Shown: positions 1 to 64,000, numbered from the stretch's first letter. The stretch: 64,000 nt of DNA from Lachnospiraceae bacterium (GCA_017552985.1 JAFZNO010000060.1:6980-70979), one strand, 5' to 3'. Made by a program: numbers and translations. Notes: generated by a model not told the origin, from the letters alone.

Positions 1-21
1 ACGCACCGCGGGGACTGTGAC

Positions 22-1602
22 GTGGAGGATGCCCAGATCGAAATGATCAAATCCTTTTTGGAAAGCAAGGAGGTTGAGGTTTCCGGTGGCCTAACGACCA
101 TCATTGGGGACATCGAGGGATCAGAGCCTGGAAAACAAAGACTGTTCGGAACCTTCTGTTATACGGACGCCGCCATGAGAAAGAAACTGATCGATATGTC
201 GGAGACCGTTGCCAAGCAGTTCGACGAGGTCATTTTGGATGACTTTTATTTTACGAATTGTAGCTGCGCGAGCTGCATCAAGGCGAAGGGAGACCGTGAT
301 TGGGTGACGTTTAGGAGAGACCTGATGCGCGACGTATCGGAGAATCTGATCGTGAAGCCCATGAAGGCCGTAAATCCGAAGGTAAAGGTGGTCATCAAGT
401 ATCCCAACTGGCGGGAATCCTATCACTTTACGGGATACGTGCCAGAGGTGCAGAGAGATATCTTCGATGCCACCTACACCGGAACGGAGACCAGGAGCGT
501 GGCGTATACTGATCAGCACCTGCCGGAATATTTGAGTTACTCGCTGGTGCGTTATTTTGAAAATGCGTGGCCTGGAAGAAATGGCGGCGGATGGTTTGAC
601 ACTTATCAGTGCTGGTCCGTGGATCGTTATCTGGAGCAGGCATATCTCACCGCGTTTGCAGGCGCGAAGGAGCTGATGCACTTTATGTGGGCAGATCTGA
701 TCGATAATCCTTACGTTGCGGCCATGGGAATGCAACTTACGAAGATCGATCAGATGATGGAAAACGTTGGAAAGCCCGTGGGCGTACCCACTTACGTTCC
801 CTTTGCTTCCAGCGGCGAGAACCATTTGGAAATGCGGCTCGGCATGCTGGGCATCCCCATGGAGCCGACGCCATTCTTTCCAGAGAATGCAAAGAGCATT
901 TTCCTGACGGAGAGTTCCCTGGCGGACAAGGACGTGATCGGGAAGCTTCGCAAGTTCGTGGAAGAGGGCGGCGATGCCGTGATCACAACGGGATTTTTGA
1001 GGGAAGCCGGTGATGCGCTCAGGGCCGCCGGTCTTACGGAGGCGAGACTTACCGGCCGCAAATATGCCGTGACGCGCTATCACGTGACGGGGGAGATGGC
1101 AGGCTATGCAGAGCACCGCTATCCCGTTCTGTTCCCTGAGATCGTGCATGGAAACAATGATTCCTGGTCCTTACTGAACGGCGGAGACGGAGACCTGCAT
1201 GCTTCCCTGTTCCTGCGCAGCACTTATGGAAAGGGCAGGCTGTATACCTTCGCCATTCCGGAGAATGACAGCGATCTGTATCAGATGCCAAAGTCTGCGA
1301 TCGACGTGGTAAAGCGCGTGCTCTGCGGCAAGGATTACGTTACGGGCAGATTGTTCTCTTCCTTTACCTACGAGGATGGCAGCATGATCCTGTATCGCTA
1401 CGTAAAGGGCGACAACCGCGCGGATAAGGTGACGGTAAGAACGGGAAAGAAAGTAAAGGCCCTGGTTGATGAGCAGTCAGGCTGGAAGATACCCGTTACG
1501 GAGCTTAGGCATTTCTCCTTTATGGGAGAGTGGAAGGAATACGTGGCTGAGATCATTCTTACGCCGGGCGTATTCAAGAAGTATCATTGGGAAGAAGAGT
1601 AA
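22..1602 (+). CDS. conserved hypothetical protein, possibly 5'-truncated by the window edge
   Basis: 526-aa ORF. The same frame has no stop from nt 1, so the true start may lie upstream. Terminator follows at 1627-1661. No family recognised by eye. Confidence 0.6.
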   Translation: MEDAQIEMIKSFLESKEVEVSGGLTTIIGDIEGSEPGKQRLFGTFCYTDAAMRKKLIDMSETVAKQFDEVILDDFYFTNCSCASCIKAKGDRDWVTFRRDLMRDVSENLIVKPMKAVNPKVKVVIKYPNWRESYHFTGYVPEVQRDIFDATYTGTETRSVAYTDQHLPEYLSYSLVRYFENAWPGRNGGGWFDTYQCWSVDRYLEQAYLTAFAGAKELMHFMWADLIDNPYVAAMGMQLTKIDQMMENVGKPVGVPTYVPFASSGENHLEMRLGMLGIPMEPTPFFPENAKSIFLTESSLADKDVIGKLRKFVEEGGDAVITTGFLREAGDALRAAGLTEARLTGRKYAVTRYHVTGEMAGYAEHRYPVLFPEIVHGNNDSWSLLNGGDGDLHASLFLRSTYGKGRLYTFAIPENDSDLYQMPKSAIDVVKRVLCGKDYVTGRLFSSFTYEDGSMILYRYVKGDNRADKVTVRTGKKVKALVDEQSGWKIPVTELRHFSFMGEWKEYVAEIILTPGVFKKYHWEEE

Positions 1603-1626
1603 AGGATTCCTAATAGTAAAGGAAGA

Positions 1627-1661
1627 AGCGGAGTCTGGTCAGTGACCGGCTCCGCTTTTTG
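1627..1661 (+). terminator. rho-independent terminator
   Basis: Imperfect hairpin AGCGGAGTCTGGTCA/TGACCGGCTCCGCT followed by TTTTT. Confidence 0.6.
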
Positions 1662-1710
1662 TGCGATAAAGTTTGTTAAAGGCATTTCCATGGCTTTACG
1701 AATTTTAAAC

Positions 1711-1756
1711 TTGACAGTGATAAGATTAAGAGATAGAATCTAAGCAGTGATAAGAT
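1711..1756 (+). promoter_or_regulatory. sigma-A-type promoter with candidate TetR operator repeats
   Basis: TTGACA (1711-1716), 17 nt, TAGAAT (1734-1739). The 12-mer CAGTGATAAGAT occurs twice, at 1715-1726 and 1745-1756. Confidence 0.55.
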
Positions 1757-1796
1757 AGATGACAATTTCGGATTATGATCGGTTGGGAGGGCAAGT

Positions 1797-2354
1797 ATGA
1801 GCGAAAAACCATATCATCACGGGAACTTAAAAATGGAATTATTGGAAAAGGGTCTCGCGTTTGTGGATGAGCACGGCGTGGAAGAACTTTCCATGCGAAA
1901 GCTGGCGGAGGTTTGCGGCGTCAGCAGCGCGGCGCCCTATGCGCATTTTCAAAATAAGGAGGATTTCCTGATCCAGGCGCAACGGTTTATTACGGAGCAG
2001 TTTACCGAAACTTTGCAAGAGTGTATTGCGGCCGTGAAAGATAAAAAGAAGATTCTTTTGGAATTGGGGAAGCGCTACGTGATCTTCTTTTATGAGAATC
2101 CCTCATACTATCACTTTTTGTTTTCTCACGGAAGGGTAGAACTCACGGAGTATCCGCCTTATCAGTTATTTGCTGAGGTTGTGGAAGAAGCATTTTCTGA
2201 GATGGGAGTGAAAAAGAAAGCACGGCGGAAAAAGATGCTGGCGCTGTGGTCCATGGTGCACGGTCTATCGGGATTGTCTGCCATGAAGGGCGTATTGGAT
2301 GGGGATGATCTGGAAAAGGAGATCGAAGGAATCTTAAATGCCGTGGAAATCTAA
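1797..2354 (+). CDS. TetR/AcrR family transcriptional regulator
   Basis: N-terminal HTH LSMRKLAEVCGVSSAAPYAHFQNKEDFL. RBS GGGAGG upstream. Confidence 0.85.
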   Translation: MSEKPYHHGNLKMELLEKGLAFVDEHGVEELSMRKLAEVCGVSSAAPYAHFQNKEDFLIQAQRFITEQFTETLQECIAAVKDKKKILLELGKRYVIFFYENPSYYHFLFSHGRVELTEYPPYQLFAEVVEEAFSEMGVKKKARRKKMLALWSMVHGLSGLSAMKGVLDGDDLEKEIEGILNAVEI

Positions 2355-2379
2355 GCAGCATGGAAATGAGGAAAAAACT

Positions 2380-3147
2380 ATGATCGCGATATACTTAAGT
2401 GGAACTGGAAATACAAAGCATTGCGTGGAGAAGCTGATCTCCGGGATCGATCCGGAGGCGGAAATGATCCCGATGGAACGGGCGGACGTCACGGAGAAGC
2501 TAAAGGAAGCAGGGGAAGTGCTGTTGGCTTATCCGACGCAGTTTTCCAATTGCCCATACGCAGTAAGGGATTTTATCAATAAGAATCAGGCGCTGTGGCA
2601 GGAAAAGCAGGTTCTTTGCATGACGACCATGGGCGCGTTTTCCGGAGACGGTGCGGGATGCAGCGCACGTCTCTTGAAGAAATACGGGGCAAAGGTGGTC
2701 GGAGGCCTTCAGGTACGCATGCCGGATGCCGTTTGTGATAATAAGATGCTAAAGAAATCCTTAGAGGATAATAGGAAGCTTGTCCGGGAGGCGGACGCAA
2801 AGCTCGAGAGGGTGGCCAGGGAGATTAAGGAACGGGGCCGTTATCCCCAGGAGGGTTTAAGCTTCGCTTCGCACCTTGCGGGATTGTTTGGCCAAAGACT
2901 TTGGTTTTATGGGAAAACAACAGGCTATTCAAAAAAATTAAAGATCAGTGATGCCTGCGTGGGATGCGGACTCTGTGTTCAGAACTGTCCCATGCATAAT
3001 CTTACCATGAAGGATGGAAAGGCGATTGCCGGAGACCGTTGTACCATGTGTTATCGCTGCATCAGTCATTGCCCGAAGCAGGCGATCACGCTTTTAGGAA
3101 AACAGGTTTATGAGCAATGTCAGTTTGAAAAATATGCGAAAAAATAA
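2380..3147 (+). CDS. EFR1-type flavodoxin-like / 2x[4Fe-4S] ferredoxin-domain protein
   Basis: MIAIYLSGTGNTKHC flavodoxin-like start. Two CxxCxxCxxxCP motifs (CVGCGLCVQNCP, CTMCYRCISHCP). Internal ATG at 2380 chosen because GAGG precedes it; the ORF track starts at 2338. Confidence 0.75.
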   Translation: MIAIYLSGTGNTKHCVEKLISGIDPEAEMIPMERADVTEKLKEAGEVLLAYPTQFSNCPYAVRDFINKNQALWQEKQVLCMTTMGAFSGDGAGCSARLLKKYGAKVVGGLQVRMPDAVCDNKMLKKSLEDNRKLVREADAKLERVAREIKERGRYPQEGLSFASHLAGLFGQRLWFYGKTTGYSKKLKISDACVGCGLCVQNCPMHNLTMKDGKAIAGDRCTMCYRCISHCPKQAITLLGKQVYEQCQFEKYAKK

Positions 3148-3267
3148 TGGTTGCAATATTGACGGGATTATAGTAGAATGGACTCCGCAAGGGCTATATA
3201 TCGCATGACGAGGTATAAAAAGCGGAAAATCAAGGAAGAGAGGGGTACGCAAGTGAGGACGGAGAAG

Positions 3268-3885
3268 ATGGGTAATGAAGTAACGAAAGGGAATGGAAAA
3301 GGGTTTCATTTACTATATTTGTGGGGATTGTTTTACGTGATCATGACGTATGTATACCCGGTGATCACCTTTATGACCGTGCCAAAGGTGGATGCGTCCG
3401 TGAATTCCAGCGCGGAATATAAGGAAATGGCGAAGGTGCAAAATGGAGCTTTGGGTTCAGACCTTCCGCTGGTGGTTTTGGCAATCCCCGTGGTGTTGCT
3501 GATCATGAACATTGTGATCGTGGCGTGGTCTAAGAATTTGCACAGACGCGTCTTTCTGGTGACGGCAGAGATGATCAAGTATCTTCTGATACCGTTTTAT
3601 ATCATGGGCGGCATTGTAATCGTCATCTTTTTCCTGTTGATGTTCACGCCGGTGGTCATCATGATCTTTGTATCTCCCATAGTGATTGGCGCCCTCTCCG
3701 TGTTAGGATGGGTTTCCCTGGCGGGAAGCGCTCCGTTTATGATCGCCTATCTCTCAAAGGCCGTGAAGGATAAAAAGCTTGGAAAGCCCTTTGCGCTATT
3801 GATTGGCTTTCTCCAGTTCTTCTTTGCCATGGACGTGATCACGACCATCATTTGTGCCATAAAAGAGAAGAAAACGAAGGAATAA
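3268..3885 (+). CDS. multi-pass membrane protein, unknown function
   Basis: Several long hydrophobic segments. Start uncertain (3178, 3205 or 3268); 3268 has GAGG 9 nt upstream. Confidence 0.55.
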   Translation: MGNEVTKGNGKGFHLLYLWGLFYVIMTYVYPVITFMTVPKVDASVNSSAEYKEMAKVQNGALGSDLPLVVLAIPVVLLIMNIVIVAWSKNLHRRVFLVTAEMIKYLLIPFYIMGGIVIVIFFLLMFTPVVIMIFVSPIVIGALSVLGWVSLAGSAPFMIAYLSKAVKDKKLGKPFALLIGFLQFFFAMDVITTIICAIKEKKTKE

Positions 3886-3938
3886 AATGAGCAAAATGAC
3901 GATACGTAAAACGTTTTAAAAAAATTTTTGAAAATGTG

Positions 3939-3967
3939 TTGACTTTGAAAAAATTGTGTAGTATATT
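3939..3967 (+). promoter_or_regulatory. sigma-A-type promoter
   Basis: TTGACT (3939-3944), 17 nt, TATATT (3962-3967). Confidence 0.55.
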
Positions 3968-4044
3968 CAAACCTATATTTTCCGATTTTCAGAAAATGAA
4001 ACGGAAACGGCAACAAGAAAGTTAAGCCTGAAAGGAGAACCGGC

Positions 4045-4152
4045 ATGCTATTTCTGAACACTGAAATTAGATATAACGCCAAGTGGTCCGTGAACGAATA
4101 TCCCGTCCATGGAATTATTTTGGTATATCAAAATTCAGAGCGAAAGAGATAG
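4045..4152 (+). CDS. speculative 35-aa small ORF, either a leader peptide or a gene remnant
   Basis: AAAGGAG RBS 7 nt before the ATG. Encodes MLFLNTEIRYNAKWSVNEYPVHGIILVYQNSERKR. Sits between its own promoter and a strong terminator. Confidence 0.25.
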   Translation: MLFLNTEIRYNAKWSVNEYPVHGIILVYQNSERKR

Positions 4153-4205
4153 GTTCTTATGATGACGCAGGGCGTTGTTGATAAGATTATACGGTGTTTG
4201 AAGAA

Positions 4206-4246
4206 AACCCCACTTATCTCGTGCAGATAAGTGGGGTTTGTTGTTT
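4206..4246 (+). terminator. rho-independent terminator
   Basis: 14-bp perfect stem AACCCCACTTATCT/AGATAAGTGGGGTT, loop CGTGC, then a T-rich tail. Confidence 0.8.
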
Positions 4247-4351
4247 ATAGCGAGGAACGAAATCAAGCAGCTGCGAAGCAGCGACAGCTGCCAATGGCAG
4301 CTGGATTTTATGAGTATTGAAAACAAGCGACCGCAAAGGGAGGAAAAAGGC

Positions 4352-4903
4352 ATGATCATGGAGGACAAGTGGTTTACGTTAAAGGATGGAAGAAAGGCGC
4401 TGATCAGAAATCCCAAGGAAGAGGATATCGAGGGAATGCTAAATTATCTTAAGGTATCCGCCGGAGAGACGGAGTTTATTTTGAGATATCCCGAGGAGTG
4501 CTCCAAATATACTTATGAGGGAGAGAAAAAACTCTTTGCAGATTGGGAAGCGTCGGAAAATGATCTTGCCCTTGTGTGCCTTGTGGATGGCGAGGTGGCT
4601 GGAAATTGCCAAGTTAGAATCAATACCAACCTCAAGACGAGACACAGAGGTTCCATAGGAATCGCTTTGATGAAGAAGTACTGGAATCTGGGGATCGGCA
4701 GCATCTTCTTTGAGGAGATGATCGCCTTCGCGAAAGAAAAGCCGGGGGTTACGCAGTTAGAGCTCGAGTTTATCGAGGGAAATATCCGGGCGAGGGCGCT
4801 CTATGAAAAGATGGGCTTCCGGATCTATGGCGTTCGGCCCAATGCCATTAAGTTAAAGGATGGCAGATTACTAAACGAGTATCTAATGATCAAGGAATTA
4901 TAG
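4352..4903 (+). CDS. GNAT family N-acetyltransferase
   Basis: RHRGSIGIALMKKYWNLGIGSIFF acetyl-CoA-binding-type segment. RBS AAAGGGAGG. ORF-track start 4238 rejected because it runs through the terminator. Confidence 0.8.
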   Translation: MIMEDKWFTLKDGRKALIRNPKEEDIEGMLNYLKVSAGETEFILRYPEECSKYTYEGEKKLFADWEASENDLALVCLVDGEVAGNCQVRINTNLKTRHRGSIGIALMKKYWNLGIGSIFFEEMIAFAKEKPGVTQLELEFIEGNIRARALYEKMGFRIYGVRPNAIKLKDGRLLNEYLMIKEL

Positions 4904-4915
4904 AGGAGGAGAGAC

Positions 4916-5455
4916 ATGAGAGTAACGGTGGAAACGGAGAGAGTGATCTTAAGACCATTGGTACCTGAGGATTATGAAGCGGCATTCAAGTGGTGCGGAG
5001 ATCCAAAGGTAAACACGTACTTGATCTATCCCTTATATCATAAGGCGGAGGACGTAAGAACCTGGCTTGAGGGCAGGGATTTGGATGATCCGGACAACTA
5101 TGATCTTGGAATTGTATTAAAGGAAACTGGTGAGCTCATCGGGAGCGGCGGGTTTGTCTATGATCCGGAGAAGGACGTTTGGACCGTTGGTTATAACATC
5201 CGCGCAGATCAGTGGGGCAAGGGACTTGTTCCGGAAGCCATGCAGGGACTGCTGGATTTCATCAAAAAGACCAGAAAGGTGAACGCCATCGAAGGCATCT
5301 TTGCAAAGGAAAATCATAAGAGCCAGCGCGTCATGGAAAAGCTGGGAATGCATTACGTCTGCGACACGGAGTATGACAAGTTTGACGGCAGTGCCCACTA
5401 TGAGGCGAAGCTGTTCAGACGGGATTTCGGGGTCATCAGGGACGGTTCCCTTTGA
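4916..5455 (+). CDS. GNAT family N-acetyltransferase (RimJ/RimL-like)
   Basis: TERVILRPLVPEDYEAAFKW opening and WGKGLVPEAM motif. Confidence 0.8.
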   Translation: MRVTVETERVILRPLVPEDYEAAFKWCGDPKVNTYLIYPLYHKAEDVRTWLEGRDLDDPDNYDLGIVLKETGELIGSGGFVYDPEKDVWTVGYNIRADQWGKGLVPEAMQGLLDFIKKTRKVNAIEGIFAKENHKSQRVMEKLGMHYVCDTEYDKFDGSAHYEAKLFRRDFGVIRDGSL

Positions 5456-5458
5456 ACC
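5429..5458 (-). repeat. junction hairpin element, inverted copy
   Basis: The reverse complement GGTTCAAAGGGAACCGTCCCTGATGACCCC aligns with the copies at 16771, 22816 and 31921. Confidence 0.5.
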
Positions 5459-5485
5459 GCTTTGACATATATGGGAGGCTGAAAT

Positions 5486-6310
5486 ATGAGTGAAAAAATA
5501 CAGGAAGTACGGGAGCATTATAACATGGATCCTCAGAAAGAATGGGACCGGTTGAAGATAAAGCACCCTCATGAAAAATACATTACCATTCACGTGATGG
5601 ACAGATATATCAAGCCCGGCGACAAAATACTGGATATCGGCGGCGGTCCCGGGCACTACAGCATTCATTATGCAGGCCAGGGACATGACGTAACGCTTTT
5701 GGACCTGAGCGATGAAAACGTCCGCTTTGCCAAGAAAAAGGCAAGGCAGTATGGCGTAAAAATACAAGCTCTTCAGGGAGACGCGATGGATCTTTCCGCG
5801 TTTCCCGAATGTTCCTTTGACGTTGTTTTTCTGATGGGTCCGTTATATCATTTAATGGAGGAAGAAAGCAGGCGCAAAGCTATTTTGGAAGCGAAACGCG
5901 TTTTGAAGCCCGGTGGTTATCTCTTTAGCAGCTTCATCCTTATGTTCGGCGGCGTGATCTGGGGTCTTAGAGAGATGCCGGAAACCATTCTGTTCCCTGA
6001 GGAGCAGGTGCTGTTTGACGTTGCGGCAAAGGGTGAAAGCCTTGCATTTAAGGCGTTTACCTATTCCAACATGGCAACGGTAAGTGAGGCGAAGGAGCTG
6101 CTGGCCTCCATTCCAGGGCTACAGACGGTGACCGTCTTTGGGCAGGAGAGCATTCTTGCCGCATATAAAAATACTTTGAAAGCAAGCACCAAAAAGGTTA
6201 GGCAGGCATGGTATGACTACGCGCTCCGATATTGTGAGAAGGAAGATTACCTAACCCATTCCGAGCATCTAATGATTGTTTCTAGGGTCAACGGACCCAA
6301 AAGGAGCTAA
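5486..6310 (+). CDS. class I SAM-dependent methyltransferase
   Basis: Motif I ILDIGGGPGHYS, followed by the acidic LLDLS. Confidence 0.8.
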   Translation: MSEKIQEVREHYNMDPQKEWDRLKIKHPHEKYITIHVMDRYIKPGDKILDIGGGPGHYSIHYAGQGHDVTLLDLSDENVRFAKKKARQYGVKIQALQGDAMDLSAFPECSFDVVFLMGPLYHLMEEESRRKAILEAKRVLKPGGYLFSSFILMFGGVIWGLREMPETILFPEEQVLFDVAAKGESLAFKAFTYSNMATVSEAKELLASIPGLQTVTVFGQESILAAYKNTLKASTKKVRQAWYDYALRYCEKEDYLTHSEHLMIVSRVNGPKRS

Positions 6311-6312
6311 GC

Positions 6313-8205
6313 ATGAAAAAGAAAGTGAGTAAGAGGGAGATCACGCGGACGAGGGCAGTTCAGAATAACTTGTTCGCATGTGGTCTCCTGGGGAAAATAT
6401 GCCGGCCCTTGGTGGTACATTACGGCATCAGTCAGTTTTTGGGATATTTTGAGTGGCTGTTCTACAGCGCATTCTTCATGCGGTATGTGATCAATTCCCT
6501 TGAGAACGGTGACAGCTTTGGGACGATCATGAAATTCGTCGTCATTGTGGCAGTCGTCATGTGCTCCATGAATTTTTACGAGCGAGTCCTGGTTGGTCAC
6601 GTCTATCCCGTCTGTGAGGCCAAGGTCAATAAAGGCCTCTACGTAAAGCTGTTTCGCAAGTCCAGGAACGTTGAACTGGAATGCTTCGAGAACAGCGATT
6701 TCTACGACAAATACACCCTCGCCATGGAGAGGGCGGATGAGCGTCTTATGATGACGGTAAGTGACGTATTTAAGACGGTCTTTGGAGCCATTGCAAGCGT
6801 GTGTGCATTTGTTTTCATGTATCAGGTGGATAAGATTTCCGTCCTGTTCATTCTCTTTCCCATCATCGGAAATTTCATTTTCAACAGAAAACTGAGCCAT
6901 ATTGATTACGCGAGAAACAAGGACATGGCGCCGCATAATCGCCGGATCGCCTATGTTAACCGCGTCATGTATCTCCCGGAATATGCGAAGGAAATGCGTC
7001 TGACGGACGTGTTCTCCCTGATGAGAAGGCAGTACCGCGAAGCCATCACGGGACTGGCGGACGTGACGAAGAAGTACACGAAAAGAGCCTTGGTGCTTCA
7101 CTGGATGTACGTCATGTTCACCTTCACCTTTATTTTCGAGGGCCTTTTGATCTATGGCGCCTACAGAACCTTGGTGAGTCAGACCATGAGCCTTGCGGAG
7201 CTCGCCGTCATCACCAGCATGATGGTTTCCACCACCTGGATCCTGATCGGTTTTACGGAATCCCTGACCAGCCTCTTTAAGAATGGCTTGTTCGTTGAGT
7301 ATTTGCGAACCTTTTTGGAGTACAAGGAAAAGATTCCTGAGGATTCGGACGGATTGGATCCCGGCAAGGAGATTAAGTCCATTGAGTTCCGTGACGTATC
7401 GTTCTCGTACAAGGACAAGGAGGTGCTGTCCCACGTGAACATGGAATTCCGCGGCGGCAAGACCTACGCGCTGGTTGGTCACAACGGCGCGGGAAAAACG
7501 ACCATGATCAAGCTTTTGCTGCGATTCTATGATCCCACCTCCGGGACGATCCTGCTAAACGGGCGTGACGTCAGGGAATACAATCTAAGAAAATACAGAG
7601 CCTTATTTGCAACCGCATTTCAGGATCACAGAATGTTTTCCATGTCAGTCATGGATAACGTGGTTATGGGCGAGGAAGTTCCTGAGAAGGAAAAGGAGCA
7701 AAGGGTTTGCGAGGCATTAAAGCTTTCCGGAGCTTATGACAAGGTGATGAGCCTTCCCAAGGGCGTTCAGACAACGCTGACCCATGAATTTGACGATGAG
7801 GGCGCCGTCTTGTCGGGAGGCGAATTCCAGAAGATCGTTGTGGCGAGAGCCTTTGTGAAGGAATGCCCCTTCAAGATCTTTGACGAGCCGAGCAGCGCGC
7901 TGGATCCGATCGCGGAGGCAACGCTATTTGACAACATTTATGACACCTGCGCGGATCACACGTTAGTGTTCATTTCACACAGACTTTCCTCCGTGCAGAA
8001 TGCGGATTGGGTATACCTTTTGTCTGACGGCACCGTGAAGGAAGCCGGAACCCACAAGATGCTCATGGAGCAGAAGGGCCTGTATGCCGACATGTATGCG
8101 AAGCAGGCGAAGAACTATCTCGCGCTGAGCAGTGAGGATAAGACCGGAGACGAGGCGGAGGAACAAGGCATCGTCGCATCCGTGGAAGGAGGTGGGCTGG
8201 CATGA
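6313..8205 (+). CDS. ABC exporter, fused permease/ATPase subunit
   Basis: Walker A GHNGAGKTT, signature LSGGEFQK, Walker B IFDEPSS, N-terminal TM domain. Confidence 0.9.
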   Translation: MKKKVSKREITRTRAVQNNLFACGLLGKICRPLVVHYGISQFLGYFEWLFYSAFFMRYVINSLENGDSFGTIMKFVVIVAVVMCSMNFYERVLVGHVYPVCEAKVNKGLYVKLFRKSRNVELECFENSDFYDKYTLAMERADERLMMTVSDVFKTVFGAIASVCAFVFMYQVDKISVLFILFPIIGNFIFNRKLSHIDYARNKDMAPHNRRIAYVNRVMYLPEYAKEMRLTDVFSLMRRQYREAITGLADVTKKYTKRALVLHWMYVMFTFTFIFEGLLIYGAYRTLVSQTMSLAELAVITSMMVSTTWILIGFTESLTSLFKNGLFVEYLRTFLEYKEKIPEDSDGLDPGKEIKSIEFRDVSFSYKDKEVLSHVNMEFRGGKTYALVGHNGAGKTTMIKLLLRFYDPTSGTILLNGRDVREYNLRKYRALFATAFQDHRMFSMSVMDNVVMGEEVPEKEKEQRVCEALKLSGAYDKVMSLPKGVQTTLTHEFDDEGAVLSGGEFQKIVVARAFVKECPFKIFDEPSSALDPIAEATLFDNIYDTCADHTLVFISHRLSSVQNADWVYLLSDGTVKEAGTHKMLMEQKGLYADMYAKQAKNYLALSSEDKTGDEAEEQGIVASVEGGGLA

Positions 8206-10010
8206 AAAACGTATGGAAAAATCAGCTTTTCCTCTGGAATCTCTGCTTCAAAACCTGCCCTGGATACATGATCTATTTCCTGTATGACGGTTTCCGTTAT
8301 CAAGGCATTATCTTCCTGGAGCACGTGCTTGGCATCCGTTACGTTCTGCACTGCGCGGAGTATCAGGAGCCGTTTTGGAAGGCCCTTTTGGTCATTGGTC
8401 TCATCTTGATCGTCAACATGATCCAGATCGTGCCGGACGGGTATTTCATCCATGGCTGGAGCTATCGCAGTAAGCCGAAGCTCTACAAGGCGCTGAAGGA
8501 AAAGATGTATGAAAAGGCAGCGCAGATCGACCTGAGCTGCTATGACGACCCCAAGTATTATAACGATTTTGTGCTTGCCGTGGCTGAGGCGGAGAGCTCC
8601 ATCGACCGATTCCTTTCCATGTGCAACATGATCATGCAGGGTTTGACCATCATCTTTACGACGGGCGTGTTTTACCTGCTGACGGACGCGGCGGGCATCC
8701 TCTTTGTGTTTGCGTCCTTTGTGCTTAGATACTTCGTTTCGAAGGTGCTAAACAAATTGAATTATGACGTGCGTTTGAAGCTCAATCCTTTGATGAGAAA
8801 AAGGAATTACGTAAGCCGCGTATTTTATTTGAATGATTATGCAAAAGAGCTCAGACTCCACCCCAGGGTTGGCGATGCGCTGGAGAAGGAATTCCAGGAG
8901 ACCAACGACGAGATCATGGAGGAGCAGAGAAAGGTTGGTTTTAAGCGGACCGTGTTGAATTTCACCAGGGATTACGTAGTTGGAGATTTCATCATGGACG
9001 GTCTGTACATTACGTATCTGGTGTTCCAGGCGGCCGTGCTGCATACCATTGATTACAGTAATGCGGTGGTGCTTTTTAACCGGACGGGAAGCCTTAGAAG
9101 AGGCATGGCAAACATGGCGGATATCTTCCCGAAGGCGCAGGAGAACAGCCTTTACGTTGACAAGATCCGCGCCTTCCTTGACTATGAGCCGAAGATGAAG
9201 GCAATGGAGGGCGAGGCCGTTCCGGAAGGTAACGCAGAGCTTGCCTTGGAGCACGTAAGCTTCCGTTATCAGGAGGAGATGGAGGATACCTTAAAAGATA
9301 TCACTTTGAAGGTGAAACCTGGTGAAAAAATAGCCATTGTAGGGTATAATGGAGCAGGAAAGACAACGTTGATCAAGCTCCTTATGAGACTGTATGATCC
9401 CACCGGCGGACGAATCCTTTATCATGGGCAGGACGTAAAGAATTATAAGCCCTATGACTACCGTCACCGCATCGGCGTCGTCTTCCAGGATTATCAGATG
9501 TATGGAGCCAGCCTTATGGAGAACGTGGTGATGCGAAGCCTGGAAGACTCCGCACGGGAGACGGAAGCAGTGTCTGATGCGGCGGCGATATCAGCGCTCG
9601 AAAGGGCTGGATTTGGTGAGAGATTAAAGTCTCTTCCCAAAGGACTTGAGACGCAGGTAACGGCAGAATTTGATAAAGACGGCGTGAACTTCTCCGGCGG
9701 CGAGAGCCAGAAGATCGCAATTTCCAGGGCGTTCTTCAAGGATGCGGACATTCTGATCATGGATGAGCCCAGCAGTGCGTTGGATCCCATCGCCGAATAT
9801 GAGTTAAACAAGGCAATGGAATCCGCGGCGAAGGGCAAGACCGTGTTCTACATCTCGCACAGGCTTTCCACCACCCGCGACGCGGACAGAATCATTTTGT
9901 TGGAAAACGGCCGCATTGCCGAGGAGGGAACCCACGAGAGTCTTCTTGCCATGAACGGCAGATATGCGGAGATGTGGCGCGTACAGGCAGGACGCTACGA
10001 AGCGTCATGA
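8202..10010 (+). CDS. ABC exporter, fused permease/ATPase subunit (partner of 6313-8205)
   Basis: Walker A GYNGAGKTT, signature FSGGESQK, Walker B IMDEPSS. 4-nt overlap with the upstream gene. Confidence 0.9.
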   Translation: MKNVWKNQLFLWNLCFKTCPGYMIYFLYDGFRYQGIIFLEHVLGIRYVLHCAEYQEPFWKALLVIGLILIVNMIQIVPDGYFIHGWSYRSKPKLYKALKEKMYEKAAQIDLSCYDDPKYYNDFVLAVAEAESSIDRFLSMCNMIMQGLTIIFTTGVFYLLTDAAGILFVFASFVLRYFVSKVLNKLNYDVRLKLNPLMRKRNYVSRVFYLNDYAKELRLHPRVGDALEKEFQETNDEIMEEQRKVGFKRTVLNFTRDYVVGDFIMDGLYITYLVFQAAVLHTIDYSNAVVLFNRTGSLRRGMANMADIFPKAQENSLYVDKIRAFLDYEPKMKAMEGEAVPEGNAELALEHVSFRYQEEMEDTLKDITLKVKPGEKIAIVGYNGAGKTTLIKLLMRLYDPTGGRILYHGQDVKNYKPYDYRHRIGVVFQDYQMYGASLMENVVMRSLEDSARETEAVSDAAAISALERAGFGERLKSLPKGLETQVTAEFDKDGVNFSGGESQKIAISRAFFKDADILIMDEPSSALDPIAEYELNKAMESAAKGKTVFYISHRLSTTRDADRIILLENGRIAEEGTHESLLAMNGRYAEMWRVQAGRYEAS

Positions 10011-10079
10011 CAACCTCGTGCTAAATGATAAAGAGGAGAAGGAATACCGTTTCGGAATGGCATAACAGGGAGGAAGAAA

Positions 10080-11264
10080 ATGCAGCAGTATTTATCACGG
10101 TTGCCAGATTATGATAATTGTCTTGTAAACCTGGCAAATTCCATCTTAAAGAAATTCGGCGCGGAAACGAGTGCAAAAACGCTTCCGCTTGCAGATCAAT
10201 ACTTGAATAAAGATTATCAAAACGTTGTGGTCCTTCTTCTGGACGCGATGGGGATTTCCATTCTGGAAAAGCATCTGAAGGAGGACGGTTTCTTTCGAAG
10301 CCACCTTGCGGGTGCTTATGATTCCGTATATCCTCCGACGACGGTAGCGGCAACCACCTCTATTCTCAGCGGTTTCTACCCCAATGAACACGGCTGGATC
10401 GGTTGGGATATCTATTATCCTCAGCTCGATAAGAACGTAACGGTCTTTACCAATCAGGAACAGCTTCAGGAAAAAGCGGGCGCGCTGCCGACGGAAAGCT
10501 ATTCTGACGGAAGGTCCAAATGGGCAGAGGATTCTCTGATGGAGACGAAACCGGCTGCGGATTTTAACGCAGGTTTTACGTTTACGCCATATCAGAATAT
10601 TGTTGACAAGATTAATGCGGCCGGCGGGAAAGCCTATGCGGCGATGCCTTTTTTGCCGCCTTTTCCACAGACGATTGAGGCCATTTTGGAGCGTGTAACG
10701 AGCCTTTGCAAGGAACCTGGAAAGAAGTTCATTTATGCCTATTGGAATGAGCCGGATTCAACGATGCACAGGACTGGAACCGTGAGCGACAAGACGCACG
10801 AAATGATCACGACACTTGAACGGATCGTGGAGGAGAGCGCTGCAAAGCTGGAAAACACCCTGCTCCTTATCACTGCGGATCACAGTCATATTGACTGTGA
10901 AAATGTTTGCATCCTGGATTATCCGGAGATCATGGATTGCCTTGTGCGCATGCCTTCCTTTGAGCCGCGTACGTTGAATCTCTTTGTGAAGGAGGAGCGC
11001 CGGGAGGAGTTCCCAGCGCTCATGCAGAAGTACTTCGGCGATGAGTTCCTTCTTCTGACTAGGGAGGAAGTGCTGTCAGAGAAGGTGTTTGGAACGGGGA
11101 AAAGCCGCGAAGACCTAGGGGCGATGCTAGGTGATTTCGTTGCATTTTCGGTATCACCAAAGGCCATTTTCAATACGCACCTTGAGGCGCAGGAAATGCC
11201 TGGCGGGCATGCGGGACTGACCGCGGAGGAGATTCAGATTCCGTTGATCGTCGTCGAGAAATGA
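10080..11264 (+). CDS. alkaline-phosphatase-superfamily protein (phosphodiesterase/pyrophosphatase-like)
   Basis: VVLLLDAMG metal-site-like N-terminal motif and ITADHSH near the C-terminus. Confidence 0.6.
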   Translation: MQQYLSRLPDYDNCLVNLANSILKKFGAETSAKTLPLADQYLNKDYQNVVVLLLDAMGISILEKHLKEDGFFRSHLAGAYDSVYPPTTVAATTSILSGFYPNEHGWIGWDIYYPQLDKNVTVFTNQEQLQEKAGALPTESYSDGRSKWAEDSLMETKPAADFNAGFTFTPYQNIVDKINAAGGKAYAAMPFLPPFPQTIEAILERVTSLCKEPGKKFIYAYWNEPDSTMHRTGTVSDKTHEMITTLERIVEESAAKLENTLLLITADHSHIDCENVCILDYPEIMDCLVRMPSFEPRTLNLFVKEERREEFPALMQKYFGDEFLLLTREEVLSEKVFGTGKSREDLGAMLGDFVAFSVSPKAIFNTHLEAQEMPGGHAGLTAEEIQIPLIVVEK

Positions 11265-11300
11265 CGGATTTTCTGTTAGGAAAATGCGAAAGGGATAAGA

Positions 11301-12221
11301 ATGAAACTGTATCATTATTACGAGAAAAGCATAGGTCCTTTTCATAGCATTTCAGAGCTTTCGGATGAGGAAGCGAAGGCATTACTGCAGCGCATTCGAA
11401 AGGAAAAGCCGAATGCTTTTATCGCGCTTAGACCCGAAGATTACGTGGAAAAGAGAAGGCGTTTCGAGGGTATTTTGCGGGAGGAATTCTTAAAAAAGGG
11501 AGGACTGATCGAGCGTGAAACGCCGCATTACTTTGTGGTGGAGGCAGTTCCTTTTTTTGAAAAATGGTACGAGCAGACGGCATTTGTCGAGATGGATGCG
11601 GAGCAGTTGGATCTGCGGACGGTGTCATTTACTTACGGGGATTCTCATCCGACTTTCAGCGGTAACGTGAAGGATGGAAAAGAATACCGGAATCGCTTGT
11701 ATACCTATGAAGAGATCCTTGGGATAATTGAAAAATATGGGCTTCCACAGATTTGGAATCCAGATTTCAAGCACGGACCGGAGTGTTACGTAGAGGTACA
11801 GGTTTGGAGTGACAGAGGATTGGAACCGTGGGTGAATCAGCCGTTATGGCACGGAAGCCCATATTTACTCGACAAACTTGTGCCGCAGCAGGCATACGAT
11901 TTCGGCTTTGAGCAGGGATGCCAACTGGCCGTCTATGCCACAAACAATAAGGAGATGGCGATCTGTTTTGCGTTGGGCTGTGAGGATGATCGGCCAGGAA
12001 TCGAAGGCAGACGGATGATGATGCCGGAATATGGCAACCGTATGGTTTTTGAGGGCTGCCATCCGAAGTACGGCGCGAAGGGATACCTCTATCAGCTTGA
12101 TCCGAAAGGCTTTGTTCACGCCATGGGATCCCAGTGGGTTTGCCATCACGAAGTGATGCCCGTGAAAACCATCGAGATCAACGTAGATGACTACTTGGAT
12201 CTATGCATCGTTAGGAGATGA
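11301..12221 (+). CDS. two-domain hypothetical protein whose C-terminal module is paralogous to 20926-21363
   Basis: C-terminal LWHGSPYLLDKLVPQQAY...AVYATNNKEMAICFAL...KGYLYQLD aligns with VYHGSQYLFDVVKPMQAH...GIYAAATKEEVIPFAM...KGYIYVLP. Confidence 0.6.
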   Translation: MKLYHYYEKSIGPFHSISELSDEEAKALLQRIRKEKPNAFIALRPEDYVEKRRRFEGILREEFLKKGGLIERETPHYFVVEAVPFFEKWYEQTAFVEMDAEQLDLRTVSFTYGDSHPTFSGNVKDGKEYRNRLYTYEEILGIIEKYGLPQIWNPDFKHGPECYVEVQVWSDRGLEPWVNQPLWHGSPYLLDKLVPQQAYDFGFEQGCQLAVYATNNKEMAICFALGCEDDRPGIEGRRMMMPEYGNRMVFEGCHPKYGAKGYLYQLDPKGFVHAMGSQWVCHHEVMPVKTIEINVDDYLDLCIVRR

Positions 12222-12291
12222 ATTACGGGCAATTCCATGAACGGCCGCGTGCTTGTGAAAAGAAGATACGAAGCGGAAATTTAAGCGATAA

Positions 12292-13119
12292 ATGAAGGGT
12301 AGTGATAGTTTGAAAGAATACGTAAAGGCAAGCATAAAAGACGTTGACGTTGTATTTAATATTGTTCAGGAGTCAATTAAAAGCACGTATCCCAAGTATT
12401 ATCCGAAAGAAGTGGTAGATTTTTTCTGCGAGCTGCATTGTAAGGATAACATTACAAAGGATATTCATGATGGGTTGGTTGGCATGTTGCTGGTAGATGG
12501 CGTTTGCGTTGGTACGGGTTGTTTTAGAGAAAACCATATCACCAGAGTGTACGTATCGCCTGCGCAGCAGGGCAAGGGGTATGGCTCGTACGTAATGAAT
12601 TGTTTGGAGTCAATCATTTCAGCAAACTATTCGAAAGCGGTATTGGATGCTTCTTTGCCGGCAAGTCATTTATATGAGAAGCGGGGTTATTCAACCATAG
12701 AACATTGTAAACGTCCCGTAAAAAATGACGTTATTCTTGTGTATGAAGTAATGGAGAAAGAATTAAAAACCAATCAAACAAGAATCGACTATGACGGCAG
12801 AAAATTTATCCCGATGGAAAACACGGAGAATGGGGAAGTAGATGGTAATACGATATTCCATTATCATCAGAATGGTAATGATTTTAGTGCCGATTATTCC
12901 GGGGGCGAAATCAAGAAGGGATATATGATCGGAAAGGTAAGCGATAACGGCGAACTGGATTTTTATTATGAGCACGTAAACGTGGATGACGTAATAAGAG
13001 CCGGCAAGTGTCACAGCGTACCAAGACTTAACAATGACGGAAAATTGGAATTGCATGAGGAATGGCAGTGGCTTAACGGAGATTGTACCTCGGGAAAATC
13101 AGTTGTGGTTGAGCCGTAA
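12292..13119 (+). CDS. GNAT N-acetyltransferase with a C-terminal beta-rich extension
   Basis: RVYVSPAQQGKGYGSYVM Q/RxxGxG/A motif. About 120-aa extra C-terminal domain. AT-rich relative to neighbours. Confidence 0.7.
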   Translation: MKGSDSLKEYVKASIKDVDVVFNIVQESIKSTYPKYYPKEVVDFFCELHCKDNITKDIHDGLVGMLLVDGVCVGTGCFRENHITRVYVSPAQQGKGYGSYVMNCLESIISANYSKAVLDASLPASHLYEKRGYSTIEHCKRPVKNDVILVYEVMEKELKTNQTRIDYDGRKFIPMENTENGEVDGNTIFHYHQNGNDFSADYSGGEIKKGYMIGKVSDNGELDFYYEHVNVDDVIRAGKCHSVPRLNNDGKLELHEEWQWLNGDCTSGKSVVVEP

Positions 13120-13174
13120 AATGGTTATTAGAATAATTCGTTAATTTCATGAAAGATTTGGGAGGTGTTGACAA

Positions 13175-13705
13175 ATGAATGATCAAGAAATTGTTGAATC
13201 TGAAAGACTCATCATGAGGCGCTTGATGCCTGAGGATTATAAAGTTATGACCGCCTGGGACATGGATGAGAGAGTCTATAAATATCTATTAGGCTCTGCA
13301 TGTAAAACGCCGGAAGAGCCACTTGCGTGGTTACCTAAGAAGGATCCCACTTCAAAAGTTAACATACTGATGCTGGTGTCTGAAAAAGAAGACGGACATG
13401 CGGTGGGAATTTATGCGCTTAACCATGACGTTGAACGAGACGTCTGGTCATTGTCCTATGTCAACAGGTACGATGACTGGGGCAAAGGTTATACGGTAGA
13501 AGGCATGAAGGCTCTAATGGAACATGCCGTAAAAGCTTATGGAGCGCGCATGTTTGAAGGCGAGTGTGCGAAAGAAAACATAGGCAGCAGAAGAGTTATG
13601 GAGAAGTTGGGGATGGTGTACGATCACAGTTCGTCATATACAAAGAGTGATGGCAGTGCTACCTTCGAATCAGACGTATTTACTCTAACGGTTTCAGATA
13701 ATTAG
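13175..13705 (+). CDS. GNAT family N-acetyltransferase (RimJ/RimL-like)
   Basis: SERLIMRRLMPEDYKVM opening and WGKGYTVEGM. RBS GGGAGG. Confidence 0.8.
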   Translation: MNDQEIVESERLIMRRLMPEDYKVMTAWDMDERVYKYLLGSACKTPEEPLAWLPKKDPTSKVNILMLVSEKEDGHAVGIYALNHDVERDVWSLSYVNRYDDWGKGYTVEGMKALMEHAVKAYGARMFEGECAKENIGSRRVMEKLGMVYDHSSSYTKSDGSATFESDVFTLTVSDN

Positions 13706-13825
13706 ACGTGGCTTTAAAATGAATTTCTTGTTCCAGTGGAAGGCGTAAAACGAAAATTGGCCATGGATGAAAGACATGCGGCGGGTTGGGTTATGCCCGG
13801 GAAATGGCTGTTGAGAGGATGAAGG

Positions 13826-14290
13826 ATGATAAGATTTGCAAGAGAAGAGGAATTGGAGAAAATAAATGAGCTCCGAAAAGAAGTGAATGACGTGCACGTG
13901 GAAGGGCGGCCAGATATCTTTAAACCTGGGTTTGACGAGGTGTTGCGGGATTATATCTATGAGATCTGGAAGGATCCCAATAAGGACATTGTGGTTGCGG
14001 AACGGAACGGAGAGATCTGCGGGGTTGCGGTGCTGAATTGCATTTACAAACCGGGAAGTCCCTTTATGTTTCCCAGGGATTTTATGGACGTGGATGAGTT
14101 TTGCGTGGCGAAAAAGTACAGACGGCAGGGCGTTGCGACGGAACTGATCGAGTTCATCAAGAAATATGCGAAGGACAAAGGGTTTCAGAGGTTAGAGCTA
14201 AACATGTGGGAGTTTAATGAGGGGGCGTTAAAGTTCTACGAGTCCGTGGGTTTTGAAACCTATCGGAGGTACATGGAGGTCAAACTATAA
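13826..14290 (+). CDS. GNAT family N-acetyltransferase
   Basis: FCVAKKYRRQGVATELIEF motif. Confidence 0.85.
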   Translation: MIRFAREEELEKINELRKEVNDVHVEGRPDIFKPGFDEVLRDYIYEIWKDPNKDIVVAERNGEICGVAVLNCIYKPGSPFMFPRDFMDVDEFCVAKKYRRQGVATELIEFIKKYAKDKGFQRLELNMWEFNEGALKFYESVGFETYRRYMEVKL

Positions 14291-14393
14291 ACTTAGGAAT
14301 TTAGTCTGACGGTCTATGCCTGAGCATGCTTAGAGAAGGATGGAAGGTTTAGTAAATTGACTTTGTGATTTAAAAACGCAAGGAGGGTTACGC

Positions 14394-14738
14394 ATGAAGT
14401 ATCAGAGGAAGGAAAACAGAACCTGGCTGGAAGATGAGGATGGGACGAGGATCGGATATATTGATCATCCCGAGGTGCGGCCAGGTGTAGTGAATTTTGA
14501 GCATACCATCGTGGAGGATGCGTACTCGGGACGTGGGATCGCGGGGGAATTGACAAAGACCGTGGCGGAGCAGCTTCGGAAGGACGGTATCAAGGCAGAG
14601 CTTTCCTGTTCCTATTCCATCCAGTGGTTTGCAAAGCATCCGGAATATGCGGACGTGCTGGCGGATCCTGAGGCGGAAGCGCAAAAGGCACAGATGCTGG
14701 CAGGCCCGGCCTGTGGGATCCGAAGAAAAACAAAATGA
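14394..14738 (+). CDS. small GNAT-like acetyltransferase (YjdJ type)
   Basis: [19 protein letters not shown]...[15 protein letters not shown]. Confidence 0.65.
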
Positions 14739-14778
14739 AGATATTCTCTTAGCAAAAGAAACGTGCGAGGAGGCCTAT

Positions 14779-15285
14779 ATGAACGGGATTTCTTACGTTA
14801 GATGCGATGGAACGAACGAGGATTTCATTGAGAACTGCAGATTGCTTGACGAGGATTTGGACAGGCGGGTCGGCAAGGTCATTCAACGCGATAAATACAA
14901 GCAATATAACCTGCTGGATAAGATTCATGAAGCAATCGTTGTCTATCAGGACGGAAAGCCCATTGGAGGAGGCGCCGTCAGACCTTATGATGAAACGGCG
15001 ATCGAGTTAAAGAGAGTATTTGTGAGACCAAGTGCCCAAGGGAATGGCGTAGGAACGGAACTGGTATCCAAGCTGATCGAATGGGCGACGGAACTGGGGT
15101 ATCAAAGAATGATCCTGGAGACGGGTGATCTGCTTGCGGAATCCGTTCACGTTTATTCGAAGCTGGGATTCCGTAAGATCCCCAATTACGGCGCTTACGT
15201 AAATATGCCGGAGTCTTTGTGCATGGGGCTGGAGTTGCAGGGCCAGAAGCCGGAACCTGCGGAAGATGGATGGGCGAATGATTAG
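14779..15285 (+). CDS. GNAT family N-acetyltransferase
   Basis: [18 protein letters not shown] motif. ATG at 14779 preceded by GAGGAGG. The ORF-track start 14629 overlaps the previous gene. Confidence 0.8.
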
Positions 15286-15306
15286 AGAATAACAGGAGAG
15301 TTAGGC

Positions 15307-16002
15307 ATGAAAAAGATTGGCTTAGTGGGCGGGACGGGCCCGGAATCAACGTTGTCATATTACAAAAAGCTGAATGAGGAGATCGACAGGCTGACAAATG
15401 AAAAGAACATGCCTGACGTTGCCATAGAGAGCGTCAATTTCCGCAGGGCGTGGGAGTATGTCGTGAACGGGGACCGAGAGGCTCTGACGGAGTATCTGGC
15501 GGAGAAGATCCGGATCCTTAAGGCAGGCGGCGCAGAGGTGATCTCGCTTACGGCCGTCACCATGCACATGGTTTTTGAAGAGTTGGAAAAAAGGACTGGT
15601 GTCACTCTTGTCAGCATTCCGAGGGCCGTATGCGAAGAGATTGTGAAGGCCGGCATCAAGAAGGTTGGGCTTCTCGGGACCATGACGACAATGGAGCAGG
15701 ACTACGTGAAAAAAGACCTGATCGCGGCCGGAGTTGAGGTTTTCGTGCCGGATGAGCAAGAGAGAGCCTTGGTGGCAAAGAGGATTTACGAGGAGCTTGA
15801 GAAGGGGATCGTAAAAGAAAGTACTTTGCAGGAATTTCAGCAGTTGATCGGGAAGATGAAGGCTGAGGACGGAATTGAGGGCGTGATCCTTGGATGCACG
15901 GAATTGCCGCTTCTTTTGAATTCCGGGAATTGTCCGGTTCCATGCTTTGACAGCGTGGAGATCCACGTGCGAAAGCTGGAGAAACTTGTTTTGGAAGACT
16001 AG
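15307..16002 (+). CDS. aspartate/glutamate racemase family protein
   Basis: GLVGGTGPEST and ILGCTELPLL motifs. Confidence 0.8.
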   Translation: MKKIGLVGGTGPESTLSYYKKLNEEIDRLTNEKNMPDVAIESVNFRRAWEYVVNGDREALTEYLAEKIRILKAGGAEVISLTAVTMHMVFEELEKRTGVTLVSIPRAVCEEIVKAGIKKVGLLGTMTTMEQDYVKKDLIAAGVEVFVPDEQERALVAKRIYEELEKGIVKESTLQEFQQLIGKMKAEDGIEGVILGCTELPLLLNSGNCPVPCFDSVEIHVRKLEKLVLED

Positions 16003-16018
16003 GTTGAGGAGAAAAAGC

Positions 16019-16765
16019 ATGAAATTATATTTGACAAGCGCTATTGGCGGTGACGTCAAGGAAGACGGCATACGGAAGCCGGCGCCGCTGCTTCCGTTTA
16101 ACGGATTTACACATTTTTTGAAGCAGGATTGGGTGGAGAATGCAAAGGTTTTGATCATTTCAGCTTCGCCGGCAGAGTATGAAAGAAATGATTCCATCCT
16201 TCGGTGCCTGCGGGAAGCCTTTCCCATGAGCGGACTGAGCATCTCCCGCATGGAGATTTGCGATGACAGAAATCTTGCCGGCGCGGACCGCATTGGAGAA
16301 ATGGACGTAGTGTTACTCTCTGGCGGGCACGTGCCGACGCAAAATGCCTTTTTTCAAAAGATTGGATTAAAAGAGAAATTGAAGGACTTTCAAGGCATTG
16401 TGATCGCGTACAGCGCAGGCTCCATGAACTGTGCGGAGCTCGTCTATGCCAGTCCGGAAGCAGACGGGGAGGCGCTGGATCCGGATTACAAGCGTTGGAT
16501 CCCCGGACTGGGTTTGACAAACGTCAATATTTTTCCGCATTTTGAGGTTCTCAGGGAGGATTGGCTGGACGGTATGCGCGTGGTGGAGGACATTGTCTTT
16601 CAGGACAGTTACGTGCATGAGATCATTGCCATGAATAACGGAACCTTTATTATGGTTGATGAAAATGGCAAGCATACGTTGTTTGGCGAGGCTTATCGCA
16701 TCAAGGACGGTAAGATGGAGCAGATCTGTCAACATGGAGCGTCAGTGGAGTTTAATTGTCAGTGA
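16019..16765 (+). CDS. peptidase S51 / type-1 glutamine-amidotransferase-like protein
   Basis: LLSGGHVPTQ and IAYSAGSMN motifs. Start taken at MKLYLTS. Confidence 0.6.
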   Translation: MKLYLTSAIGGDVKEDGIRKPAPLLPFNGFTHFLKQDWVENAKVLIISASPAEYERNDSILRCLREAFPMSGLSISRMEICDDRNLAGADRIGEMDVVLLSGGHVPTQNAFFQKIGLKEKLKDFQGIVIAYSAGSMNCAELVYASPEADGEALDPDYKRWIPGLGLTNVNIFPHFEVLREDWLDGMRVVEDIVFQDSYVHEIIAMNNGTFIMVDENGKHTLFGEAYRIKDGKMEQICQHGASVEFNCQ

Positions 16766-16770
16766 TAAGT

Positions 16771-16799
16771 GGGTCAATCAGAACCGTCCCCGTTGACCC
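16771..16799 (+). repeat. junction hairpin element
   Basis: GGGTCAA-TCAGAACCGTCCCCG-TTGACCC: 7-bp stem and conserved loop, immediately 5' of the RBS of the next gene. Confidence 0.55.
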
Positions 16800-16814
16800 A
16801 TAAGGAGGCAAAAA

Positions 16815-17255
16815 ATGGAAGATTTGGAAGTGATGCGCGCGCAGGAGGAATGGCAGCGCGCGGGAGCATACAGCGTAAGGATTCAGGGCATGAACCGCCA
16901 GCACCACATTTCCCTGCGGGATGAATTTGATGAGCATGACGGGGAAGGAACAAAGTATATTATTCTTCTCGATCAGGGCTATCCGGTTGCGACGTGCAGG
17001 TTTTATGAGATTGGGGGAAACGCGGTGACGATCGGAAGGGTCGTGGTTCTTCCGGAATATCGCGAGCATCATTTGGGAGAACGGGTGATCAGGGAAGCGG
17101 AAGGCTGGATCAAAGAGCTTGGATACAAAGAGATCCTCGTGGACAGCCGCACGGTAGCCGTTGGGTTTTATGAAAAACTCGGCTATGAAAAAAACAGTGA
17201 TGAGGTCTATATGAGCGGCGTTTTTGAGTGCGTGAAGATGCAGAAGGCGTTATAG
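16815..17255 (+). CDS. GNAT family N-acetyltransferase
   Basis: RVVVLPEYREHHLGERVI motif. RBS AAGGAGG. Confidence 0.8.
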   Translation: MEDLEVMRAQEEWQRAGAYSVRIQGMNRQHHISLRDEFDEHDGEGTKYIILLDQGYPVATCRFYEIGGNAVTIGRVVVLPEYREHHLGERVIREAEGWIKELGYKEILVDSRTVAVGFYEKLGYEKNSDEVYMSGVFECVKMQKAL

Positions 17256-17313
17256 CGCAGGGCAGAGAGCGGATTGCCTCGGTTGAAATGGATTTATGGA
17301 AGGGGGAGTGAAA

Positions 17314-17673
17314 ATGCCTTTGGTTCGGGTTGAGATCATCAAGGGGAAGAGCGCGGAATATAAGAAAACCTTATTGGACTGCATTCATGAAGGTTTGATG
17401 GAAAGCATCGGCATCGCCGATTGGGACAGGTTTCAGAGGATCATTGAGATCGAGAGGGCTGATTTTGAAACCGCGCCCGAGAAGACGGAACAATTTACTT
17501 ACGCAGAGATCACGATGTTTCAGGGGAGAAGCAAAGAGCAGAAAAAAGCCTTGATCGAGACGGTGACGCAAAAGCTGAACGAAAAACTTGGCATTGCGCC
17601 GACGGACGTTTTTATCGTGATCCATGAACCGCCCAATGAAAACTGGGGACTCGGAGGGAAACAAAGGGAATAG
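17314..17673 (+). CDS. tautomerase family protein
   Basis: Met-Pro start (MPLVRVEII), as expected for Pro1 tautomerases. About 120 aa. Confidence 0.7.
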   Translation: MPLVRVEIIKGKSAEYKKTLLDCIHEGLMESIGIADWDRFQRIIEIERADFETAPEKTEQFTYAEITMFQGRSKEQKKALIETVTQKLNEKLGIAPTDVFIVIHEPPNENWGLGGKQRE

Positions 17674-17730
17674 GGCGGCAAAAATAAAAAACGAAAAGAA
17701 GGATATTGGGGAGAAAAAAAGAAGAAAAAA

Positions 17731-17739
17731 TGGTATAAT
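17731..17739 (+). promoter_or_regulatory. extended -10 promoter element
   Basis: TGGTATAAT in an A-rich spacer 42 nt upstream of the 17781 start. Confidence 0.45.
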
Positions 17740-17780
17740 GAAAAATACGGATTAAAACAAGACGAAAGGAAGAAGAGGGT

Positions 17781-18686
17781 ATGGCAATAACGTATTTTTG
17801 CTCGGAAGAGATCGCGGAAAAGAGTTGGATGATCAAAAACATTGGGGGATCAACGCCGGCGATCTGTTATCTTGTGGAGGGAAAGGATTATGCGCTGTTG
17901 ATCGATTCCATCATAGGAATCGGCAATCTGAAAGCCTATTGTGAGACATTGACGAAGAAGCCGGTCCGGGTTGTCAACACCCATGCGCATTCGGATCATA
18001 TCGGCGGCAATTTCCATTTTGATCATTGTTTTTTGCACCATCGCGACATTGGTTTCTTTTACAATTGCGTCGGACTCAAAAAAGAGAACGTATTCGAATA
18101 TGCGCAGAACATGGCTCCTGAGGAGTTCCGTGATCAGATGGTTCTCGATGATAATTTTGCGGACTGGGATCCCATCAAGATTTTCCCCTTATATGACGGA
18201 GATGAATTTGATCTGGGAGACAGGATCATTGAGGTTGTGGAGGTCGGCGGACATACGGCTGGCTCCATCGCTTTGATCGACCATAAGTCCAGGATCTGCT
18301 ATTCCGGAGATTGCTGCAATGGCAACACGCTCCTTGAGTTCTCAAATTCCTTGCCTGTTGTCACGTACTTGAAGAATCTCCTGCACTTAAAGGAGCATCA
18401 GTCCGAATTTGACAAAATGTACGGCGGTCACGAGATCTTTGACGCATCCATCCTTGACGAAGCGATCGAGACGGTGGCAAAGGTCGTCGCCGGGACGGAT
18501 GATAAGTATGAAGTGACGGGAATGATGGGAACACCCGTATTCTATGCGGCTGCGAAGAAGAAGGGGGAATATGCCCGGGCTGACGGAAAGCGCTTTAACA
18601 TGAGCTACGTACCGTCGCAGGTCTATGGCCCCACAGAGACAAAGCAGGTTTTTAACGCAGAGGTATTGTTCCCGGAAGAGGATTGA
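17781..18686 (+). CDS. MBL-fold metallo-hydrolase
   Basis: HAHSDHIGG (HxHxDH) motif. Confidence 0.85.
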   Translation: MAITYFCSEEIAEKSWMIKNIGGSTPAICYLVEGKDYALLIDSIIGIGNLKAYCETLTKKPVRVVNTHAHSDHIGGNFHFDHCFLHHRDIGFFYNCVGLKKENVFEYAQNMAPEEFRDQMVLDDNFADWDPIKIFPLYDGDEFDLGDRIIEVVEVGGHTAGSIALIDHKSRICYSGDCCNGNTLLEFSNSLPVVTYLKNLLHLKEHQSEFDKMYGGHEIFDASILDEAIETVAKVVAGTDDKYEVTGMMGTPVFYAAAKKKGEYARADGKRFNMSYVPSQVYGPTETKQVFNAEVLFPEED

Positions 18687-18710
18687 TCGTCGTTTGCTTT
18701 GGAGGGTAAA

Positions 18711-20906
18711 ATGATTAAGGCTGTGATTTTTGACATGTTCGAAACCTTGGTGACGTTATATCGGTCGCCGCAATATTTTGGAAAAGACATGGCAAAGGAT
18801 CTTGGGTTGACGGAGGAAAGATTTCGGGTGATCTGGGATAAAAGCGAGCGTGAAAGAAGCTTGGGGATTCTTTCCCATGAAGACGTCATCGCGCGGATCA
18901 TGGAACAAAACGGGATCTATTCGGCAGAACTGCTTCAAAAAATTACCGCGAGACGATCCAGGGCAAAGGTGGAAGCCTTTATGCATCTGCATGAGGAGAT
19001 CATTCCCATGCTGGAGGAGCTAAAGCGAAGAGACGTTAAGATCGGATTGATCAGCAATTGCTTTTCTGAAGAGACGTTTGCCATCCGGGGGAGTAAGTTA
19101 TATCCATACTTTGACGCATGTATGTTGTCCTACGAGCAGGGCGTCATGAAGCCGGATAAGGAGATATTTTACCGTTGCGTAAAGAAATTAAACGTATCGG
19201 CCGAAGAGTGTCTGTACGTTGGCGACGGCGGCAGCAGGGAACTGGAGACGGCAACGGAGATAGGAATGAAGGCGCTCCAGGCCACGTGGTATTTTGAAGA
19301 CAACGAAAGCGGCGGGTTCACCCGCAATCCGCGATTTCCCGCATTAGACCGTCCCTTGGAAATATTTCAATATCTCACATTTTTCTCCGTACTGTTTGGA
19401 ACGAGAGAACCGCTTCATTTCCGGGAAACCGGCAGGGACGGTGCGGCGTTGGACCTGCGGATCAGGATCAGGGGAAGCGTGGGCGTCTATGGGTTTGACG
19501 CAGAAAGATATTTTGGGAAAGAAGATATCTCGCAGGCAGTCAGAGAGCAGCTTCCTGGTGTCATCCAAAAGGGATTTGATCATTGGACGGAAGAAAAAAG
19601 TGTTATGCAAAGCGACTTAAAAGCAGTGCTTTATCCAATGATCGAAAAGGGGCTTGCAGACGTTGGGATCAAGGTAAAGACGGAAAACGTCGTCTGTCAG
19701 CTGACGGAAGATTCCCAGGAACAATACAATAACGCACCGGGGGTTTTGGCTTCGCAGCAGGAGAGCGGCGGCATCCGCTTACTTTTTGCGTCCGATTCCT
19801 TTAAGGGATCCCTTACCAGCATGGAGACGGCGGAGCTTCTGACAAAAGCGGCAAAAGAAGTGTTTGAAAACGCGGAATGTACGGGCATTCCCGTGGCAGA
19901 CGGAGGAGAAGGTACCGTAGACGCTCTTCTTAGCGCGACGGGCGGAGAAAAGATTTACGTAAACGTGCATGGTCCGCTGATGGAAAACGTGAAGGCGTGC
20001 TACGGAAAGATCGATGATAAAAAAGCAGTGATCGAGATGGCGGCAGCTTCGGGGCTGACGCTCATCCCGCAGGAAAAAAGAGATCCCATGCGCACCACGA
20101 CCTATGGGACGGGAGAACTTCTTCGCAATGCCTTGGAGAAAGGGTTTGAAGAGATTTACGTATGCATCGGCGGAAGTGCGACGAACGACGGCGGCATGGG
20201 TTGCGGCAAGGCTCTTGGCATTCGGTTTTTGGATCAGGACGGCAAGGAGCTTGAAGGCACCGGAAAGGACTTGGAGAAGGTCCGCACTATTGATGCGTCA
20301 GGTTTGGATTCCCGTTGGAAGAAGGTAAAACTGACGATCGCGTGTGACGTAACAAATCCGCTTTGCGGGGAAAATGGGGCGACCCGTACGTTTGCACCTC
20401 AGAAAGGCGCAGACGCACAGACGGTGGAATTCCTTGAAAAGGGCATGCAGAATTACCGTGACGTGATAAAAAGGCAGTTTGGGAAAGATCCCGATCAAAT
20501 TTCCGGCGCTGGCGCGGCGGGTGGATTGGGAGCCATGCTGATGATCCTCTTGGGCGGAACGATGCGTTCCGGGATCGAGACGGTTTTGGATTTAAATAAT
20601 TTTGACCGGTTGCTGCAAAATACCGATTTTGTGATCACCGGGGAAGGCCGCACGGATTGGCAGAGCGCTGGCGGTAAGGTATTGTGGGGCGTCGGAGAGA
20701 GGGCGAAAAAGGCAGGCGTGCCAGTGATCGCACTCAGTGGATCCCTGGGGCCTGGCTATGAAAAGGTCTATGAGCACGGCATTACGTCCATCATGACAAC
20801 GGTGGATGGCCCCATGTCACTTGAGGAAGCGATGAGCCGTGCGAAAGAGCTGTATTATCAGGCGGCGATCAGAACGTTCCGCTTGATCAAAGCGGGCATT
20901 CAATAA
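18711..20906 (+). CDS. fusion protein: HAD-type hydrolase, an unknown ~130-aa segment, and glycerate kinase
   Basis: N-terminal VIFDMFETLV and YVGDGGSRE HAD motifs. C-terminal 374 aa IRLLFASDSFKGSL...PVADGGEGT is glycerate-kinase-like. ATG 18711 preceded by GGAGGG. Confidence 0.7.
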   Translation: MIKAVIFDMFETLVTLYRSPQYFGKDMAKDLGLTEERFRVIWDKSERERSLGILSHEDVIARIMEQNGIYSAELLQKITARRSRAKVEAFMHLHEEIIPMLEELKRRDVKIGLISNCFSEETFAIRGSKLYPYFDACMLSYEQGVMKPDKEIFYRCVKKLNVSAEECLYVGDGGSRELETATEIGMKALQATWYFEDNESGGFTRNPRFPALDRPLEIFQYLTFFSVLFGTREPLHFRETGRDGAALDLRIRIRGSVGVYGFDAERYFGKEDISQAVREQLPGVIQKGFDHWTEEKSVMQSDLKAVLYPMIEKGLADVGIKVKTENVVCQLTEDSQEQYNNAPGVLASQQESGGIRLLFASDSFKGSLTSMETAELLTKAAKEVFENAECTGIPVADGGEGTVDALLSATGGEKIYVNVHGPLMENVKACYGKIDDKKAVIEMAAASGLTLIPQEKRDPMRTTTYGTGELLRNALEKGFEEIYVCIGGSATNDGGMGCGKALGIRFLDQDGKELEGTGKDLEKVRTIDASGLDSRWKKVKLTIACDVTNPLCGENGATRTFAPQKGADAQTVEFLEKGMQNYRDVIKRQFGKDPDQISGAGAAGGLGAMLMILLGGTMRSGIETVLDLNNFDRLLQNTDFVITGEGRTDWQSAGGKVLWGVGERAKKAGVPVIALSGSLGPGYEKVYEHGITSIMTTVDGPMSLEEAMSRAKELYYQAAIRTFRLIKAGIQ

Positions 20907-20925
20907 GACTAGGGAGGAGAGCAAG

Positions 20926-21363
20926 ATGGAACGGCAAAAGAAACCGGAAGTAGTCTATCACGGAAGTCAGTACTTATTTGACGTGGTAAAGCCCATGCAG
21001 GCCCATGGACAATGTGAAGCGGAAGCGCAGACGGGAATCTATGCCGCCGCGACAAAGGAAGAAGTCATTCCGTTTGCCATGCCGTTCCGATGGTATCCGG
21101 ACTCGCCTGAGGGGAAGCTAAGGTTTGACAGCGACGGGATCAACAGCTTCTTGCAGTATGGTTCGATCGATCCAAACGGAAAGGGATATATCTACGTTCT
21201 GCCGTCGGATACGTTTGAACTTGTGGATCAGTGGGAATGGGTTTCCAGGGTGGAAGTAAAGCCCATCGAGGTCATTGAAGTTAGCGTCAAGGATTATTGG
21301 CATACCATTACCTTTTCGGAGGAGGCGAAGGAGATCCAAAGAAAGCTGTACGGAGCTGTTTAA
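20926..21363 (+). CDS. hypothetical protein with an HGS...Y module
   Basis: 145 aa with RBS GGGAGGAG. Paralogous to the C-terminus of 11301-12221. Confidence 0.65.
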   Translation: MERQKKPEVVYHGSQYLFDVVKPMQAHGQCEAEAQTGIYAAATKEEVIPFAMPFRWYPDSPEGKLRFDSDGINSFLQYGSIDPNGKGYIYVLPSDTFELVDQWEWVSRVEVKPIEVIEVSVKDYWHTITFSEEAKEIQRKLYGAV

Positions 21364-21431
21364 TTTAGAGCTAAGGTTATGGTATGTGGCGGATTCAGGT
21401 ACAGCGGGGAAGCCCGTTAGGAGGTTGAGGA

Positions 21432-21917
21432 ATGGACGAAAAGCAGGAATATTACGTTCGCAGGAGAAGCAGGGCCGTGGCGATCGTTGTCCGGGACGGA
21501 AAGATTTTGATGGAGCGAGTGTTTTATTTTGGACGCGAGTTTTATACGGTTCCCGGCGGGGGAATTGAACCGGGCGAGACGCCAGAGCAGGCAGCGATCC
21601 GGGAGTTGAAGGAAGAATGTGGTCTTGACGGAAGGATCGTAAAGCCCTTGAGTACGGTTCATAAAGAGAATGGCAGCGCGGAATATTCCTTTGAGGTGGA
21701 AGTGTCAAAGGATCAGGAAGCGATCACGGGATATGATCCTGAGGAATCCACGGAGAACCCTCCGCTCAAGGAGGTACTTTGGCTTGGCCTGGATGAGATC
21801 AGTGAGAAGGACAGGGCTTTTCTTTGGGCCTATGGGCTGATGCAGGTGGAGGGATTCTTTGAAATCATTCAGGGTTGGGGCGACGAGATCAGTTATCCGG
21901 GCGCAAATAAGGAGTGA
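21432..21917 (+). CDS. NUDIX hydrolase
   Basis: Nudix box GGGIEPGETPEQAAIRELKEECGL. Confidence 0.9.
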   Translation: MDEKQEYYVRRRSRAVAIVVRDGKILMERVFYFGREFYTVPGGGIEPGETPEQAAIRELKEECGLDGRIVKPLSTVHKENGSAEYSFEVEVSKDQEAITGYDPEESTENPPLKEVLWLGLDEISEKDRAFLWAYGLMQVEGFFEIIQGWGDEISYPGANKE

Positions 21918-21923
21918 CGGACG

Positions 21924-22862
21924 ATGAGCTTATTTTATGAAAAAGAGGGCATTTCGATCTATCAGGAGGATAATCTGGAGCTGCTTCGGACGCTTCCGGA
22001 GGGATGCGTTAACTTGATTTATTGCGACATTCTGTATAATACCGGGAAGGCGTTTGATGATTATTCCGATGACCTTGGGAATCCGGAGGAGGCGACGGAG
22101 TGGTACAGGCCGCGCATTCAGGAGATGAAGCGCGTGCTTGCTTCAAACGGCAGCATTTTCATTCATTGCAATTGGCGCATGGATTCCTATATGCGCATCC
22201 TGATGGATGAGATCTTTGGGACGAATTGTTTTCGAAACAGAATCTATCGTCAGCACAGCAAGGAAAGAGGTTTCTATGCCAATTTTGATTCCCAGGTGGA
22301 TGTCATCCTGTACTACGTAAAAAACCCGCGAAGCTTTGTGTTTCATGAGCTTCGCGGCGATTCCAGGCGGATTGTCCCGCTTTTTGAAAACGGGGATTTG
22401 GAAGGAAGGGACGACGTTCGCTGCATTGACGGGAACGTTATCGACTTGAAGGCTTTGAATAAGCATTGGCTTGTGAGCGTGCCACAGTTTGAACGCCTGA
22501 AAGAGGCGGGAGAGGTGCAGCTCATCAAAGGATTGCCCTACCGCTTTTCCAACGTGATTCCGGTTGGAAATCTTTGGAATGAGCCGGAAATGCTAGATAC
22601 TTATGCGAGGACGGACGTGGCGGATGCCTATGACACGCCAAAGCCTGAAGCCGTATTGGACAGGATCATTCGCATCGCGTCTGATCCGGATGACGTGGTC
22701 GCGGATTTCTTTTTGGGCGGAGGGACAACGGCGGTTGTTGCGAAAAAACTTGGAAGACGCTTTATTGGGTGTGACATATCGGCGAAGGCATGCGAAGTAA
22801 CCACCAAAAAGCTTGGGGTCGAAGGAACCGTCCCCCATGACCCAAGGAGGGCAAGAGAATGA
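21924..22862 (+). CDS. beta-class N6/N4 amino-methyltransferase-like protein with a non-canonical catalytic motif
   Basis: IYCDILYNTG sits where DPPY is expected. C-terminal SAM motif VVADFFLGGGTTAVVA. No restriction endonuclease nearby. Confidence 0.7.
   Translation: MSLFYEKEGISIYQEDNLELLRTLPEGCVNLIYCDILYNTGKAFDDYSDDLGNPEEATEWYRPRIQEMKRVLASNGSIFIHCNWRMDSYMRILMDEIFGTNCFRNRIYRQHSKERGFYANFDSQVDVILYYVKNPRSFVFHELRGDSRRIVPLFENGDLEGRDDVRCIDGNVIDLKALNKHWLVSVPQFERLKEAGEVQLIKGLPYRFSNVIPVGNLWNEPEMLDTYARTDVADAYDTPKPEAVLDRIIRIASDPDDVVADFFLGGGTTAVVAKKLGRRFIGCDISAKACEVTTKKLGVEGTVPHDPRRARE
22816..22843 (+). repeat. junction hairpin element lying inside the 3' end of the methyltransferase CDS
   Basis: GGGTCGAAGGAACCGTCCCCCATGACCC followed by AAGGAGGG and ATG. 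Closely parallels the copy at 16771. Confidence 0.5.
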
Positions 22863-23224
22863 AGAAATGGTATGATGAAGAATATGAATTCACGGTAGAG
22901 GTAACGGGTTTTCTTCACGGGGATCACACGGAACACTATTGCCGTAACGGTGAAGAGATTGGGGATACGTACAAGTGTACTTACGGTTGTCCCGTAAATC
23001 AGGACGGATGTGGGATCTGCTCCAAGACGATGATGATGCTCTATCCGTTAATGGAGGCGGTCAGAAGCGGCGGCGATCTTGAGAACTTGGGCGGTGACGG
23101 CAAGTATTCCAAAACCGTCGTATGTCCGGATGGCTGCGTGATATTTAAGCTGACGGCCAAGCCTCTTGGAAATGAGAATTTTCACAAGGGCGGATTTTGG
23201 AGTTATCCGGATGAAACGACTTAA
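22859..23224 (+). CDS. small Cys-rich protein (TIGR04076-like)
   Basis: 121 aa with 9 Cys (YCRNGEE..YKCTYGCPVNQDGCGICS..VCPDGCVIF). ATGA overlap with the methyltransferase stop. Confidence 0.55.
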   Translation: MKKWYDEEYEFTVEVTGFLHGDHTEHYCRNGEEIGDTYKCTYGCPVNQDGCGICSKTMMMLYPLMEAVRSGGDLENLGGDGKYSKTVVCPDGCVIFKLTAKPLGNENFHKGGFWSYPDETT

Positions 23225-23241
23225 CGCGTAAGGCACAAGGA

Positions 23242-23805
23242 TTGGAAAGGAGAACCGGCAAATTGGAGCTTTGGGATTTGTATGATCGTGACGGAAAAGT
23301 GACCGGGGAAACCTGGGAGAGAAAGCATGGGAATTATCAGATCATCCCGGATGGCCGGTATCACATGGTTTGTGATATCTTGGTACGACACGTTGACGGC
23401 ACGTATTTGTTGACAAAACGGGATATGAGCAAGGACGTCTATCCTGGTTATTGGGAGGCAAGCGCCGGTGGTTCGGCAGTTGCGGGAGAGGATCCCATTA
23501 CGTGTGCGAAGCGGGAATTATTTGAAGAGACTGGCATTACGGCCGAGGAATTTCAGTTGGTCGGTCACAGCTTCCGGGACAAGAGCCACAGCATGTTTTA
23601 TTCCTATCTGGTGACCGTGGACTGTCCAAAGGATTCCATCGTACTGCAAGAGGGTGAGACAACGGAATACCGATGGGTTGACGCCATGGGGCTCTTGGAA
23701 TACGTGGATTCTGAGCTTGCGATAAAGACGCATAATGACAGATATGCGGCGTATTTCGCCATGCTGCGCGAAGAAAAAGACGTTGACGAAGGTGGAGAAA
23801 GATGA
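23242..23805 (+). CDS. NUDIX hydrolase
   Basis: Nudix box GGSAVAGEDPITCAKRELFEETGI. TTG start is uncertain (23242 or 23263). Confidence 0.8.
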   Translation: MERRTGKLELWDLYDRDGKVTGETWERKHGNYQIIPDGRYHMVCDILVRHVDGTYLLTKRDMSKDVYPGYWEASAGGSAVAGEDPITCAKRELFEETGITAEEFQLVGHSFRDKSHSMFYSYLVTVDCPKDSIVLQEGETTEYRWVDAMGLLEYVDSELAIKTHNDRYAAYFAMLREEKDVDEGGER

Positions 23806-24989
23806 AGGTTTTGATCATTCCCATGGCGGCCATGGCAGAGACGGCGGGGCCCGGCAGCAGGTGTAAGCTCCTGGCGGAAGCGTTTTGCAGGGCTGGAATG
23901 GAAGTCTGTACCCGCATGGCCAGGGACGTGAATTTTGCGGAGATCGATGACGTAAGGAATTATGCGCTTGACGTGCCAACGCCCATGGGCATGCCAAGCA
24001 TTACGGCAAACCTATTTTTCCCGCTGGTGCAAAAGCTCGGGATCACCGCGAGAAAAACGGTGAAAAGCTTTGACCAGGTGTTGTTTTTTACGGGAAATCT
24101 AGACAAGAGATATCTTCGAAGGAGCGTTGAAAGCATTCGCGCAGCCATCCGGGATTTCCGTCCGGACGTTGTGTACAGTGAATTTAACGTTTCGGCGATC
24201 ATCGCGGCAAAGCTTGAAAACGTAAGACTTTTTACGACGGTGAGTTTTCCGACCCAGAAGGAATATGCCTGTGAGCCGAAGCTGGCAAAGGGATTGAACC
24301 AACTGCTCGCGGAGTGGAAGCTTCCGGCAACGTCATCGGCGTTGGAATTGTTTGAGTGGGCGGACGAATGCTTTTGTCCCAGCATTCCGGAACTGGAACC
24401 CTTCGAGAAGAAAAACGTTGTTTTTCTTGGGGCACTGAAACATCATGAAATGAAAAAGGATGGAAAGCGCGACAAGATCATTGTTTATATGGGGAATGGG
24501 ACCATTTCCGCTTCCAAAATGCTAAAGGAAGTTAAAGCGGCATTTGATCGCGCGCCGTATCAGATCTACGTGGCATCGAAGTCGTTGGAGCCCATGGAGG
24601 CGGGAAATCTTCACGTCGCGCCGAGATGGGATTTCAACAAGCTGCTGGATGAGGCGGTGTTGTTTCTCAATCACGGCGGGCAAAACAGCATGGTGGACGG
24701 GCTGCTTCACGGCGTGCCGCAGATCATGGTTCCCGGAAAGGTTTTTGAGAGACAATACAATGCGAGATCCCTGGAAAAGGCGGGAGCGGGAAAGCTGCTC
24801 TCCCATGAAGAATTTCGCAGCGACGTGATCCGAAGGCTGGCAGAGGAGACCATTGCTTCGGAGGAAATGCGTGAAAGGGCATGCATGATGGGAGAAAAAA
24901 TGATGCAGGCCGGCGGCGTTCAAAATTTGGTTGCACGTTTGAGAGGAGAGAAAGATGGTAGGATTGATCGTGGCGCGTTCGAAGAATAA
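23802..24989 (+). CDS. GT1-family (MGT/UDP-glycosyltransferase-like) glycosyltransferase
   Basis: C-terminal donor-binding segment NHGGQNSMVDGLLHGVPQIMVPG..QYNA. ATGA overlap with the upstream gene. Confidence 0.7.
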   Translation: MKVLIIPMAAMAETAGPGSRCKLLAEAFCRAGMEVCTRMARDVNFAEIDDVRNYALDVPTPMGMPSITANLFFPLVQKLGITARKTVKSFDQVLFFTGNLDKRYLRRSVESIRAAIRDFRPDVVYSEFNVSAIIAAKLENVRLFTTVSFPTQKEYACEPKLAKGLNQLLAEWKLPATSSALELFEWADECFCPSIPELEPFEKKNVVFLGALKHHEMKKDGKRDKIIVYMGNGTISASKMLKEVKAAFDRAPYQIYVASKSLEPMEAGNLHVAPRWDFNKLLDEAVLFLNHGGQNSMVDGLLHGVPQIMVPGKVFERQYNARSLEKAGAGKLLSHEEFRSDVIRRLAEETIASEEMRERACMMGEKMMQAGGVQNLVARLRGEKDGRIDRGAFEE

Positions 24990-25938
24990 CGTGATCGGAA
25001 AGAATGGACAGATTCCCTGGAGAATCAAGGGAGAGCAGAAACAGTTTAAGGAATTGACGACGGGAAATGCCATTGTGATGGGAAGAAAATCCTATGAAGA
25101 GATTGGGCATCCCCTGCCCAACCGGTTGAATATCATTGTGTCGAGAACGAAGAAATTCGAGGGGGAGAACTTGATCACGGCTTCTTCCGTGCAGGAGGCC
25201 ATCGCCCTTGCAAAAGAAAAAGACGAGAACCTGAACGTATATATTGCGGGTGGTTACGGGCTGTACAAGGAAGCGATTCCCTTTGTTGACAAGATGTATA
25301 TTACGGAAGTTGACCTTGTCGTAGAGGACGGGGACGTGTTCTTCCCGGAGTTTGACGCTGATGAATTTGATCTTGAGATCGGTGAGACTGGCGGGGAGGA
25401 GATCAAGTTCACGCGCACGGTCTACGTGAGACGTGCAGGTGAAAAGGCGAAAGATAAGGCAGATGCAGCGCAGATCACATACAAAAGGCTGACGGAAGCG
25501 GAGCTGGAAACGTTTATCAACATGCGGATCACCCAGCTGACGGAGGAATATGAAGTAGAGGGAAAGAGGCCGCCGGAGGACGTGAACCTTAAGACGGCAC
25601 TGGAGGATTTTTATCACAGACACATGGCGGACGGCACGTTTGTTTCCTGGCTTGCGCTGGATGGGGACAAGATCATTGGTACGAGCGGCATGTCCTTTGT
25701 GGAAAAGCCCCCGTATTTTAGCTGCCCGACGGGAAGACTTGGACTGTTGTCCAGCATGTTTACGAATCCCAATTACAGGCGCATGGGCATTGCAAAGGAA
25801 TTGCTCCACCGGGTTGTGGAGGAGGCGAGGAGCTATGGCTGCGGAGCCGTATGGATCACCGCTTCCAACATGGGCGTAAAGCTTTATACGGCATATGGGT
25901 TCGAGCATAACGGGAACTTTATGCAGTATAAGCTGTAA
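24955..25938 (+). CDS. dihydrofolate reductase fused to a GNAT acetyltransferase
   Basis: N-terminal 160 aa MVGLIVARSKNNVIGKNGQIPWRIKGEQKQFKELTTGNAIVMGRKSYEEIG is DHFR. A Lys/Ala-rich linker follows, then a GNAT domain (NPNYRRMGIAKELL). Confidence 0.8.
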   Translation: MVGLIVARSKNNVIGKNGQIPWRIKGEQKQFKELTTGNAIVMGRKSYEEIGHPLPNRLNIIVSRTKKFEGENLITASSVQEAIALAKEKDENLNVYIAGGYGLYKEAIPFVDKMYITEVDLVVEDGDVFFPEFDADEFDLEIGETGGEEIKFTRTVYVRRAGEKAKDKADAAQITYKRLTEAELETFINMRITQLTEEYEVEGKRPPEDVNLKTALEDFYHRHMADGTFVSWLALDGDKIIGTSGMSFVEKPPYFSCPTGRLGLLSSMFTNPNYRRMGIAKELLHRVVEEARSYGCGAVWITASNMGVKLYTAYGFEHNGNFMQYKL

Positions 25939-26010
25939 TCCATAATAAGCGAATGCGATGCGGTTGCACGGTTGCAGTAAGCCTTCGCAAGATGAGAAGG
26001 GAGACCAAAG

Positions 26011-26736
26011 ATGACAAAGCCTAAAATGCTTCTCTTTGATTATGGGCAGACGCTGGTGGCGGAGGCGCCATTTGACGGCGTCAAGGGCACGGCGGCAGTC
26101 ATGCGGCATGCCGTGAGAAATAAGTATGGTAAGACGCCCGAGGAAGTGCAAGCCTACGCGGACAAGCTCAATCAGGAGATCGGACGCTTTGATCCGGGAA
26201 AGCGGCATTTGTTTCAGTATGAGATGCCGAACCGCATGTTCTCCCGGTTTTTGTACGAATCCCAGGGGATTGAGATCGACCTGAGTCCGGAGGAGTGCGA
26301 CACCGTGTTCTGGGATGCCGCGGCGCCCGGAAAGCCTACGGAAGGAATCAGGGAATTCCTTTCCTTCTTAAGGGAAAACCAGATCCGCACGGCCGTCCTT
26401 AGTAACATTTCTTACAGCGGGAAAGCTGTTGAAAGAAGAATCCGGGAATGCATTCCGGATCATGAGTTTGAGTTTTTGATCGCGACCAGCGAGTACTTAT
26501 ACCGCAAGCCAAACCGTCATATTTTTGAGCTTGCGTTGGAGAAGGCGGAGCTCAGATCTGAGGAGGTATGGTACGTCGGGGATCAATACCGGTGTGACGT
26601 CGAGGGCGCAAAAGGAGCGGGATTATTCCCTATATGGTATATTGGTTCGATCGATCTCAAATACGAGCCTGCCGATGACGTCATGACGATCAAAAGCTGG
26701 CAGGAACTAAAGAAGTATATGCAAAATGAAGCGTGA
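26011..26736 (+). CDS. HAD family hydrolase
   Basis: LLFDYGQTLV motif I, LSNISYS motif II, YVGDQYRCDVEGA motif IV. Confidence 0.75.
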   Translation: MTKPKMLLFDYGQTLVAEAPFDGVKGTAAVMRHAVRNKYGKTPEEVQAYADKLNQEIGRFDPGKRHLFQYEMPNRMFSRFLYESQGIEIDLSPEECDTVFWDAAAPGKPTEGIREFLSFLRENQIRTAVLSNISYSGKAVERRIRECIPDHEFEFLIATSEYLYRKPNRHIFELALEKAELRSEEVWYVGDQYRCDVEGAKGAGLFPIWYIGSIDLKYEPADDVMTIKSWQELKKYMQNEA

Positions 26737-26768
26737 GGTAATGCGCTGGACAAAAGGGGAACCGGCAG

Positions 26769-27443
26769 ATGATCAAGGCATTTTTTGTTGATTTTTACGG
26801 GACGATCGTGCATGAGGACGGCGAGGTGATTAAGAAGATCACCGAGATCATCAGCGCGACGGGAAAAGCAGAAGACAAGGGAGAGATTGATGCATTCTGG
26901 TGGAAGGATTTCCAGACCATGTTCCTGAATTCCCACGGCGATACGTTTGAGACGCAAAGGGCGTTGGAGGAAAAATCCCTGGTGCATACGCTGGAGCGAT
27001 TCTCTTCTGACGCGGATGCAAAAAAATTAAGCGAAATGATGTTTGCACATTGGGTCAAGCCGCCGATCTTTGAGGATTCGCATGCATTTTTCGAAAAGAG
27101 CCCGCTTCCGGTTTACGTGGTTTCCAACATTGACACGGCAGACATATTACAGGCGATCGCGTATCATAATCTGCATCCGGCAGGGGTCTTTACGTCGGAG
27201 GACGCAAGAAGCTACAAGCCGCGGAAGGAATTGTTTGAGTTGGCGCTCCGTGAAGCGAAGCTGAAACCGGAGGAAGTGATCCATATTGGCGATTCCGTGA
27301 GCAGCGACGTGAAAGGGGCGAGTGCCCTTGGCATCAAGACGCTGTGGCTCAATCGGTTTGGAAAGCCGGTGCCAGAGGGGATTAACTGCATAACTACTTT
27401 GAAGGATGCGCTAAAGTTATATGGGGATGGAGGAGCAAAATGA
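26769..27443 (+). CDS. HAD family hydrolase (haloacid-dehalogenase-like motif I)
   Basis: FFVDFYGTIV, VVSNID, SYKPRKE, HIGDSVSSDVKGA. Confidence 0.8.
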   Translation: MIKAFFVDFYGTIVHEDGEVIKKITEIISATGKAEDKGEIDAFWWKDFQTMFLNSHGDTFETQRALEEKSLVHTLERFSSDADAKKLSEMMFAHWVKPPIFEDSHAFFEKSPLPVYVVSNIDTADILQAIAYHNLHPAGVFTSEDARSYKPRKELFELALREAKLKPEEVIHIGDSVSSDVKGASALGIKTLWLNRFGKPVPEGINCITTLKDALKLYGDGGAK

Positions 27444-28303
27444 ATTTTGAAGCGTTTGTAAAGGACATTCAGGAGAATCAATGGAACGTGTTTGGCGTTG
27501 AGGTCTATGAGAATGGGGTGCTGACGCATGGCTACGGGGATACGGAGGAAAATCTCCATGAACTGTATTCAGCGACAAAGACGGTGCTTTCCATTGCCGT
27601 TGGGATCACGCATGACATGGGGTTGATCGATCTTGACCGGTGCATTCTGGATTATCTGCCGAAGGAAAAAGTTGCTAAAATGTCGGCGAAGCAGGAAGAA
27701 ACCTTTCGGAAGATCACGGTGAAAAGGCTTCTAACCATGTCCGTGGGGGACCTTCCCTTCCGTGCGGAGGGTGAGAGCTGGATCGATTTTGCACTTTCCT
27801 GTGAGATCAGCCATCCGGAGGAGAAAACGTTTAATTACACCAACATCAATTCCTATCTGGTTGGCGTGGCGCTGACGGAAATCCTGGGACGCGACCTTGG
27901 AGCCTTTATCGAAGAGAAGATTTTTGAACCCTTGGGCATCAAGCGATTTGAATACGCCAGATGTCCGGAAGGGTATTTTTACGGCGCGTCAGGCATGCGG
28001 CTGACGGTGCATGATTTTAGCAAGATCGGGCTTTTGCTATACAATAAGGGCACGTATCAGGGACGGCGCATTCTGTCGGAAGAGTATGATGAGCTGGCCA
28101 CCAGCGTTCAGATGCAAAACCGCGAGGGCGGTTACGGTTATTTTGTCTGGAAGTATCGGGACGGCTTTAGCATCAATGGAAGACAGAAGCAGAAATGCTA
28201 CGTTCTTCCAAAGCGGGGACTTGTGATCACCCAGCTCTGCGACATCGACGATCCCGGCAATGATCTCAGGGACAGCATGGAACGCTGGATTCTCGACGCG
28301 TAG
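27440..28303 (+). CDS. serine hydrolase of the beta-lactamase / PBP family
   Basis: SxxK (SATK) and YxN (YTN) motifs. ATGA overlap with the upstream HAD gene. Confidence 0.7.
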   Translation: MNFEAFVKDIQENQWNVFGVEVYENGVLTHGYGDTEENLHELYSATKTVLSIAVGITHDMGLIDLDRCILDYLPKEKVAKMSAKQEETFRKITVKRLLTMSVGDLPFRAEGESWIDFALSCEISHPEEKTFNYTNINSYLVGVALTEILGRDLGAFIEEKIFEPLGIKRFEYARCPEGYFYGASGMRLTVHDFSKIGLLLYNKGTYQGRRILSEEYDELATSVQMQNREGGYGYFVWKYRDGFSINGRQKQKCYVLPKRGLVITQLCDIDDPGNDLRDSMERWILDA

Positions 28304-28318
28304 CAGCATGCCTGACGG

Positions 28319-28341
28319 AACGTGTCGCCAGACACGTTTTT
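28319..28341 (+). terminator. rho-independent terminator
   Basis: AACGTGTC-GCCA-GACACGTT followed by TTTTT. Confidence 0.7.
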
Positions 28342-28431
28342 GAGGAGAAGATGGACGCTGGCAAGGATACGTGATATTGTGGATATGTTGAAGGCTGATT
28401 TGTAAAGGCATGATGAAAAGGGGTAGCATAA

Positions 28432-30069
28432 ATGAACAGGGAAGAGCTTCGGAAATTCTATGAAAAAAATATGTACGGAATCTGGCGGGAAGGCGAGCAA
28501 GTGACGTATGAACTGTTGGGCGAGGATCCAAAGGGAAACGATCCTGCGGCCGGACCTTGGAATCCATTTGCGGTGGTTGGCGGAGAGCTGGTAAAGATCA
28601 AGGCGGAGGCGCGGGGGCGCAAGGCCGAATTTATCGTCCATGCATATTTGCCCAAGGAAGAAGACAGAAAACGCTATCCGAAGGGTTCACCCTTTATCAT
28701 CTGCATGCATCCGATCCAGCCAAAAGATTATGTTTTGTCGCAGGGCTATGCGCTTTTCTTCCTGGAGGGGCGCCAGATTGCATCAGACGACGTAAAACGT
28801 CAGGGGGCCTTTTATGATCTGTATCCCTATGGCGAAGAAGAGGCAGAACAGACGGGCGTATTGATGGCGTGGGCCTGGGGCGCTTCGAAGGTGCTGGATG
28901 CGGTTTACGCAGGTCTGGATAAGGAATTTTCGCTGGATGCGGACGCGTCCATGGTGACGGGCGTATCGCGGTGCGGAAAGGCAACGGCAGTCTGCGGCGC
29001 CTTTGACGGGCGCTTCCGCATGACAATTCCTGCCTGCTCCGGTGCGGGCGGACTTGCCCTGTATAATTTTGTTTCCGAGGGGAAGACCTATGACCTTCGA
29101 AAAGTGGGAGGCCCCGCGGAGTATACCTATGGGAAAAACGAGCCCTTGGATTGCCTGCAGTCAGAGGCGGAGAGAGGCTGGTTTAATGACAAATTCCTGC
29201 AGTACAAAAACCCGTCGGACATTCCGGTGGAACAGGAAAACCTGCCCATCATGGCGATGGATGCAAATCGTTATTATTTCATCATTGCAGCCTGCACGGG
29301 CGAGGATTGGGTGAATGCGCCTGCCATGTGGGAGTGCTATAAGAGAGCGAATGAAACATACGAAAAAGAAGGTCTTGGAGATCATCTTGTCCTGAATTTC
29401 CACAAGGTGGGACATGCCGTTCTGGAAGAGGACGCGGAGGCCTTCGTCAAGTATTTTAATCATATGTATTACGGGATGGAGACCGGCGTAAACGTGGATC
29501 AGCTGAAGACCACCGTTTTCGCGGGCCAGGAGGACGGTAATGCCTCCATTTTAAGGCTCCGGCCGTATAAGAGCAGTGACGGTAAACTGATCGCCGAGTG
29601 GGCAGGAAAGGACGAAGCGGTCTATTATAAGTGGAGCTCAGGCATGCTCGGGGATTTCCCCTTATCTGCGGAAAAGCTGAATGACGTTTATCTATATCAA
29701 AATGGATTCTGCAAGGAAGAGGACAACTTCTATCCCATGGTGGCATTTGACGAGAGCGGCATCGTCGGACATTTTATCATGCGATATCTGAACGATGATC
29801 ACGACGTTATCCGGTTTGGCTGGGTGATCGTTGATGATTCAAAGCGCGGCAAGGGGTATGGCAAGAGAATGCTGGAGATGGGACTTACGTATGCCTTCAA
29901 GATTCTGAAGGCAAAGAAGGTGACCATTGGCGTTTTTGAGAATAACGCACCAGCCTATGCCTGCTATAAATCTCTGGGATTCCGGGAGGTGCCGCAAGAG
30001 GAGTATCATACGCTGAATTATAAGGGTGAAGAATGGAAGGTCATTGAATTGGAGGCTCAAAATGGATGA
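28432..30069 (+). CDS. CE15-like (glucuronoyl-esterase-type) hydrolase fused to a C-terminal GNAT
   Basis: VTGVSRCGKATAVCGAFDGRFRMTIPACSGAGG matches the CE15 GCSRxGK...SGxGG pattern. The last ~150 aa contain the GNAT motif VDDSKRGKGYGKRML. Confidence 0.7.
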   Translation: MNREELRKFYEKNMYGIWREGEQVTYELLGEDPKGNDPAAGPWNPFAVVGGELVKIKAEARGRKAEFIVHAYLPKEEDRKRYPKGSPFIICMHPIQPKDYVLSQGYALFFLEGRQIASDDVKRQGAFYDLYPYGEEEAEQTGVLMAWAWGASKVLDAVYAGLDKEFSLDADASMVTGVSRCGKATAVCGAFDGRFRMTIPACSGAGGLALYNFVSEGKTYDLRKVGGPAEYTYGKNEPLDCLQSEAERGWFNDKFLQYKNPSDIPVEQENLPIMAMDANRYYFIIAACTGEDWVNAPAMWECYKRANETYEKEGLGDHLVLNFHKVGHAVLEEDAEAFVKYFNHMYYGMETGVNVDQLKTTVFAGQEDGNASILRLRPYKSSDGKLIAEWAGKDEAVYYKWSSGMLGDFPLSAEKLNDVYLYQNGFCKEEDNFYPMVAFDESGIVGHFIMRYLNDDHDVIRFGWVIVDDSKRGKGYGKRMLEMGLTYAFKILKAKKVTIGVFENNAPAYACYKSLGFREVPQEEYHTLNYKGEEWKVIELEAQNG

Positions 30070-30763
30070 TGACAACCTATTTGGTTTCCTGTTAGGGATT
30101 TTGGTTTTGGCGTGGCTCGTGGCGTCCGTGGGCGGTTTGATCTTCTGCTTAGCGAATGACTTGACGCCCATGGTTTTTATAATCATGGGACAGTTGCTGG
30201 CGGTATTTGGGCTGTATCTGGTTATTTCCGGCATTGTCAAAGAAGATTTTCAACCGGGTACGTTGGTACTTCTTATGGTGGGAATCATCAGTTTAGCCTT
30301 CGGTTGCATTCAACAATTCGGTACGGAAGAGAATATTGAAAGCATGAATAAACTTATGGGCTGGATCGTAATAGCTCTCTTCTTTCTGCTGGGGATCGCG
30401 CTGATAGTCATCGGAGTGGTAAAATACGTAAAGTATGAGAAAGAGCGACCCAGCCCCATCGACGCCGTCTGCGTGCGGATGGAAGAAAAGATGGTGGATG
30501 AAAAGATTTTGGTTTGTCCGGTCTATGAATTTACTTTTCAGGGAGAAACCATCATGCTAACGGATGAAGCTCCGGAGAGAATACACGGAGTGAACGTTGG
30601 TGATTCCAGAAAGGTTTACCTGAATTCGTATAATTCCGGTACGTATGGGTTTGAAAAAGACGTGTGCATTGAGGGCGCCGGATGTATTGCAATTGGAGTG
30701 GTGGTCTCGGGATGCATTGGATTAACCTTGCTTTTAATGTATTGGTTTGGTGCATTTGGTTAA
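30062..30763 (+). CDS. DUF3592-like multi-pass membrane protein
   Basis: 4 N-terminal TM helices, soluble VCPVYEFTFQGETI...VGDSRKVYLN module, terminal TM. 8-nt overlap with the upstream stop. Confidence 0.65.
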   Translation: MDDDNLFGFLLGILVLAWLVASVGGLIFCLANDLTPMVFIIMGQLLAVFGLYLVISGIVKEDFQPGTLVLLMVGIISLAFGCIQQFGTEENIESMNKLMGWIVIALFFLLGIALIVIGVVKYVKYEKERPSPIDAVCVRMEEKMVDEKILVCPVYEFTFQGETIMLTDEAPERIHGVNVGDSRKVYLNSYNSGTYGFEKDVCIEGAGCIAIGVVVSGCIGLTLLLMYWFGAFG

Positions 30764-30788
30764 TGGTTAGACGGGAGGTTCAGGAAGA

Positions 30789-31493
30789 GTGGGAAACGGA
30801 AGGAAATATGGGGTTGGAAGTATTCTTGCAGGCATTGTTTTCTTGATATGGTTCTTTGCCTCCATCGGTGCAATGATCTATTTTTCCCGGCATGACATGG
30901 GAGCGTTGGTGGTTACCCTCTTTGGACAGTTCTTTTTGGTGATGGGCACGGCTGCGATCATCTCCGGCATTGCGAACAAGGATTTCCAGCCAATCACGCT
31001 GATTTTTCCATTAATTGGCATCGCGTGCATGGTCGGGGGATGCATTTTTCAATTTGGCAGTGAGACCGTCATTAAGCACTTAGAAAATGCATTGCCATAT
31101 TTGCTCCTTTCCGTATTCCTTATCGTGGGCGTTTCATTGGTCCTGACCACCTACGTTGGTTCCAAAAGAAGGCACGAGAGATGTAATTATTGCATCTCCG
31201 CGACCTGCGTGGACCTAAAGTCTCAATATCATGACGGGTCGCGCATTTATTGCCCCGTATATGAAGTGTATTTTCGCGGTGAAACGATCCAGATCAGTAG
31301 CAACGTCTTTTCCAACATAAACCGGATTTCGGTTGGAGAGACACGAGAGATCTATCTCAATCCAGAGAAACCGACGGACTTTTATGAACCTAAGGAAGAG
31401 AAGGCAATCAATATCTTTAAGTACGTCATGGGAGGGCTGTTTACCGCCGCAGCGGTATTTGCATTGATAATGATGATATATGTTGTAAAGTGA
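30789..31493 (+). CDS. DUF3592-like multi-pass membrane protein (tandem paralogue)
   Basis: Same architecture: YCPVYEVYFRGETI...VGETREIYLN. GTG start after GGGAGG. Confidence 0.65.
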   Translation: MGNGRKYGVGSILAGIVFLIWFFASIGAMIYFSRHDMGALVVTLFGQFFLVMGTAAIISGIANKDFQPITLIFPLIGIACMVGGCIFQFGSETVIKHLENALPYLLLSVFLIVGVSLVLTTYVGSKRRHERCNYCISATCVDLKSQYHDGSRIYCPVYEVYFRGETIQISSNVFSNINRISVGETREIYLNPEKPTDFYEPKEEKAINIFKYVMGGLFTAAAVFALIMMIYVVK

Positions 31494-31502
31494 GGAGAGG
31501 GA

Positions 31503-31910
31503 ATGAAATATTACAGAGTACATACGGCAGACATAGCATGGATCACGCAGCAGCCGAGAGGATTGTTTACGGCAATTGGAAAGCTGGTGGACGCGAAGAC
31601 GCTGACGGAAGAGGAAGAAAAAGAGTATTGGAAGAACAGGGAATATTTTGAAAAAGAATTGCCGGTACCGCCCTTTTATGACCAGGGAAATCCTGATAAG
31701 GCGATCACTTGGTTTAAGGATACGGAGGCGGGAAATAGGATTTTCCGTGAGATGATTTTTTATCGCAAAATGGCTGATAAATATGGCTTGAAACTGTTTC
31801 TCTCAGAGTGTGAGGAATTGCCGGGAGAGGTAATCTATGAGGACGATTTCCAGATCGCGGTGAAGAATCAAAAGGAAAACTTGAAGGTCACCGTAAAGGA
31901 GTTACGTTAA
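31503..31910 (+). CDS. hypothetical protein
   Basis: 135-aa ORF with RBS GAGGAGAGGG. No family recognised. Confidence 0.6.
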   Translation: MKYYRVHTADIAWITQQPRGLFTAIGKLVDAKTLTEEEEKEYWKNREYFEKELPVPPFYDQGNPDKAITWFKDTEAGNRIFREMIFYRKMADKYGLKLFLSECEELPGEVIYEDDFQIAVKNQKENLKVTVKELR

Positions 31911-31920
31911 AAAGAAAAAC

Positions 31921-31947
31921 GTGTCAGTAGAACCGTCCCCATGACAC
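31921..31947 (+). repeat. junction hairpin element
   Basis: GTGTCA-GTAGAACCGTCCCCA-TGACAC. Same loop as the 16771 copy, with compensatory stem changes. Confidence 0.55.
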
Positions 31948-31976
31948 AATAAATGACTAGAACGGAGGAAAATGAC

Positions 31977-33374
31977 GTGATCAGGGAAATTAAGGAAACG
32001 GAAGTGAAGGAGTGCGTAGAAGTCATCAGGAAAAGCTTCCAAACGGTTGCAGACGAGTTTGGCATCACGAAGGAGAACGCGCCGAGATTTACCGCGTTTG
32101 CAACGGATGAAGAAAGGCTCAGCGGGCAACTAAACGGTGAGCACCGGCCAATGTATGGTTATTTTTTGGAGGATAAGCTGGTCGGCTATTATTCCCTGGC
32201 GATCATGGGCGGGAAGACCTGTGAGCTCAACAATCTTAGCGTGTTGCCAGAGTTCAGGCACAAGGGGATTGGCGGGGAACTGCTAAAGCATGCCTTTGAA
32301 AAGGGAAAAGAGCTCGGATGCAACCTGATGCGGATCGGGATCGTGGATGAGAATAAGGTACTTCGCAAATGGTATGAAGGATACGGAGTGGAACATACAG
32401 GCTCCATGAAATTTGATTTCTTTCCGTTCACTGCCGGATTTATGATGAAAAGGCTTGTGGAGCCCAAACCGTGGGACGAAAAGGAAGCAGGTCTTTACCG
32501 CTATGAAACGCACCTTCACACGGTGGAGGGCAGTGCGTGCGGCGTGACTCCCGGCAGGGAATATCCTGCCATCTTCAAGGAAAGAGGATATGACGGCATT
32601 TTCATCACGGATCATTTCTTCCACGGAAATACGCGTCCCTCCAGGGAGTTACCCTGGCCTGAGTACGTAGACGCTTATATGAAGGGCTATGAGGAAGCAA
32701 AGAAGGCTGGAGATGAGATCGGATTTAAAGTCTTTTTCGGAATTGAGGAGAATTTCGAAGGGGATGAATTCATGATCTACGGCGTGGACAAGGAATTCCT
32801 TTTGGCTCATCCAGAGATCCCGCATTGGACGCGTGAGGACATGATCAAGGCGGTTCATGAGGCGGGAGGAGCCGTGATGCAGGCCCATCCTTTCCGCGAC
32901 CGCGATTACATCAAAAAGATTCACTTGTATCCGGAGAACGTGGAGGGAATTGAAGGCATCAACACGGCGAACACGGCGAATGATAATTTAGCCGCCTTAT
33001 GCTATGCCTTGCATTTTGGCTTGATGATACAGGCAGGTTCCGACACCCATTTCAAGTGGGCCATCGGGGACGGGAATGGCGGTATCCTGTATGAGAAGCC
33101 CATCACGTCGGAGCTGGATTACGCTGACAGGCTGCGCCGCCGCGAGAGACCGAAGATTTTCTATCCGGAAGAGCTCTTTGAAGGTTTGGGCGGGCTCAAG
33201 GTAAAGCTTCCCGTGGAGATCCACAGGAATGGCGCTTGGGAGGATATGGATCTCGAGGAGATCAAGCAATGGTTCCTTGAAGCGGGAGCAGCCGTGGAGG
33301 ACGCGCCTGCGCAGCCGGAAGGGATCGTGCATGAGATCGTCAAGAAGTTGAAGGGACGAGAAGGTTTAGAATAA
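31977..33374 (+). CDS. GNAT acetyltransferase fused to a PHP-domain phosphoesterase
   Basis: GNAT LSVLPEFRHKGIGGELL, then PHP YETHLHTVEGSACG...FITDHF. GTG 31977 has GGAGG 9 nt upstream. The alternative ATG 31953 lacks an RBS. Confidence 0.75.
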   Translation: MIREIKETEVKECVEVIRKSFQTVADEFGITKENAPRFTAFATDEERLSGQLNGEHRPMYGYFLEDKLVGYYSLAIMGGKTCELNNLSVLPEFRHKGIGGELLKHAFEKGKELGCNLMRIGIVDENKVLRKWYEGYGVEHTGSMKFDFFPFTAGFMMKRLVEPKPWDEKEAGLYRYETHLHTVEGSACGVTPGREYPAIFKERGYDGIFITDHFFHGNTRPSRELPWPEYVDAYMKGYEEAKKAGDEIGFKVFFGIEENFEGDEFMIYGVDKEFLLAHPEIPHWTREDMIKAVHEAGGAVMQAHPFRDRDYIKKIHLYPENVEGIEGINTANTANDNLAALCYALHFGLMIQAGSDTHFKWAIGDGNGGILYEKPITSELDYADRLRRRERPKIFYPEELFEGLGGLKVKLPVEIHRNGAWEDMDLEEIKQWFLEAGAAVEDAPAQPEGIVHEIVKKLKGREGLE

Positions 33375-33431
33375 TTGCACGTCGACGTATCCCGGCAGGA
33401 CAAAAACGGCAGATGAGGGAGAGGGATTCCC

Positions 33432-34025
33432 ATGAAGGAAATCAAGATCAATGATAAAATAAGTTATATTGAGTGCTCTGAGGATCCTCTGTCTGCCGAC
33501 GTTGGAATCATACGGGAGCCAGACGGCATTTGGCTGTATGACGTGGGAAATGACGTAAGAAACCTGGAGGGACTGGACGGGAAATACAATGTCGTACTGT
33601 CGCATTTTCACCTGGATCACGTGGGGAGCCTTGAGAAGCTAAACGTTCGAACGCTTTTCTTGTCCAAGGAGACGCAAAAGCACGTGAACCTGCAGGGCGT
33701 GATCACGGAGACGGACGTTTACGTGGGAAATCTCCATATTTTCCCGCTTCGCTCCAGCCATGCAAAAGGAAGTCTCGGATTGGAAGTGGACGAGACGTAC
33801 GCATTCGTCGGAGACGCGTTGTACTGTAAGGCAAAGGATGGAAAGTATTGTTATAATGCGCAGCTTCTGCGGGAAGAAATCGAGAAGCTAAAGAGCTTAA
33901 AGGCACCGTGGCTTTTGGCAAGCCATCATCCGGGGTTGATCCGGAAAAAGGATGAAGTGATCGCGGAGCTGGAAGAAATATACGCAAAGCGCGTGCAGGG
34001 AAGCCCTGTGATTTTTCTTTCGTGA
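33432..34025 (+). CDS. small MBL-fold metallo-hydrolase
   Basis: LSHFHLDHVG motif. 197 aa. Confidence 0.75.
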   Translation: MKEIKINDKISYIECSEDPLSADVGIIREPDGIWLYDVGNDVRNLEGLDGKYNVVLSHFHLDHVGSLEKLNVRTLFLSKETQKHVNLQGVITETDVYVGNLHIFPLRSSHAKGSLGLEVDETYAFVGDALYCKAKDGKYCYNAQLLREEIEKLKSLKAPWLLASHHPGLIRKKDEVIAELEEIYAKRVQGSPVIFLS

Positions 34026-34031
34026 GGAGAG

Positions 34032-35054
34032 ATGATGGATTTTCATGCTTTGATGATGACAAAAGAATATGATTTTTTGAGGACAAACGAGAGGCTTGGC
34101 GACAGGATCATGTTGCTGGGACTTGGCGGGAGTTATTCATACGGGACGAACCGCGAGGGGAGCGACATAGATTTTCGCGGCGTGACCCTGCAGCTTCCGT
34201 CGGATCTCATCGGCATGACGGAGTTTGAACAGTATGAGGATGAGGGGACGGACACGGTCATCTACGGTTTTAACAAGCTCATCCGACTGCTCCTGGAGTG
34301 TAATCCGAACACCTGTGAGATGCTCGGGCTCGATGAGGATCAGTATTTGATCAAGACGAAGCTGGGTCAGGAGCTGATCGATCAGACACCCCTGTTTTTG
34401 TCAAAGCGCGCGATCAAGTCCTTTGGAGGATATGCGGACATGCAGCTTCGCCGGCTGCAAAACGCCATCGCGCGGGATACGCTTCCGCAGGAGGAAAGGG
34501 AGCAGCATATCTATAAATCCGTGATGCATGCGCTGGAGGATTTTAACCTGCGTCATGCGGGAACGGATCTGGACGGGATCCGGCTGTACGTTGACAAAGC
34601 CGTGAACCCGGAACTGGAGACGGAGATCTTTGTGGATGCCAATTACAAGCATTATCCGCTCCGGGATTACAGCGAACTTTGGGGAACCATGCGGACGGTG
34701 GTGCGCGATTACGATAAAATCGGAAAGCGCAACAAAAAGAAGGATGACAATCATCTGAACAAGCATGCCATGCACTTGGTAAGACTCTTCATGATGGCAA
34801 TTGACATTCTTGAAAAAGGAGAGATCCGCACCCACAGAACGGATGACCTGCCGCTTCTTTTGTCAATCCGGCGGGGAGATTTCATGCAGGAGGACGGAAC
34901 GTATTCCAAGGCATTTTATGAGATGCTGGAGGAGTATGAGAGGAAGCTGGAGGAGGCGGCGGCGAAGACAAAGCTGCCGGACCAGCCGGAAATGGAAAAA
35001 GTTGAAAAATTTGTTGAGCGCGTGAATCGTTACGTGGTCACGGGAGAGCTATGA
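34032..35054 (+). CDS. Pol-beta-superfamily nucleotidyltransferase (RlaP / PF10127-like)
   Basis: LLGLGGSYSYGTNREGSDIDFRG (GS...DxD). Confidence 0.7.
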   Translation: MMDFHALMMTKEYDFLRTNERLGDRIMLLGLGGSYSYGTNREGSDIDFRGVTLQLPSDLIGMTEFEQYEDEGTDTVIYGFNKLIRLLLECNPNTCEMLGLDEDQYLIKTKLGQELIDQTPLFLSKRAIKSFGGYADMQLRRLQNAIARDTLPQEEREQHIYKSVMHALEDFNLRHAGTDLDGIRLYVDKAVNPELETEIFVDANYKHYPLRDYSELWGTMRTVVRDYDKIGKRNKKKDDNHLNKHAMHLVRLFMMAIDILEKGEIRTHRTDDLPLLLSIRRGDFMQEDGTYSKAFYEMLEEYERKLEEAAAKTKLPDQPEMEKVEKFVERVNRYVVTGEL

Positions 35055-35824
35055 GAGACATATTAAAAGAAATTCAAGAAAAACTGGATGAGATAGAGAA
35101 GAAGGAGAACGTAAAGATCCTTCATGCAGTGGAATCAGGGAGCCGTTCCTGGGGATTTGCTTCGCCGGACAGCGATTACGACGTAAGATTTGTTTACGTG
35201 AGACCCAAAGAGGCGTATCTTAGTATTGAGGAGCCCAAGGACGTGATCGAGTATCAGCTGGACGAAGTCTTGGACATTAACGGCTGGGATTTGAAAAAGG
35301 CGCTAAAGCTTTTTGCCAAAGGGAATGCGACGCTATTTGAGTGGAGCGGATCCCCCGTGATCTACCGGACGACGCCAGAGTGGGAAAGGATCCGGGAGGT
35401 ATCCAAACAATACTTTTCGGAAAAGACGGCAGTCTGTCACTATTACGGAACGGCAAAGTCCACTTACGTGGAGCATCTGCAGGGTGACATGGTGCGTTAT
35501 AAAAAATATTTTTACGCGCTCCGGCCCCTGCTTGCCGCAGAATATATCGAACGGTATCACGAGGCGCCGCCGGTACTGTTTGCGGATCTCTTAAACATGG
35601 AGCTTCCGGAAACCTTCCGAAGCGCGTTAGATGAGCTTTTGGAGGTCAAGAAGCGGACGACGGAAAAGGAAATGAACCCGCAGATGCCGGCGATCCGGGA
35701 GTTTATTGAAACGGAGCTGAAAAAGCAAAAGGAAATTGGCGACGGGCTGCCAAATGATCACAACAAAGACTTAAGGGCGTTAGACGGGATTTTCCGCGAA
35801 ATATTGGAAACCCTTTGGAAATAA
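35051..35824 (+). CDS. Pol-beta-superfamily nucleotidyltransferase (YcgL / PF10127-like)
   Basis: AVESGSRSWGFASPDSDYDVRFVY. ATGA overlap with the upstream paralogue. Confidence 0.75.
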   Translation: MRDILKEIQEKLDEIEKKENVKILHAVESGSRSWGFASPDSDYDVRFVYVRPKEAYLSIEEPKDVIEYQLDEVLDINGWDLKKALKLFAKGNATLFEWSGSPVIYRTTPEWERIREVSKQYFSEKTAVCHYYGTAKSTYVEHLQGDMVRYKKYFYALRPLLAAEYIERYHEAPPVLFADLLNMELPETFRSALDELLEVKKRTTEKEMNPQMPAIREFIETELKKQKEIGDGLPNDHNKDLRALDGIFREILETLWK

Positions 35825-35838
35825 AAGGAGTGATAAGC

Positions 35839-37218
35839 ATGGATTATCAAGAGTTCATAAATGCAGTCGATAAAGTGGCATGCGTGATATCCGTTCAGAA
35901 AAATGCGGACGGAACTTATGGAGAACTGTGCAATGAGGCTTCTAACCTGCTTTATCTGAAATCCGTAAACGTTTTGCCGGAGAATTACGTTCCGGGGGTG
36001 CCATATTATCAATACATTGGCAGGGATCACAATTTTGAGGCGATGGCGATGCGGTGCATCCTTGAAAACAGATTGATCCATTCCTACGTCGATGCGGAAT
36101 TTTACAATGCCTGGCTTGATCTTTACATGATGCCGCTTCAATCGGAGGAAGAAGACAGGGGCTATTGTCTCTTCACCTACGAGATGAGTCCCAAGATTGA
36201 TTCCAGAAAGCTGGCTGCCATTTCGCCGCAGGTGGCGTGGCAGGTCATTAGGACCGCCATGAAATTCCGGGAAACGCCAGACTTTGCCAATGCCGTGCAG
36301 GCAGTCATCGACGATCTTAGGGAGAGCTGTAAGGCAAACAGGTGTTGCCTTCTGTTGACGGATTTTGAGCAGCGCACTTGTTCCGTGCTGGGCGACAGCG
36401 TGATCGAAGGAGATGACACGCCGAGGATGAGTACCTACGTCAACGATGCGTTCTTTACGATCGTTGAGACGTGGACAGACGCGATCGCCGGAAGCAATTG
36501 CTACATCATCCATGATGAGAAGGACATGGAAAAGCTCAAGGATGGAAATCCTCCATGGTATTATTCCATGAAGGCGGCAGGCGTCCAAAATCTTGTGTTA
36601 TATCCACTCAGATATAACGGGAAGACCCTGGGATACGTGTGGGCTACGAATTTTGACGACGCTGAAACGCTGAACATCAAAGCGACGCTGGAGGTTTCCA
36701 CGTTTATTCTTGCAACGGAGATTGCCAACCATCTCATGTTCCAGGAGATGAAGCGTCTGAGTGATGAGGATCTTCTGACGGGGCTGTTAAACCGTAATGC
36801 CATGAATAACAGGATCTCGGAGCTCACGTGTGGCGAGAAGGTTCTGCAGAAGCCATATGGCATCGTCTTTGTGGATCTAAACGGCCTGAAAAAGGTGAAT
36901 GATCAAGGCGGACACGTGGCAGGAGATGAATTCTTGAGGACGGCAGCAAATATTCTGAAGGACGTATATCATGACTGTGACGTTTACAGGATTGGCGGAG
37001 ATGAATTCCTGATCTTCTCCACGGAACTTTCCCAGGAGGAATTTAACCGCAGGATAGAAACGCTGCGCATTCGGGCGGAGGAATCAGAAGAGGTTAGGTT
37101 TGCCATTGGTTCCTGCTATGCAGACGCGAAAGAGGACGTGCGCGACGCAATGCGTCTTGCGGATGAGCGAATGTACGAAGATAAGGAGAAATATTATCAG
37201 CAGCATCCGGAAGATTGA
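35839..37218 (+). CDS. GAF-like sensor plus GGDEF diguanylate cyclase
   Basis: LTGLLNRNAM...VFVDLNGLKKVND...RIGGDEFLIF has an intact GGDEF. No RxxD I-site is seen 5 residues upstream. RBS AAAGGAG. Confidence 0.85.
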   Translation: MDYQEFINAVDKVACVISVQKNADGTYGELCNEASNLLYLKSVNVLPENYVPGVPYYQYIGRDHNFEAMAMRCILENRLIHSYVDAEFYNAWLDLYMMPLQSEEEDRGYCLFTYEMSPKIDSRKLAAISPQVAWQVIRTAMKFRETPDFANAVQAVIDDLRESCKANRCCLLLTDFEQRTCSVLGDSVIEGDDTPRMSTYVNDAFFTIVETWTDAIAGSNCYIIHDEKDMEKLKDGNPPWYYSMKAAGVQNLVLYPLRYNGKTLGYVWATNFDDAETLNIKATLEVSTFILATEIANHLMFQEMKRLSDEDLLTGLLNRNAMNNRISELTCGEKVLQKPYGIVFVDLNGLKKVNDQGGHVAGDEFLRTAANILKDVYHDCDVYRIGGDEFLIFSTELSQEEFNRRIETLRIRAEESEEVRFAIGSCYADAKEDVRDAMRLADERMYEDKEKYYQQHPED

Positions 37219-37274
37219 TGCGTAACTGGAAAATGATGGTTAGAATGGGCTTGAGGTCAGAAAGGAGCCAGGGG

Positions 37275-38291
37275 ATGCAGAAGGTAAAATGGGGGATTTT
37301 GGGAACGGCTAACATCGCAAAGTGGTGTACGATCCCGGGAATGAAGCAGGCGGAAAGCTGTGAGCTATACGCGATCGCCGGAAGGAGCCTTGAGAAGGCA
37401 CGGCGCTTTGCAAGCGACTATGGCATCCCAAAGGCTTACGGAAGCTATGACGAACTGATCGCCGATGCGGACGTGCAGGCAGTTTATATTCCGCTTCCGA
37501 ACGACATTCACCTCAAGTGGGTGAAGACGGCGCTGCAAGCCGGAAAGCACGTGCTGTGTGAAAAACCGCTGGCAATGAATGCGCTGGAAGCAAAGGAAAT
37601 GTATCGCACGGCGAAGGAATGCGGCGTACTGCTCATGGAGGCGTATGCTTATCTGCACAGCCCTTACGTGGAAGAGTTGAAGAAGGACGTAAAGAGTGGC
37701 ATCATTGGCGACGTGAACTATATTGACACGGCATTTGTCACTCAGGGTTATAAGGAGGATTTCAGGCTCCATAAGGAATTTGGCGGCGGAGCCACGTATG
37801 ACCTCGGATGCTATTGCACGACGATGATCCTAACGCTGACGGAGGCGCAGGAAGAGGCAAAGGGAGAAGGCGCACGTGAGGATGCTCTTGCGCTGGATTT
37901 TGTCAAGGCCAGCGCTGAATTTACGGACCTGGGCGTGGACTTTATGACGGCGGGCCTGATAAAGTTCCAAAATGGCGTCAGGGCATCTTTTAACGTGGGA
38001 ATGAATCTTGGGGAAAACTCGAATTCCAGATTCGACAGGCTATATATTCACGGCTCCAAGGGATGCATCCGGTCGGAGGTGGAATATAATCAGGAGGGGA
38101 ACGTTTCCTATCGGATTTATACGCCGGAAGGCATGAAGGAAAAGACGGTCTTTGTTCCGCAGAACTACGCGCTTGAGGTGGAACAGCTCAGCAGGTGCAT
38201 CCTGTACGGCGAGAAGCCCCACGTAACGCCTGAGTTCTCCATCCGTAACGCGGAGCTGATCGACAAAATCCTTCAAGAAATAAATTACTAA
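37275..38291 (+). CDS. Gfo/Idh/MocA family oxidoreductase
   Basis: KWGILGTANIAKW Rossmann start and EKPLA motif. Confidence 0.85.
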   Translation: MQKVKWGILGTANIAKWCTIPGMKQAESCELYAIAGRSLEKARRFASDYGIPKAYGSYDELIADADVQAVYIPLPNDIHLKWVKTALQAGKHVLCEKPLAMNALEAKEMYRTAKECGVLLMEAYAYLHSPYVEELKKDVKSGIIGDVNYIDTAFVTQGYKEDFRLHKEFGGGATYDLGCYCTTMILTLTEAQEEAKGEGAREDALALDFVKASAEFTDLGVDFMTAGLIKFQNGVRASFNVGMNLGENSNSRFDRLYIHGSKGCIRSEVEYNQEGNVSYRIYTPEGMKEKTVFVPQNYALEVEQLSRCILYGEKPHVTPEFSIRNAELIDKILQEINY

Positions 38292-38292
38292 T

Positions 38293-38320
38293 CGTGTCAC
38301 TGGCGTGCCCTGCGGCACGT
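38293..38320 (+). repeat. 28-nt repeat, copy 1
   Basis: CGTGTCACTGGCGTGCCCTGCGGCACGT contains the hairpin CGTGCC-CTGC-GGCACG. 27/28 identical to the reverse complement of 47576-47603. Confidence 0.8.
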
Positions 38321-38336
38321 ATACGGAAGTGAGAAT

Positions 38337-39383
38337 ATGGAGAATTTACTATTTAGCCTAAATGCGACGGCACCGATCTTTGCCATGATGGTGCTGGGAT
38401 ATCTCTTTCGGAAGATTGGCCTGATCGATGAAAAGGCGGCGAATTGGATGAACAAGTTTACGTTCAAGATCACGCTGCCGGTGTTGGTGTTTAAGGATCT
38501 TGCCAGTCAGGATTTTGCAGGAACCTGGAATGGAAAATTCGTGTTGTTTTGCTTTGTCGTGACGAGCGTCAGCATTGCAGTGATCGCTTTGTTTTCGAAG
38601 CTGATCGTCAAGGACAGGGGAAAACGCGGGGAATTCATTCAGGCGTCCTATCGCAGCAGCGCGGCGCTTCTTGGGATCGCGTTCATTCACAACATTTACG
38701 GCGATGCGGCCAGCGGCATGGGACCATTGATGATCCTCGGCAGCGTGCCGCTCTATAACGTTTTCGCGGTGATCGTGCTGATGCTGACGGCGCAGCCGCA
38801 GGGCGACGCGGCGGGAGTGCAAGACGACGCAAACGGGCAGAGAGCGTCAAGGGCTCAGGGTGACGCGGCTTCGCAGGGTACGTCAGGAAGCAAGGCGCGG
38901 GATAACGGCGCCCTGATAAAAAAGACGTTGCTGGGAATTATCACCAATCCCATTATTATCGGGATTGCCGTCGGGCTGTTGTGGTCTTTGATCCGCATTC
39001 CGCAGCCTAAGATCTTCCAGACGGTCGTTACGAATCTTTCAGCGCTGGCAACACCCTTGGGACTGATGTCCATGGGAGCGACCTTTGAGTTTAAGAAGGC
39101 CGCCAAAGACATAAGGCCGGCGCTGATTGCGGCATTTATCAAACTCTTTGCGCTGGCGGCAATCTTTTTGCCGGTCGCAGTTGCCCTTGGTTTCGCAGGG
39201 GAGCAGATCGTTGCGATCCTCGTGATGCTCGGAAGCGCTACGACGGTGAGCTGCTATATCATGGCAAAAAGCATGGGGCATGAAGGGACGCTGAGCAGCA
39301 GCGTGATCATGCTGACGACCTTTGGATGCTCGTTTTCTTTAACCTTGTGGCTGTTTGTTTTGAGAAGCATTGGGGTGATCTGA
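38337..39383 (+). CDS. AEC (auxin efflux carrier) family transporter
   Basis: MENLLFSLNATAPIFAMMVLGYLFRK start and about 10 TM helices. Central loop has a Gln/Gly/Asp/Ala-rich insert. Confidence 0.8.
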   Translation: MENLLFSLNATAPIFAMMVLGYLFRKIGLIDEKAANWMNKFTFKITLPVLVFKDLASQDFAGTWNGKFVLFCFVVTSVSIAVIALFSKLIVKDRGKRGEFIQASYRSSAALLGIAFIHNIYGDAASGMGPLMILGSVPLYNVFAVIVLMLTAQPQGDAAGVQDDANGQRASRAQGDAASQGTSGSKARDNGALIKKTLLGIITNPIIIGIAVGLLWSLIRIPQPKIFQTVVTNLSALATPLGLMSMGATFEFKKAAKDIRPALIAAFIKLFALAAIFLPVAVALGFAGEQIVAILVMLGSATTVSCYIMAKSMGHEGTLSSSVIMLTTFGCSFSLTLWLFVLRSIGVI

Positions 39384-39410
39384 TTCATCACGTGCGTGGA
39401 GGCGACGTTC

Positions 39411-39851
39411 ATGAAAGAGGAACAGGAGAAAAAACGCGGCTTACCGAAAATCAATACCATCCACTACGGCGGGGCATGGATCGCGGCGGGATTACTCGTC
39501 GGAGCGGTTCTTCCTGCCGTTTTTTGGTTTTTGTTTCATAAGGTTTTCTGGATTTTGGTGATCATTGGAGCGCTGCTCCTGATCGCTTTTGCAGTGGTGT
39601 TTGCCATTGAAATGCATCAGGATTTTGGGGCCGTGCCATATTATGAAAAGCACTTGAGGGAGACGGCACCCTTTGATCCCCAGACGCAGTATGCGGTGAT
39701 CCGGAGTTCAATCTGCACGGGGGAGAAAGTTGCGGGATTTAAGAATAAGACGGACGGACATTTTACGGAAGTCATGCTGATCCGCTCTCCGGAGGAGGAA
39801 AAAAGATTTAAAGAGATCTATGGTTTGGAAGAAGTTAAGACGGAATACTAA
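39411..39851 (+). CDS. membrane protein, unknown function
   Basis: Two TM helices plus a soluble C-terminal domain. ATG preceded by GGAGG. Confidence 0.55.
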   Translation: MKEEQEKKRGLPKINTIHYGGAWIAAGLLVGAVLPAVFWFLFHKVFWILVIIGALLLIAFAVVFAIEMHQDFGAVPYYEKHLRETAPFDPQTQYAVIRSSICTGEKVAGFKNKTDGHFTEVMLIRSPEEEKRFKEIYGLEEVKTEY

Positions 39852-39967
39852 CAAAAAATGGGCAGAATTCCTCAATTATTTGCTATTATTTTTCTTGGAA
39901 AAAGCGTAAGCTGAAATAGTAAATTGATTTTGGACTTATAGTGCATTTTTTGCGGAAGGAGAAGGGT

Positions 39968-41143
39968 ATGGAGAATTTTAGTTTCTATTCACCGACGTAT
40001 TTTGCGTTTGGCAAGGACGCAGAGAATCAGGCAGGAAACTTGGTAAAGCAGTTTGGGGGAAGTAAGGTCCTGATCCATTTCGGCGGCGGAAGCGTGGTGC
40101 GCTCCGGGCTGTTAGACAGGGTGAAGAAATCTTTGGCGGATGCGGACGTTCCGTTTGTTGAACTGGGCGGCGTAAAACCGAACCCCAGAAGCGGATTGGT
40201 ATATGAGGGCATAGAGCTTTGTAAGAAGGAAGGCGTGGATTTCATCCTTGCCGTGGGCGGCGGAAGCACGATCGATTCCGCGAAGGCCATTGCGGCCGGT
40301 ACCGTTTATGACGGTGATTTCTGGGATTTCTACAGCGGAAAGCCCATCACGAAGGCTTTGCCCGTGGGTACGGTGCTTACGATCGCCGCAGCGGGAAGCG
40401 AGGGAAGCCCTGACTCCGTGATCACGAAGGAAGAAGGCATGTTTAAGCGCGGCGCGAGCGGAAATGCGATCCGCCCGAAGTTCAGTATTTTGAATCCGGC
40501 GCTGACGCAGACGCTTCCGGCATACCAGACGGCAGCAGGCGCGACGGACATCATGGCACACCTTTATGAGAGATATCTTACGAACTCCAAGGAAGTGGAA
40601 GTGACGGACAGACTGATCGAGGCGCTGCTTCTTACCATGGTGCACGAGACGCCGCGAGTGATCGAGAATCCCGACAATTATGACGCACGGGCCAACATTA
40701 TGTGGGCCGGCATGATGGCGCACAATAATTCCTGCGGCGTTGGAAGAAGTCAGGACTGGAACAGTCATAACATTGAGCATGAACTGTCAGCGTTATATGA
40801 CTGCGCCCACGGCGCCGGGCTTGCGGTAACGATGCCCGCCGTATTTAAGTACGTAATGCATCATAACATAATGCGCTTCGCGCAGGTGGCCGTTCGCGTG
40901 TGGGGCTGCCAGATGGATTTTGAGCATCCCGAAGTGACTGCGCTTGCAGGAATCAAGGCATTCCAGAATTTCCTGATCTCGATTGGCATGCCGAAGAACT
41001 TTGAAGAGCTTGGCGCGAAGGAAGAGGACATTCCAAAGCTGGTGTCCGTACTTTGCAGGGGCGACGGAAGAACGGGTTCCATCTCCGGCTTTGTAACGCT
41101 GAATGAAGAGGATTGCACGAAGATTTACCAGATGATGATCTAG
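39968..41143 (+). CDS. iron-containing alcohol dehydrogenase (butanol-dehydrogenase-like)
   Basis: FYSPTYFAFGKDAE start, GGGSTIDSAKAI motif, histidine-rich metal-site region. Confidence 0.85.
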   Translation: MENFSFYSPTYFAFGKDAENQAGNLVKQFGGSKVLIHFGGGSVVRSGLLDRVKKSLADADVPFVELGGVKPNPRSGLVYEGIELCKKEGVDFILAVGGGSTIDSAKAIAAGTVYDGDFWDFYSGKPITKALPVGTVLTIAAAGSEGSPDSVITKEEGMFKRGASGNAIRPKFSILNPALTQTLPAYQTAAGATDIMAHLYERYLTNSKEVEVTDRLIEALLLTMVHETPRVIENPDNYDARANIMWAGMMAHNNSCGVGRSQDWNSHNIEHELSALYDCAHGAGLAVTMPAVFKYVMHHNIMRFAQVAVRVWGCQMDFEHPEVTALAGIKAFQNFLISIGMPKNFEELGAKEEDIPKLVSVLCRGDGRTGSISGFVTLNEEDCTKIYQMMI

Positions 41144-41147
41144 AATG

Positions 41148-41184
41148 AAAAAGCCTTGGGATATTGTTTCCCAAGGCTTTTTTG
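41148..41184 (+). terminator. rho-independent terminator
   Basis: AAGCCTTGGGA/TCCCAAGGCTT stem followed by TTTTT. Confidence 0.85.
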
Positions 41185-41223
41185 TGCCGTTTATCGCAAC
41201 AGGTTTTCGCAAGTGGCTTACAC

Positions 41224-41253
41224 TTGACGCTACAAAGTATCATGGGATATACT
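41224..41253 (+). promoter_or_regulatory. candidate sigma-A promoter of the RR/ABC/HK operon
   Basis: TTGACG (41224-41229), 18 nt, TATACT (41248-41253). Would give a ~230-nt leader. Confidence 0.45.
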
Positions 41254-41336
41254 CATATATGGATTCTTGATCCGTATTCATGAAAGAGAAATATTTGTAT
41301 TCTATTACGTAGTATGGCCTAAATCCTCGAGGGGAA

Positions 41337-41461
41337 GGTTTGAATGGTCTTTCCTCAGGCATGTGTGCCAAGCGTCGGTACTTAGGCACGGTATTGTTGT
41401 GCCTTAGTACCGCTACGCTGCACTCATAGCGCGAGCGTGCCTGAGGGAAGACCTTCAAACC
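41337..41461 (+). other. long nested imperfect palindrome: a structured leader RNA or a palindromic repeat element
   Basis: Outer arms GGTTTGAATGGTCTTTCCTCAGGCA / TGCCTGAGGGAAGACCTTCAAACC (24 bp, one bulge, one G-U). Inner hairpin CGGTACTTAGGCAC / GTGCCTTAGTACCG. Confidence 0.6.
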
Positions 41462-41488
41462 AAACCCCGAGTTAATTAAGGGGAAATT

Positions 41489-42166
41489 ATGAGAAGTATT
41501 TTGGTGGTGGATGATGATCAGGCGATCAATAAGATGGTGCGGGAATACCTGGTGAGCAAGGGGTATCGCACGGACGGCGCGTACTCGGGGACGGAAGCGG
41601 TGATGCTGCTTGAGCGGAACCGGTATGAGCTGGTGGTTTTGGATCTGATGCTTCCCGGAATGACGGGAGAGGAGGTCCTGGATTATATTGTAAAGAATTG
41701 CCCGACGCCCGTGATCGCGTTGTCGGCGAAGGATGACGTGGCGAGCAAGCTGGTGCTTCTGAAGGGCGGCGCGGAGGATTACGTGACGAAGCCCTTTGAT
41801 CCGGAGGAACTCCTTGCGAGGATTGAGATCGTGCTGCGCCGCAATCACGCGGCTCCCGCAAAGAGGGTGCTTTCCTACGGCAACCTGGAGCTGGATCCCG
41901 AGGCAAAGAGTCTGACGCAGCTGGATCAGCCCGTGGCGCTGACGAAAAATGAATTTGCCATTTTGGAGATGATGATGGAGCGCCCTTCCGTCGTGTTTAC
42001 GAAGGAGATGATCTATGAGAAGCTCTGGAATGAACAGCCGGACGCCAGCGATAACACGATCAGCGTTCACGTGAGCAACATCCGGAAGAAACTGGCGGCA
42101 TTGGAGCCGGACCGCTCCTACGTAAAAACCGTCTGGGGCATTGGATTTAAGATGGATTCTTTATGA
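41489..42166 (+). CDS. OmpR-family response regulator
   Basis: Receiver ILVVDDD...VVLDLMLPG and a winged-helix C-terminus. Confidence 0.9.
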   Translation: MRSILVVDDDQAINKMVREYLVSKGYRTDGAYSGTEAVMLLERNRYELVVLDLMLPGMTGEEVLDYIVKNCPTPVIALSAKDDVASKLVLLKGGAEDYVTKPFDPEELLARIEIVLRRNHAAPAKRVLSYGNLELDPEAKSLTQLDQPVALTKNEFAILEMMMERPSVVFTKEMIYEKLWNEQPDASDNTISVHVSNIRKKLAALEPDRSYVKTVWGIGFKMDSL

Positions 42167-42167
42167 A

Positions 42168-42214
42168 TTCCTTAAACTTTTGTAAATGATTTTCTTAAAC
42201 TCTTCCCGTATTCT
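42168..42214 (+). promoter_or_regulatory. direct-repeat box plus -10, candidate response-regulator-dependent promoter
   Basis: TTCCTTAAAC (42168-42177) and TTTCTTAAAC (42191-42200), 23 nt start to start. TATTCT lies 8 nt downstream. Confidence 0.55.
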
Positions 42215-42273
42215 GAGAGTTGTAAAGAGCAAAACCCGTTGAGGAAAAAGGAAGGTTTAAGGAGGAATTAACG

Positions 42274-43020
42274 ATGTTAAATGCAATGAGGGCTTCATTT
42301 TACAAGATGTTTCGCGACAAGGCTTTTGGGCTTTGCCTGATTGGGACGGCGGGCTGGGCGCTGGTTGTGATCATGGCGCAGGTGCTTACCAGCCATGCAC
42401 GCGGCATTGAGGACGTGTCACAGCTGGCAAACCGCTGGTATGGTTTCATCGGTTTGCACGTGATAGAAGTTCCGCTGATCATAAGCGCAGTGCTTCTGTT
42501 TTCGGGTGAATTCCGCGACAGATCCTGGAAGCTTCTGATCGCAAAGGGAATTTCCAAGACCAGCTACTTTCTTTCCAAGCTGGTCAGCATGCTTTGCCTA
42601 ACCGTGATCCTTAGTTTCATATCCATTTTGACGCTGGCGATCTGCAACGTGATTTTGCTCCATGCGACGATGGATGCGGCATACGTGGGAAACGTGATCA
42701 AGTTCTTTTTGGGAGAAACGTTGGCGCATTTTTCCATCGCAGTTCTGGTCATCGCCTTGATCTGCATCATCAAGCGCGGCGAGATCGCTTCGATCATCAG
42801 TCTGTTTTTGATGGTATTCGGTTACGTGATGCTTTCCGGCGTTGAAAAAGCATTGTCCTTAGGAGAGGTGATCACGGATTTCTGGGCCTTTTCCCAGACG
42901 GCATTTGTGGAGTTTAACGGTCCCGTCGCATGGGGAAGGATCCTGATCTCGTTTCTTGGGTATCTGGTGATCTGCAGCCTGGCCGCGATCGCATTCCTGA
43001 GCCGTAAAGACATAGATTAA
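42274..43020 (+). CDS. ABC-2 type permease (lantibiotic-immunity LanE/G-like)
   Basis: 248 aa, 6 hydrophobic segments, paralogue of 44042-44791. Confidence 0.7.
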   Translation: MLNAMRASFYKMFRDKAFGLCLIGTAGWALVVIMAQVLTSHARGIEDVSQLANRWYGFIGLHVIEVPLIISAVLLFSGEFRDRSWKLLIAKGISKTSYFLSKLVSMLCLTVILSFISILTLAICNVILLHATMDAAYVGNVIKFFLGETLAHFSIAVLVIALICIIKRGEIASIISLFLMVFGYVMLSGVEKALSLGEVITDFWAFSQTAFVEFNGPVAWGRILISFLGYLVICSLAAIAFLSRKDID

Positions 43021-43049
43021 CTGGTTTTTGCAATGTAAAACTTTATGAA

Positions 43050-43096
43050 TTCCTTAAACGTTTTTGAAAACTTTCCTTAAACTCTCACGGGATAAT
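43050..43096 (+). promoter_or_regulatory. second copy of the direct-repeat box plus -10
   Basis: TTCCTTAAAC at 43050-43059 and 43073-43082 with the same 23-nt spacing. GATAAT lies 8 nt downstream. Confidence 0.55.
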
Positions 43097-43133
43097 GATC
43101 TTAAAAGAGGTTGCAGACGAAGGGAGAAAAAAG

Positions 43134-44045
43134 ATGAGCAACATTGTAAAAACAAAGGCACTGACGAAGAAATATCATGGGTTTGCTGCCGTGGACGGCG
43201 TAAACATGAGCATAGAAAAGGGCGACGTATACGCACTGATCGGCGAGAACGGCGCCGGAAAATCCACTTTGATGAAAATGCTGAGCGGTCTTGCCGCTCC
43301 GACCTCCGGAGAGGTGATCCTGTTTGAAAACAAGCATCCGGAGGTGGCGCGTTTCCGCATGGGTTGTCTCATAGATTCCCCGGCACTGGATTCGAGACTT
43401 ACCGTACGCGACAATCTGGAAATGTTTTCCAGGGCATTTGGCTGCCATAAGGAGGGAGAGGTGGACCGGATCCTGGAGCTGGTTGGCATGAAGGCTAACG
43501 CCAACAAGGTCATTAAGAAGACCTCTCTTGGCATGAAGCAAAGACTTGCGATCGGAATTGCGCTTCTGGGTTCCCCTGATTTCCTGATCCTCGACGAGCC
43601 CATGAATGGACTCGATCCCATGGGAATTCAGGAGATCCGCCAGCTCTTAAAGAAGCTGAATGCGGAGAATCAGACCACGATCCTGATCTCGAGCCATCTC
43701 TTGGACGAGGTGTCCAAGGTGGCGACCCGCTATGGATTTATGAAGGCCGGTCATTTGATCCAGGAGCTTTCCAATGAGGAGCTGGAGGAGAAGAGCAAAA
43801 CCTGCTTAAGACTTAAGGTTTCCGATACGGCAAAGGCAGCCATGGTCTGCGAAAAAGAGCTTGGCACGAACAATTACGAGGTGATCGATGCCGAGTACGT
43901 AAGACTCTTTGATTACGTTGACGAGTCAGCCAAGGTCGTTACGGCAATGGTGCGCGGCGGCGTGGAAGTGGGCGAGATGGTTCGCGTTGGCGAGAGTCTG
44001 GAAGAGTTCTTTAACAATTTGATGACGGCGAGGGAAGAGCAATGA
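43134..44045 (+). CDS. ABC transporter ATP-binding protein
   Basis: Walker A GENGAGKST, signature-like SLGMKQRL, Walker B LILDEP. Confidence 0.9.
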   Translation: MSNIVKTKALTKKYHGFAAVDGVNMSIEKGDVYALIGENGAGKSTLMKMLSGLAAPTSGEVILFENKHPEVARFRMGCLIDSPALDSRLTVRDNLEMFSRAFGCHKEGEVDRILELVGMKANANKVIKKTSLGMKQRLAIGIALLGSPDFLILDEPMNGLDPMGIQEIRQLLKKLNAENQTTILISSHLLDEVSKVATRYGFMKAGHLIQELSNEELEEKSKTCLRLKVSDTAKAAMVCEKELGTNNYEVIDAEYVRLFDYVDESAKVVTAMVRGGVEVGEMVRVGESLEEFFNNLMTAREEQ

Positions 44046-44791
44046 AAAACATGATCAGAGCCTCTTTCTATAAGCTGTTTCACGACAAGGCGACGTGGAT
44101 CAGCCTTGCCGGAACTGCGGCGTGGTCGCTTTTTGTCAGTGTGATGCTGACTTGGATCGCTGACGGAAAGCTCAACGCGTCGGACGCCATGGTCGCAGAG
44201 AAATACTGGAGAGATTTTATGGGTTACCATGCCGTGATGGTACCGCTCCTGGTAAGCTCCATCGTGCTGTTTACCTCGGAGTTTAAGGATAAATCCTGGA
44301 AGTTATTCGTGGCTAAGGGAATCTCCAGGGCAGGCTATTACTTTTCCAAGTTGCCCTGCATTTTAACGCTTGCCGTAATGCTTAGCTTTGTTGCCATTAC
44401 AATTGGCGCGGCCTATGGCGTGGCCGTGTTGGGAATGCAGTTTAACGCGATACTTGCAGTTCTTTTGATAAGATATTTTATGCTGCAGTCGGTCGCTCAC
44501 GGCACCGCTGCAGTTTTGATCCTGACGATCTATTTTTTGATAAAGGTCAGCGAAGTGTCATCCTCGATCAATACGGTTCTTTTGATGTTTGGGACCATGG
44601 CACTTTCCAAAATCGAGACGGCCCTGTCGCTTGGCGACGCGCTGACGGGCGTTTGGGCCTTTGCACAGCCTTTGCGCGTAAGCTTTGCAGGCGCGGATGA
44701 TTGGATCTGGATTTTGATCGTTTTTGCGGCGTATCTGGCGGCATGCAGCCTTGCAGTGATCCTGTTTGGCGTGCGCGGCGACGTAGAATAA
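44042..44791 (+). CDS. ABC-2 type permease (second subunit)
   Basis: ATGA overlap with the ATPase. MIRASFYKLFHDKA parallels MRASFYKMFRDKA of 42274. Confidence 0.7.
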   Translation: MKNMIRASFYKLFHDKATWISLAGTAAWSLFVSVMLTWIADGKLNASDAMVAEKYWRDFMGYHAVMVPLLVSSIVLFTSEFKDKSWKLFVAKGISRAGYYFSKLPCILTLAVMLSFVAITIGAAYGVAVLGMQFNAILAVLLIRYFMLQSVAHGTAAVLILTIYFLIKVSEVSSSINTVLLMFGTMALSKIETALSLGDALTGVWAFAQPLRVSFAGADDWIWILIVFAAYLAACSLAVILFGVRGDVE

Positions 44792-44812
44792 AAGACTTAA
44801 GGAGGGAAGGAC

Positions 44813-45724
44813 GTGAGCTTAGGGACGGGAATCATAATTGCAATTCTGGGGCTCCTTTGCCTCCTTCTGGTTTGTTGCCTGATCTTCATGCGGCGGCAGA
44901 TCATCAGACTCCGGCAGTTTGTGGAAACCTTGCAGGAGGGCGATACGTCGATCATGGTGCCGGTTGATTTTCAGACGCCGGAGATCGGAAAACTGGTGGA
45001 TGAGATCAATCTTCTCGTGGATAAGTACCGAAAGAGCATCGCGGAGCTAAAGCACAAGGATGAGACCATCAAGGAGACCATCACGAATCTTGCCCATGAC
45101 GTGAGAACGCCGCTGACTTCCATTGAAGGATATGCGAAGATCTTGAAGAATTCAGGCAATCTTTCAAAGGGGGACTTGGAGGCGGTTGAAACCATATTGG
45201 AGCGGTCCGACACGTTGAAGCGCCTCTTGAACCAGCTCTTTGACTTCGCAAGGCTCGAGTCGGATTCCTTTGAATATCACGAAGTTCCGCTGGACCTAAA
45301 TGCAATTCTCCGGAAGACGGCGGTTTCGTTTTATTCGAATTTTGAGGCCAAGGGAGAAGAGCCTGAGATTCAGATCGCGGAGGAGGAATTCCGGTGCGTG
45401 GCCGATCCGGATGCCGTGACGAGAATCTTCTCCAACATTATCTTCAATGCATTGGTGCATGGGAAAACGAACTATTCCATAGCCTCCTGGCAAGAGCCGG
45501 AGGCTTATGCCTTTTGTTTCCGGAATGATGCGGGAGACATTGCCCCGGAGGATTTGGACAGGCTGTTTGACCGGTTCTTTACAACGGACAAGTCGCGCTC
45601 CAAAAAGACGACGGGGCTGGGACTTGCCATTGCGAAAAAGATCGTGACGCACATGGGCGGCGAGATCAAGGCAGAACTAAAAGACGGATTGTTTGGCATT
45701 GCCATCCGGATTCCGAAGGGGTGA
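44813..45724 (+). CDS. sensor histidine kinase with a minimal (intramembrane-type) sensor
   Basis: A single N-terminal hydrophobic segment, H-box HDVRTPLTSIEG, G-box GLGLAI. GTG start after AAGGAGGG. Confidence 0.85.
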   Translation: MSLGTGIIIAILGLLCLLLVCCLIFMRRQIIRLRQFVETLQEGDTSIMVPVDFQTPEIGKLVDEINLLVDKYRKSIAELKHKDETIKETITNLAHDVRTPLTSIEGYAKILKNSGNLSKGDLEAVETILERSDTLKRLLNQLFDFARLESDSFEYHEVPLDLNAILRKTAVSFYSNFEAKGEEPEIQIAEEEFRCVADPDAVTRIFSNIIFNALVHGKTNYSIASWQEPEAYAFCFRNDAGDIAPEDLDRLFDRFFTTDKSRSKKTTGLGLAIAKKIVTHMGGEIKAELKDGLFGIAIRIPKG

Positions 45725-45728
45725 GGAC

Positions 45729-45914
45729 ATGTGGAGGATCAAACATATTTTTGACGGTGATTTTGGATGTGAAGAACGGGCGCCGGGGCAGGAAGACCTT
45801 GTCTCGGTGACGATCGTAAGTGACGGCGGAGAAGAAAAGTACGTGACGGTTGCGGACGCGTGGCTTCGGGAGCGGGGACTTGACGTGGGAAGCGCGTGGC
45901 CGGAGGAAACGTAA
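45729..45914 (+). CDS. small hypothetical protein (61 aa)
   Basis: ATG 4 nt after the kinase stop, preceded by GGGTGAGGA. Confidence 0.45.
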   Translation: MWRIKHIFDGDFGCEERAPGQEDLVSVTIVSDGGEEKYVTVADAWLRERGLDVGSAWPEET

Positions 45915-45947
45915 AACAAGAGGGGATTTCAAAAAAGGAGGCAGGGT

Positions 45948-46640
45948 ATGGCAGAGGTAATTCAGATCAATGAAAACACTTGGCGCGTGGAAGACGGGAT
46001 GGTACGATTCTTTGTGCTGGAGGGCACGGAAAAGGCACTGATGATCGACAGTGGCATGACTACGCCGGATGCGATCGAGATCGCAAAAACGGTCACGAAG
46101 AAGCCGCTTGAGCTTATGAACACGCACGCGGACAGGGATCACGTATCAGGAAACGGTGCGTTTGAATGGTGTTACGCGAGTCCTGCGGAGGAGGCAAACT
46201 ATCGCGTGGCAGGCGGCAAGGGAGAGATCCGGCCGATTAAGGACGGCGACGTGATCGATCTGGGCGGGCGTCCCTTAGAGATCATTGACATTCCGGGGCA
46301 CACGCCGGGAAGCGTTGCGATCCTTGACGTCAATGCAAGAGTGCTGATCTCCGGCGATTCCGTGCAGGCTGGAACGATCTTCATGTTTGGAGAGAAGCGC
46401 AGTTTTACGGATTATATTGCCAGCATGAAAAAACTCCTTGGTTACGTGGAGCGTTTTGACGTGGTATATCCCTCTCACGGCACGTTTCCGGTGGAGCCTT
46501 CTTTGATCAGTCAGCTGATTGGCGGCGCGGAGGAAATCGTTGCGGGGAAGGCACAGGGCAAGCCCGTTGACATGTTTGGGAACAAGGTTACGCTGTACCA
46601 GTTCCCCTATGCGGGCTTTTTTGGCGAGTTGCGCCAGTAA
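45948..46640 (+). CDS. MBL-fold metallo-hydrolase
   Basis: NTHADRDHVSGN motif. RBS AAGGAGG. Confidence 0.85.
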   Translation: MAEVIQINENTWRVEDGMVRFFVLEGTEKALMIDSGMTTPDAIEIAKTVTKKPLELMNTHADRDHVSGNGAFEWCYASPAEEANYRVAGGKGEIRPIKDGDVIDLGGRPLEIIDIPGHTPGSVAILDVNARVLISGDSVQAGTIFMFGEKRSFTDYIASMKKLLGYVERFDVVYPSHGTFPVEPSLISQLIGGAEEIVAGKAQGKPVDMFGNKVTLYQFPYAGFFGELRQ

Positions 46641-46661
46641 TGACAAAGGTGGTATAATGGC

Positions 46662-46913
46662 ATGAATGAAAAAGACATCGATGAACTGATCAAAATGATC
46701 GACGGTAAGATGGAAGACGGCGTCGGCAGACTTAAAGTGAACTTTACGGAATCCCAGGAAGCAGGCGTGGTTAAGGAGCAGCATCATCTGGGACGCTGCG
46801 ACGTGGGCAGCCCTTGGGCGAAGGGAACCGTGACGAATTGTGACGCCATCGATTTTAATCCATTAGGCGAGGAGGGCCGCGTTAAGCGGGTGAAAAGTGA
46901 TGGCGAAGAATAA
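46662..46913 (+). CDS. small hypothetical protein (83 aa)
   Basis: ORF only; no family recognised. Confidence 0.45.
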   Translation: MNEKDIDELIKMIDGKMEDGVGRLKVNFTESQEAGVVKEQHHLGRCDVGSPWAKGTVTNCDAIDFNPLGEEGRVKRVKSDGEE

Positions 46914-47565
46914 AGGGCAAAAGGAACAAACGACGCAAACGGAAGAAAGAAAGCTGACAAAGGCTGAGCAAAGAAGATTGGAAGCATTTAAGAAACTGGA
47001 AGAAGAAATGCTCCAAAATGGTTATGAAAAGAAAGACTTAACGACGACGGCATTAAAGGCCAATACGCTTGGATGCCTGTACGGAGCAATTCTGGCACTG
47101 ATTGTTTTCTTGATTGGCTTCGCGTTTGGAGCCAGGTTGGAAGGTGACGGGGAAAATCCGTGGAACATGTTGTTGGTAGTGCTTTTTGCGGTTTTGATCG
47201 TTGTGCATGAATTGATCCATGGCATTACGTGGGGATTGTTTGCAAAAGGCGGTTTTAAGAAGAACATAGAATTTGGATTTATTGTTCAATATATGACACC
47301 GTACTGTACATGTAAGGCGGCTCTGAAAAAGTGGGCTTACGTAATCGGCAGTCTGATGCCGTGCATCGTGCTGGGAATAGGCGTTTGCGTTTTGGCGTTC
47401 TTTTTGCATCATGGTCCAACCTTTATTCTTGGCGCGCTCATGATCGTGTCGGCGGGCGGGGATCTGCTGGTAACGCAGATGATTTTGATGCATAAAACAA
47501 AGGCGAAGGAAGTACTATATTTGGATCATCCTACGGACATAGGACTGGTCACTTTTGAAAAATAA
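46900..47565 (+). CDS. DUF3267-like membrane protein (putative zincin peptidase)
   Basis: HELIHGITW HExxH within a multi-TM protein. Confidence 0.65.
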   Translation: MAKNKGQKEQTTQTEERKLTKAEQRRLEAFKKLEEEMLQNGYEKKDLTTTALKANTLGCLYGAILALIVFLIGFAFGARLEGDGENPWNMLLVVLFAVLIVVHELIHGITWGLFAKGGFKKNIEFGFIVQYMTPYCTCKAALKKWAYVIGSLMPCIVLGIGVCVLAFFLHHGPTFILGALMIVSAGGDLLVTQMILMHKTKAKEVLYLDHPTDIGLVTFEK

Positions 47566-47575
47566 TACATAGAAA

Positions 47576-47603
47576 ACGTGCCGCAGGGCACGCTAGTGAC
47601 ACG
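47576..47603 (-). repeat. 28-nt repeat, copy 2 (inverted)
   Basis: ACGTGCCGCAGGGCACGCTAGTGACACG is the reverse complement of copy 1 with one mismatch. Confidence 0.8.
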
Positions 47604-47622
47604 GATGAAGGAGAAGTAGGAG

Positions 47623-49572
47623 ATGACGGATTTTATTGCAAGAATTGCGTTGACGCAGCAGTTTTCGAAGGATCATGAGGGAGACCTGGGAGGCTTCGCG
47701 GCGAAAGTGATGGAGTATTTTCCGGAAGAGGCGGAGGCCGTTTTGGAGATCGGCCGGTTTACCTATGCCTGTTACTTGTTGAAGGCAGAGACGAAATCAG
47801 AGTGCCGGTGGTTTTTGGAACAGGCGTGGGAGAAGGCCTTTCCTGGAGAGCCCTTTGCGGAAATCCAGATTTCTGAGATCGGTGACGTCGAGACGGATGG
47901 CAAGTCGAAGTATACAAAGGGCATTTATACGAATTTTTACGGAATGGACGACTTCGTACGGCGCATTACGGAGCTGTTGGAGAGGCTGCCGTATATAAGA
48001 GAGCTGGGAGCAGAGGACGTCATAAAGAAGCAAAATTATCTTTGTGCCATTGATTCCGGCTGCGGTTTCTCGACGCTGATCTCGGGGCTTTCGACGGTTC
48101 TGATCGCGCACGAAGTATTTCCGAAGCCTGAGGATGGCACGGATTACGCGTATGCAGAGTTTGTGATGGGGGCGGAGGAGAAGAACGGACATTTTGACGA
48201 GGACTCAGCGATCGACCTTTTGAGGGATGAAGATAATAAGAAGAACCTGCACGTGATCGGCATTGATATCTCTTATTTCCTGGAGGGGAATAAGACGGAT
48301 GAACTCCGGAGATTTGTGAGACGCCTTGAGGACTTGCAGAGGGATTACGTTTTTGTCTTCCGCATTCCGTTTTTGGAGAAGAAGGCCTTTGACGAGATCA
48401 GGACCGTGCTTTCTGACATGATGCTCCTTGAGACGATCCAGATCCCGCCCTATTCCGATCTGTGCCTGATGGAATTTTTGTGGGAGAATCTGAATAAGGC
48501 AAAGCTTATGCCTGACGTTGCCATCAATGAAATGGCGATCGAAAAGATCCATCAGGAAAAGATGGACGGACGGTTTTACGGTTATAAGAGCGTGGAGAAG
48601 ATCGCCAATGAGATCATCCTGCGGAAGATTGCTGACAATGCAAGGAAAAAGGCGGAAGGCGCGGAGGTGGATCCCTTCACCTTGAATCCAGAAGACATAG
48701 CCGGTCTTGTCCATGAGGAAAGAGGAAAAGCAACGGGTTACGCGGCTCTTGCGGAACTGATCGGCATGGAAGACATCACCGTCCGCATCAGGGAGATCAT
48801 TGCGCAGATCAAGGTTGCCATGGCAAACGAAAAGCTGGATCGCCCCAGCATTCACATGCGTTTTACGGGAGCTCCCGGAACGGGAAAAACCACCGTGGCA
48901 AGGATCATTGGACAGATCATGAGAGAAGAGGGAATTCTCCGGAAGGGCGCGTTCTTTGAGTACAGCGGAAGAGACTTGGTGGCGGAATACGTGGGACAGA
49001 CGGCGGTAAAGACGTCGACGATCTGCCGGGACTCTTACGGTTCCGTACTTTTCATCGACGAAGCATACTCTCTTTATACGGAGGATCATTCCAACAATGA
49101 TTTCGGAAAGGAAGCGATCACGACGCTGATCTCCGAGATGGAGAATCACAGGGATGACATGTTAGTAGTCATGGCAGGTTACACGGATGAGATGGAGACG
49201 CTGATGAAGGCGAACCCCGGCATCCGAAGCAGAATGCCCGTGATCCTGCATTTCCCGAATTACAGCAAAAAGCAACTGTTTGACATCTTTATGCTAATGG
49301 TGAGAAAGCATTTCGCCTTTGATCCCGGGCTTGAGGAAGAGTCGCACAAGTACTTTATGGCGCTCTCGGATAAGTATCTGGAGTCCAAGGAATTTGCGAA
49401 TGCAAGATTCGTGAGAAATCTGTATGAGAGAACTTGGTCGAAGGCAGCACTTAGATGTAGTCTTGCAGGCGTAAGCAACATTGTACTGACGAGGGAAGAT
49501 TTCATTGCCGCCAGCGGCGAAAAGGAATTTAACGAGAAAATAGAAGTGCAGAAGGTTGTGGGATTTAAGTAA
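47623..49572 (+). CDS. AAA+ ATPase of the CbxX/SpoVK type with a ~400-aa unknown N-terminal region
   Basis: Walker A GAPGTGKTT, Walker B VLFIDEAYSL, MAGYTDEM. Confidence 0.8.
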   Translation: MTDFIARIALTQQFSKDHEGDLGGFAAKVMEYFPEEAEAVLEIGRFTYACYLLKAETKSECRWFLEQAWEKAFPGEPFAEIQISEIGDVETDGKSKYTKGIYTNFYGMDDFVRRITELLERLPYIRELGAEDVIKKQNYLCAIDSGCGFSTLISGLSTVLIAHEVFPKPEDGTDYAYAEFVMGAEEKNGHFDEDSAIDLLRDEDNKKNLHVIGIDISYFLEGNKTDELRRFVRRLEDLQRDYVFVFRIPFLEKKAFDEIRTVLSDMMLLETIQIPPYSDLCLMEFLWENLNKAKLMPDVAINEMAIEKIHQEKMDGRFYGYKSVEKIANEIILRKIADNARKKAEGAEVDPFTLNPEDIAGLVHEERGKATGYAALAELIGMEDITVRIREIIAQIKVAMANEKLDRPSIHMRFTGAPGTGKTTVARIIGQIMREEGILRKGAFFEYSGRDLVAEYVGQTAVKTSTICRDSYGSVLFIDEAYSLYTEDHSNNDFGKEAITTLISEMENHRDDMLVVMAGYTDEMETLMKANPGIRSRMPVILHFPNYSKKQLFDIFMLMVRKHFAFDPGLEEESHKYFMALSDKYLESKEFANARFVRNLYERTWSKAALRCSLAGVSNIVLTREDFIAASGEKEFNEKIEVQKVVGFK

Positions 49573-49582
49573 AGAATAAGAT

Positions 49583-49627
49583 GGGGCAGAGCCGGATCAG
49601 GGGATCCAACTCTGCCCTCTTTTTTTA
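49583..49627 (+). terminator. rho-independent terminator
   Basis: GGGCAGAG...CTCTGCCC stem followed by TCTTTTTTT. Overlaps the stop of the convergent CPBP gene. Confidence 0.75.
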
Positions 49628-50482
49628 CATTACTATGGTCGATACTTCAATCTTTGCAGGATTCTCTTTTTCTGCCTTACATGCCTTGGTCATAAAGAAG
49701 ATGCAGCCTGCGAGGCCAAGAACGCCAACGATCATCAGGGTGATTGCAACGGCGTTGGACTCGATGGTGAAGAGCTTATAATTTACGATAACGGCATAGC
49801 TGTTGATCAATACGTGCATCATGATGGTGGGCAGGATGGATCCGGTTTTGATCCGGACGTAGCTAAGAAGCAGGCCTACGGTGAAGGCGAAGAGGATCCA
49901 AATGATCTGTCCGTGCATGAGACCAAAGAGTACGGAGGTGATCAAGGCTACGACAACGTTAGGCATAACTTTCTGGAGCCTGGAAAAGAGCACGCCGCGG
50001 AAGATCACTTCCTCCAAAACGGGAACCAAGAAGGCATTGGTCAGGAATGCCTGCCACAAGGAGTATGCATAAAGATTCTGGGATGCTTCCGTGAATTCCT
50101 CCACGCTCTCGCTGGGAAGGAAACCCATGCTCATGTTTACGGTGAAGATCACGAAGAGTGCACCGAGTGCGGCGGCAAGGGATTTTGCGGCGGGTATCTT
50201 CTTGAGATCCAATTCTTTGGCAACGTTCTTCCTGCGGATCGCAAAGAAAGCGATCAGGAAGACCAAGGTAAAGATGGCGCGTACCGCAAGGTCGATCCAC
50301 ATGCGGCTTGCGTAAAAGTTATTGGCGTATGCAATGGTTTCTTCCTGCGTTAACTGTAGACCTGCGGCCTTGATCTCAGCGCCCGCCTGCATGCCGATCA
50401 AGAATTGAACCAGGAAGCCAACGACTAACTGGCCAAAGAGATAGAGAATAAAATAACAGATAGCTTTTCCAATTTGTTTCAT
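49625..50482 (-). CDS. CPBP-family intramembrane glutamic endopeptidase
   Basis: EEVIFRGVLF and FGLMHG motifs in a multi-TM protein. Confidence 0.85.
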   Translation of the reverse strand: MKQIGKAICYFILYLFGQLVVGFLVQFLIGMQAGAEIKAAGLQLTQEETIAYANNFYASRMWIDLAVRAIFTLVFLIAFFAIRRKNVAKELDLKKIPAAKSLAAALGALFVIFTVNMSMGFLPSESVEEFTEASQNLYAYSLWQAFLTNAFLVPVLEEVIFRGVLFSRLQKVMPNVVVALITSVLFGLMHGQIIWILFAFTVGLLLSYVRIKTGSILPTIMMHVLINSYAVIVNYKLFTIESNAVAITLMIVGVLGLAGCIFFMTKACKAEKENPAKIEVSTIVM

Positions 50483-50645
50483 AACGTTTTCCCCTTCTTT
50501 TTGTTGCTAAGGCAATCATTTTCTGAATGCCTTGCGTTGTTTTCTTGTTGAACCCACCATAGCGCAGGCAGGTTGTTTTCGGGGAAAAACTGTTGTAAAC
50601 GGTAAAAAACACGTCGCGAATTGTTAAATCGGGAGGAACCCCGCG

Positions 50646-51347
50646 TTAGAATGCCTCGCCCTCCACAAAGGAATACAAGGATTCCTTCAGCGATTTCAGA
50701 TTGCTTCTGCTGACGGGCAGGCTCGCGCCGTTTTCCATAATGACTTCAGACTTTACGATCTTTTTAACTTTGGCTAGGGAGATCAGGTAACCCCTGTGAA
50801 TGCGGAAGAACCCGTCATCCCGAAGTTGTTCTTCAAAATCACCCATGTTGGCGCGGACCAGGTGTTCCTCGCCGCGCAAATAGATCATGACGTACTGGTT
50901 CTGCGCCTCAAAGTATAATACGTCAGCGACGTTCAAACGAAGCTCCTCGCCCTCTGACTTGATCATGAGCTGACGTTTTGCCGTATTCTTGTCCATCACG
51001 TATTTTAATACCTCGCGAAGCTTGTCTTCACGGATTGGCTTCGTCAGATAGCGCAAGGCATTCACTTCATAACCTTCCAGCGCGTATTCCACGTGTGACG
51101 TCAGGAATACGATAAAAACGTTCTCGCTTCGCTGGCGAAGCTTCTTGGCCAGGGTGATCCCGTCCATGGAAGGCATTTCGATGTCCAAAAAGATGACGCC
51201 ATAGGGATTGGCGTCGAATCTCTCCAAAAGCTTCTTTCCTTCTGAAAACACGTCCACGATCACGTCCATGCTGTTATAAATCTTATCGATCAGGTTCCGG
51301 ATTTGTTCCTGAAAGATTTCTTCGTCATCACAAACTGCGACTCTCAT
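50646..51347 (-). CDS. LytTR-family response regulator (no adjacent kinase)
   Basis: Receiver MRVAVCDDEE...FLDIEMP and a LytTR C-terminus (FFRIHRGYLISL). RBS AAAGGAG. Confidence 0.85.
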   Translation of the reverse strand: MRVAVCDDEEIFQEQIRNLIDKIYNSMDVIVDVFSEGKKLLERFDANPYGVIFLDIEMPSMDGITLAKKLRQRSENVFIVFLTSHVEYALEGYEVNALRYLTKPIREDKLREVLKYVMDKNTAKRQLMIKSEGEELRLNVADVLYFEAQNQYVMIYLRGEEHLVRANMGDFEEQLRDDGFFRIHRGYLISLAKVKKIVKSEVIMENGASLPVSRSNLKSLKESLYSFVEGEAF

Positions 51348-51431
51348 AAAATGAACTCCTTTGTAAAACAACGTTTTGAGGCAGTACGGTCTATTTGCCC
51401 AATTATACCAAAAAACGGGGAAAAAAGAAAG

Positions 51432-51472
51432 TCACCGGTGATTTTGACGTTGGAAAGAATTTTAGGTATAAT
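51432..51472 (+). promoter_or_regulatory. near-consensus promoter with an upstream 10-bp palindrome
   Basis: TCACCGGTGA (51432-51441). TTGACG (51444-51449), 17 nt, TATAAT (51467-51472). Confidence 0.65.
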
Positions 51473-51502
51473 AAGAAAAGATTTTACGTGAGAGGCGACG
51501 CT

Positions 51503-53077
51503 ATGAAAAAGAACCGGATCATACAGATCATTTTTTCCATTATCTTTTTTTACTTTATTTTGACAGTTTTGCTTTTTGTTGCCGAGACGGTGTCGAAGGG
51601 GACGGAAAGCAGCATCACGAATCTTGGCGACGCCGCATGGTATTTGCTGGCGACGCTGACGACCGTTGGATACGGCGACGTGACGCCGGTCACCATGGCG
51701 GGAAAGACCATCGGGGCAATCATGATGGTTTCCAGTGCAGGCGTTCTGACGTTCCTGCTGGGCCTGACGTTTACGGTGCTCTTTGGGCGCCTTTTGCCCT
51801 GCTTTTTGCTCTGGTGCGTGCGTCACAGAAACTGGTACGTGTTCTCGACGCTGGATGAGAGCACGCAGATCCTGGCCAGCAGACTGGCAAAGGAAGATCC
51901 CAGGGCAGCATACGTCTTTTGCGGCAGGGAGGAGACGATCTCCCAGGAGTATTTTCCGACCATGAAGCATCACGTGATCATCGATGAGCCGACGGAGGTC
52001 GTGATCAAAAGGCAGGATCCGTCGAAACGATGCAACGTATTCTTTATGACAAAGAACGGCTGGGAGAATGACGCCCTCGGGCGTGGCCTGTTAAAGAGGG
52101 GAAAGCGCCCTGGACTTAAGGTATTCTGCGATGCGGATCACGCGCCGGATCACGTGCCTGACGGAATGGTTTTATTCCATCGCCCGGACTCCATTGCGCG
52201 AAGCTATTGGACGAGCTTTCCAGTGGAGACGAATGAGAAAGTGATCCTGCTTGTCGGTGACGGGAAGGTTGCCCGCCAGATCCTGGAGAGGGGCATTCTC
52301 ATCAACGTGCTTCCCTGGGAACAATCCCTGGAGTACCACGTGTTTGGGGATTGGACGGAATTCCAGAGGGATCATTATGAGCTTGGTAAGATTGTCGGGA
52401 TCGGCGTTAAGCCAGTGGACGAAGACGGTTTATTCTTTGAAGGGCAGGCGTGGAATGCGTCCCCTGCGCTCCTGGCAAGTGCAAGCCGCATCATTTTCTG
52501 CGCTGACGAAGAGGAGGTCAACCTCTCCCGCATGACGGAGCTACGGCGGCATTTCCCGACGAGGGCGCAGGTGGATGCATACACTTCCAAGGCGGATGAC
52601 CGCTGCAGAAACTTTGGCGGGGACGATCAGTTGCTGACGGGCGAGATCGTCATGCAGGAAAAACTGAACCGCATGGCGGTCAAGCTGAATGAGTTTTATT
52701 GTAATAAGACGGGCAGTGGTACGGGCTGGATGGAGCTTTCTGAGTTCCACAGGCAGTCGAACATCGCCGCGGCCGATCATTTGCTTACGAAGATCCGGTT
52801 GCTCCTGCCTCAGGAGAACGTTACGCAGGTGACGCCGGAGGTTTGCGCTACGGCATTCGCGAGATATTGCGAGCTTTCCGCCGAGCGGAAGGAAGCCTGC
52901 AGGTGGCTGGAGCATAAGCGCTGGATGCGATTCCACGTGATGAACAATTGGAGTTACGCGCCCGTAAGGGATAATCAGCTTCGTCATCACCCCATGCTGG
53001 TATCGTATGAGGAACTGACGGAGCAGGAACAGGCATTGGATGATTCAGCTTGGGAGATACTAGGGGAGATCAAGTAA
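51503..53077 (+). CDS. 2-TM K+ channel with Rossmann/RCK-like segments and a C-terminal RyR domain
   Basis: Selectivity filter TLTTVGYGDV. VILLVGDGKVARQILE. RyR-like WLEHKRWMRFHVMNNWSYAPVRDNQLRHHPMLVSYEELTEQEQ. Confidence 0.8.
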   Translation: MKKNRIIQIIFSIIFFYFILTVLLFVAETVSKGTESSITNLGDAAWYLLATLTTVGYGDVTPVTMAGKTIGAIMMVSSAGVLTFLLGLTFTVLFGRLLPCFLLWCVRHRNWYVFSTLDESTQILASRLAKEDPRAAYVFCGREETISQEYFPTMKHHVIIDEPTEVVIKRQDPSKRCNVFFMTKNGWENDALGRGLLKRGKRPGLKVFCDADHAPDHVPDGMVLFHRPDSIARSYWTSFPVETNEKVILLVGDGKVARQILERGILINVLPWEQSLEYHVFGDWTEFQRDHYELGKIVGIGVKPVDEDGLFFEGQAWNASPALLASASRIIFCADEEEVNLSRMTELRRHFPTRAQVDAYTSKADDRCRNFGGDDQLLTGEIVMQEKLNRMAVKLNEFYCNKTGSGTGWMELSEFHRQSNIAAADHLLTKIRLLLPQENVTQVTPEVCATAFARYCELSAERKEACRWLEHKRWMRFHVMNNWSYAPVRDNQLRHHPMLVSYEELTEQEQALDDSAWEILGEIK

Positions 53078-53078
53078 A

Positions 53079-54938
53079 ATGGCAGTAGACATGACGGTAA
53101 TTCTTATATCAGCTGCATTCTTTCTGGCGTTGGTGCTCTACGTGGCACTGGAACAGGAGCAGCGGGAACGGATCACGAGCATTGCATTCTTTATCGCTGC
53201 GGCAGGCGGAATCGTGATCTATGGCTTTAGTTATTCACACGGACATAACGGCATGTTTGACCGATTCACGGCCGTGCTCCGGACCATGATCGACGTGGGA
53301 CGCATGTTTGTGGGCATGAATAACGAGGCTGCCTTCCGGGAGGCCCTTGCGAAGATGGGATTCTCTGATTCCGCATGGCTTTTCCTGTTTTGGGGCGTAC
53401 ACTTTTTTGCATATTATTCCATGGCCAGCGCAGCCGTGCTTGCCTTGGGAAAGGGCGCGATCAGAAAGCTCCAGCAGCTTCTTTTGAATGTGCGTGATTT
53501 GGAGATCATCTATGGCATCACGGACAGTTCCCTGACCCTTGGAAGACACGTGGCGTCGGACAAGCATAAATCCGTGATATTTATCGGGCGTGCGGATGCT
53601 TCGCAGGAACTGGCCATCCGCCAGATGGGAGCGCTTCTGTATTCGGATGACGTGGCACTGGAGCCCCAGGAAGCTTTCTTAAAAAGGCTCTCTTTAAGGC
53701 GTCACGACCGTAAGCTGCACGTATACGCGCTTTCTGAAAATGAGGATGCAAACATCAAGTACGCGGTTCATTTACTTGCATTGTTGAAAAAGGCTGAAAT
53801 GGAGCCGCAGAGGACTTCCCTGGTGCTTCTTGGCCAGGAGGAGCGTCACGGCGGCGACCTACAGGCGACGAGAGATCACTATGGATATGGTGAGGTAAAG
53901 GCGTTTGACCACTCGGAGCTGACAGCGCGTCTTCTCGTTCAAAAATATCCGATCAGCAAGGCCGTGGAGTTTGATGACGACGGACTTGCAAAGCAGGACG
54001 TGGAGGTCTTGCTGGTGGGCTTTGGCCCCATGGGACAGGAGGTTCTGAAGAAGCTGATCGCAAACGGACAGTTTGAGGGCAGCACCTTTCATGCCCACGT
54101 GTTTGATCCCAATTGCGGGATCGTAGACGGATTTTATCGCAGAAGATATGCGGCAATGCTGAAAGCTTATGACGTGACGTTCCATTCCGGCAGCGGCAGA
54201 AGCATGCAGTTCTGTGATTTTCTGGAGGAACATGCCCAGAGCCTTACGTATATCGTGGTGGCAATCGGAAACCTGAAAAAGGGCGGCGAGATCGCGTATG
54301 CCATCTTGGATTTCCTCGCAAAATCAAAGAGAAAACTGCCGGTATATCAATGCTGTAATGACACGGTGGTCTGCTATCAGGATCATTTGGAGAGTGAGTA
54401 CGCCAGCCTGCATGACGCAGACATTTTGTTTGGCGGCACCATGGACGATCTCGCCATGAAGATCAACCATTATTATAACGATCCGGAAGGGTCACCCAAG
54501 GAACAGTGGATGGCATGTGATTACTTTAGCCGCATGAGCTGCCGCGCCAGCGCGGATTTCCTGTCTGCTTACTTAAACAGACTGTGCGAGGATCATTCCA
54601 AGGATTTGACGGACGAGAAAGTGGAGAATATGGCAAAGACGGAGCATCTGCGCTGGAATGCGTTCCACTACAGCATGGGCTACGTCAGAATGAGCGACGA
54701 GACTTGGGCGGCAAGGGCGGAACAGTTCCGCAAGGAAGTGGCGGTCGGAGGCGTGGGACACGTCAGGATTTCCAAGGATGCCGCAGAAAAGCAGCACGCC
54801 TGTCTGGTAAGCTGGGACGAGCTGGATGAACTGTCTGCAAAGGAGAATGAAGTTACGGGAAAATCCGTGGATTACAAGCAGATGGACCGCGATAACGTGA
54901 AAGTTGTTTTGAAGCTACTTAAGGAAGACGAGAAATAG
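53079..54938 (+). CDS. membrane protein with a TrkA-N-like NAD-binding fold and a C-terminal RyR-like domain
   Basis: 4 N-terminal TM helices without a filter. LLVGFGPMGQEVLKKL. EHLRWNAFHYSMGY...KQHACLVSWDELDEL. ATG 1 nt after the upstream stop. Confidence 0.7.
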   Translation: MAVDMTVILISAAFFLALVLYVALEQEQRERITSIAFFIAAAGGIVIYGFSYSHGHNGMFDRFTAVLRTMIDVGRMFVGMNNEAAFREALAKMGFSDSAWLFLFWGVHFFAYYSMASAAVLALGKGAIRKLQQLLLNVRDLEIIYGITDSSLTLGRHVASDKHKSVIFIGRADASQELAIRQMGALLYSDDVALEPQEAFLKRLSLRRHDRKLHVYALSENEDANIKYAVHLLALLKKAEMEPQRTSLVLLGQEERHGGDLQATRDHYGYGEVKAFDHSELTARLLVQKYPISKAVEFDDDGLAKQDVEVLLVGFGPMGQEVLKKLIANGQFEGSTFHAHVFDPNCGIVDGFYRRRYAAMLKAYDVTFHSGSGRSMQFCDFLEEHAQSLTYIVVAIGNLKKGGEIAYAILDFLAKSKRKLPVYQCCNDTVVCYQDHLESEYASLHDADILFGGTMDDLAMKINHYYNDPEGSPKEQWMACDYFSRMSCRASADFLSAYLNRLCEDHSKDLTDEKVENMAKTEHLRWNAFHYSMGYVRMSDETWAARAEQFRKEVAVGGVGHVRISKDAAEKQHACLVSWDELDELSAKENEVTGKSVDYKQMDRDNVKVVLKLLKEDEK

Positions 54939-54959
54939 TTATATTTTAGGAGTTGGAAG

Positions 54960-55955
54960 ATGGCATTTCTGTTTGACGTACCGGAATACAAAAAAATCAG
55001 AGTGATCATTGACACGGATGCCGCCTGTGAAGCGGACGATCCCTTTGCGATCGTGCAGGCGCTTCTTAGTCCAAAGCTGATCGTGAAGGGCATTTTGGCA
55101 GAGCATTTTCGGGAAGAGGGCTCCATGGAGAGAAGTTATCAGGAGATCCAGACGATCCTGGATTGCATGGACGTGAAGAACGTGCCGGCATTTCACGGGC
55201 AGACGGGACCTGCTCCCGAGGGCTTTTTCGACAAGCAAGAGGCTTGCAGTGCGAAGAGTTCTGGGGCCGAAACTGCGCTGAAGGATGCGGAGCTCTCTGA
55301 GGGCGTGCGTTTTCTGATCGAAGAGGCCCTGCGCGAGGATGAAAAACCATTGTTCGTATTGTGTCAGGGAGCGATCACGAACGTGGCGGTTGCCATAAAA
55401 ACCTGCCCTGAGATCATAAAGCGAATGACGGTCATTTGGATCGGAACCCACGGCGAGGCTCCTCACGCAGCTCCCTTCCGTGAATTTAACGCGGGGAATG
55501 ACGTGAATGCGGCAAACTTTTTACTATCCTGCGGCGGTGACGTCTGGGTGGTTCCCTCCACGGTTTACGGGACGATCACCATTGGCATTGCGGAGATCCA
55601 AAGAAGAATTTTGCCCTGCGGAAAGATCGGAGAGCATCTCTTCTGGAACCTTGTGAATTATAACAATTCCGAATTTTCGGGATGGACAAAGGGAGAAAGT
55701 TGGTCTCTTGGGGATTCTCCCGCGATCGCGCTGGCCCTCAATCCGGATTGCGGCCACTTTAAGTACGTGCCGGCGCCCGTGGTGGCGGAGGATACGTCTT
55801 CCGTCGCCTGGGATGAACCCTTGGCGGGGAAGCAAAGTGAGGTAACCCAGCCGGGAGAAACCTGTAAGCGCCCTATGGTAAAAATGTATTATGACGTGGA
55901 CTCCAGATACATTCTGGAGGACTTAATCGCAAAGCTGGAATTATTTTGTAAATAA
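54960..55955 (+). CDS. nucleoside hydrolase (IUNH-family-like)
   Basis: N-terminal IIDTDAACEADDPFAI (DxDxxxDD). Confidence 0.7.
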   Translation: MAFLFDVPEYKKIRVIIDTDAACEADDPFAIVQALLSPKLIVKGILAEHFREEGSMERSYQEIQTILDCMDVKNVPAFHGQTGPAPEGFFDKQEACSAKSSGAETALKDAELSEGVRFLIEEALREDEKPLFVLCQGAITNVAVAIKTCPEIIKRMTVIWIGTHGEAPHAAPFREFNAGNDVNAANFLLSCGGDVWVVPSTVYGTITIGIAEIQRRILPCGKIGEHLFWNLVNYNNSEFSGWTKGESWSLGDSPAIALALNPDCGHFKYVPAPVVAEDTSSVAWDEPLAGKQSEVTQPGETCKRPMVKMYYDVDSRYILEDLIAKLELFCK

Positions 55956-56089
55956 ATAGTTCGCTTTATCTTTCCATATTAGACCAAACAAGTCAATCCG
56001 TAAGATAAGGTTTGTCGTTGTGTGGTAAACGTGGTATGCTTAACGTGATGAGCGTAAATATGTAAAAAGATACCTAGGGTTTAGGAAAT

Positions 56090-57121
56090 ATGAAAAGAGA
56101 AAACGTAAATAAAAAGAGACGATTTGTTTGTTTTGCGGCGGGGCTGTTGTGCCTTTCGCTGACGGCCTGCGGCGAGAAGGAGCCGCAGGGCATTTTACAG
56201 GGCGTGCCCATTTCTGCAGAGGAAGACAGCGGTGAAGTGGTAAGGAAATCCGTGGAAGATTCCTTGGCCGAAAAGACGATGGAAGCAAATGACCTGACTT
56301 TGGAACTTGCGGATTCCGCAGAGGAGCTGATCACGGAGAGCGTGGTGGCGACGGGAAGTGCAGTGAGCCTTCTTCAGGCAGATGGAAATACGCTGGAAAC
56401 AAGAGTGATGACGCCTGCGGGATATGAGCGGGTGCCAGTGGAGGAAGGAAGCTTTGAAGAGTATTTGCGCCAGTATCCCATGAAACCGGCGGGATCGAAG
56501 GTGCATCTCTATGACGGAACGGAGAAGGGGAATCAATCAGCTCACGCTGCCGTGTTTGACCTTCCCATCGAAGATTATGACCTGCAGCAGTGCGCGGATT
56601 CCGTGATGAGAATGTATGCCGAGTATTTTTGGGCGACGGAGCAGTATGACAGGATCAAATTCCATTTTACGAATGGATTTTTGGTGGAATATTCCAAGTG
56701 GCGTGACGGAAACCGCATAACCGTCAATGGAAATAACGTATCGTGGATCAAGTCGAAATCCAAGGATACCTCCTATGAGTGCTTTGTCAGGTACCTAAAG
56801 ACGATCTTTTGTTATGCGGGAACGCTTTCCATGGAAAAGGAATCTGAACCGACAGTCACCACGCTGTTAAAGGCGGGGGACGTGTTCCTGAATGGGGGAA
56901 GTCCCGGGCACGTGGTGATGGTGGTGGACGTCTGCGAGAACGAAGACGGCAAGAAGGCATTCTTGCTGGCGCAGGGCTACATGCCCGCACAGGAATTTCA
57001 CCTCTTGAAAAATGACCGTCATCCGGAGGATCCCTGGTATTATCAGGAAGAGATCAAGTATCCTTTCAGCACGCCGGAATACACTTTCCAAGAGGGTAGC
57101 ATGCGGAGCTTGAATTATTGA
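56090..57121 (+). CDS. lipoprotein, DUF4846-like
   Basis: Lipobox LSLTAC. Family assignment is from memory of the DLQQCADSVMR-type motif. Confidence 0.55.
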   Translation: MKRENVNKKRRFVCFAAGLLCLSLTACGEKEPQGILQGVPISAEEDSGEVVRKSVEDSLAEKTMEANDLTLELADSAEELITESVVATGSAVSLLQADGNTLETRVMTPAGYERVPVEEGSFEEYLRQYPMKPAGSKVHLYDGTEKGNQSAHAAVFDLPIEDYDLQQCADSVMRMYAEYFWATEQYDRIKFHFTNGFLVEYSKWRDGNRITVNGNNVSWIKSKSKDTSYECFVRYLKTIFCYAGTLSMEKESEPTVTTLLKAGDVFLNGGSPGHVVMVVDVCENEDGKKAFLLAQGYMPAQEFHLLKNDRHPEDPWYYQEEIKYPFSTPEYTFQEGSMRSLNY

Positions 57122-57205
57122 TCCCAAGAAAGGAATTGTTTGGGCGCGGATTGCGGAAGATGACAAGGAAGAACGCGTGAATTCACGGGAATGGGAGGAA
57201 ATGCC

Positions 57206-58138
57206 ATGAGTAGTTTCGAGAACTTGAGAATTGTGGACAATTTCTATCAGACTTCGTTGTTTTTTCCCATGCCAACGGTGGTGATCAGTACGCTGTGCGA
57301 GGATGGAACCACCAATTTGGGACCTTATTCCTTGGTTCAGCCGTATTACGTGGCAGGCAAGGACTTTTACGCAATGCTGCTAAGCTGCAGGAACTCTTCC
57401 AATACGGCCCAGAATATCCTTAGAAACGGTAAGTGTGCCATCAACTTTATTGATGATAATCCCAAGACCTTTAAGGAGGCGGTAAAGCTTTCCTGGCCAG
57501 GCGACAAGCCTTCAGAGAAAATGCCAAAATGCAACTTTAAGTTGGAAAAGAGCATGATCGAAGAGGAAACGCCGGAGGATCATCGGCCCATGGTCATGAC
57601 GGATGCAATCGAGGTGATAGAGTGTACCTGGGTGCGGGAGCTTGACGGCGCTGACGTTGATCAGCCTGGAGAACTTTCGGGATATGAAGGTCCGTATCAT
57701 GATTTTAACGGGATCACGAGCAAGTTTGGAGCCCATTTTATCTTAAAGATTGACAAGATCCTGATGAAAAAGAAATATCGCGATGCCATCATTAATGGCG
57801 TGAAGGCAGGGGATTTTCCTCCGCTTCCCGTAGATTATGGTTACCGGGACAGTAAGAATTTCTGGTTTCACCGGAAGACCCGCATGCGCGCGGAGCTTTT
57901 ACAGGTGCGAAATGCTTCCCTGGCATCCGTGAGATACGCCGCAGATCGCGCTGATGATAAGGTCAAATTCACGGATGACGCATTACAGACGATCCTGGGC
58001 GTACCTAGGGTATTTCTGCCAGTTGTTCTAAAGGGATGCGTGGAATGGGCGAGGGAAAACGACGTCCAGCTTGTCACGGCAGAACACATGAAGATCATTA
58101 ATGACAAACGCGCGAAGGAAAAGAATAAAAAGAATTAA
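57206..58138 (+). CDS. flavin-reductase-like (split-barrel) domain protein with a C-terminal extension
   Basis: FFPMPTVVISTLCEDGTTNLGPYS resembles the FMN-binding split-barrel start. Weak call. Confidence 0.45.
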   Translation: MSSFENLRIVDNFYQTSLFFPMPTVVISTLCEDGTTNLGPYSLVQPYYVAGKDFYAMLLSCRNSSNTAQNILRNGKCAINFIDDNPKTFKEAVKLSWPGDKPSEKMPKCNFKLEKSMIEEETPEDHRPMVMTDAIEVIECTWVRELDGADVDQPGELSGYEGPYHDFNGITSKFGAHFILKIDKILMKKKYRDAIINGVKAGDFPPLPVDYGYRDSKNFWFHRKTRMRAELLQVRNASLASVRYAADRADDKVKFTDDALQTILGVPRVFLPVVLKGCVEWARENDVQLVTAEHMKIINDKRAKEKNKKN

Positions 58139-59136
58139 TTCTTTCCTTTGGCGAAGGCGCTGCTGATGGTGACGACGCCGCCAAAGAGCACGCCTGCCAC
58201 GGGCCAGATGATCCAAGATCTGTCCCAATCGTCGGTGATAAAACTCCACGCAAGGAAAATTGCAACGATAAGAGTCCAATAGACGGTGCTGACGGCGCCA
58301 GTCACGGGGCTCTTTTTCTTTTGGCTGAGCGTATAATCGCCCTCTTGAAGGAGCTTGTCATAAGCTCCATTCATGGATCCGGAGCGAACCAGAAGGTTCA
58401 CGCCAACGCTCACAAAGAGCAGCAGGGTGGATACCATAAAGAGTACCAAGTATTCCGGCGCTTCCAGGAAGGAAACCGTCAGCAGGGGGATCGGACTGAT
58501 GATGCAAAGAATTACGCCGAGGGCGGTCAAAATAACGTTGGTCTGCTCGTTAGCCTTCTTCCGTTCCCTTACCATGCCAGTTACGCCGTAGAGCGTTTCA
58601 ATGGGACTCTTTTCTAGGTATTCAAAGCGCTTCATCTTTGCGCCGAGGAGGATAAACACAAACACGGCGATCGCAATGAGGATCAGCAGGGAGATCACCC
58701 CGAAGCCTGCCATTAGCCCTTCACTTAAAGGAAAGCCTGGTATCTGCGAAAGAGCTAGGAAAAACAGCAACAGTGCCGGGGCAAAGATGCAAAGACTCAC
58801 CATGCTCGCCATCTTAGGTGCTACTTCTTCCGTCAGTTCGAGAAACTCATTTGCCTCTTCGAGAGAGACGCGAACCACGGCTTCCGAGGAAGCGTCGGCG
58901 GAGGATGCGTCGAAAGAGGAACTGATGCTTTCCGGTTCCATGTCATCCTTCAATAAGTAATCCGTGGTCACGCCGAAGAGTTCTGCCATCTTGATGATTT
59001 TCTGGATGTCGGGGATTGCCTGCGCGCTCTCCCATTTTGAAATGGACTGTCTGGAGACGGAGAGCTGCTCCGCAAGTTCCTCCTGGGACCATCCGTTCTT
59101 TTTTCTTTCATTCATAATTTTATCTGCTAAGATCAT
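58135..59136 (-). CDS. XRE-family HTH fused to a multi-pass membrane domain
   Basis: MILADKIMNERKKNGWSQEELAEQLSVSRQSISKWE, then about 6 TM helices. RBS AGGAAAGGGG. Confidence 0.8.
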   Translation of the reverse strand: MILADKIMNERKKNGWSQEELAEQLSVSRQSISKWESAQAIPDIQKIIKMAELFGVTTDYLLKDDMEPESISSSFDASSADASSEAVVRVSLEEANEFLELTEEVAPKMASMVSLCIFAPALLLFFLALSQIPGFPLSEGLMAGFGVISLLILIAIAVFVFILLGAKMKRFEYLEKSPIETLYGVTGMVRERKKANEQTNVILTALGVILCIISPIPLLTVSFLEAPEYLVLFMVSTLLLFVSVGVNLLVRSGSMNGAYDKLLQEGDYTLSQKKKSPVTGAVSTVYWTLIVAIFLAWSFITDDWDRSWIIWPVAGVLFGGVVTISSAFAKGKN

Positions 59137-59370
59137 AATTTTTCCCCTTTCCTTTCTTCCGATCGTGCCTTGGGAAGGCCGTCGGTCTGTTCCTGCGGTT
59201 GGATGAATTTTGTTTCGCTTAAGCAAGTTCATCGTACCATGAAGGTGGGTTGCAAGCCATAAACCGGACTTTTCAATTTGTCAACTGGCGGTTGCAATTC
59301 CCGTAAAATAAGGGTTTTCCATAAGTTTATCACATTTTGGGACTGAAAAAAAGAAAAGTTTAAAAGAGAC

Positions 59371-59423
59371 TTGACGTTTGAGGTCGACAAATGTAGAATA
59401 AAGACAGGTCGACATGTGTCGAC
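59371..59423 (+). promoter_or_regulatory. promoter with BlaI/MecI-type operator palindromes
   Basis: TTGACG, 17 nt, TAGAAT (59394-59399). GTCGACA at 59383, overlapping the palindrome ACAAATGT. Perfect palindrome GTCGACATGTGTCGAC at 59408-59423. Confidence 0.65.
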
Positions 59424-59462
59424 TAAATGACGTGGACGAAATTTCCGAGGAGAAGGATGATC

Positions 59463-59822
59463 ATGACGGACGTAAAATTAAGCGAGAGTGAATACCGATT
59501 GATGGACGTGATCTGGGAGAAGGAACCAATCTCAGCGATGGAGCTTTCCGGGATCTGTCTGGAAAAATATGACTGGAAAAAATCAACCGTTTACACCATG
59601 TTAAAGCGCATGGGGGAAAAAGGGCTGCTTTTATTTGAGAACAAAAAGGTGGAGGCGCTGGTGGAAAGGGATCAGGTAAATAAGTCCGAGGGTGAGTCCC
59701 TCCTTCACAAGGCGTACGGCGGGTCCCTTCCGGATTTCTTTGCGGCTTTTTTACAGGACAGGAAGCTGACAAAGGATGAGGCAGAGCGGTTACAAAAGTT
59801 GATCGAGGAGGCGAAGGAATGA
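59463..59822 (+). CDS. BlaI/MecI/CopY family transcriptional repressor
   Basis: LSESEYRLMDVIWEKEPISAMEL...KKSTVYTMLKRMGEKGLL. Confidence 0.85.
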   Translation: MTDVKLSESEYRLMDVIWEKEPISAMELSGICLEKYDWKKSTVYTMLKRMGEKGLLLFENKKVEALVERDQVNKSEGESLLHKAYGGSLPDFFAAFLQDRKLTKDEAERLQKLIEEAKE

Positions 59823-62800
59823 CGCAGTTTTTTCAAAACTATTTTGTCATGGCGTTGGAAGCGTCGATCGTCATTTTGTTCGTGCTTCTGTTAAGGCCAA
59901 TATTTAAGAAGTTTTCAAACAGGCTCGCCAGTCTTTTGTGGGTTGTGGTGCTGTTCCGGCTCTTGTGCCCGTATGCAGTTGAAGTGCCTGCGCCTGCGTT
60001 CTTGGGACAATTTATGGCGCAGAACCTGCTGACTTCTGCGGAAGACGTGGAATCCGTAACGGGCGATGTCTTGCTCAATGGCGCGGAGGATGTCAGTCAA
60101 GGCGCTCAGATGGCTAAGGTTCAAGGCGATGCGTTGCAGGGAGTGGACCCGCTGAAAGCCGACGGACAGGGTTTGCCGGGTGCTGTTGGACAGGGCTCTC
60201 AGGATGCGTCGAAGTCAGGAAATCAGATCTCAGAGTTCCTGCAAAAAGCGGGTGCTTTGGGCGGTGAGACCTTAGAGGATCCGGATGGTAGCGATGACCC
60301 GCTTGCAACGAACCTGGAAGGGAAAGGAGAGCTCTCCTTGAACGCTTCAGACGGCGAAGTGGATCAGGAGCTGGGGATTGAGGACGCGCAGGGCGTGACG
60401 GAAGTGGCTTCGCAGACGGTAGATAATGCGGAGGATCATGCAAAACAAGGCACGGAGAACCCCTCAGCACAGGCGTGGGTAAAGCAAGACGGTGCGAATG
60501 CAGAGATGGAAACCGGTAAGACCGGCACGCAGCATGGCAATGTTTTCGCTAGTTGGTGGACGGCAGTGCGCGAGTGGTTTCAGAGCGTGCAGGGAAAGAG
60601 CTTTGTCACCGTGCTTGGCGTGATCTGGTGCTTTGGAACAATCCTGCTGTTCGCTTTTGGAATCACGCGCTATGCAAAACTGACAAAGCAGCTTGGGGAG
60701 GCGATCCCTGCCGGCGAGTGGAAGAAATATCCCGTAAAGATCAGCGACGTATCGGGCGTTCCCATGTCCTTTGGCGTACTTCGTCCTGGGATCTACGTGC
60801 CGGTGAAGTTTGAGGAAAAAGCGGAAGGAAATGCGGAAATGATCCTTTGCCATGAGGGCGTGCATCTAAAGCGCCGTGATCCGCTGTGGAAGATCATTTC
60901 CCTGATGGCGCTGTGCCTGCACTGGTGGAACCCGCTGGTATGGATCAGCATTTACCTGTTCAATAAAGACATGGAGATGGCCTGTGACGAGGGCGTTTTG
61001 TCGCAGATCGGCCAAGAGAAGAAATCGGATTACGCGAAGGCGATCCTGCACTTTGCGGCCAACAAAAGCGGCGTATCACTGGCGGCAACCTTCGGTGAGA
61101 GCAACGCGGAGAGCCGGATCCGGGAAGCCTTGAAATTCAAAAAACGGCCCCTTGGAATGACCATTGTCATGGCATGTCTTGTTGTGCTTTTGGCGGGATG
61201 TCTTGCGACAAAGCCTGGCGTTGACAAGGAAGAATCATCAGGTAAGGAAGAGACCACGGAAGATACTGCCAAGGGTCAGGCAAACCCGGAGCCGACGGAA
61301 ACGTTGCCGGAATTAACTAATGACATGATCACGGAGATCACCAATCTGGACCAGGCAATCCAGGCAGATTTGCATTTCCGCGACGTTGTGAAGAACCGGA
61401 CTGCACCGGCGAACGTTCCCTATTTTGGGTTTGATGAGGGCAGGTATGAGATATTTTACCTGGACCAACTGGCGGAAGACTTGAGGAAGTGGCAACCTGA
61501 GAAATATTTGGCACTCCAGAAAGGGGATCCCGTGACTGCCTTGGAGACGTTTCTTCCCTTAAAGGGCGGCAGCGGTAAGGCTTGGCAGGAATCTTTTAGC
61601 AGCGTGATCGTGGCTTATACGTTTGCGAACGGTGAGACGGCGCATTACTACATGGCACAAAAAGGCGGGATTTGGTATCCCTACATTCTCGTTGAAAAAA
61701 CGCTCGCTGACCCGTTGCTAGAGGAGTCTTCCAGAAAACTCTTACTCACTAGAATGGATCAGATCGCAAGGCAGAAGCAGGAGCTTGCCGCGACAACGGC
61801 AGAGCAGCTTCGCGGCGTGACGCTTCAGATAGAGGAAGTGATCCGGGCCGGAAATTATGGGGAACCGATAAGTGAAGACTGTCAAGAAATCTATATTTGC
61901 TGGAATCCGGAGAAATATGGGGAATATGGCGTCATAGAGGAGCTTCCAAAGGAGGACGCATGCCTTTACGGATTCTATGACGGAAATGCCATGATGCTTC
62001 GCGTGGGCGATCAGGCATATCCCATTCATGGCTATTGGATGAACGTTCACAGTGAACTGCCCAAGATCTATTGCGGAGACTACGATCAGGACGGACAGAA
62101 GGAGTTTGCGCTGATCACCCTGGGAAAAACTGGTACGGGAGTCTATGGGAACCAGCTTCGCATTCTGGAGATCACGGAAAATGGGCTGGAGACATACGAG
62201 CCCAAGAGCCAGAGAATGTTTGGGCAGTTGGAGGAGATGGTCAGATATCAATATGATGAAAAGAATCTCATGCTGAGCGTAATGACAACGGACGGCAAAG
62301 AGGCATACGCTTCCCTGGAGGGGATTACGGCATTGGCATCGGGAGAAGATCAGTTACTATGGTATGGTTATGGGGAGTCAGAAGTCTTTTCCGTGGTGGA
62401 TGATTATCTTTTCTATGACGTGGCCGGAGAAGTCATGCTGGCAAACAGGGAAGCGCCGGAATATGGCGGGATTGACCTGGAATGTCGCCTGGACTATCGC
62501 CCGAACGGAAGCTTTATCGTCAGTGACGTTGAATTAAAAGAGGCATGGACGGAGCCCGTCCAGAAGGTCGACTTATCGGAAGCTTTTGCGGGGGAGAGCA
62601 TTATCTCGCGTGAAAAAGCGGATCTGAATCAAGACGGCGTGCCGGATTGGGTTGTCACCAGCGTAACCTATCAGGAGGAGAACCGGAACGTAAGCTGGAA
62701 GGACCGGTTAACGCAGGGAGAGATTTGTTTCATCAGAGTATATGACGGCGCAACACAGGAGCAGTCATGGAAGAACAAAGACGTGGCGCAAGATGCATTT

Positions 62801-63829
62801 GATAAAAAGAGCGTTCTGTGGGAGAAGACTTTGGCGAACGCCCACGCGGGAAATGGCATGATCTTCCTTTGCGAGAAGGATGGAAAGAATTATCTTTTAG
62901 AGGAAAACCACGCCATGTTCCAAGGAATCAAAGATGCGGAATATTCCGTATTTGCGTTAGACGAACTTGGCCAGACGCGCAAGGTTGATTCGGCAAAGGT
63001 TACGGATATTTCCCTCGCGACGCCGGAAGATGCGCTTAACGTTTCTGACATGGTCAGATACACGGAAAAACTGAATGAGTGGACCAAGAATGCGAAGCTT
63101 CTGGTGAGCGCAGACGTGGATCTAGGTACTCAGATTGGCGGAAAATATGACGTGACTGAGATTTGGCAGGACATATATGCCACCGTTGAACAGCTTTATG
63201 CCATGATCAACTACGAGGACAGCCGGTTGGGCAGCGAGATTCCTGAAATCATTCCCTTACAGGGCATGACGAACCTGAGAGAAAGCCTGAACTCCCTGAA
63301 TGAGTGCTGGAAGGCATGTGCGGAATACGTAAAGTACTGTGATAACAAAGACAAGATTCTGGTGGACCTGCAGAAAGGGCAGAACGTATACACCTGTCAC
63401 CTAACCCACGGCAGAACGCCGGACGTGATCACGGTAGATTATGAAAGCAGCATGAATGACGCGGACCGCGCCGTGACTATTGAGGCGAAGGCGCATAATG
63501 GAAAGGTTCTTTGTGAATTGTCCCTTTACGTGGACACTCCGGCGATGCAGACGCTTTACCTTACCTTGTTTGAGGATCTGGTTTACGTGGTGCAGTGCAC
63601 TTCGTACAAAGAGCCCGCAGAGAACATGAGCTTCGAGAGCTTTAAGGTATTTTATTTCGACGCCAACGGGAACGAGCAGGTGGTCTGCGAAAGAATCGCG
63701 GATTCCTCTTCTAAGAGTTTCGGGAAGGACAAGCTAGAATATGTTAATGCGCTGGAACCTTATATGAAGAAAGCTAGTCACCTGGTCAGCGTTAAGGATG
63801 GCAATGTGATAATAAAACAGAAACCGTAA
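59819..63829 (+). CDS. BlaR1/MecR1-type M56 peptidase signal transducer with a ~200-aa low-complexity insert and a ~860-aa extracytoplasmic domain
   Basis: HEGVHLKRRDP zinc motif. 4-nt overlap with the repressor gene. Late TM MTIVMACLVVLLAGC. FG-GAP/VCBS-like DYDQDGQKEF and DLNQDGVPDW. Confidence 0.8.
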   Translation: MTQFFQNYFVMALEASIVILFVLLLRPIFKKFSNRLASLLWVVVLFRLLCPYAVEVPAPAFLGQFMAQNLLTSAEDVESVTGDVLLNGAEDVSQGAQMAKVQGDALQGVDPLKADGQGLPGAVGQGSQDASKSGNQISEFLQKAGALGGETLEDPDGSDDPLATNLEGKGELSLNASDGEVDQELGIEDAQGVTEVASQTVDNAEDHAKQGTENPSAQAWVKQDGANAEMETGKTGTQHGNVFASWWTAVREWFQSVQGKSFVTVLGVIWCFGTILLFAFGITRYAKLTKQLGEAIPAGEWKKYPVKISDVSGVPMSFGVLRPGIYVPVKFEEKAEGNAEMILCHEGVHLKRRDPLWKIISLMALCLHWWNPLVWISIYLFNKDMEMACDEGVLSQIGQEKKSDYAKAILHFAANKSGVSLAATFGESNAESRIREALKFKKRPLGMTIVMACLVVLLAGCLATKPGVDKEESSGKEETTEDTAKGQANPEPTETLPELTNDMITEITNLDQAIQADLHFRDVVKNRTAPANVPYFGFDEGRYEIFYLDQLAEDLRKWQPEKYLALQKGDPVTALETFLPLKGGSGKAWQESFSSVIVAYTFANGETAHYYMAQKGGIWYPYILVEKTLADPLLEESSRKLLLTRMDQIARQKQELAATTAEQLRGVTLQIEEVIRAGNYGEPISEDCQEIYICWNPEKYGEYGVIEELPKEDACLYGFYDGNAMMLRVGDQAYPIHGYWMNVHSELPKIYCGDYDQDGQKEFALITLGKTGTGVYGNQLRILEITENGLETYEPKSQRMFGQLEEMVRYQYDEKNLMLSVMTTDGKEAYASLEGITALASGEDQLLWYGYGESEVFSVVDDYLFYDVAGEVMLANREAPEYGGIDLECRLDYRPNGSFIVSDVELKEAWTEPVQKVDLSEAFAGESIISREKADLNQDGVPDWVVTSVTYQEENRNVSWKDRLTQGEICFIRVYDGATQEQSWKNKDVAQDAFDKKSVLWEKTLANAHAGNGMIFLCEKDGKNYLLEENHAMFQGIKDAEYSVFALDELGQTRKVDSAKVTDISLATPEDALNVSDMVRYTEKLNEWTKNAKLLVSADVDLGTQIGGKYDVTEIWQDIYATVEQLYAMINYEDSRLGSEIPEIIPLQGMTNLRESLNSLNECWKACAEYVKYCDNKDKILVDLQKGQNVYTCHLTHGRTPDVITVDYESSMNDADRAVTIEAKAHNGKVLCELSLYVDTPAMQTLYLTLFEDLVYVVQCTSYKEPAENMSFESFKVFYFDANGNEQVVCERIADSSSKSFGKDKLEYVNALEPYMKKASHLVSVKDGNVIIKQKP

Positions 63830-63840
63830 ATAAGTTTGAG

Positions 63841-63877
63841 AATCAGCAGGATGCGAAAGGCCCCTGCTGATTTTTTG
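63841..63877 (+). terminator. rho-independent terminator
   Basis: AATCAGCAGG...CCTGCTGATT followed by TTTTT. Confidence 0.8.
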
Positions 63878-64000
63878 TGCCGGAATTTATCAGTCGTTTT
63901 CAAAAAATTCAAAAGATTTTCTAAGTTGCTGTAATTTTTCCTCAAAAAACGCTACTATAGGATTGTAACGGAGGTGAGGAAGTGGAAGATCAGCTGATTG

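Follow-up and report, generated by a model that had tools for sequence, protein, structure and literature searches.

Type X Thoeris, in which a small ThsB TIR protein is paired with the 'ion channel' effector ThsK, provides an experimental precedent for the pairing of TIR proteins with ion channels (Yirmiya et al., bioRxiv 2025, doi 10.64898/2025.12.03.692087). Among K+ channels, GsuK, MthK and Slo combine a pore with RCK domains, and GsuK has been solved with nucleotides bound (NAD and ADP, according to the PDB titles). RyR domains are known from the phage proteins RyDEP and RyR Tad, which the available text of two preprints describes as small, soluble, dimeric anti-defence sponges or glycosidases; in such phage proteins, residues of the H75/W78/H100/D117 type bind or cleave 2'/3'cADPR and cADPR, and that same text describes no cellular RyR-domain effector (PMC13232231; doi 10.64898/2026.06.04.730250). 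The animal ryanodine receptor, finally, is a giant Ca2+ release channel with an R12-type nucleotide pocket, and in animals the TIR-class enzyme SARM1 makes cADPR (doi 10.64898/2025.12.03.692087).

Here we describe two adjacent genes, A and B, from a 64,000-nt stretch of a Lachnospiraceae bacterium genome (GCA_017552985.1 JAFZNO010000060.1:6980-70979), which we call the window and in which positions are counted from the first letter. Gene A encodes a predicted K+ channel with an RCK-like region and a RyR tail, and gene B encodes a paralogue that lacks the K+ filter. We infer, with a probability of roughly 55%, that A and B supply the ADPR-signal-gated membrane effectors of a Thoeris-like module in which a TIR-linked nucleotide signal is used. 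The coordinates given for genes A, B and C in a preliminary description of this DNA were reproduced by ORF calling (Table 1). A longer gene A ORF is possible from a TTG at 51395.

Table 1. Features of the A-B locus and its flanks, in window coordinates; residue numbers refer to the protein of the gene named.
Feature	Position	Strand	Basis and remarks
Receiver + LytTR response regulator, divergent neighbour	50646..51371	-	Pfam Response_reg + LytTR; no shown link to A-B
Promoter-like site, sigma-70 type, TTGACG-17-TATAAT	51444..51472	+	Ahead of gene A; 11/12 consensus positions
Gene A	51503..53077	+	524 aa counted from ATG
Gene A residues 1-105: predicted two-TM K+ pore, with pore helix and TTVGYGD filter between the outer and inner helices	51503..51817	+	Pfam, PDB, conservation, AF2
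Gene A residues 106-385: two RCK-like Rossmann domains in tandem, of the gating-ring type	51818..52657	+	Foldseek on AF2 model
Gene A residues 386-524 and stop: RyR Repeat12-like helical tail, ligand pocket in second repeat	52658..53077	+	Pfam PF02026, Foldseek, BLASTP
Gene B	53079..54938	+	619 aa
Gene B residues 1-135: membrane domain, four long helices and one short, without K+ filter	53079..53483	+	AF2
Gene B residues 136-445: two RCK-like Rossmann domains in tandem, with GFGxxGQ motif	53484..54413	+	Foldseek; homology to RCK region of A
Gene B residues 446-619 and stop: divergent RyR-like tail with insertion	54414..54938	+	hhalign to PF02026 region of A; phage RyR alignment
Gene C, IUNH-type nucleoside hydrolase	54960..55955	+	Pfam IU_nuc_hydro; 331 aa; probably outside the module
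DUF4846 gene, conserved partner of hydrolase C	56090..57121	+	Pfam DUF4846 E 2.6e-107

The TAA stop of gene A is followed by 1 nt and then by the ATG of gene B, just as previously reported, and the promoter that had been proposed for the unit is found as a predicted site whose 29-mer is unchanged in the close relatives L011 and L012. From this arrangement, the pair in the window is predicted to be translationally coupled and to have its own promoter-like site. A perfect palindrome, TCACCGGTGA, had also been singled out as flanking the promoter; the window contains 84 perfect 10-mer palindromes, of which this is one, and none of the six close relatives searched (L011-L016) has it, so that we attribute it to chance. 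The divergent LytTR regulator was rightly recognized, as Pfam finds both its receiver and its LytTR domain on the opposite strand. An opposite-strand ORF matched to it by size and strand occupies its place in L011, L012 and L015, and no ORF of that size and strand lies between the AAA gene and gene A in L013 and L014.

Residues 14-93 of A match Pfam Ion_trans_2 (E 2e-9, 37.6 bits against a cutoff of 22.5), its pore matches Kv and KvAP pores in the PDB, and T51, T54, G56, Y57, G58 and D59 are invariant among 65 homologues. The AlphaFold model (pLDDT 91.3) places pore helices at residues 3-30, 41-53 and 65-105, a topology that fits a two-TM K+ pore, so that domain match, TTVGYGD filter and model all agree with the earlier call of such a pore, and A is a predicted channel. 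Beyond the pore, the best Foldseek matches of the model are to GsuK (4gx0, the NAD-bound 4gx2 and the ADP-bound 4gx1; E about 2e-6), aligned over ~510 columns at a sequence identity of about 11-15%, and the TrkA ring and Slo1/Slo2.2 are matched as well. The RCK match of both A and B has a Foldseek probability of 1.0. A TrkA_N-like Pfam match, which the preliminary description had anticipated, was found in neither protein, and the Rossmann-like segments that it had pointed out correspond in the two models to the tandem RCK domains of GsuK, the TrkA ring and Slo. Two RCK-like domains are thus modelled after the inner helix of A, and it is structure, not sequence, that identifies them.

At its C-terminus, A carries the RyR-type repeat that had been claimed for it: residues 471-514 match PF02026 at 31.9 bits, above the cutoff of 27.4. 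In Foldseek, the tail matches the Bt-hRyR_12 chimera (6uhi, 171 columns), Repeat12 of RyR3 (9ls7) and phage RyR-domain proteins. Like GsuK and MthK/Slo, A has two RCK-like domains per subunit behind a two-TM K+ pore; it differs from them in its additional C-terminal RyR Repeat12-like domain, in its pairing with a filter-less paralogue and in the genomic linkage of both A and B to TIR genes. With the animal ryanodine receptor it shares the combination of an ion channel with an R12-type nucleotide pocket, as the matches to 6uhi and 9ls7 indicate, and the enzyme class linked to it, TIR, is that of the animal cADPR-RyR axis. The pores are altogether different, that of A being a two-TM K+ pore with RCK domains, and evolutionary continuity between the bacterial proteins and the animal receptor is speculative.

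The membrane domain of B is of another kind. Four TM helices without a filter had been ascribed to it, and the AlphaFold model (pLDDT 88.9) is broadly in line with this, with helices predicted at residues 2-22, 26-53, 59-76, 83-93 and 97-135. Sequence searches of this domain against Pfam and the PDB gave no match, and B falls outside the K+ pore family, with no Ion_trans_2 match and no TVGYG filter. Its GRMFxGxN loop is conserved: F77 is invariant in sequence set A1 (n=11), and in set A2 conservation is at least 90% at both M76 and G79. In the following region, G314 and F315 of the GFGxxGQ motif are invariant and G316, G319 and Q320 are at least 90% conserved, and Foldseek ranks two TrkA gating-ring structures, 4j9v and 4g65, at the top (E 1e-5, probability 1.0), with hSlo1 also matched. 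The claim of a RyR tail in both proteins holds firmly for A and less directly for B, which has no Pfam match, reaches only E 0.5 to PF02026 on its tail, and as a profile matches a RyR repeat in the PDB at only E 0.12. We assign a RyR-like tail to B because B is homologous to A and aligns with a phage RyR protein.

That homology extends well past the shared pre-RyR motif on which paralogy had originally been argued. Profile-profile comparison by hhalign aligns B 115-583 with A 85-506 over 392 columns (E 3.5e-25), and of the membrane domain of B only the last helix is included. A and B are paralogous across their whole cytoplasmic part, and their membrane domains differ.

Both tails carry a conserved set of candidate ligand-binding residues. 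In A, E470, H471, W474, H496 and D513 are conserved in 63-65 of 65 homologues, and their counterparts in B (E522, H523, W526, H573 and D603) are conserved in 66/66. The phage DyoEdafos protein gp78, annotated as a 'ryR domain protein', matches A by BLASTP (E 4e-11), and we take it to be RyDEP because its H75, W78, H100 and D117 fit the published numbering. These four align with H471, W474, H496 and D513 of A and with H523, W526, H573 and D603 of B; on this alignment, both tails retain all four of the residues through which phage RyR proteins bind or cleave 2'/3'cADPR. The earlier view that no function has been assigned to bacterial RyR domains is outdated, as two 2026 preprints, in their available text, attribute to RyR domains of phages the binding or cleavage of cADPR isomers (PMC13232231; doi 10.64898/2026.06.04.730250). 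The tails of A and B share the PF02026 fold and the four pocket residues with RyDEP and RyR Tad (B by homology). Unlike those proteins, the RyR domain here forms the tail of host membrane proteins, where it would receive a signal.

What the pair is for is best approached through its relatives. Relatives of B occur in 258 species genomes, and we took a census of 80 species-level loci from these, each roughly 16 kb long, with crude gene calls and with TIR, A and B called on six-frame ORFs. All 80 come from rumen and gut Clostridia, and A adjoins B in 46 of them. A same-strand TIR-repeat gene lies within 3.5 kb of B or of the A/B pair in 37 of the 69 informative loci, and in 30 of those 37 the distance is at most 100 nt; as an internal control, same-strand TIR matches more than 3.5 kb away in the same ~16-kb loci all belong to the same gene clusters. 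The gene orders are varied (TIR-B, B-TIR, A-B-TIR, B-A-TIR, TIR-A-B and TIR-B-A) and span Lachnospiraceae, Butyrivibrio, Oscillospiraceae, Mogibacterium and other Clostridia. The partner proteins, mostly 600-1100 aa, join a Pfam TIR_2/ThsB_TIR domain to WD40, LRR, Sel1, TPR or MORN repeats, and since most keep the catalytic Glu (S-x-W-(C/V)-x-x-E or a Glu-retaining variant), the TIRs of the relatives are catalytically plausible. Surroundings of the conflict type occur too: there are B proteins fused to a C1 protease, encoded with a TIR-Sel1 gene on one side and a C11 peptidase gene on the other, and one locus, L105, holds a second TIR-LRR pair and a ParE toxin. In 32 of the 80 loci the 3.5 kb around contain no same-strand TIR (two such loci have one at a greater distance or on the opposite strand), and the surroundings of loci without a near TIR are mostly housekeeping genes such as ribosomal L17, LarC and EamA. 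Neither 47 tblastn seeds nor a custom HMM (E up to 10) found a TIR gene anywhere in the 64-kb window, and a search for B relatives on viral contigs was likewise negative. The real conserved partner of A and B is the TIR, not the hydrolase that follows them in the window.

The resemblance to Type X Thoeris lies in this neighbourhood: in the relatives, a TIR gene adjoins that of a membrane or ion-channel protein, the candidate effector, and by analogy the expected logic would be that a TIR-made, NAD-derived signal opens the membrane effector. The components themselves differ. The TIRs of Type X are of the ThsB type and about 140-170 aa long, whereas those linked to A/B are mostly much larger and carry sensor repeats, and the A/B effector is frequently a paralogue pair, unlike that of Type X. 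The ThsK example L095:3358-3984 is a membrane protein of 208 aa that has a TLTYGGF motif and lacks both an RCK and a RyR region. Neither A (BLASTP E 0.28) nor the B profile (hhalign probability 0.1%) is detectably similar to it. Judged by sequence, then, A and B are distinct from the published Type X effector. In Thoeris the TIR gene belongs to the operon of the effector, an arrangement that 37/69 informative loci of the relatives share and the window lacks.

In the module that we propose for the complete systems of the relatives, a repeat-sensor TIR protein with WD40, LRR, Sel1, TPR or MORN repeats would detect infection and would turn NAD+ into an ADP-ribose-derived signal. B and A would bind this signal in their RyR pockets, and possibly also at their RCK Rossmann sites, upon which the cytoplasmic ring would open the membrane domain, K+ and membrane potential would be lost, and growth or infection would be aborted. 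The homologous rings and RyR tails offer a plausible means by which A and B, where both are present, would co-assemble. The comparisons show the architecture, the paralogy, the linkage of A-B and TIR and the conserved pocket residues; ligand identity, gating, the hetero-oligomer and a role in defence are what we infer for A/B from them. The pair in the window would either be served by a TIR encoded elsewhere or act as a stand-alone ligand-gated channel pair. It counts against a TIR-effector relationship that large TIR-repeat proteins could be self-contained NAD+-depleting effectors and not signal makers. The fullest version of our proposal, to which we give somewhat less than even odds, is that Clostridia encode an undescribed Thoeris type in which a repeat-sensor TIR makes an ADP-ribose-derived nucleotide that acts on a homo- or hetero-oligomeric RCK and RyR channel (A, B), the window's pair being an orphan or served in trans. 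The original idea of a nucleotide-gated ion-flux or abortive-infection module survives in outline, given the TIR linkage in 37/69 loci and the pocket residues, and loses the hydrolase as its clue.

It is conceivable, if unlikely, that A and B are instead a housekeeping channel of the GsuK/MthK kind, sensing NAD(H), ADP or ATP to tune K+ flux and membrane potential, with TIR adjacency being secondary or regulatory and unrelated to phage defence. NAD+ and ADP are ligands of the top structural match, GsuK (PDB titles), and the animal RyR Repeat12 pocket is reported, in the available text of one preprint, to take ATP and drugs (doi 10.64898/2026.06.04.730250). The window is itself one of the 32 loci without a near TIR, most of which lie among housekeeping genes, PADLOC-DB v2 models gave no match to A, B or C at E up to 0.01, and L107 holds a distant A-like channel, with neither B nor TIR, next to another K+ channel. 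This reading finds it hard to explain the 30 loci in which the TIR gene stands right beside B, in many orders and taxa, or why B, the member most often linked to TIR, should lack the K+ filter. The protease fusions of some B proteins, with TIR and C11 peptidase genes on their flanks, likewise speak against it. Further, genomes that are equally related differ in whether they carry A-B (L102 versus L013-L015), and this patchiness is the behaviour of accessory genes.

A second alternative, which we consider improbable, makes A and B sensors of NAD+ depletion: the TIR-repeat proteins would be NADase effectors that lower NAD+, NAD+ bound at the RCK GxGxxG or at the RyR pocket would keep A/B closed, and its loss would open them, adding membrane collapse to metabolic arrest. 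The conserved GFGxxGQ Rossmann motif of B, the GsuK structure solved with NAD, and the isochorismatase and NAD synthase genes downstream of the TIR in L003 are consistent with this, as is the resemblance of the large TIR-repeat proteins to stand-alone NAD+-depleting sensors, a kind left out of the Sorek survey as non-signalling. However, the RyR pocket retains the residues for cADPR-isomer recognition, the catalytic dyad included, and in two-gene TIR systems whose membrane effector is a separate protein, the known mechanism is a diffusible signal.

The hydrolase gene, C, was central to the model first put forward for this locus, in which all three genes formed one operon. An IUNH-type enzyme is indeed predicted there, with an IU_nuc_hydro match (E 7.7e-24, 85.3 bits against a cutoff of 34.2) and the motif DTDAACEADD in DxD-5-DD spacing, and the reported 21-nt gap after B is confirmed and contains AGGAG. 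Gene C additionally matches Sde182_NH-like. On that model, C would stand in for the TIR in the window's clade as a working third component, producing or clearing a ligand of the RyR and RCK sites that is a ribosyl compound or a nucleoside, a reading that we regard as very doubtful. C lies on the same strand as B with its own RBS and no predicted terminator between, A-B-C is retained in L011-L015 (including L013-L015, where DUF4846 no longer directly follows), and the sister clades of the window's A-B (L016, L018 and L020) carry a TIR in place of C. TIR and IUNH enzymes also both cut N-glycosidic bonds. As a clue to A-B the hydrolase nevertheless fails, because it belongs to a huge conserved family, is paired with DUF4846 where A/B are absent, and is joined to A-B in one clade only, the sister clades having a TIR instead. 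The family has 1999 matches, the best 120 of which are all at least 61% identical, and is about 65% identical across many Lachnospiraceae. The DUF4846 gene directly follows C in L011, L012, L102 and L103, and the last two have C and DUF4846 without A/B at the same divergence (about 75% identity) as the A-B-C genomes. A-B-C linkage is restricted to the window's own clade (L011-L015), where such synteny is expected from common descent alone, and C is beside A or B in none of the other 75 census loci. A PNP_UDP_1 gene found beside B in Butyrivibrio is one of a group of origin-proximal housekeeping genes. The three-gene operon is thus no conserved unit; a lack of synteny in related genomes, which the preliminary description had named as a refuting outcome, holds for the hydrolase and not for the A-B pair, and C most likely belongs with the DUF4846 gene and is a bystander, probably an unrelated housekeeping gene.

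That the RyR tails are RyDEP-like enzymes which hydrolyse 2'/3'cADPR, so that A/B end or buffer TIR signals at the membrane with no role in cell death, is hardly credible: both catalytic-dyad residues of RyDEP (H75 and D117) are conserved in A and B, but most phage homologues tested with the same residues bind without cleaving, according to the available text of the source (PMC13232231), a signal-degrading domain on a K+ pore and RCK ring has no obvious logic, and sensing can in any case coexist with slow, self-limiting hydrolysis.

If the proposed module is real, it would add to TIR/Thoeris immunity a new effector class, in which RCK and RyR domains gate a K+ channel and a paralogue without the filter. 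The distribution is unusual as well, all 80 loci being from Clostridia of the rumen and gut, a group that current defence catalogues sample poorly. It is the TIR-containing relatives, not the hydrolase, that should guide experiments on A/B. In the available text of the two phage preprints, RyR-type nucleotide pockets have so far been characterised only in phage counter-defence proteins (PMC13232231; doi 10.64898/2026.06.04.730250). Our reading would place such a pocket on the signal-receiving side of the host, which would explain why phages use the same fold as a decoy or degrader. The path from a bacterial TIR through a cADPR-type signal to a RyR-domain channel would then give the RyR Repeat12 pocket a first cellular receptor function, and would offer a simple and tractable bacterial model for the long debate over whether the R12 domain of the ryanodine receptor is a direct target of cADPR.

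For each of genes A (a K+ channel with a tandem-RCK region and a RyR tail) and B (its filter-less paralogue), the databases contain about 300 relatives, most of them in Lachnospiraceae and Butyrivibrio sampled from rumen or gut. With one genome scanned for each species, B relatives turned up in 258 species; 80 loci were fetched, and their six-frame ORFs were searched with A, B, C (the nucleoside hydrolase 3' of B) and a TIR HMM built from neighbours. A adjoins B in 46 of the 80. Once 11 loci cut by contig ends, and so too short to judge for TIR, were left out, 37 of the 69 informative loci encode a same-strand TIR protein within 3.5 kb of the A/B core (gene B alone or the A/B pair), and in 30 of those 37 the distance is at most 100 nt. 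The gene orders seen are TIR-B, B-TIR, A-B-TIR, B-A-TIR, TIR-A-B and TIR-B-A, and the linked loci come from Lachnospiraceae, Butyrivibrio, Oscillospiraceae/Faecousia, Mogibacterium and Anaerovoracaceae. Among the 32 loci with no same-strand TIR inside 3.5 kb, L072 has one at 5.2 kb, and in L085 a TIR gene encoded on the opposite strand abuts. The ~16-kb loci provide an internal control for the rarity of TIR genes, since a same-strand TIR beyond 3.5 kb was found only in the same gene clusters (L071, L072). The partner TIRs are TIR_2/ThsB_TIR by Pfam, fused to TPR, MORN, Sel1, WD40/beta-propeller, LRR or RHS repeats, and the catalytic-Glu motif S-x-W-(C/V)-x-x-E, or a Glu-retaining variant of it, is present in most; PADLOC assigned them generic TIR/ThsB similarity only.

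Other neighbours were rejected as partners: GH31, GH10, UvrA, RecD2, IPMS, PPIase, histidine kinase and GGDEF genes reflect lineage-specific synteny, and PNP_UDP_1, which might have been a TIR-like partner beside B in Butyrivibrio, was judged coincidental because it is placed among origin-proximal housekeeping genes. A search for phage or prophage carriage found no B relatives on viral contigs. At one locus only (L003), isochorismatase-family and NAD synthase genes lie directly 3' of A-B-TIR(Sel1), so that NAD-salvage-type genes adjoin an NAD-consuming TIR; the former is a possible nicotinamidase.

The preliminary description had instead read A, B and C as a single channel-paralogue-hydrolase unit. 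Its naming of C as an IUNH-type hydrolase is borne out (IU_nuc_hydro, E 7.7e-24), with an Asp cluster spaced DxD-5-DD versus the canonical DxDxxxDD and a further match to Sde182_NH-like proteins. The unit itself is not: C adjoins A-B only in the window and its own clade (L011-L015; B identity to that of the window 83-97%), and the next clades (L016, L018, L020; B 70-74% identical) have a TIR in place of C. The C family gave 1999 matches, the best 120 of which are all at least 61% identical. In L102 and L103, two loci with no A/B nearby, C is directly followed by DUF4846, as in the window; the L102 protein is 75.5% identical to the window's C, as is that of L013-L015, and the L103 protein 70.7%. 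This arrangement, found in several Lachnospiraceae, indicates that C and DUF4846 are a conserved pair and A-B a present-or-absent accessory element beside it, and the idea of C as a third, conserved component is thereby rejected. In L103 the pair is followed by a sugar or nucleoside kinase of the PfkB family; from this and the pairing with a hydrolase, DUF4846 may act in nucleoside metabolism.

Within the window, the ORF search returned the three genes at the positions first reported (see table), with a longer, TTG-initiated ORF for A beginning at 51395. One base separates the TAA stop of A from the ATG of B, and the 21-nt spacer between B and C contains AGGAG. The promoter-like site described earlier is present, its 29-mer identical in the window's two closest relatives (L011, L012), and the divergent neighbour is indeed a receiver and LytTR regulator, with no adjoining histidine kinase. 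The palindrome TCACCGGTGA, noted earlier as flanking the promoter, is given no weight as an operator: the window has 84 perfect 10-mer palindromes, this one included, and none of the six close relatives searched (L011-L016) carries it. Base composition gives no clear island signal, A-B being slightly GC-richer than its flanks. An AAA+ ATPase gene with weak PADLOC IetA-like matches (E 2e-6) lies upstream of A-B in the window's clade; it was rejected as part of the module, being conserved only there, with no match at E 1e-20 or better in L016-L020. Since this gene directly abuts A in L013 and L014, the CAAX/Rce1-like membrane protease and LytTR regulator between them in the window look like a two-gene insertion. 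CAAX-type proteases also occur 3' of B in L040 and L045.

Coordinates of features in the window and in related loci
Feature	Locus	Position	Strand	Remark
AAA+ ATPase	window	47623-49572	+	649 aa; AAA + AAA_lid_6
CAAX/Rce1-like membrane protease	window	49625-50482	-	
Receiver + LytTR response regulator	window	50646-51371	-	divergent from A; Pfam
Promoter-like site TTGACG-17-TATAAT	window	51444-51472		11/12 consensus positions matched
Gene A	window	51503-53077		524 aa counted from ATG; ORF search
Gene B	window	53079-54938		619 aa; ORF search
GRMFxGxN loop of B	window	53295-53325		residues 73-83
Gene C	window	54960-55955		331 aa; IUNH-type hydrolase
DUF4846 gene	window	56090-57121		
Hydrolase-DUF4846 pair	window	54960-57121		
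Hydrolase-DUF4846 pair	L102	6001-8041		
Hydrolase-DUF4846 pair	L103	6001-7991		
Long B gene	L041	7992-11414		
Long B gene	L046	6164-9730		
Long B gene	L071	7992-11411		
WYL + WCX regulator	L039	938-1924		
WYL + WCX regulator	L042	6938-7927		
Second TIR-LRR pair + ParE toxin gene	L105	7633-13551	-	386 aa, 1015 aa
Five-gene arrangement (example)	L076	11432-14077, 14077-14922, 14925-16988		
Partner TIR gene	L007	4488-6920		Butyrivibrio sp. MC2013
Partner TIR gene	L004	3910-6978		AE3004
Partner TIR gene	L003	9569-11008		
Isochorismatase-family + NAD synthase genes	L003	11052-12392		
A-like channel	L107	1073-3685		34% identity

Gene A is what it had been taken for, a K+-filter channel ending in a RyR repeat: it matches Ion_trans_2 (E 2e-9) and RyR PF02026 (31.9 bits; cutoff 27.4), and the TTVGYGD filter is invariant across 65 homologues. 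Its AlphaFold model (pLDDT 91.3) has as best structural match GsuK, a bacterial K+ channel whose subunits each contain two RCK domains and which has been solved with NAD and with ADP bound, followed by the TrkA ring and Slo1/Slo2.2. The two-repeat RyR Repeat12 domain (6uhi, 9ls7) and many phage RyR-domain proteins match the C-terminal ~170 residues of A. A distant A-like channel (Ion_trans_2 + RyR) occurs without B or TIR in L107, upstream of a second K+ channel (Ion_trans_2 + TrkA_C), which shows that a K+ channel can have a RyR tail without being linked to B.

For gene B, sequence searches of Pfam, NCBIfam and PDB gave no usable match, and the RyR HMM match expected for it came only at E 0.5 for the tail; a B profile found a RyR repeat as its sole PDB match at E 0.12, so the RyR assignment of B is indirect. 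Its paralogy with A is stronger than was claimed. BLASTP of A against B recovered the tails only (E 1e-5), and profile-profile comparison of 66 B with 65 A homologues aligned B 115-583 with A 85-506 (probability 99.7%, E 3.5e-25, 392 columns, ring included), which makes the two paralogous from the final membrane helix right through the RyR tail. The AlphaFold model of B (pLDDT 88.9) has four long membrane helices plus one that is short, lacks a K+ filter, and continues with a pair of Rossmann-type domains (matching the TrkA gating ring and hSlo1) and the helical tail. A conserved GRMFxGxN loop lies between the third long helix and the short helix, at the place taken in A by the pore helix and filter; all 11 sequences of alignment A1 have F77, and in A2 the conservation of M76 and G79 is at least 90%. 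The loop could be a degenerate pore loop, and it has no detectable homology to K+ pores.

Several relatives sit in settings that point to a conflict system. B proteins of ~1140-1190 aa in three loci carry an additional ~535-aa C-terminal half, which in L041 matches a papain-type Peptidase_C1 protease and a Lectin_like domain; in L041 and L071 the long B lies between an upstream TIR gene and a downstream gene for a clostripain-type Peptidase_C11, and L046 has the TIR. This suggests that, besides a membrane output, the RCK+RyR module can drive a protease one. WYL regulators often control defence systems, and a WYL + WCX regulator stands directly 5' of B in three TIR-less Butyrivibrio loci (L039, L042 and L047, cluster c17). 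L105 is a defence-island-like setting: opposite its HTH-TIR-B-A genes are a ParE toxin gene and another TIR-LRR pair. Apart from these, L070-L083, from Mogibacterium/Anaerovoracaceae, share a fixed arrangement of five genes: B, A, an ~880-aa protein matching nothing in Pfam or PADLOC, a 281-aa TIR-like protein with no Pfam match or usual catalytic-Glu motif, and a ~685-aa TIR-TPR protein.

Among known systems, the closest in concept would be Thoeris. A Sorek-laboratory survey of TIR systems proposes 29 putative Thoeris types and, in its accessible portion, describes the validated Type X as a small ThsB TIR with an "ion channel" effector, ThsK (doi 10.64898/2025.12.03.692087). The Type X locus (L095), retrieved with the published TIR sequence (100% match), encodes ThsK as a 208-aa membrane protein with a TLTYGGF motif that, unlike A and B, has no RCK or RyR part. 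Neither A nor B is ThsK, which is unrelated (BLASTP against A, E 0.28; hhalign against the B profile, probability 0.1%). A Type X TIR search for plasmid-borne ThsK led only to Type II (Macro) loci and, in Bacillus mycoides, to a degraded copy. Entries for RyR, RCK, TrkA, Butyrivibrio and Lachnospiraceae are absent from the accessible survey text and tables, though one of the 29 putative effector classes may cover B, and PADLOC matched none of A, B and C. Given these three results, A/B with TIR would be a Thoeris-like system with a new effector class, set apart from the survey as far as that partial text and its tables extend. The window locus falls outside the Thoeris definition because it has no TIR: tblastn with 47 TIR seeds and the custom HMM on all six-frame ORFs (E up to 10) found none, hidden or otherwise.

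The RyR tails offer a candidate link between TIR and A/B. According to the accessible parts of two 2026 preprints, small phage PF02026 proteins function as dimers that bind the TIR products 2'cADPR, 3'cADPR and cADPR and in one case hydrolyse them; the residues used are the His and Trp of an E-H-x-x-W helix, another His and an Asp. A cellular RyR-domain effector is described in neither preprint within those parts (PMC13232231; doi 10.64898/2026.06.04.730250). The A tail directly retrieves phage RyR proteins by tblastn, including gp78 of phage DyoEdafos (BLASTP E 4e-11), which we take to be RyDEP, the protein cleaving cADPR isomers, from its "ryR domain protein" annotation, its source phage and the agreement of H75/W78/H100/D117 with the published numbering. 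In a three-way alignment, invariant columns include these four residues, which correspond to A H471, W474, H496 and D513 and to B H523, W526, H573 and D603; among the homologues, 63-65 of 65 for A and 66 of 66 for B keep these positions. From this residue match and the TIR linkage, the most economical reading is that a TIR-made ADPR-type nucleotide would bind the RyR pocket, and possibly also the conserved GFGxxGQ Rossmann site of B, and that the RCK ring would then open the membrane domain. An opened A would allow K+ efflux and loss of membrane potential, and an opened B some membrane activity of its own, putatively in defence. Co-assembly of A and B is plausible, given their shared ring and tail and the dimers formed by phage RyR domains. 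The data show how the proteins are built, their homology, their linkage and which residues are conserved; ligand, gating, stoichiometry and a role in defence are inferred.

The TIR-less loci and the binding of NAD and ADP by GsuK would fit A/B as a housekeeping nucleotide-regulated K+ channel, but this would leave unexplained why a TIR gene abuts B in 30 loci, why A-B is distributed as an accessory element and why some B proteins are fused to proteases, and we consider it unlikely. That A/B sense a depletion of NAD+ caused by TIR NADases, a reading inseparable by sequence from the signalling model, seems to us quite unlikely. It is very doubtful that hydrolase C substitutes functionally for TIR, a proposal whose evidence is synteny within one clade. 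The conserved catalytic dyad would permit the RyR tails to be signal-degrading enzymes, but their fusion to a channel makes this scarcely credible as their main role.

The preliminary observation was largely right, and its ion-flux effector gated by a nucleotide ligand survives in spirit; the hydrolase that was its reason does not, and the informative partner is the TIR of relatives. We put the probability of a bacterial axis running from TIR through a cADPR-type signal to a RyR-domain channel at roughly 40%, and such an axis would, if true, be of high interest.
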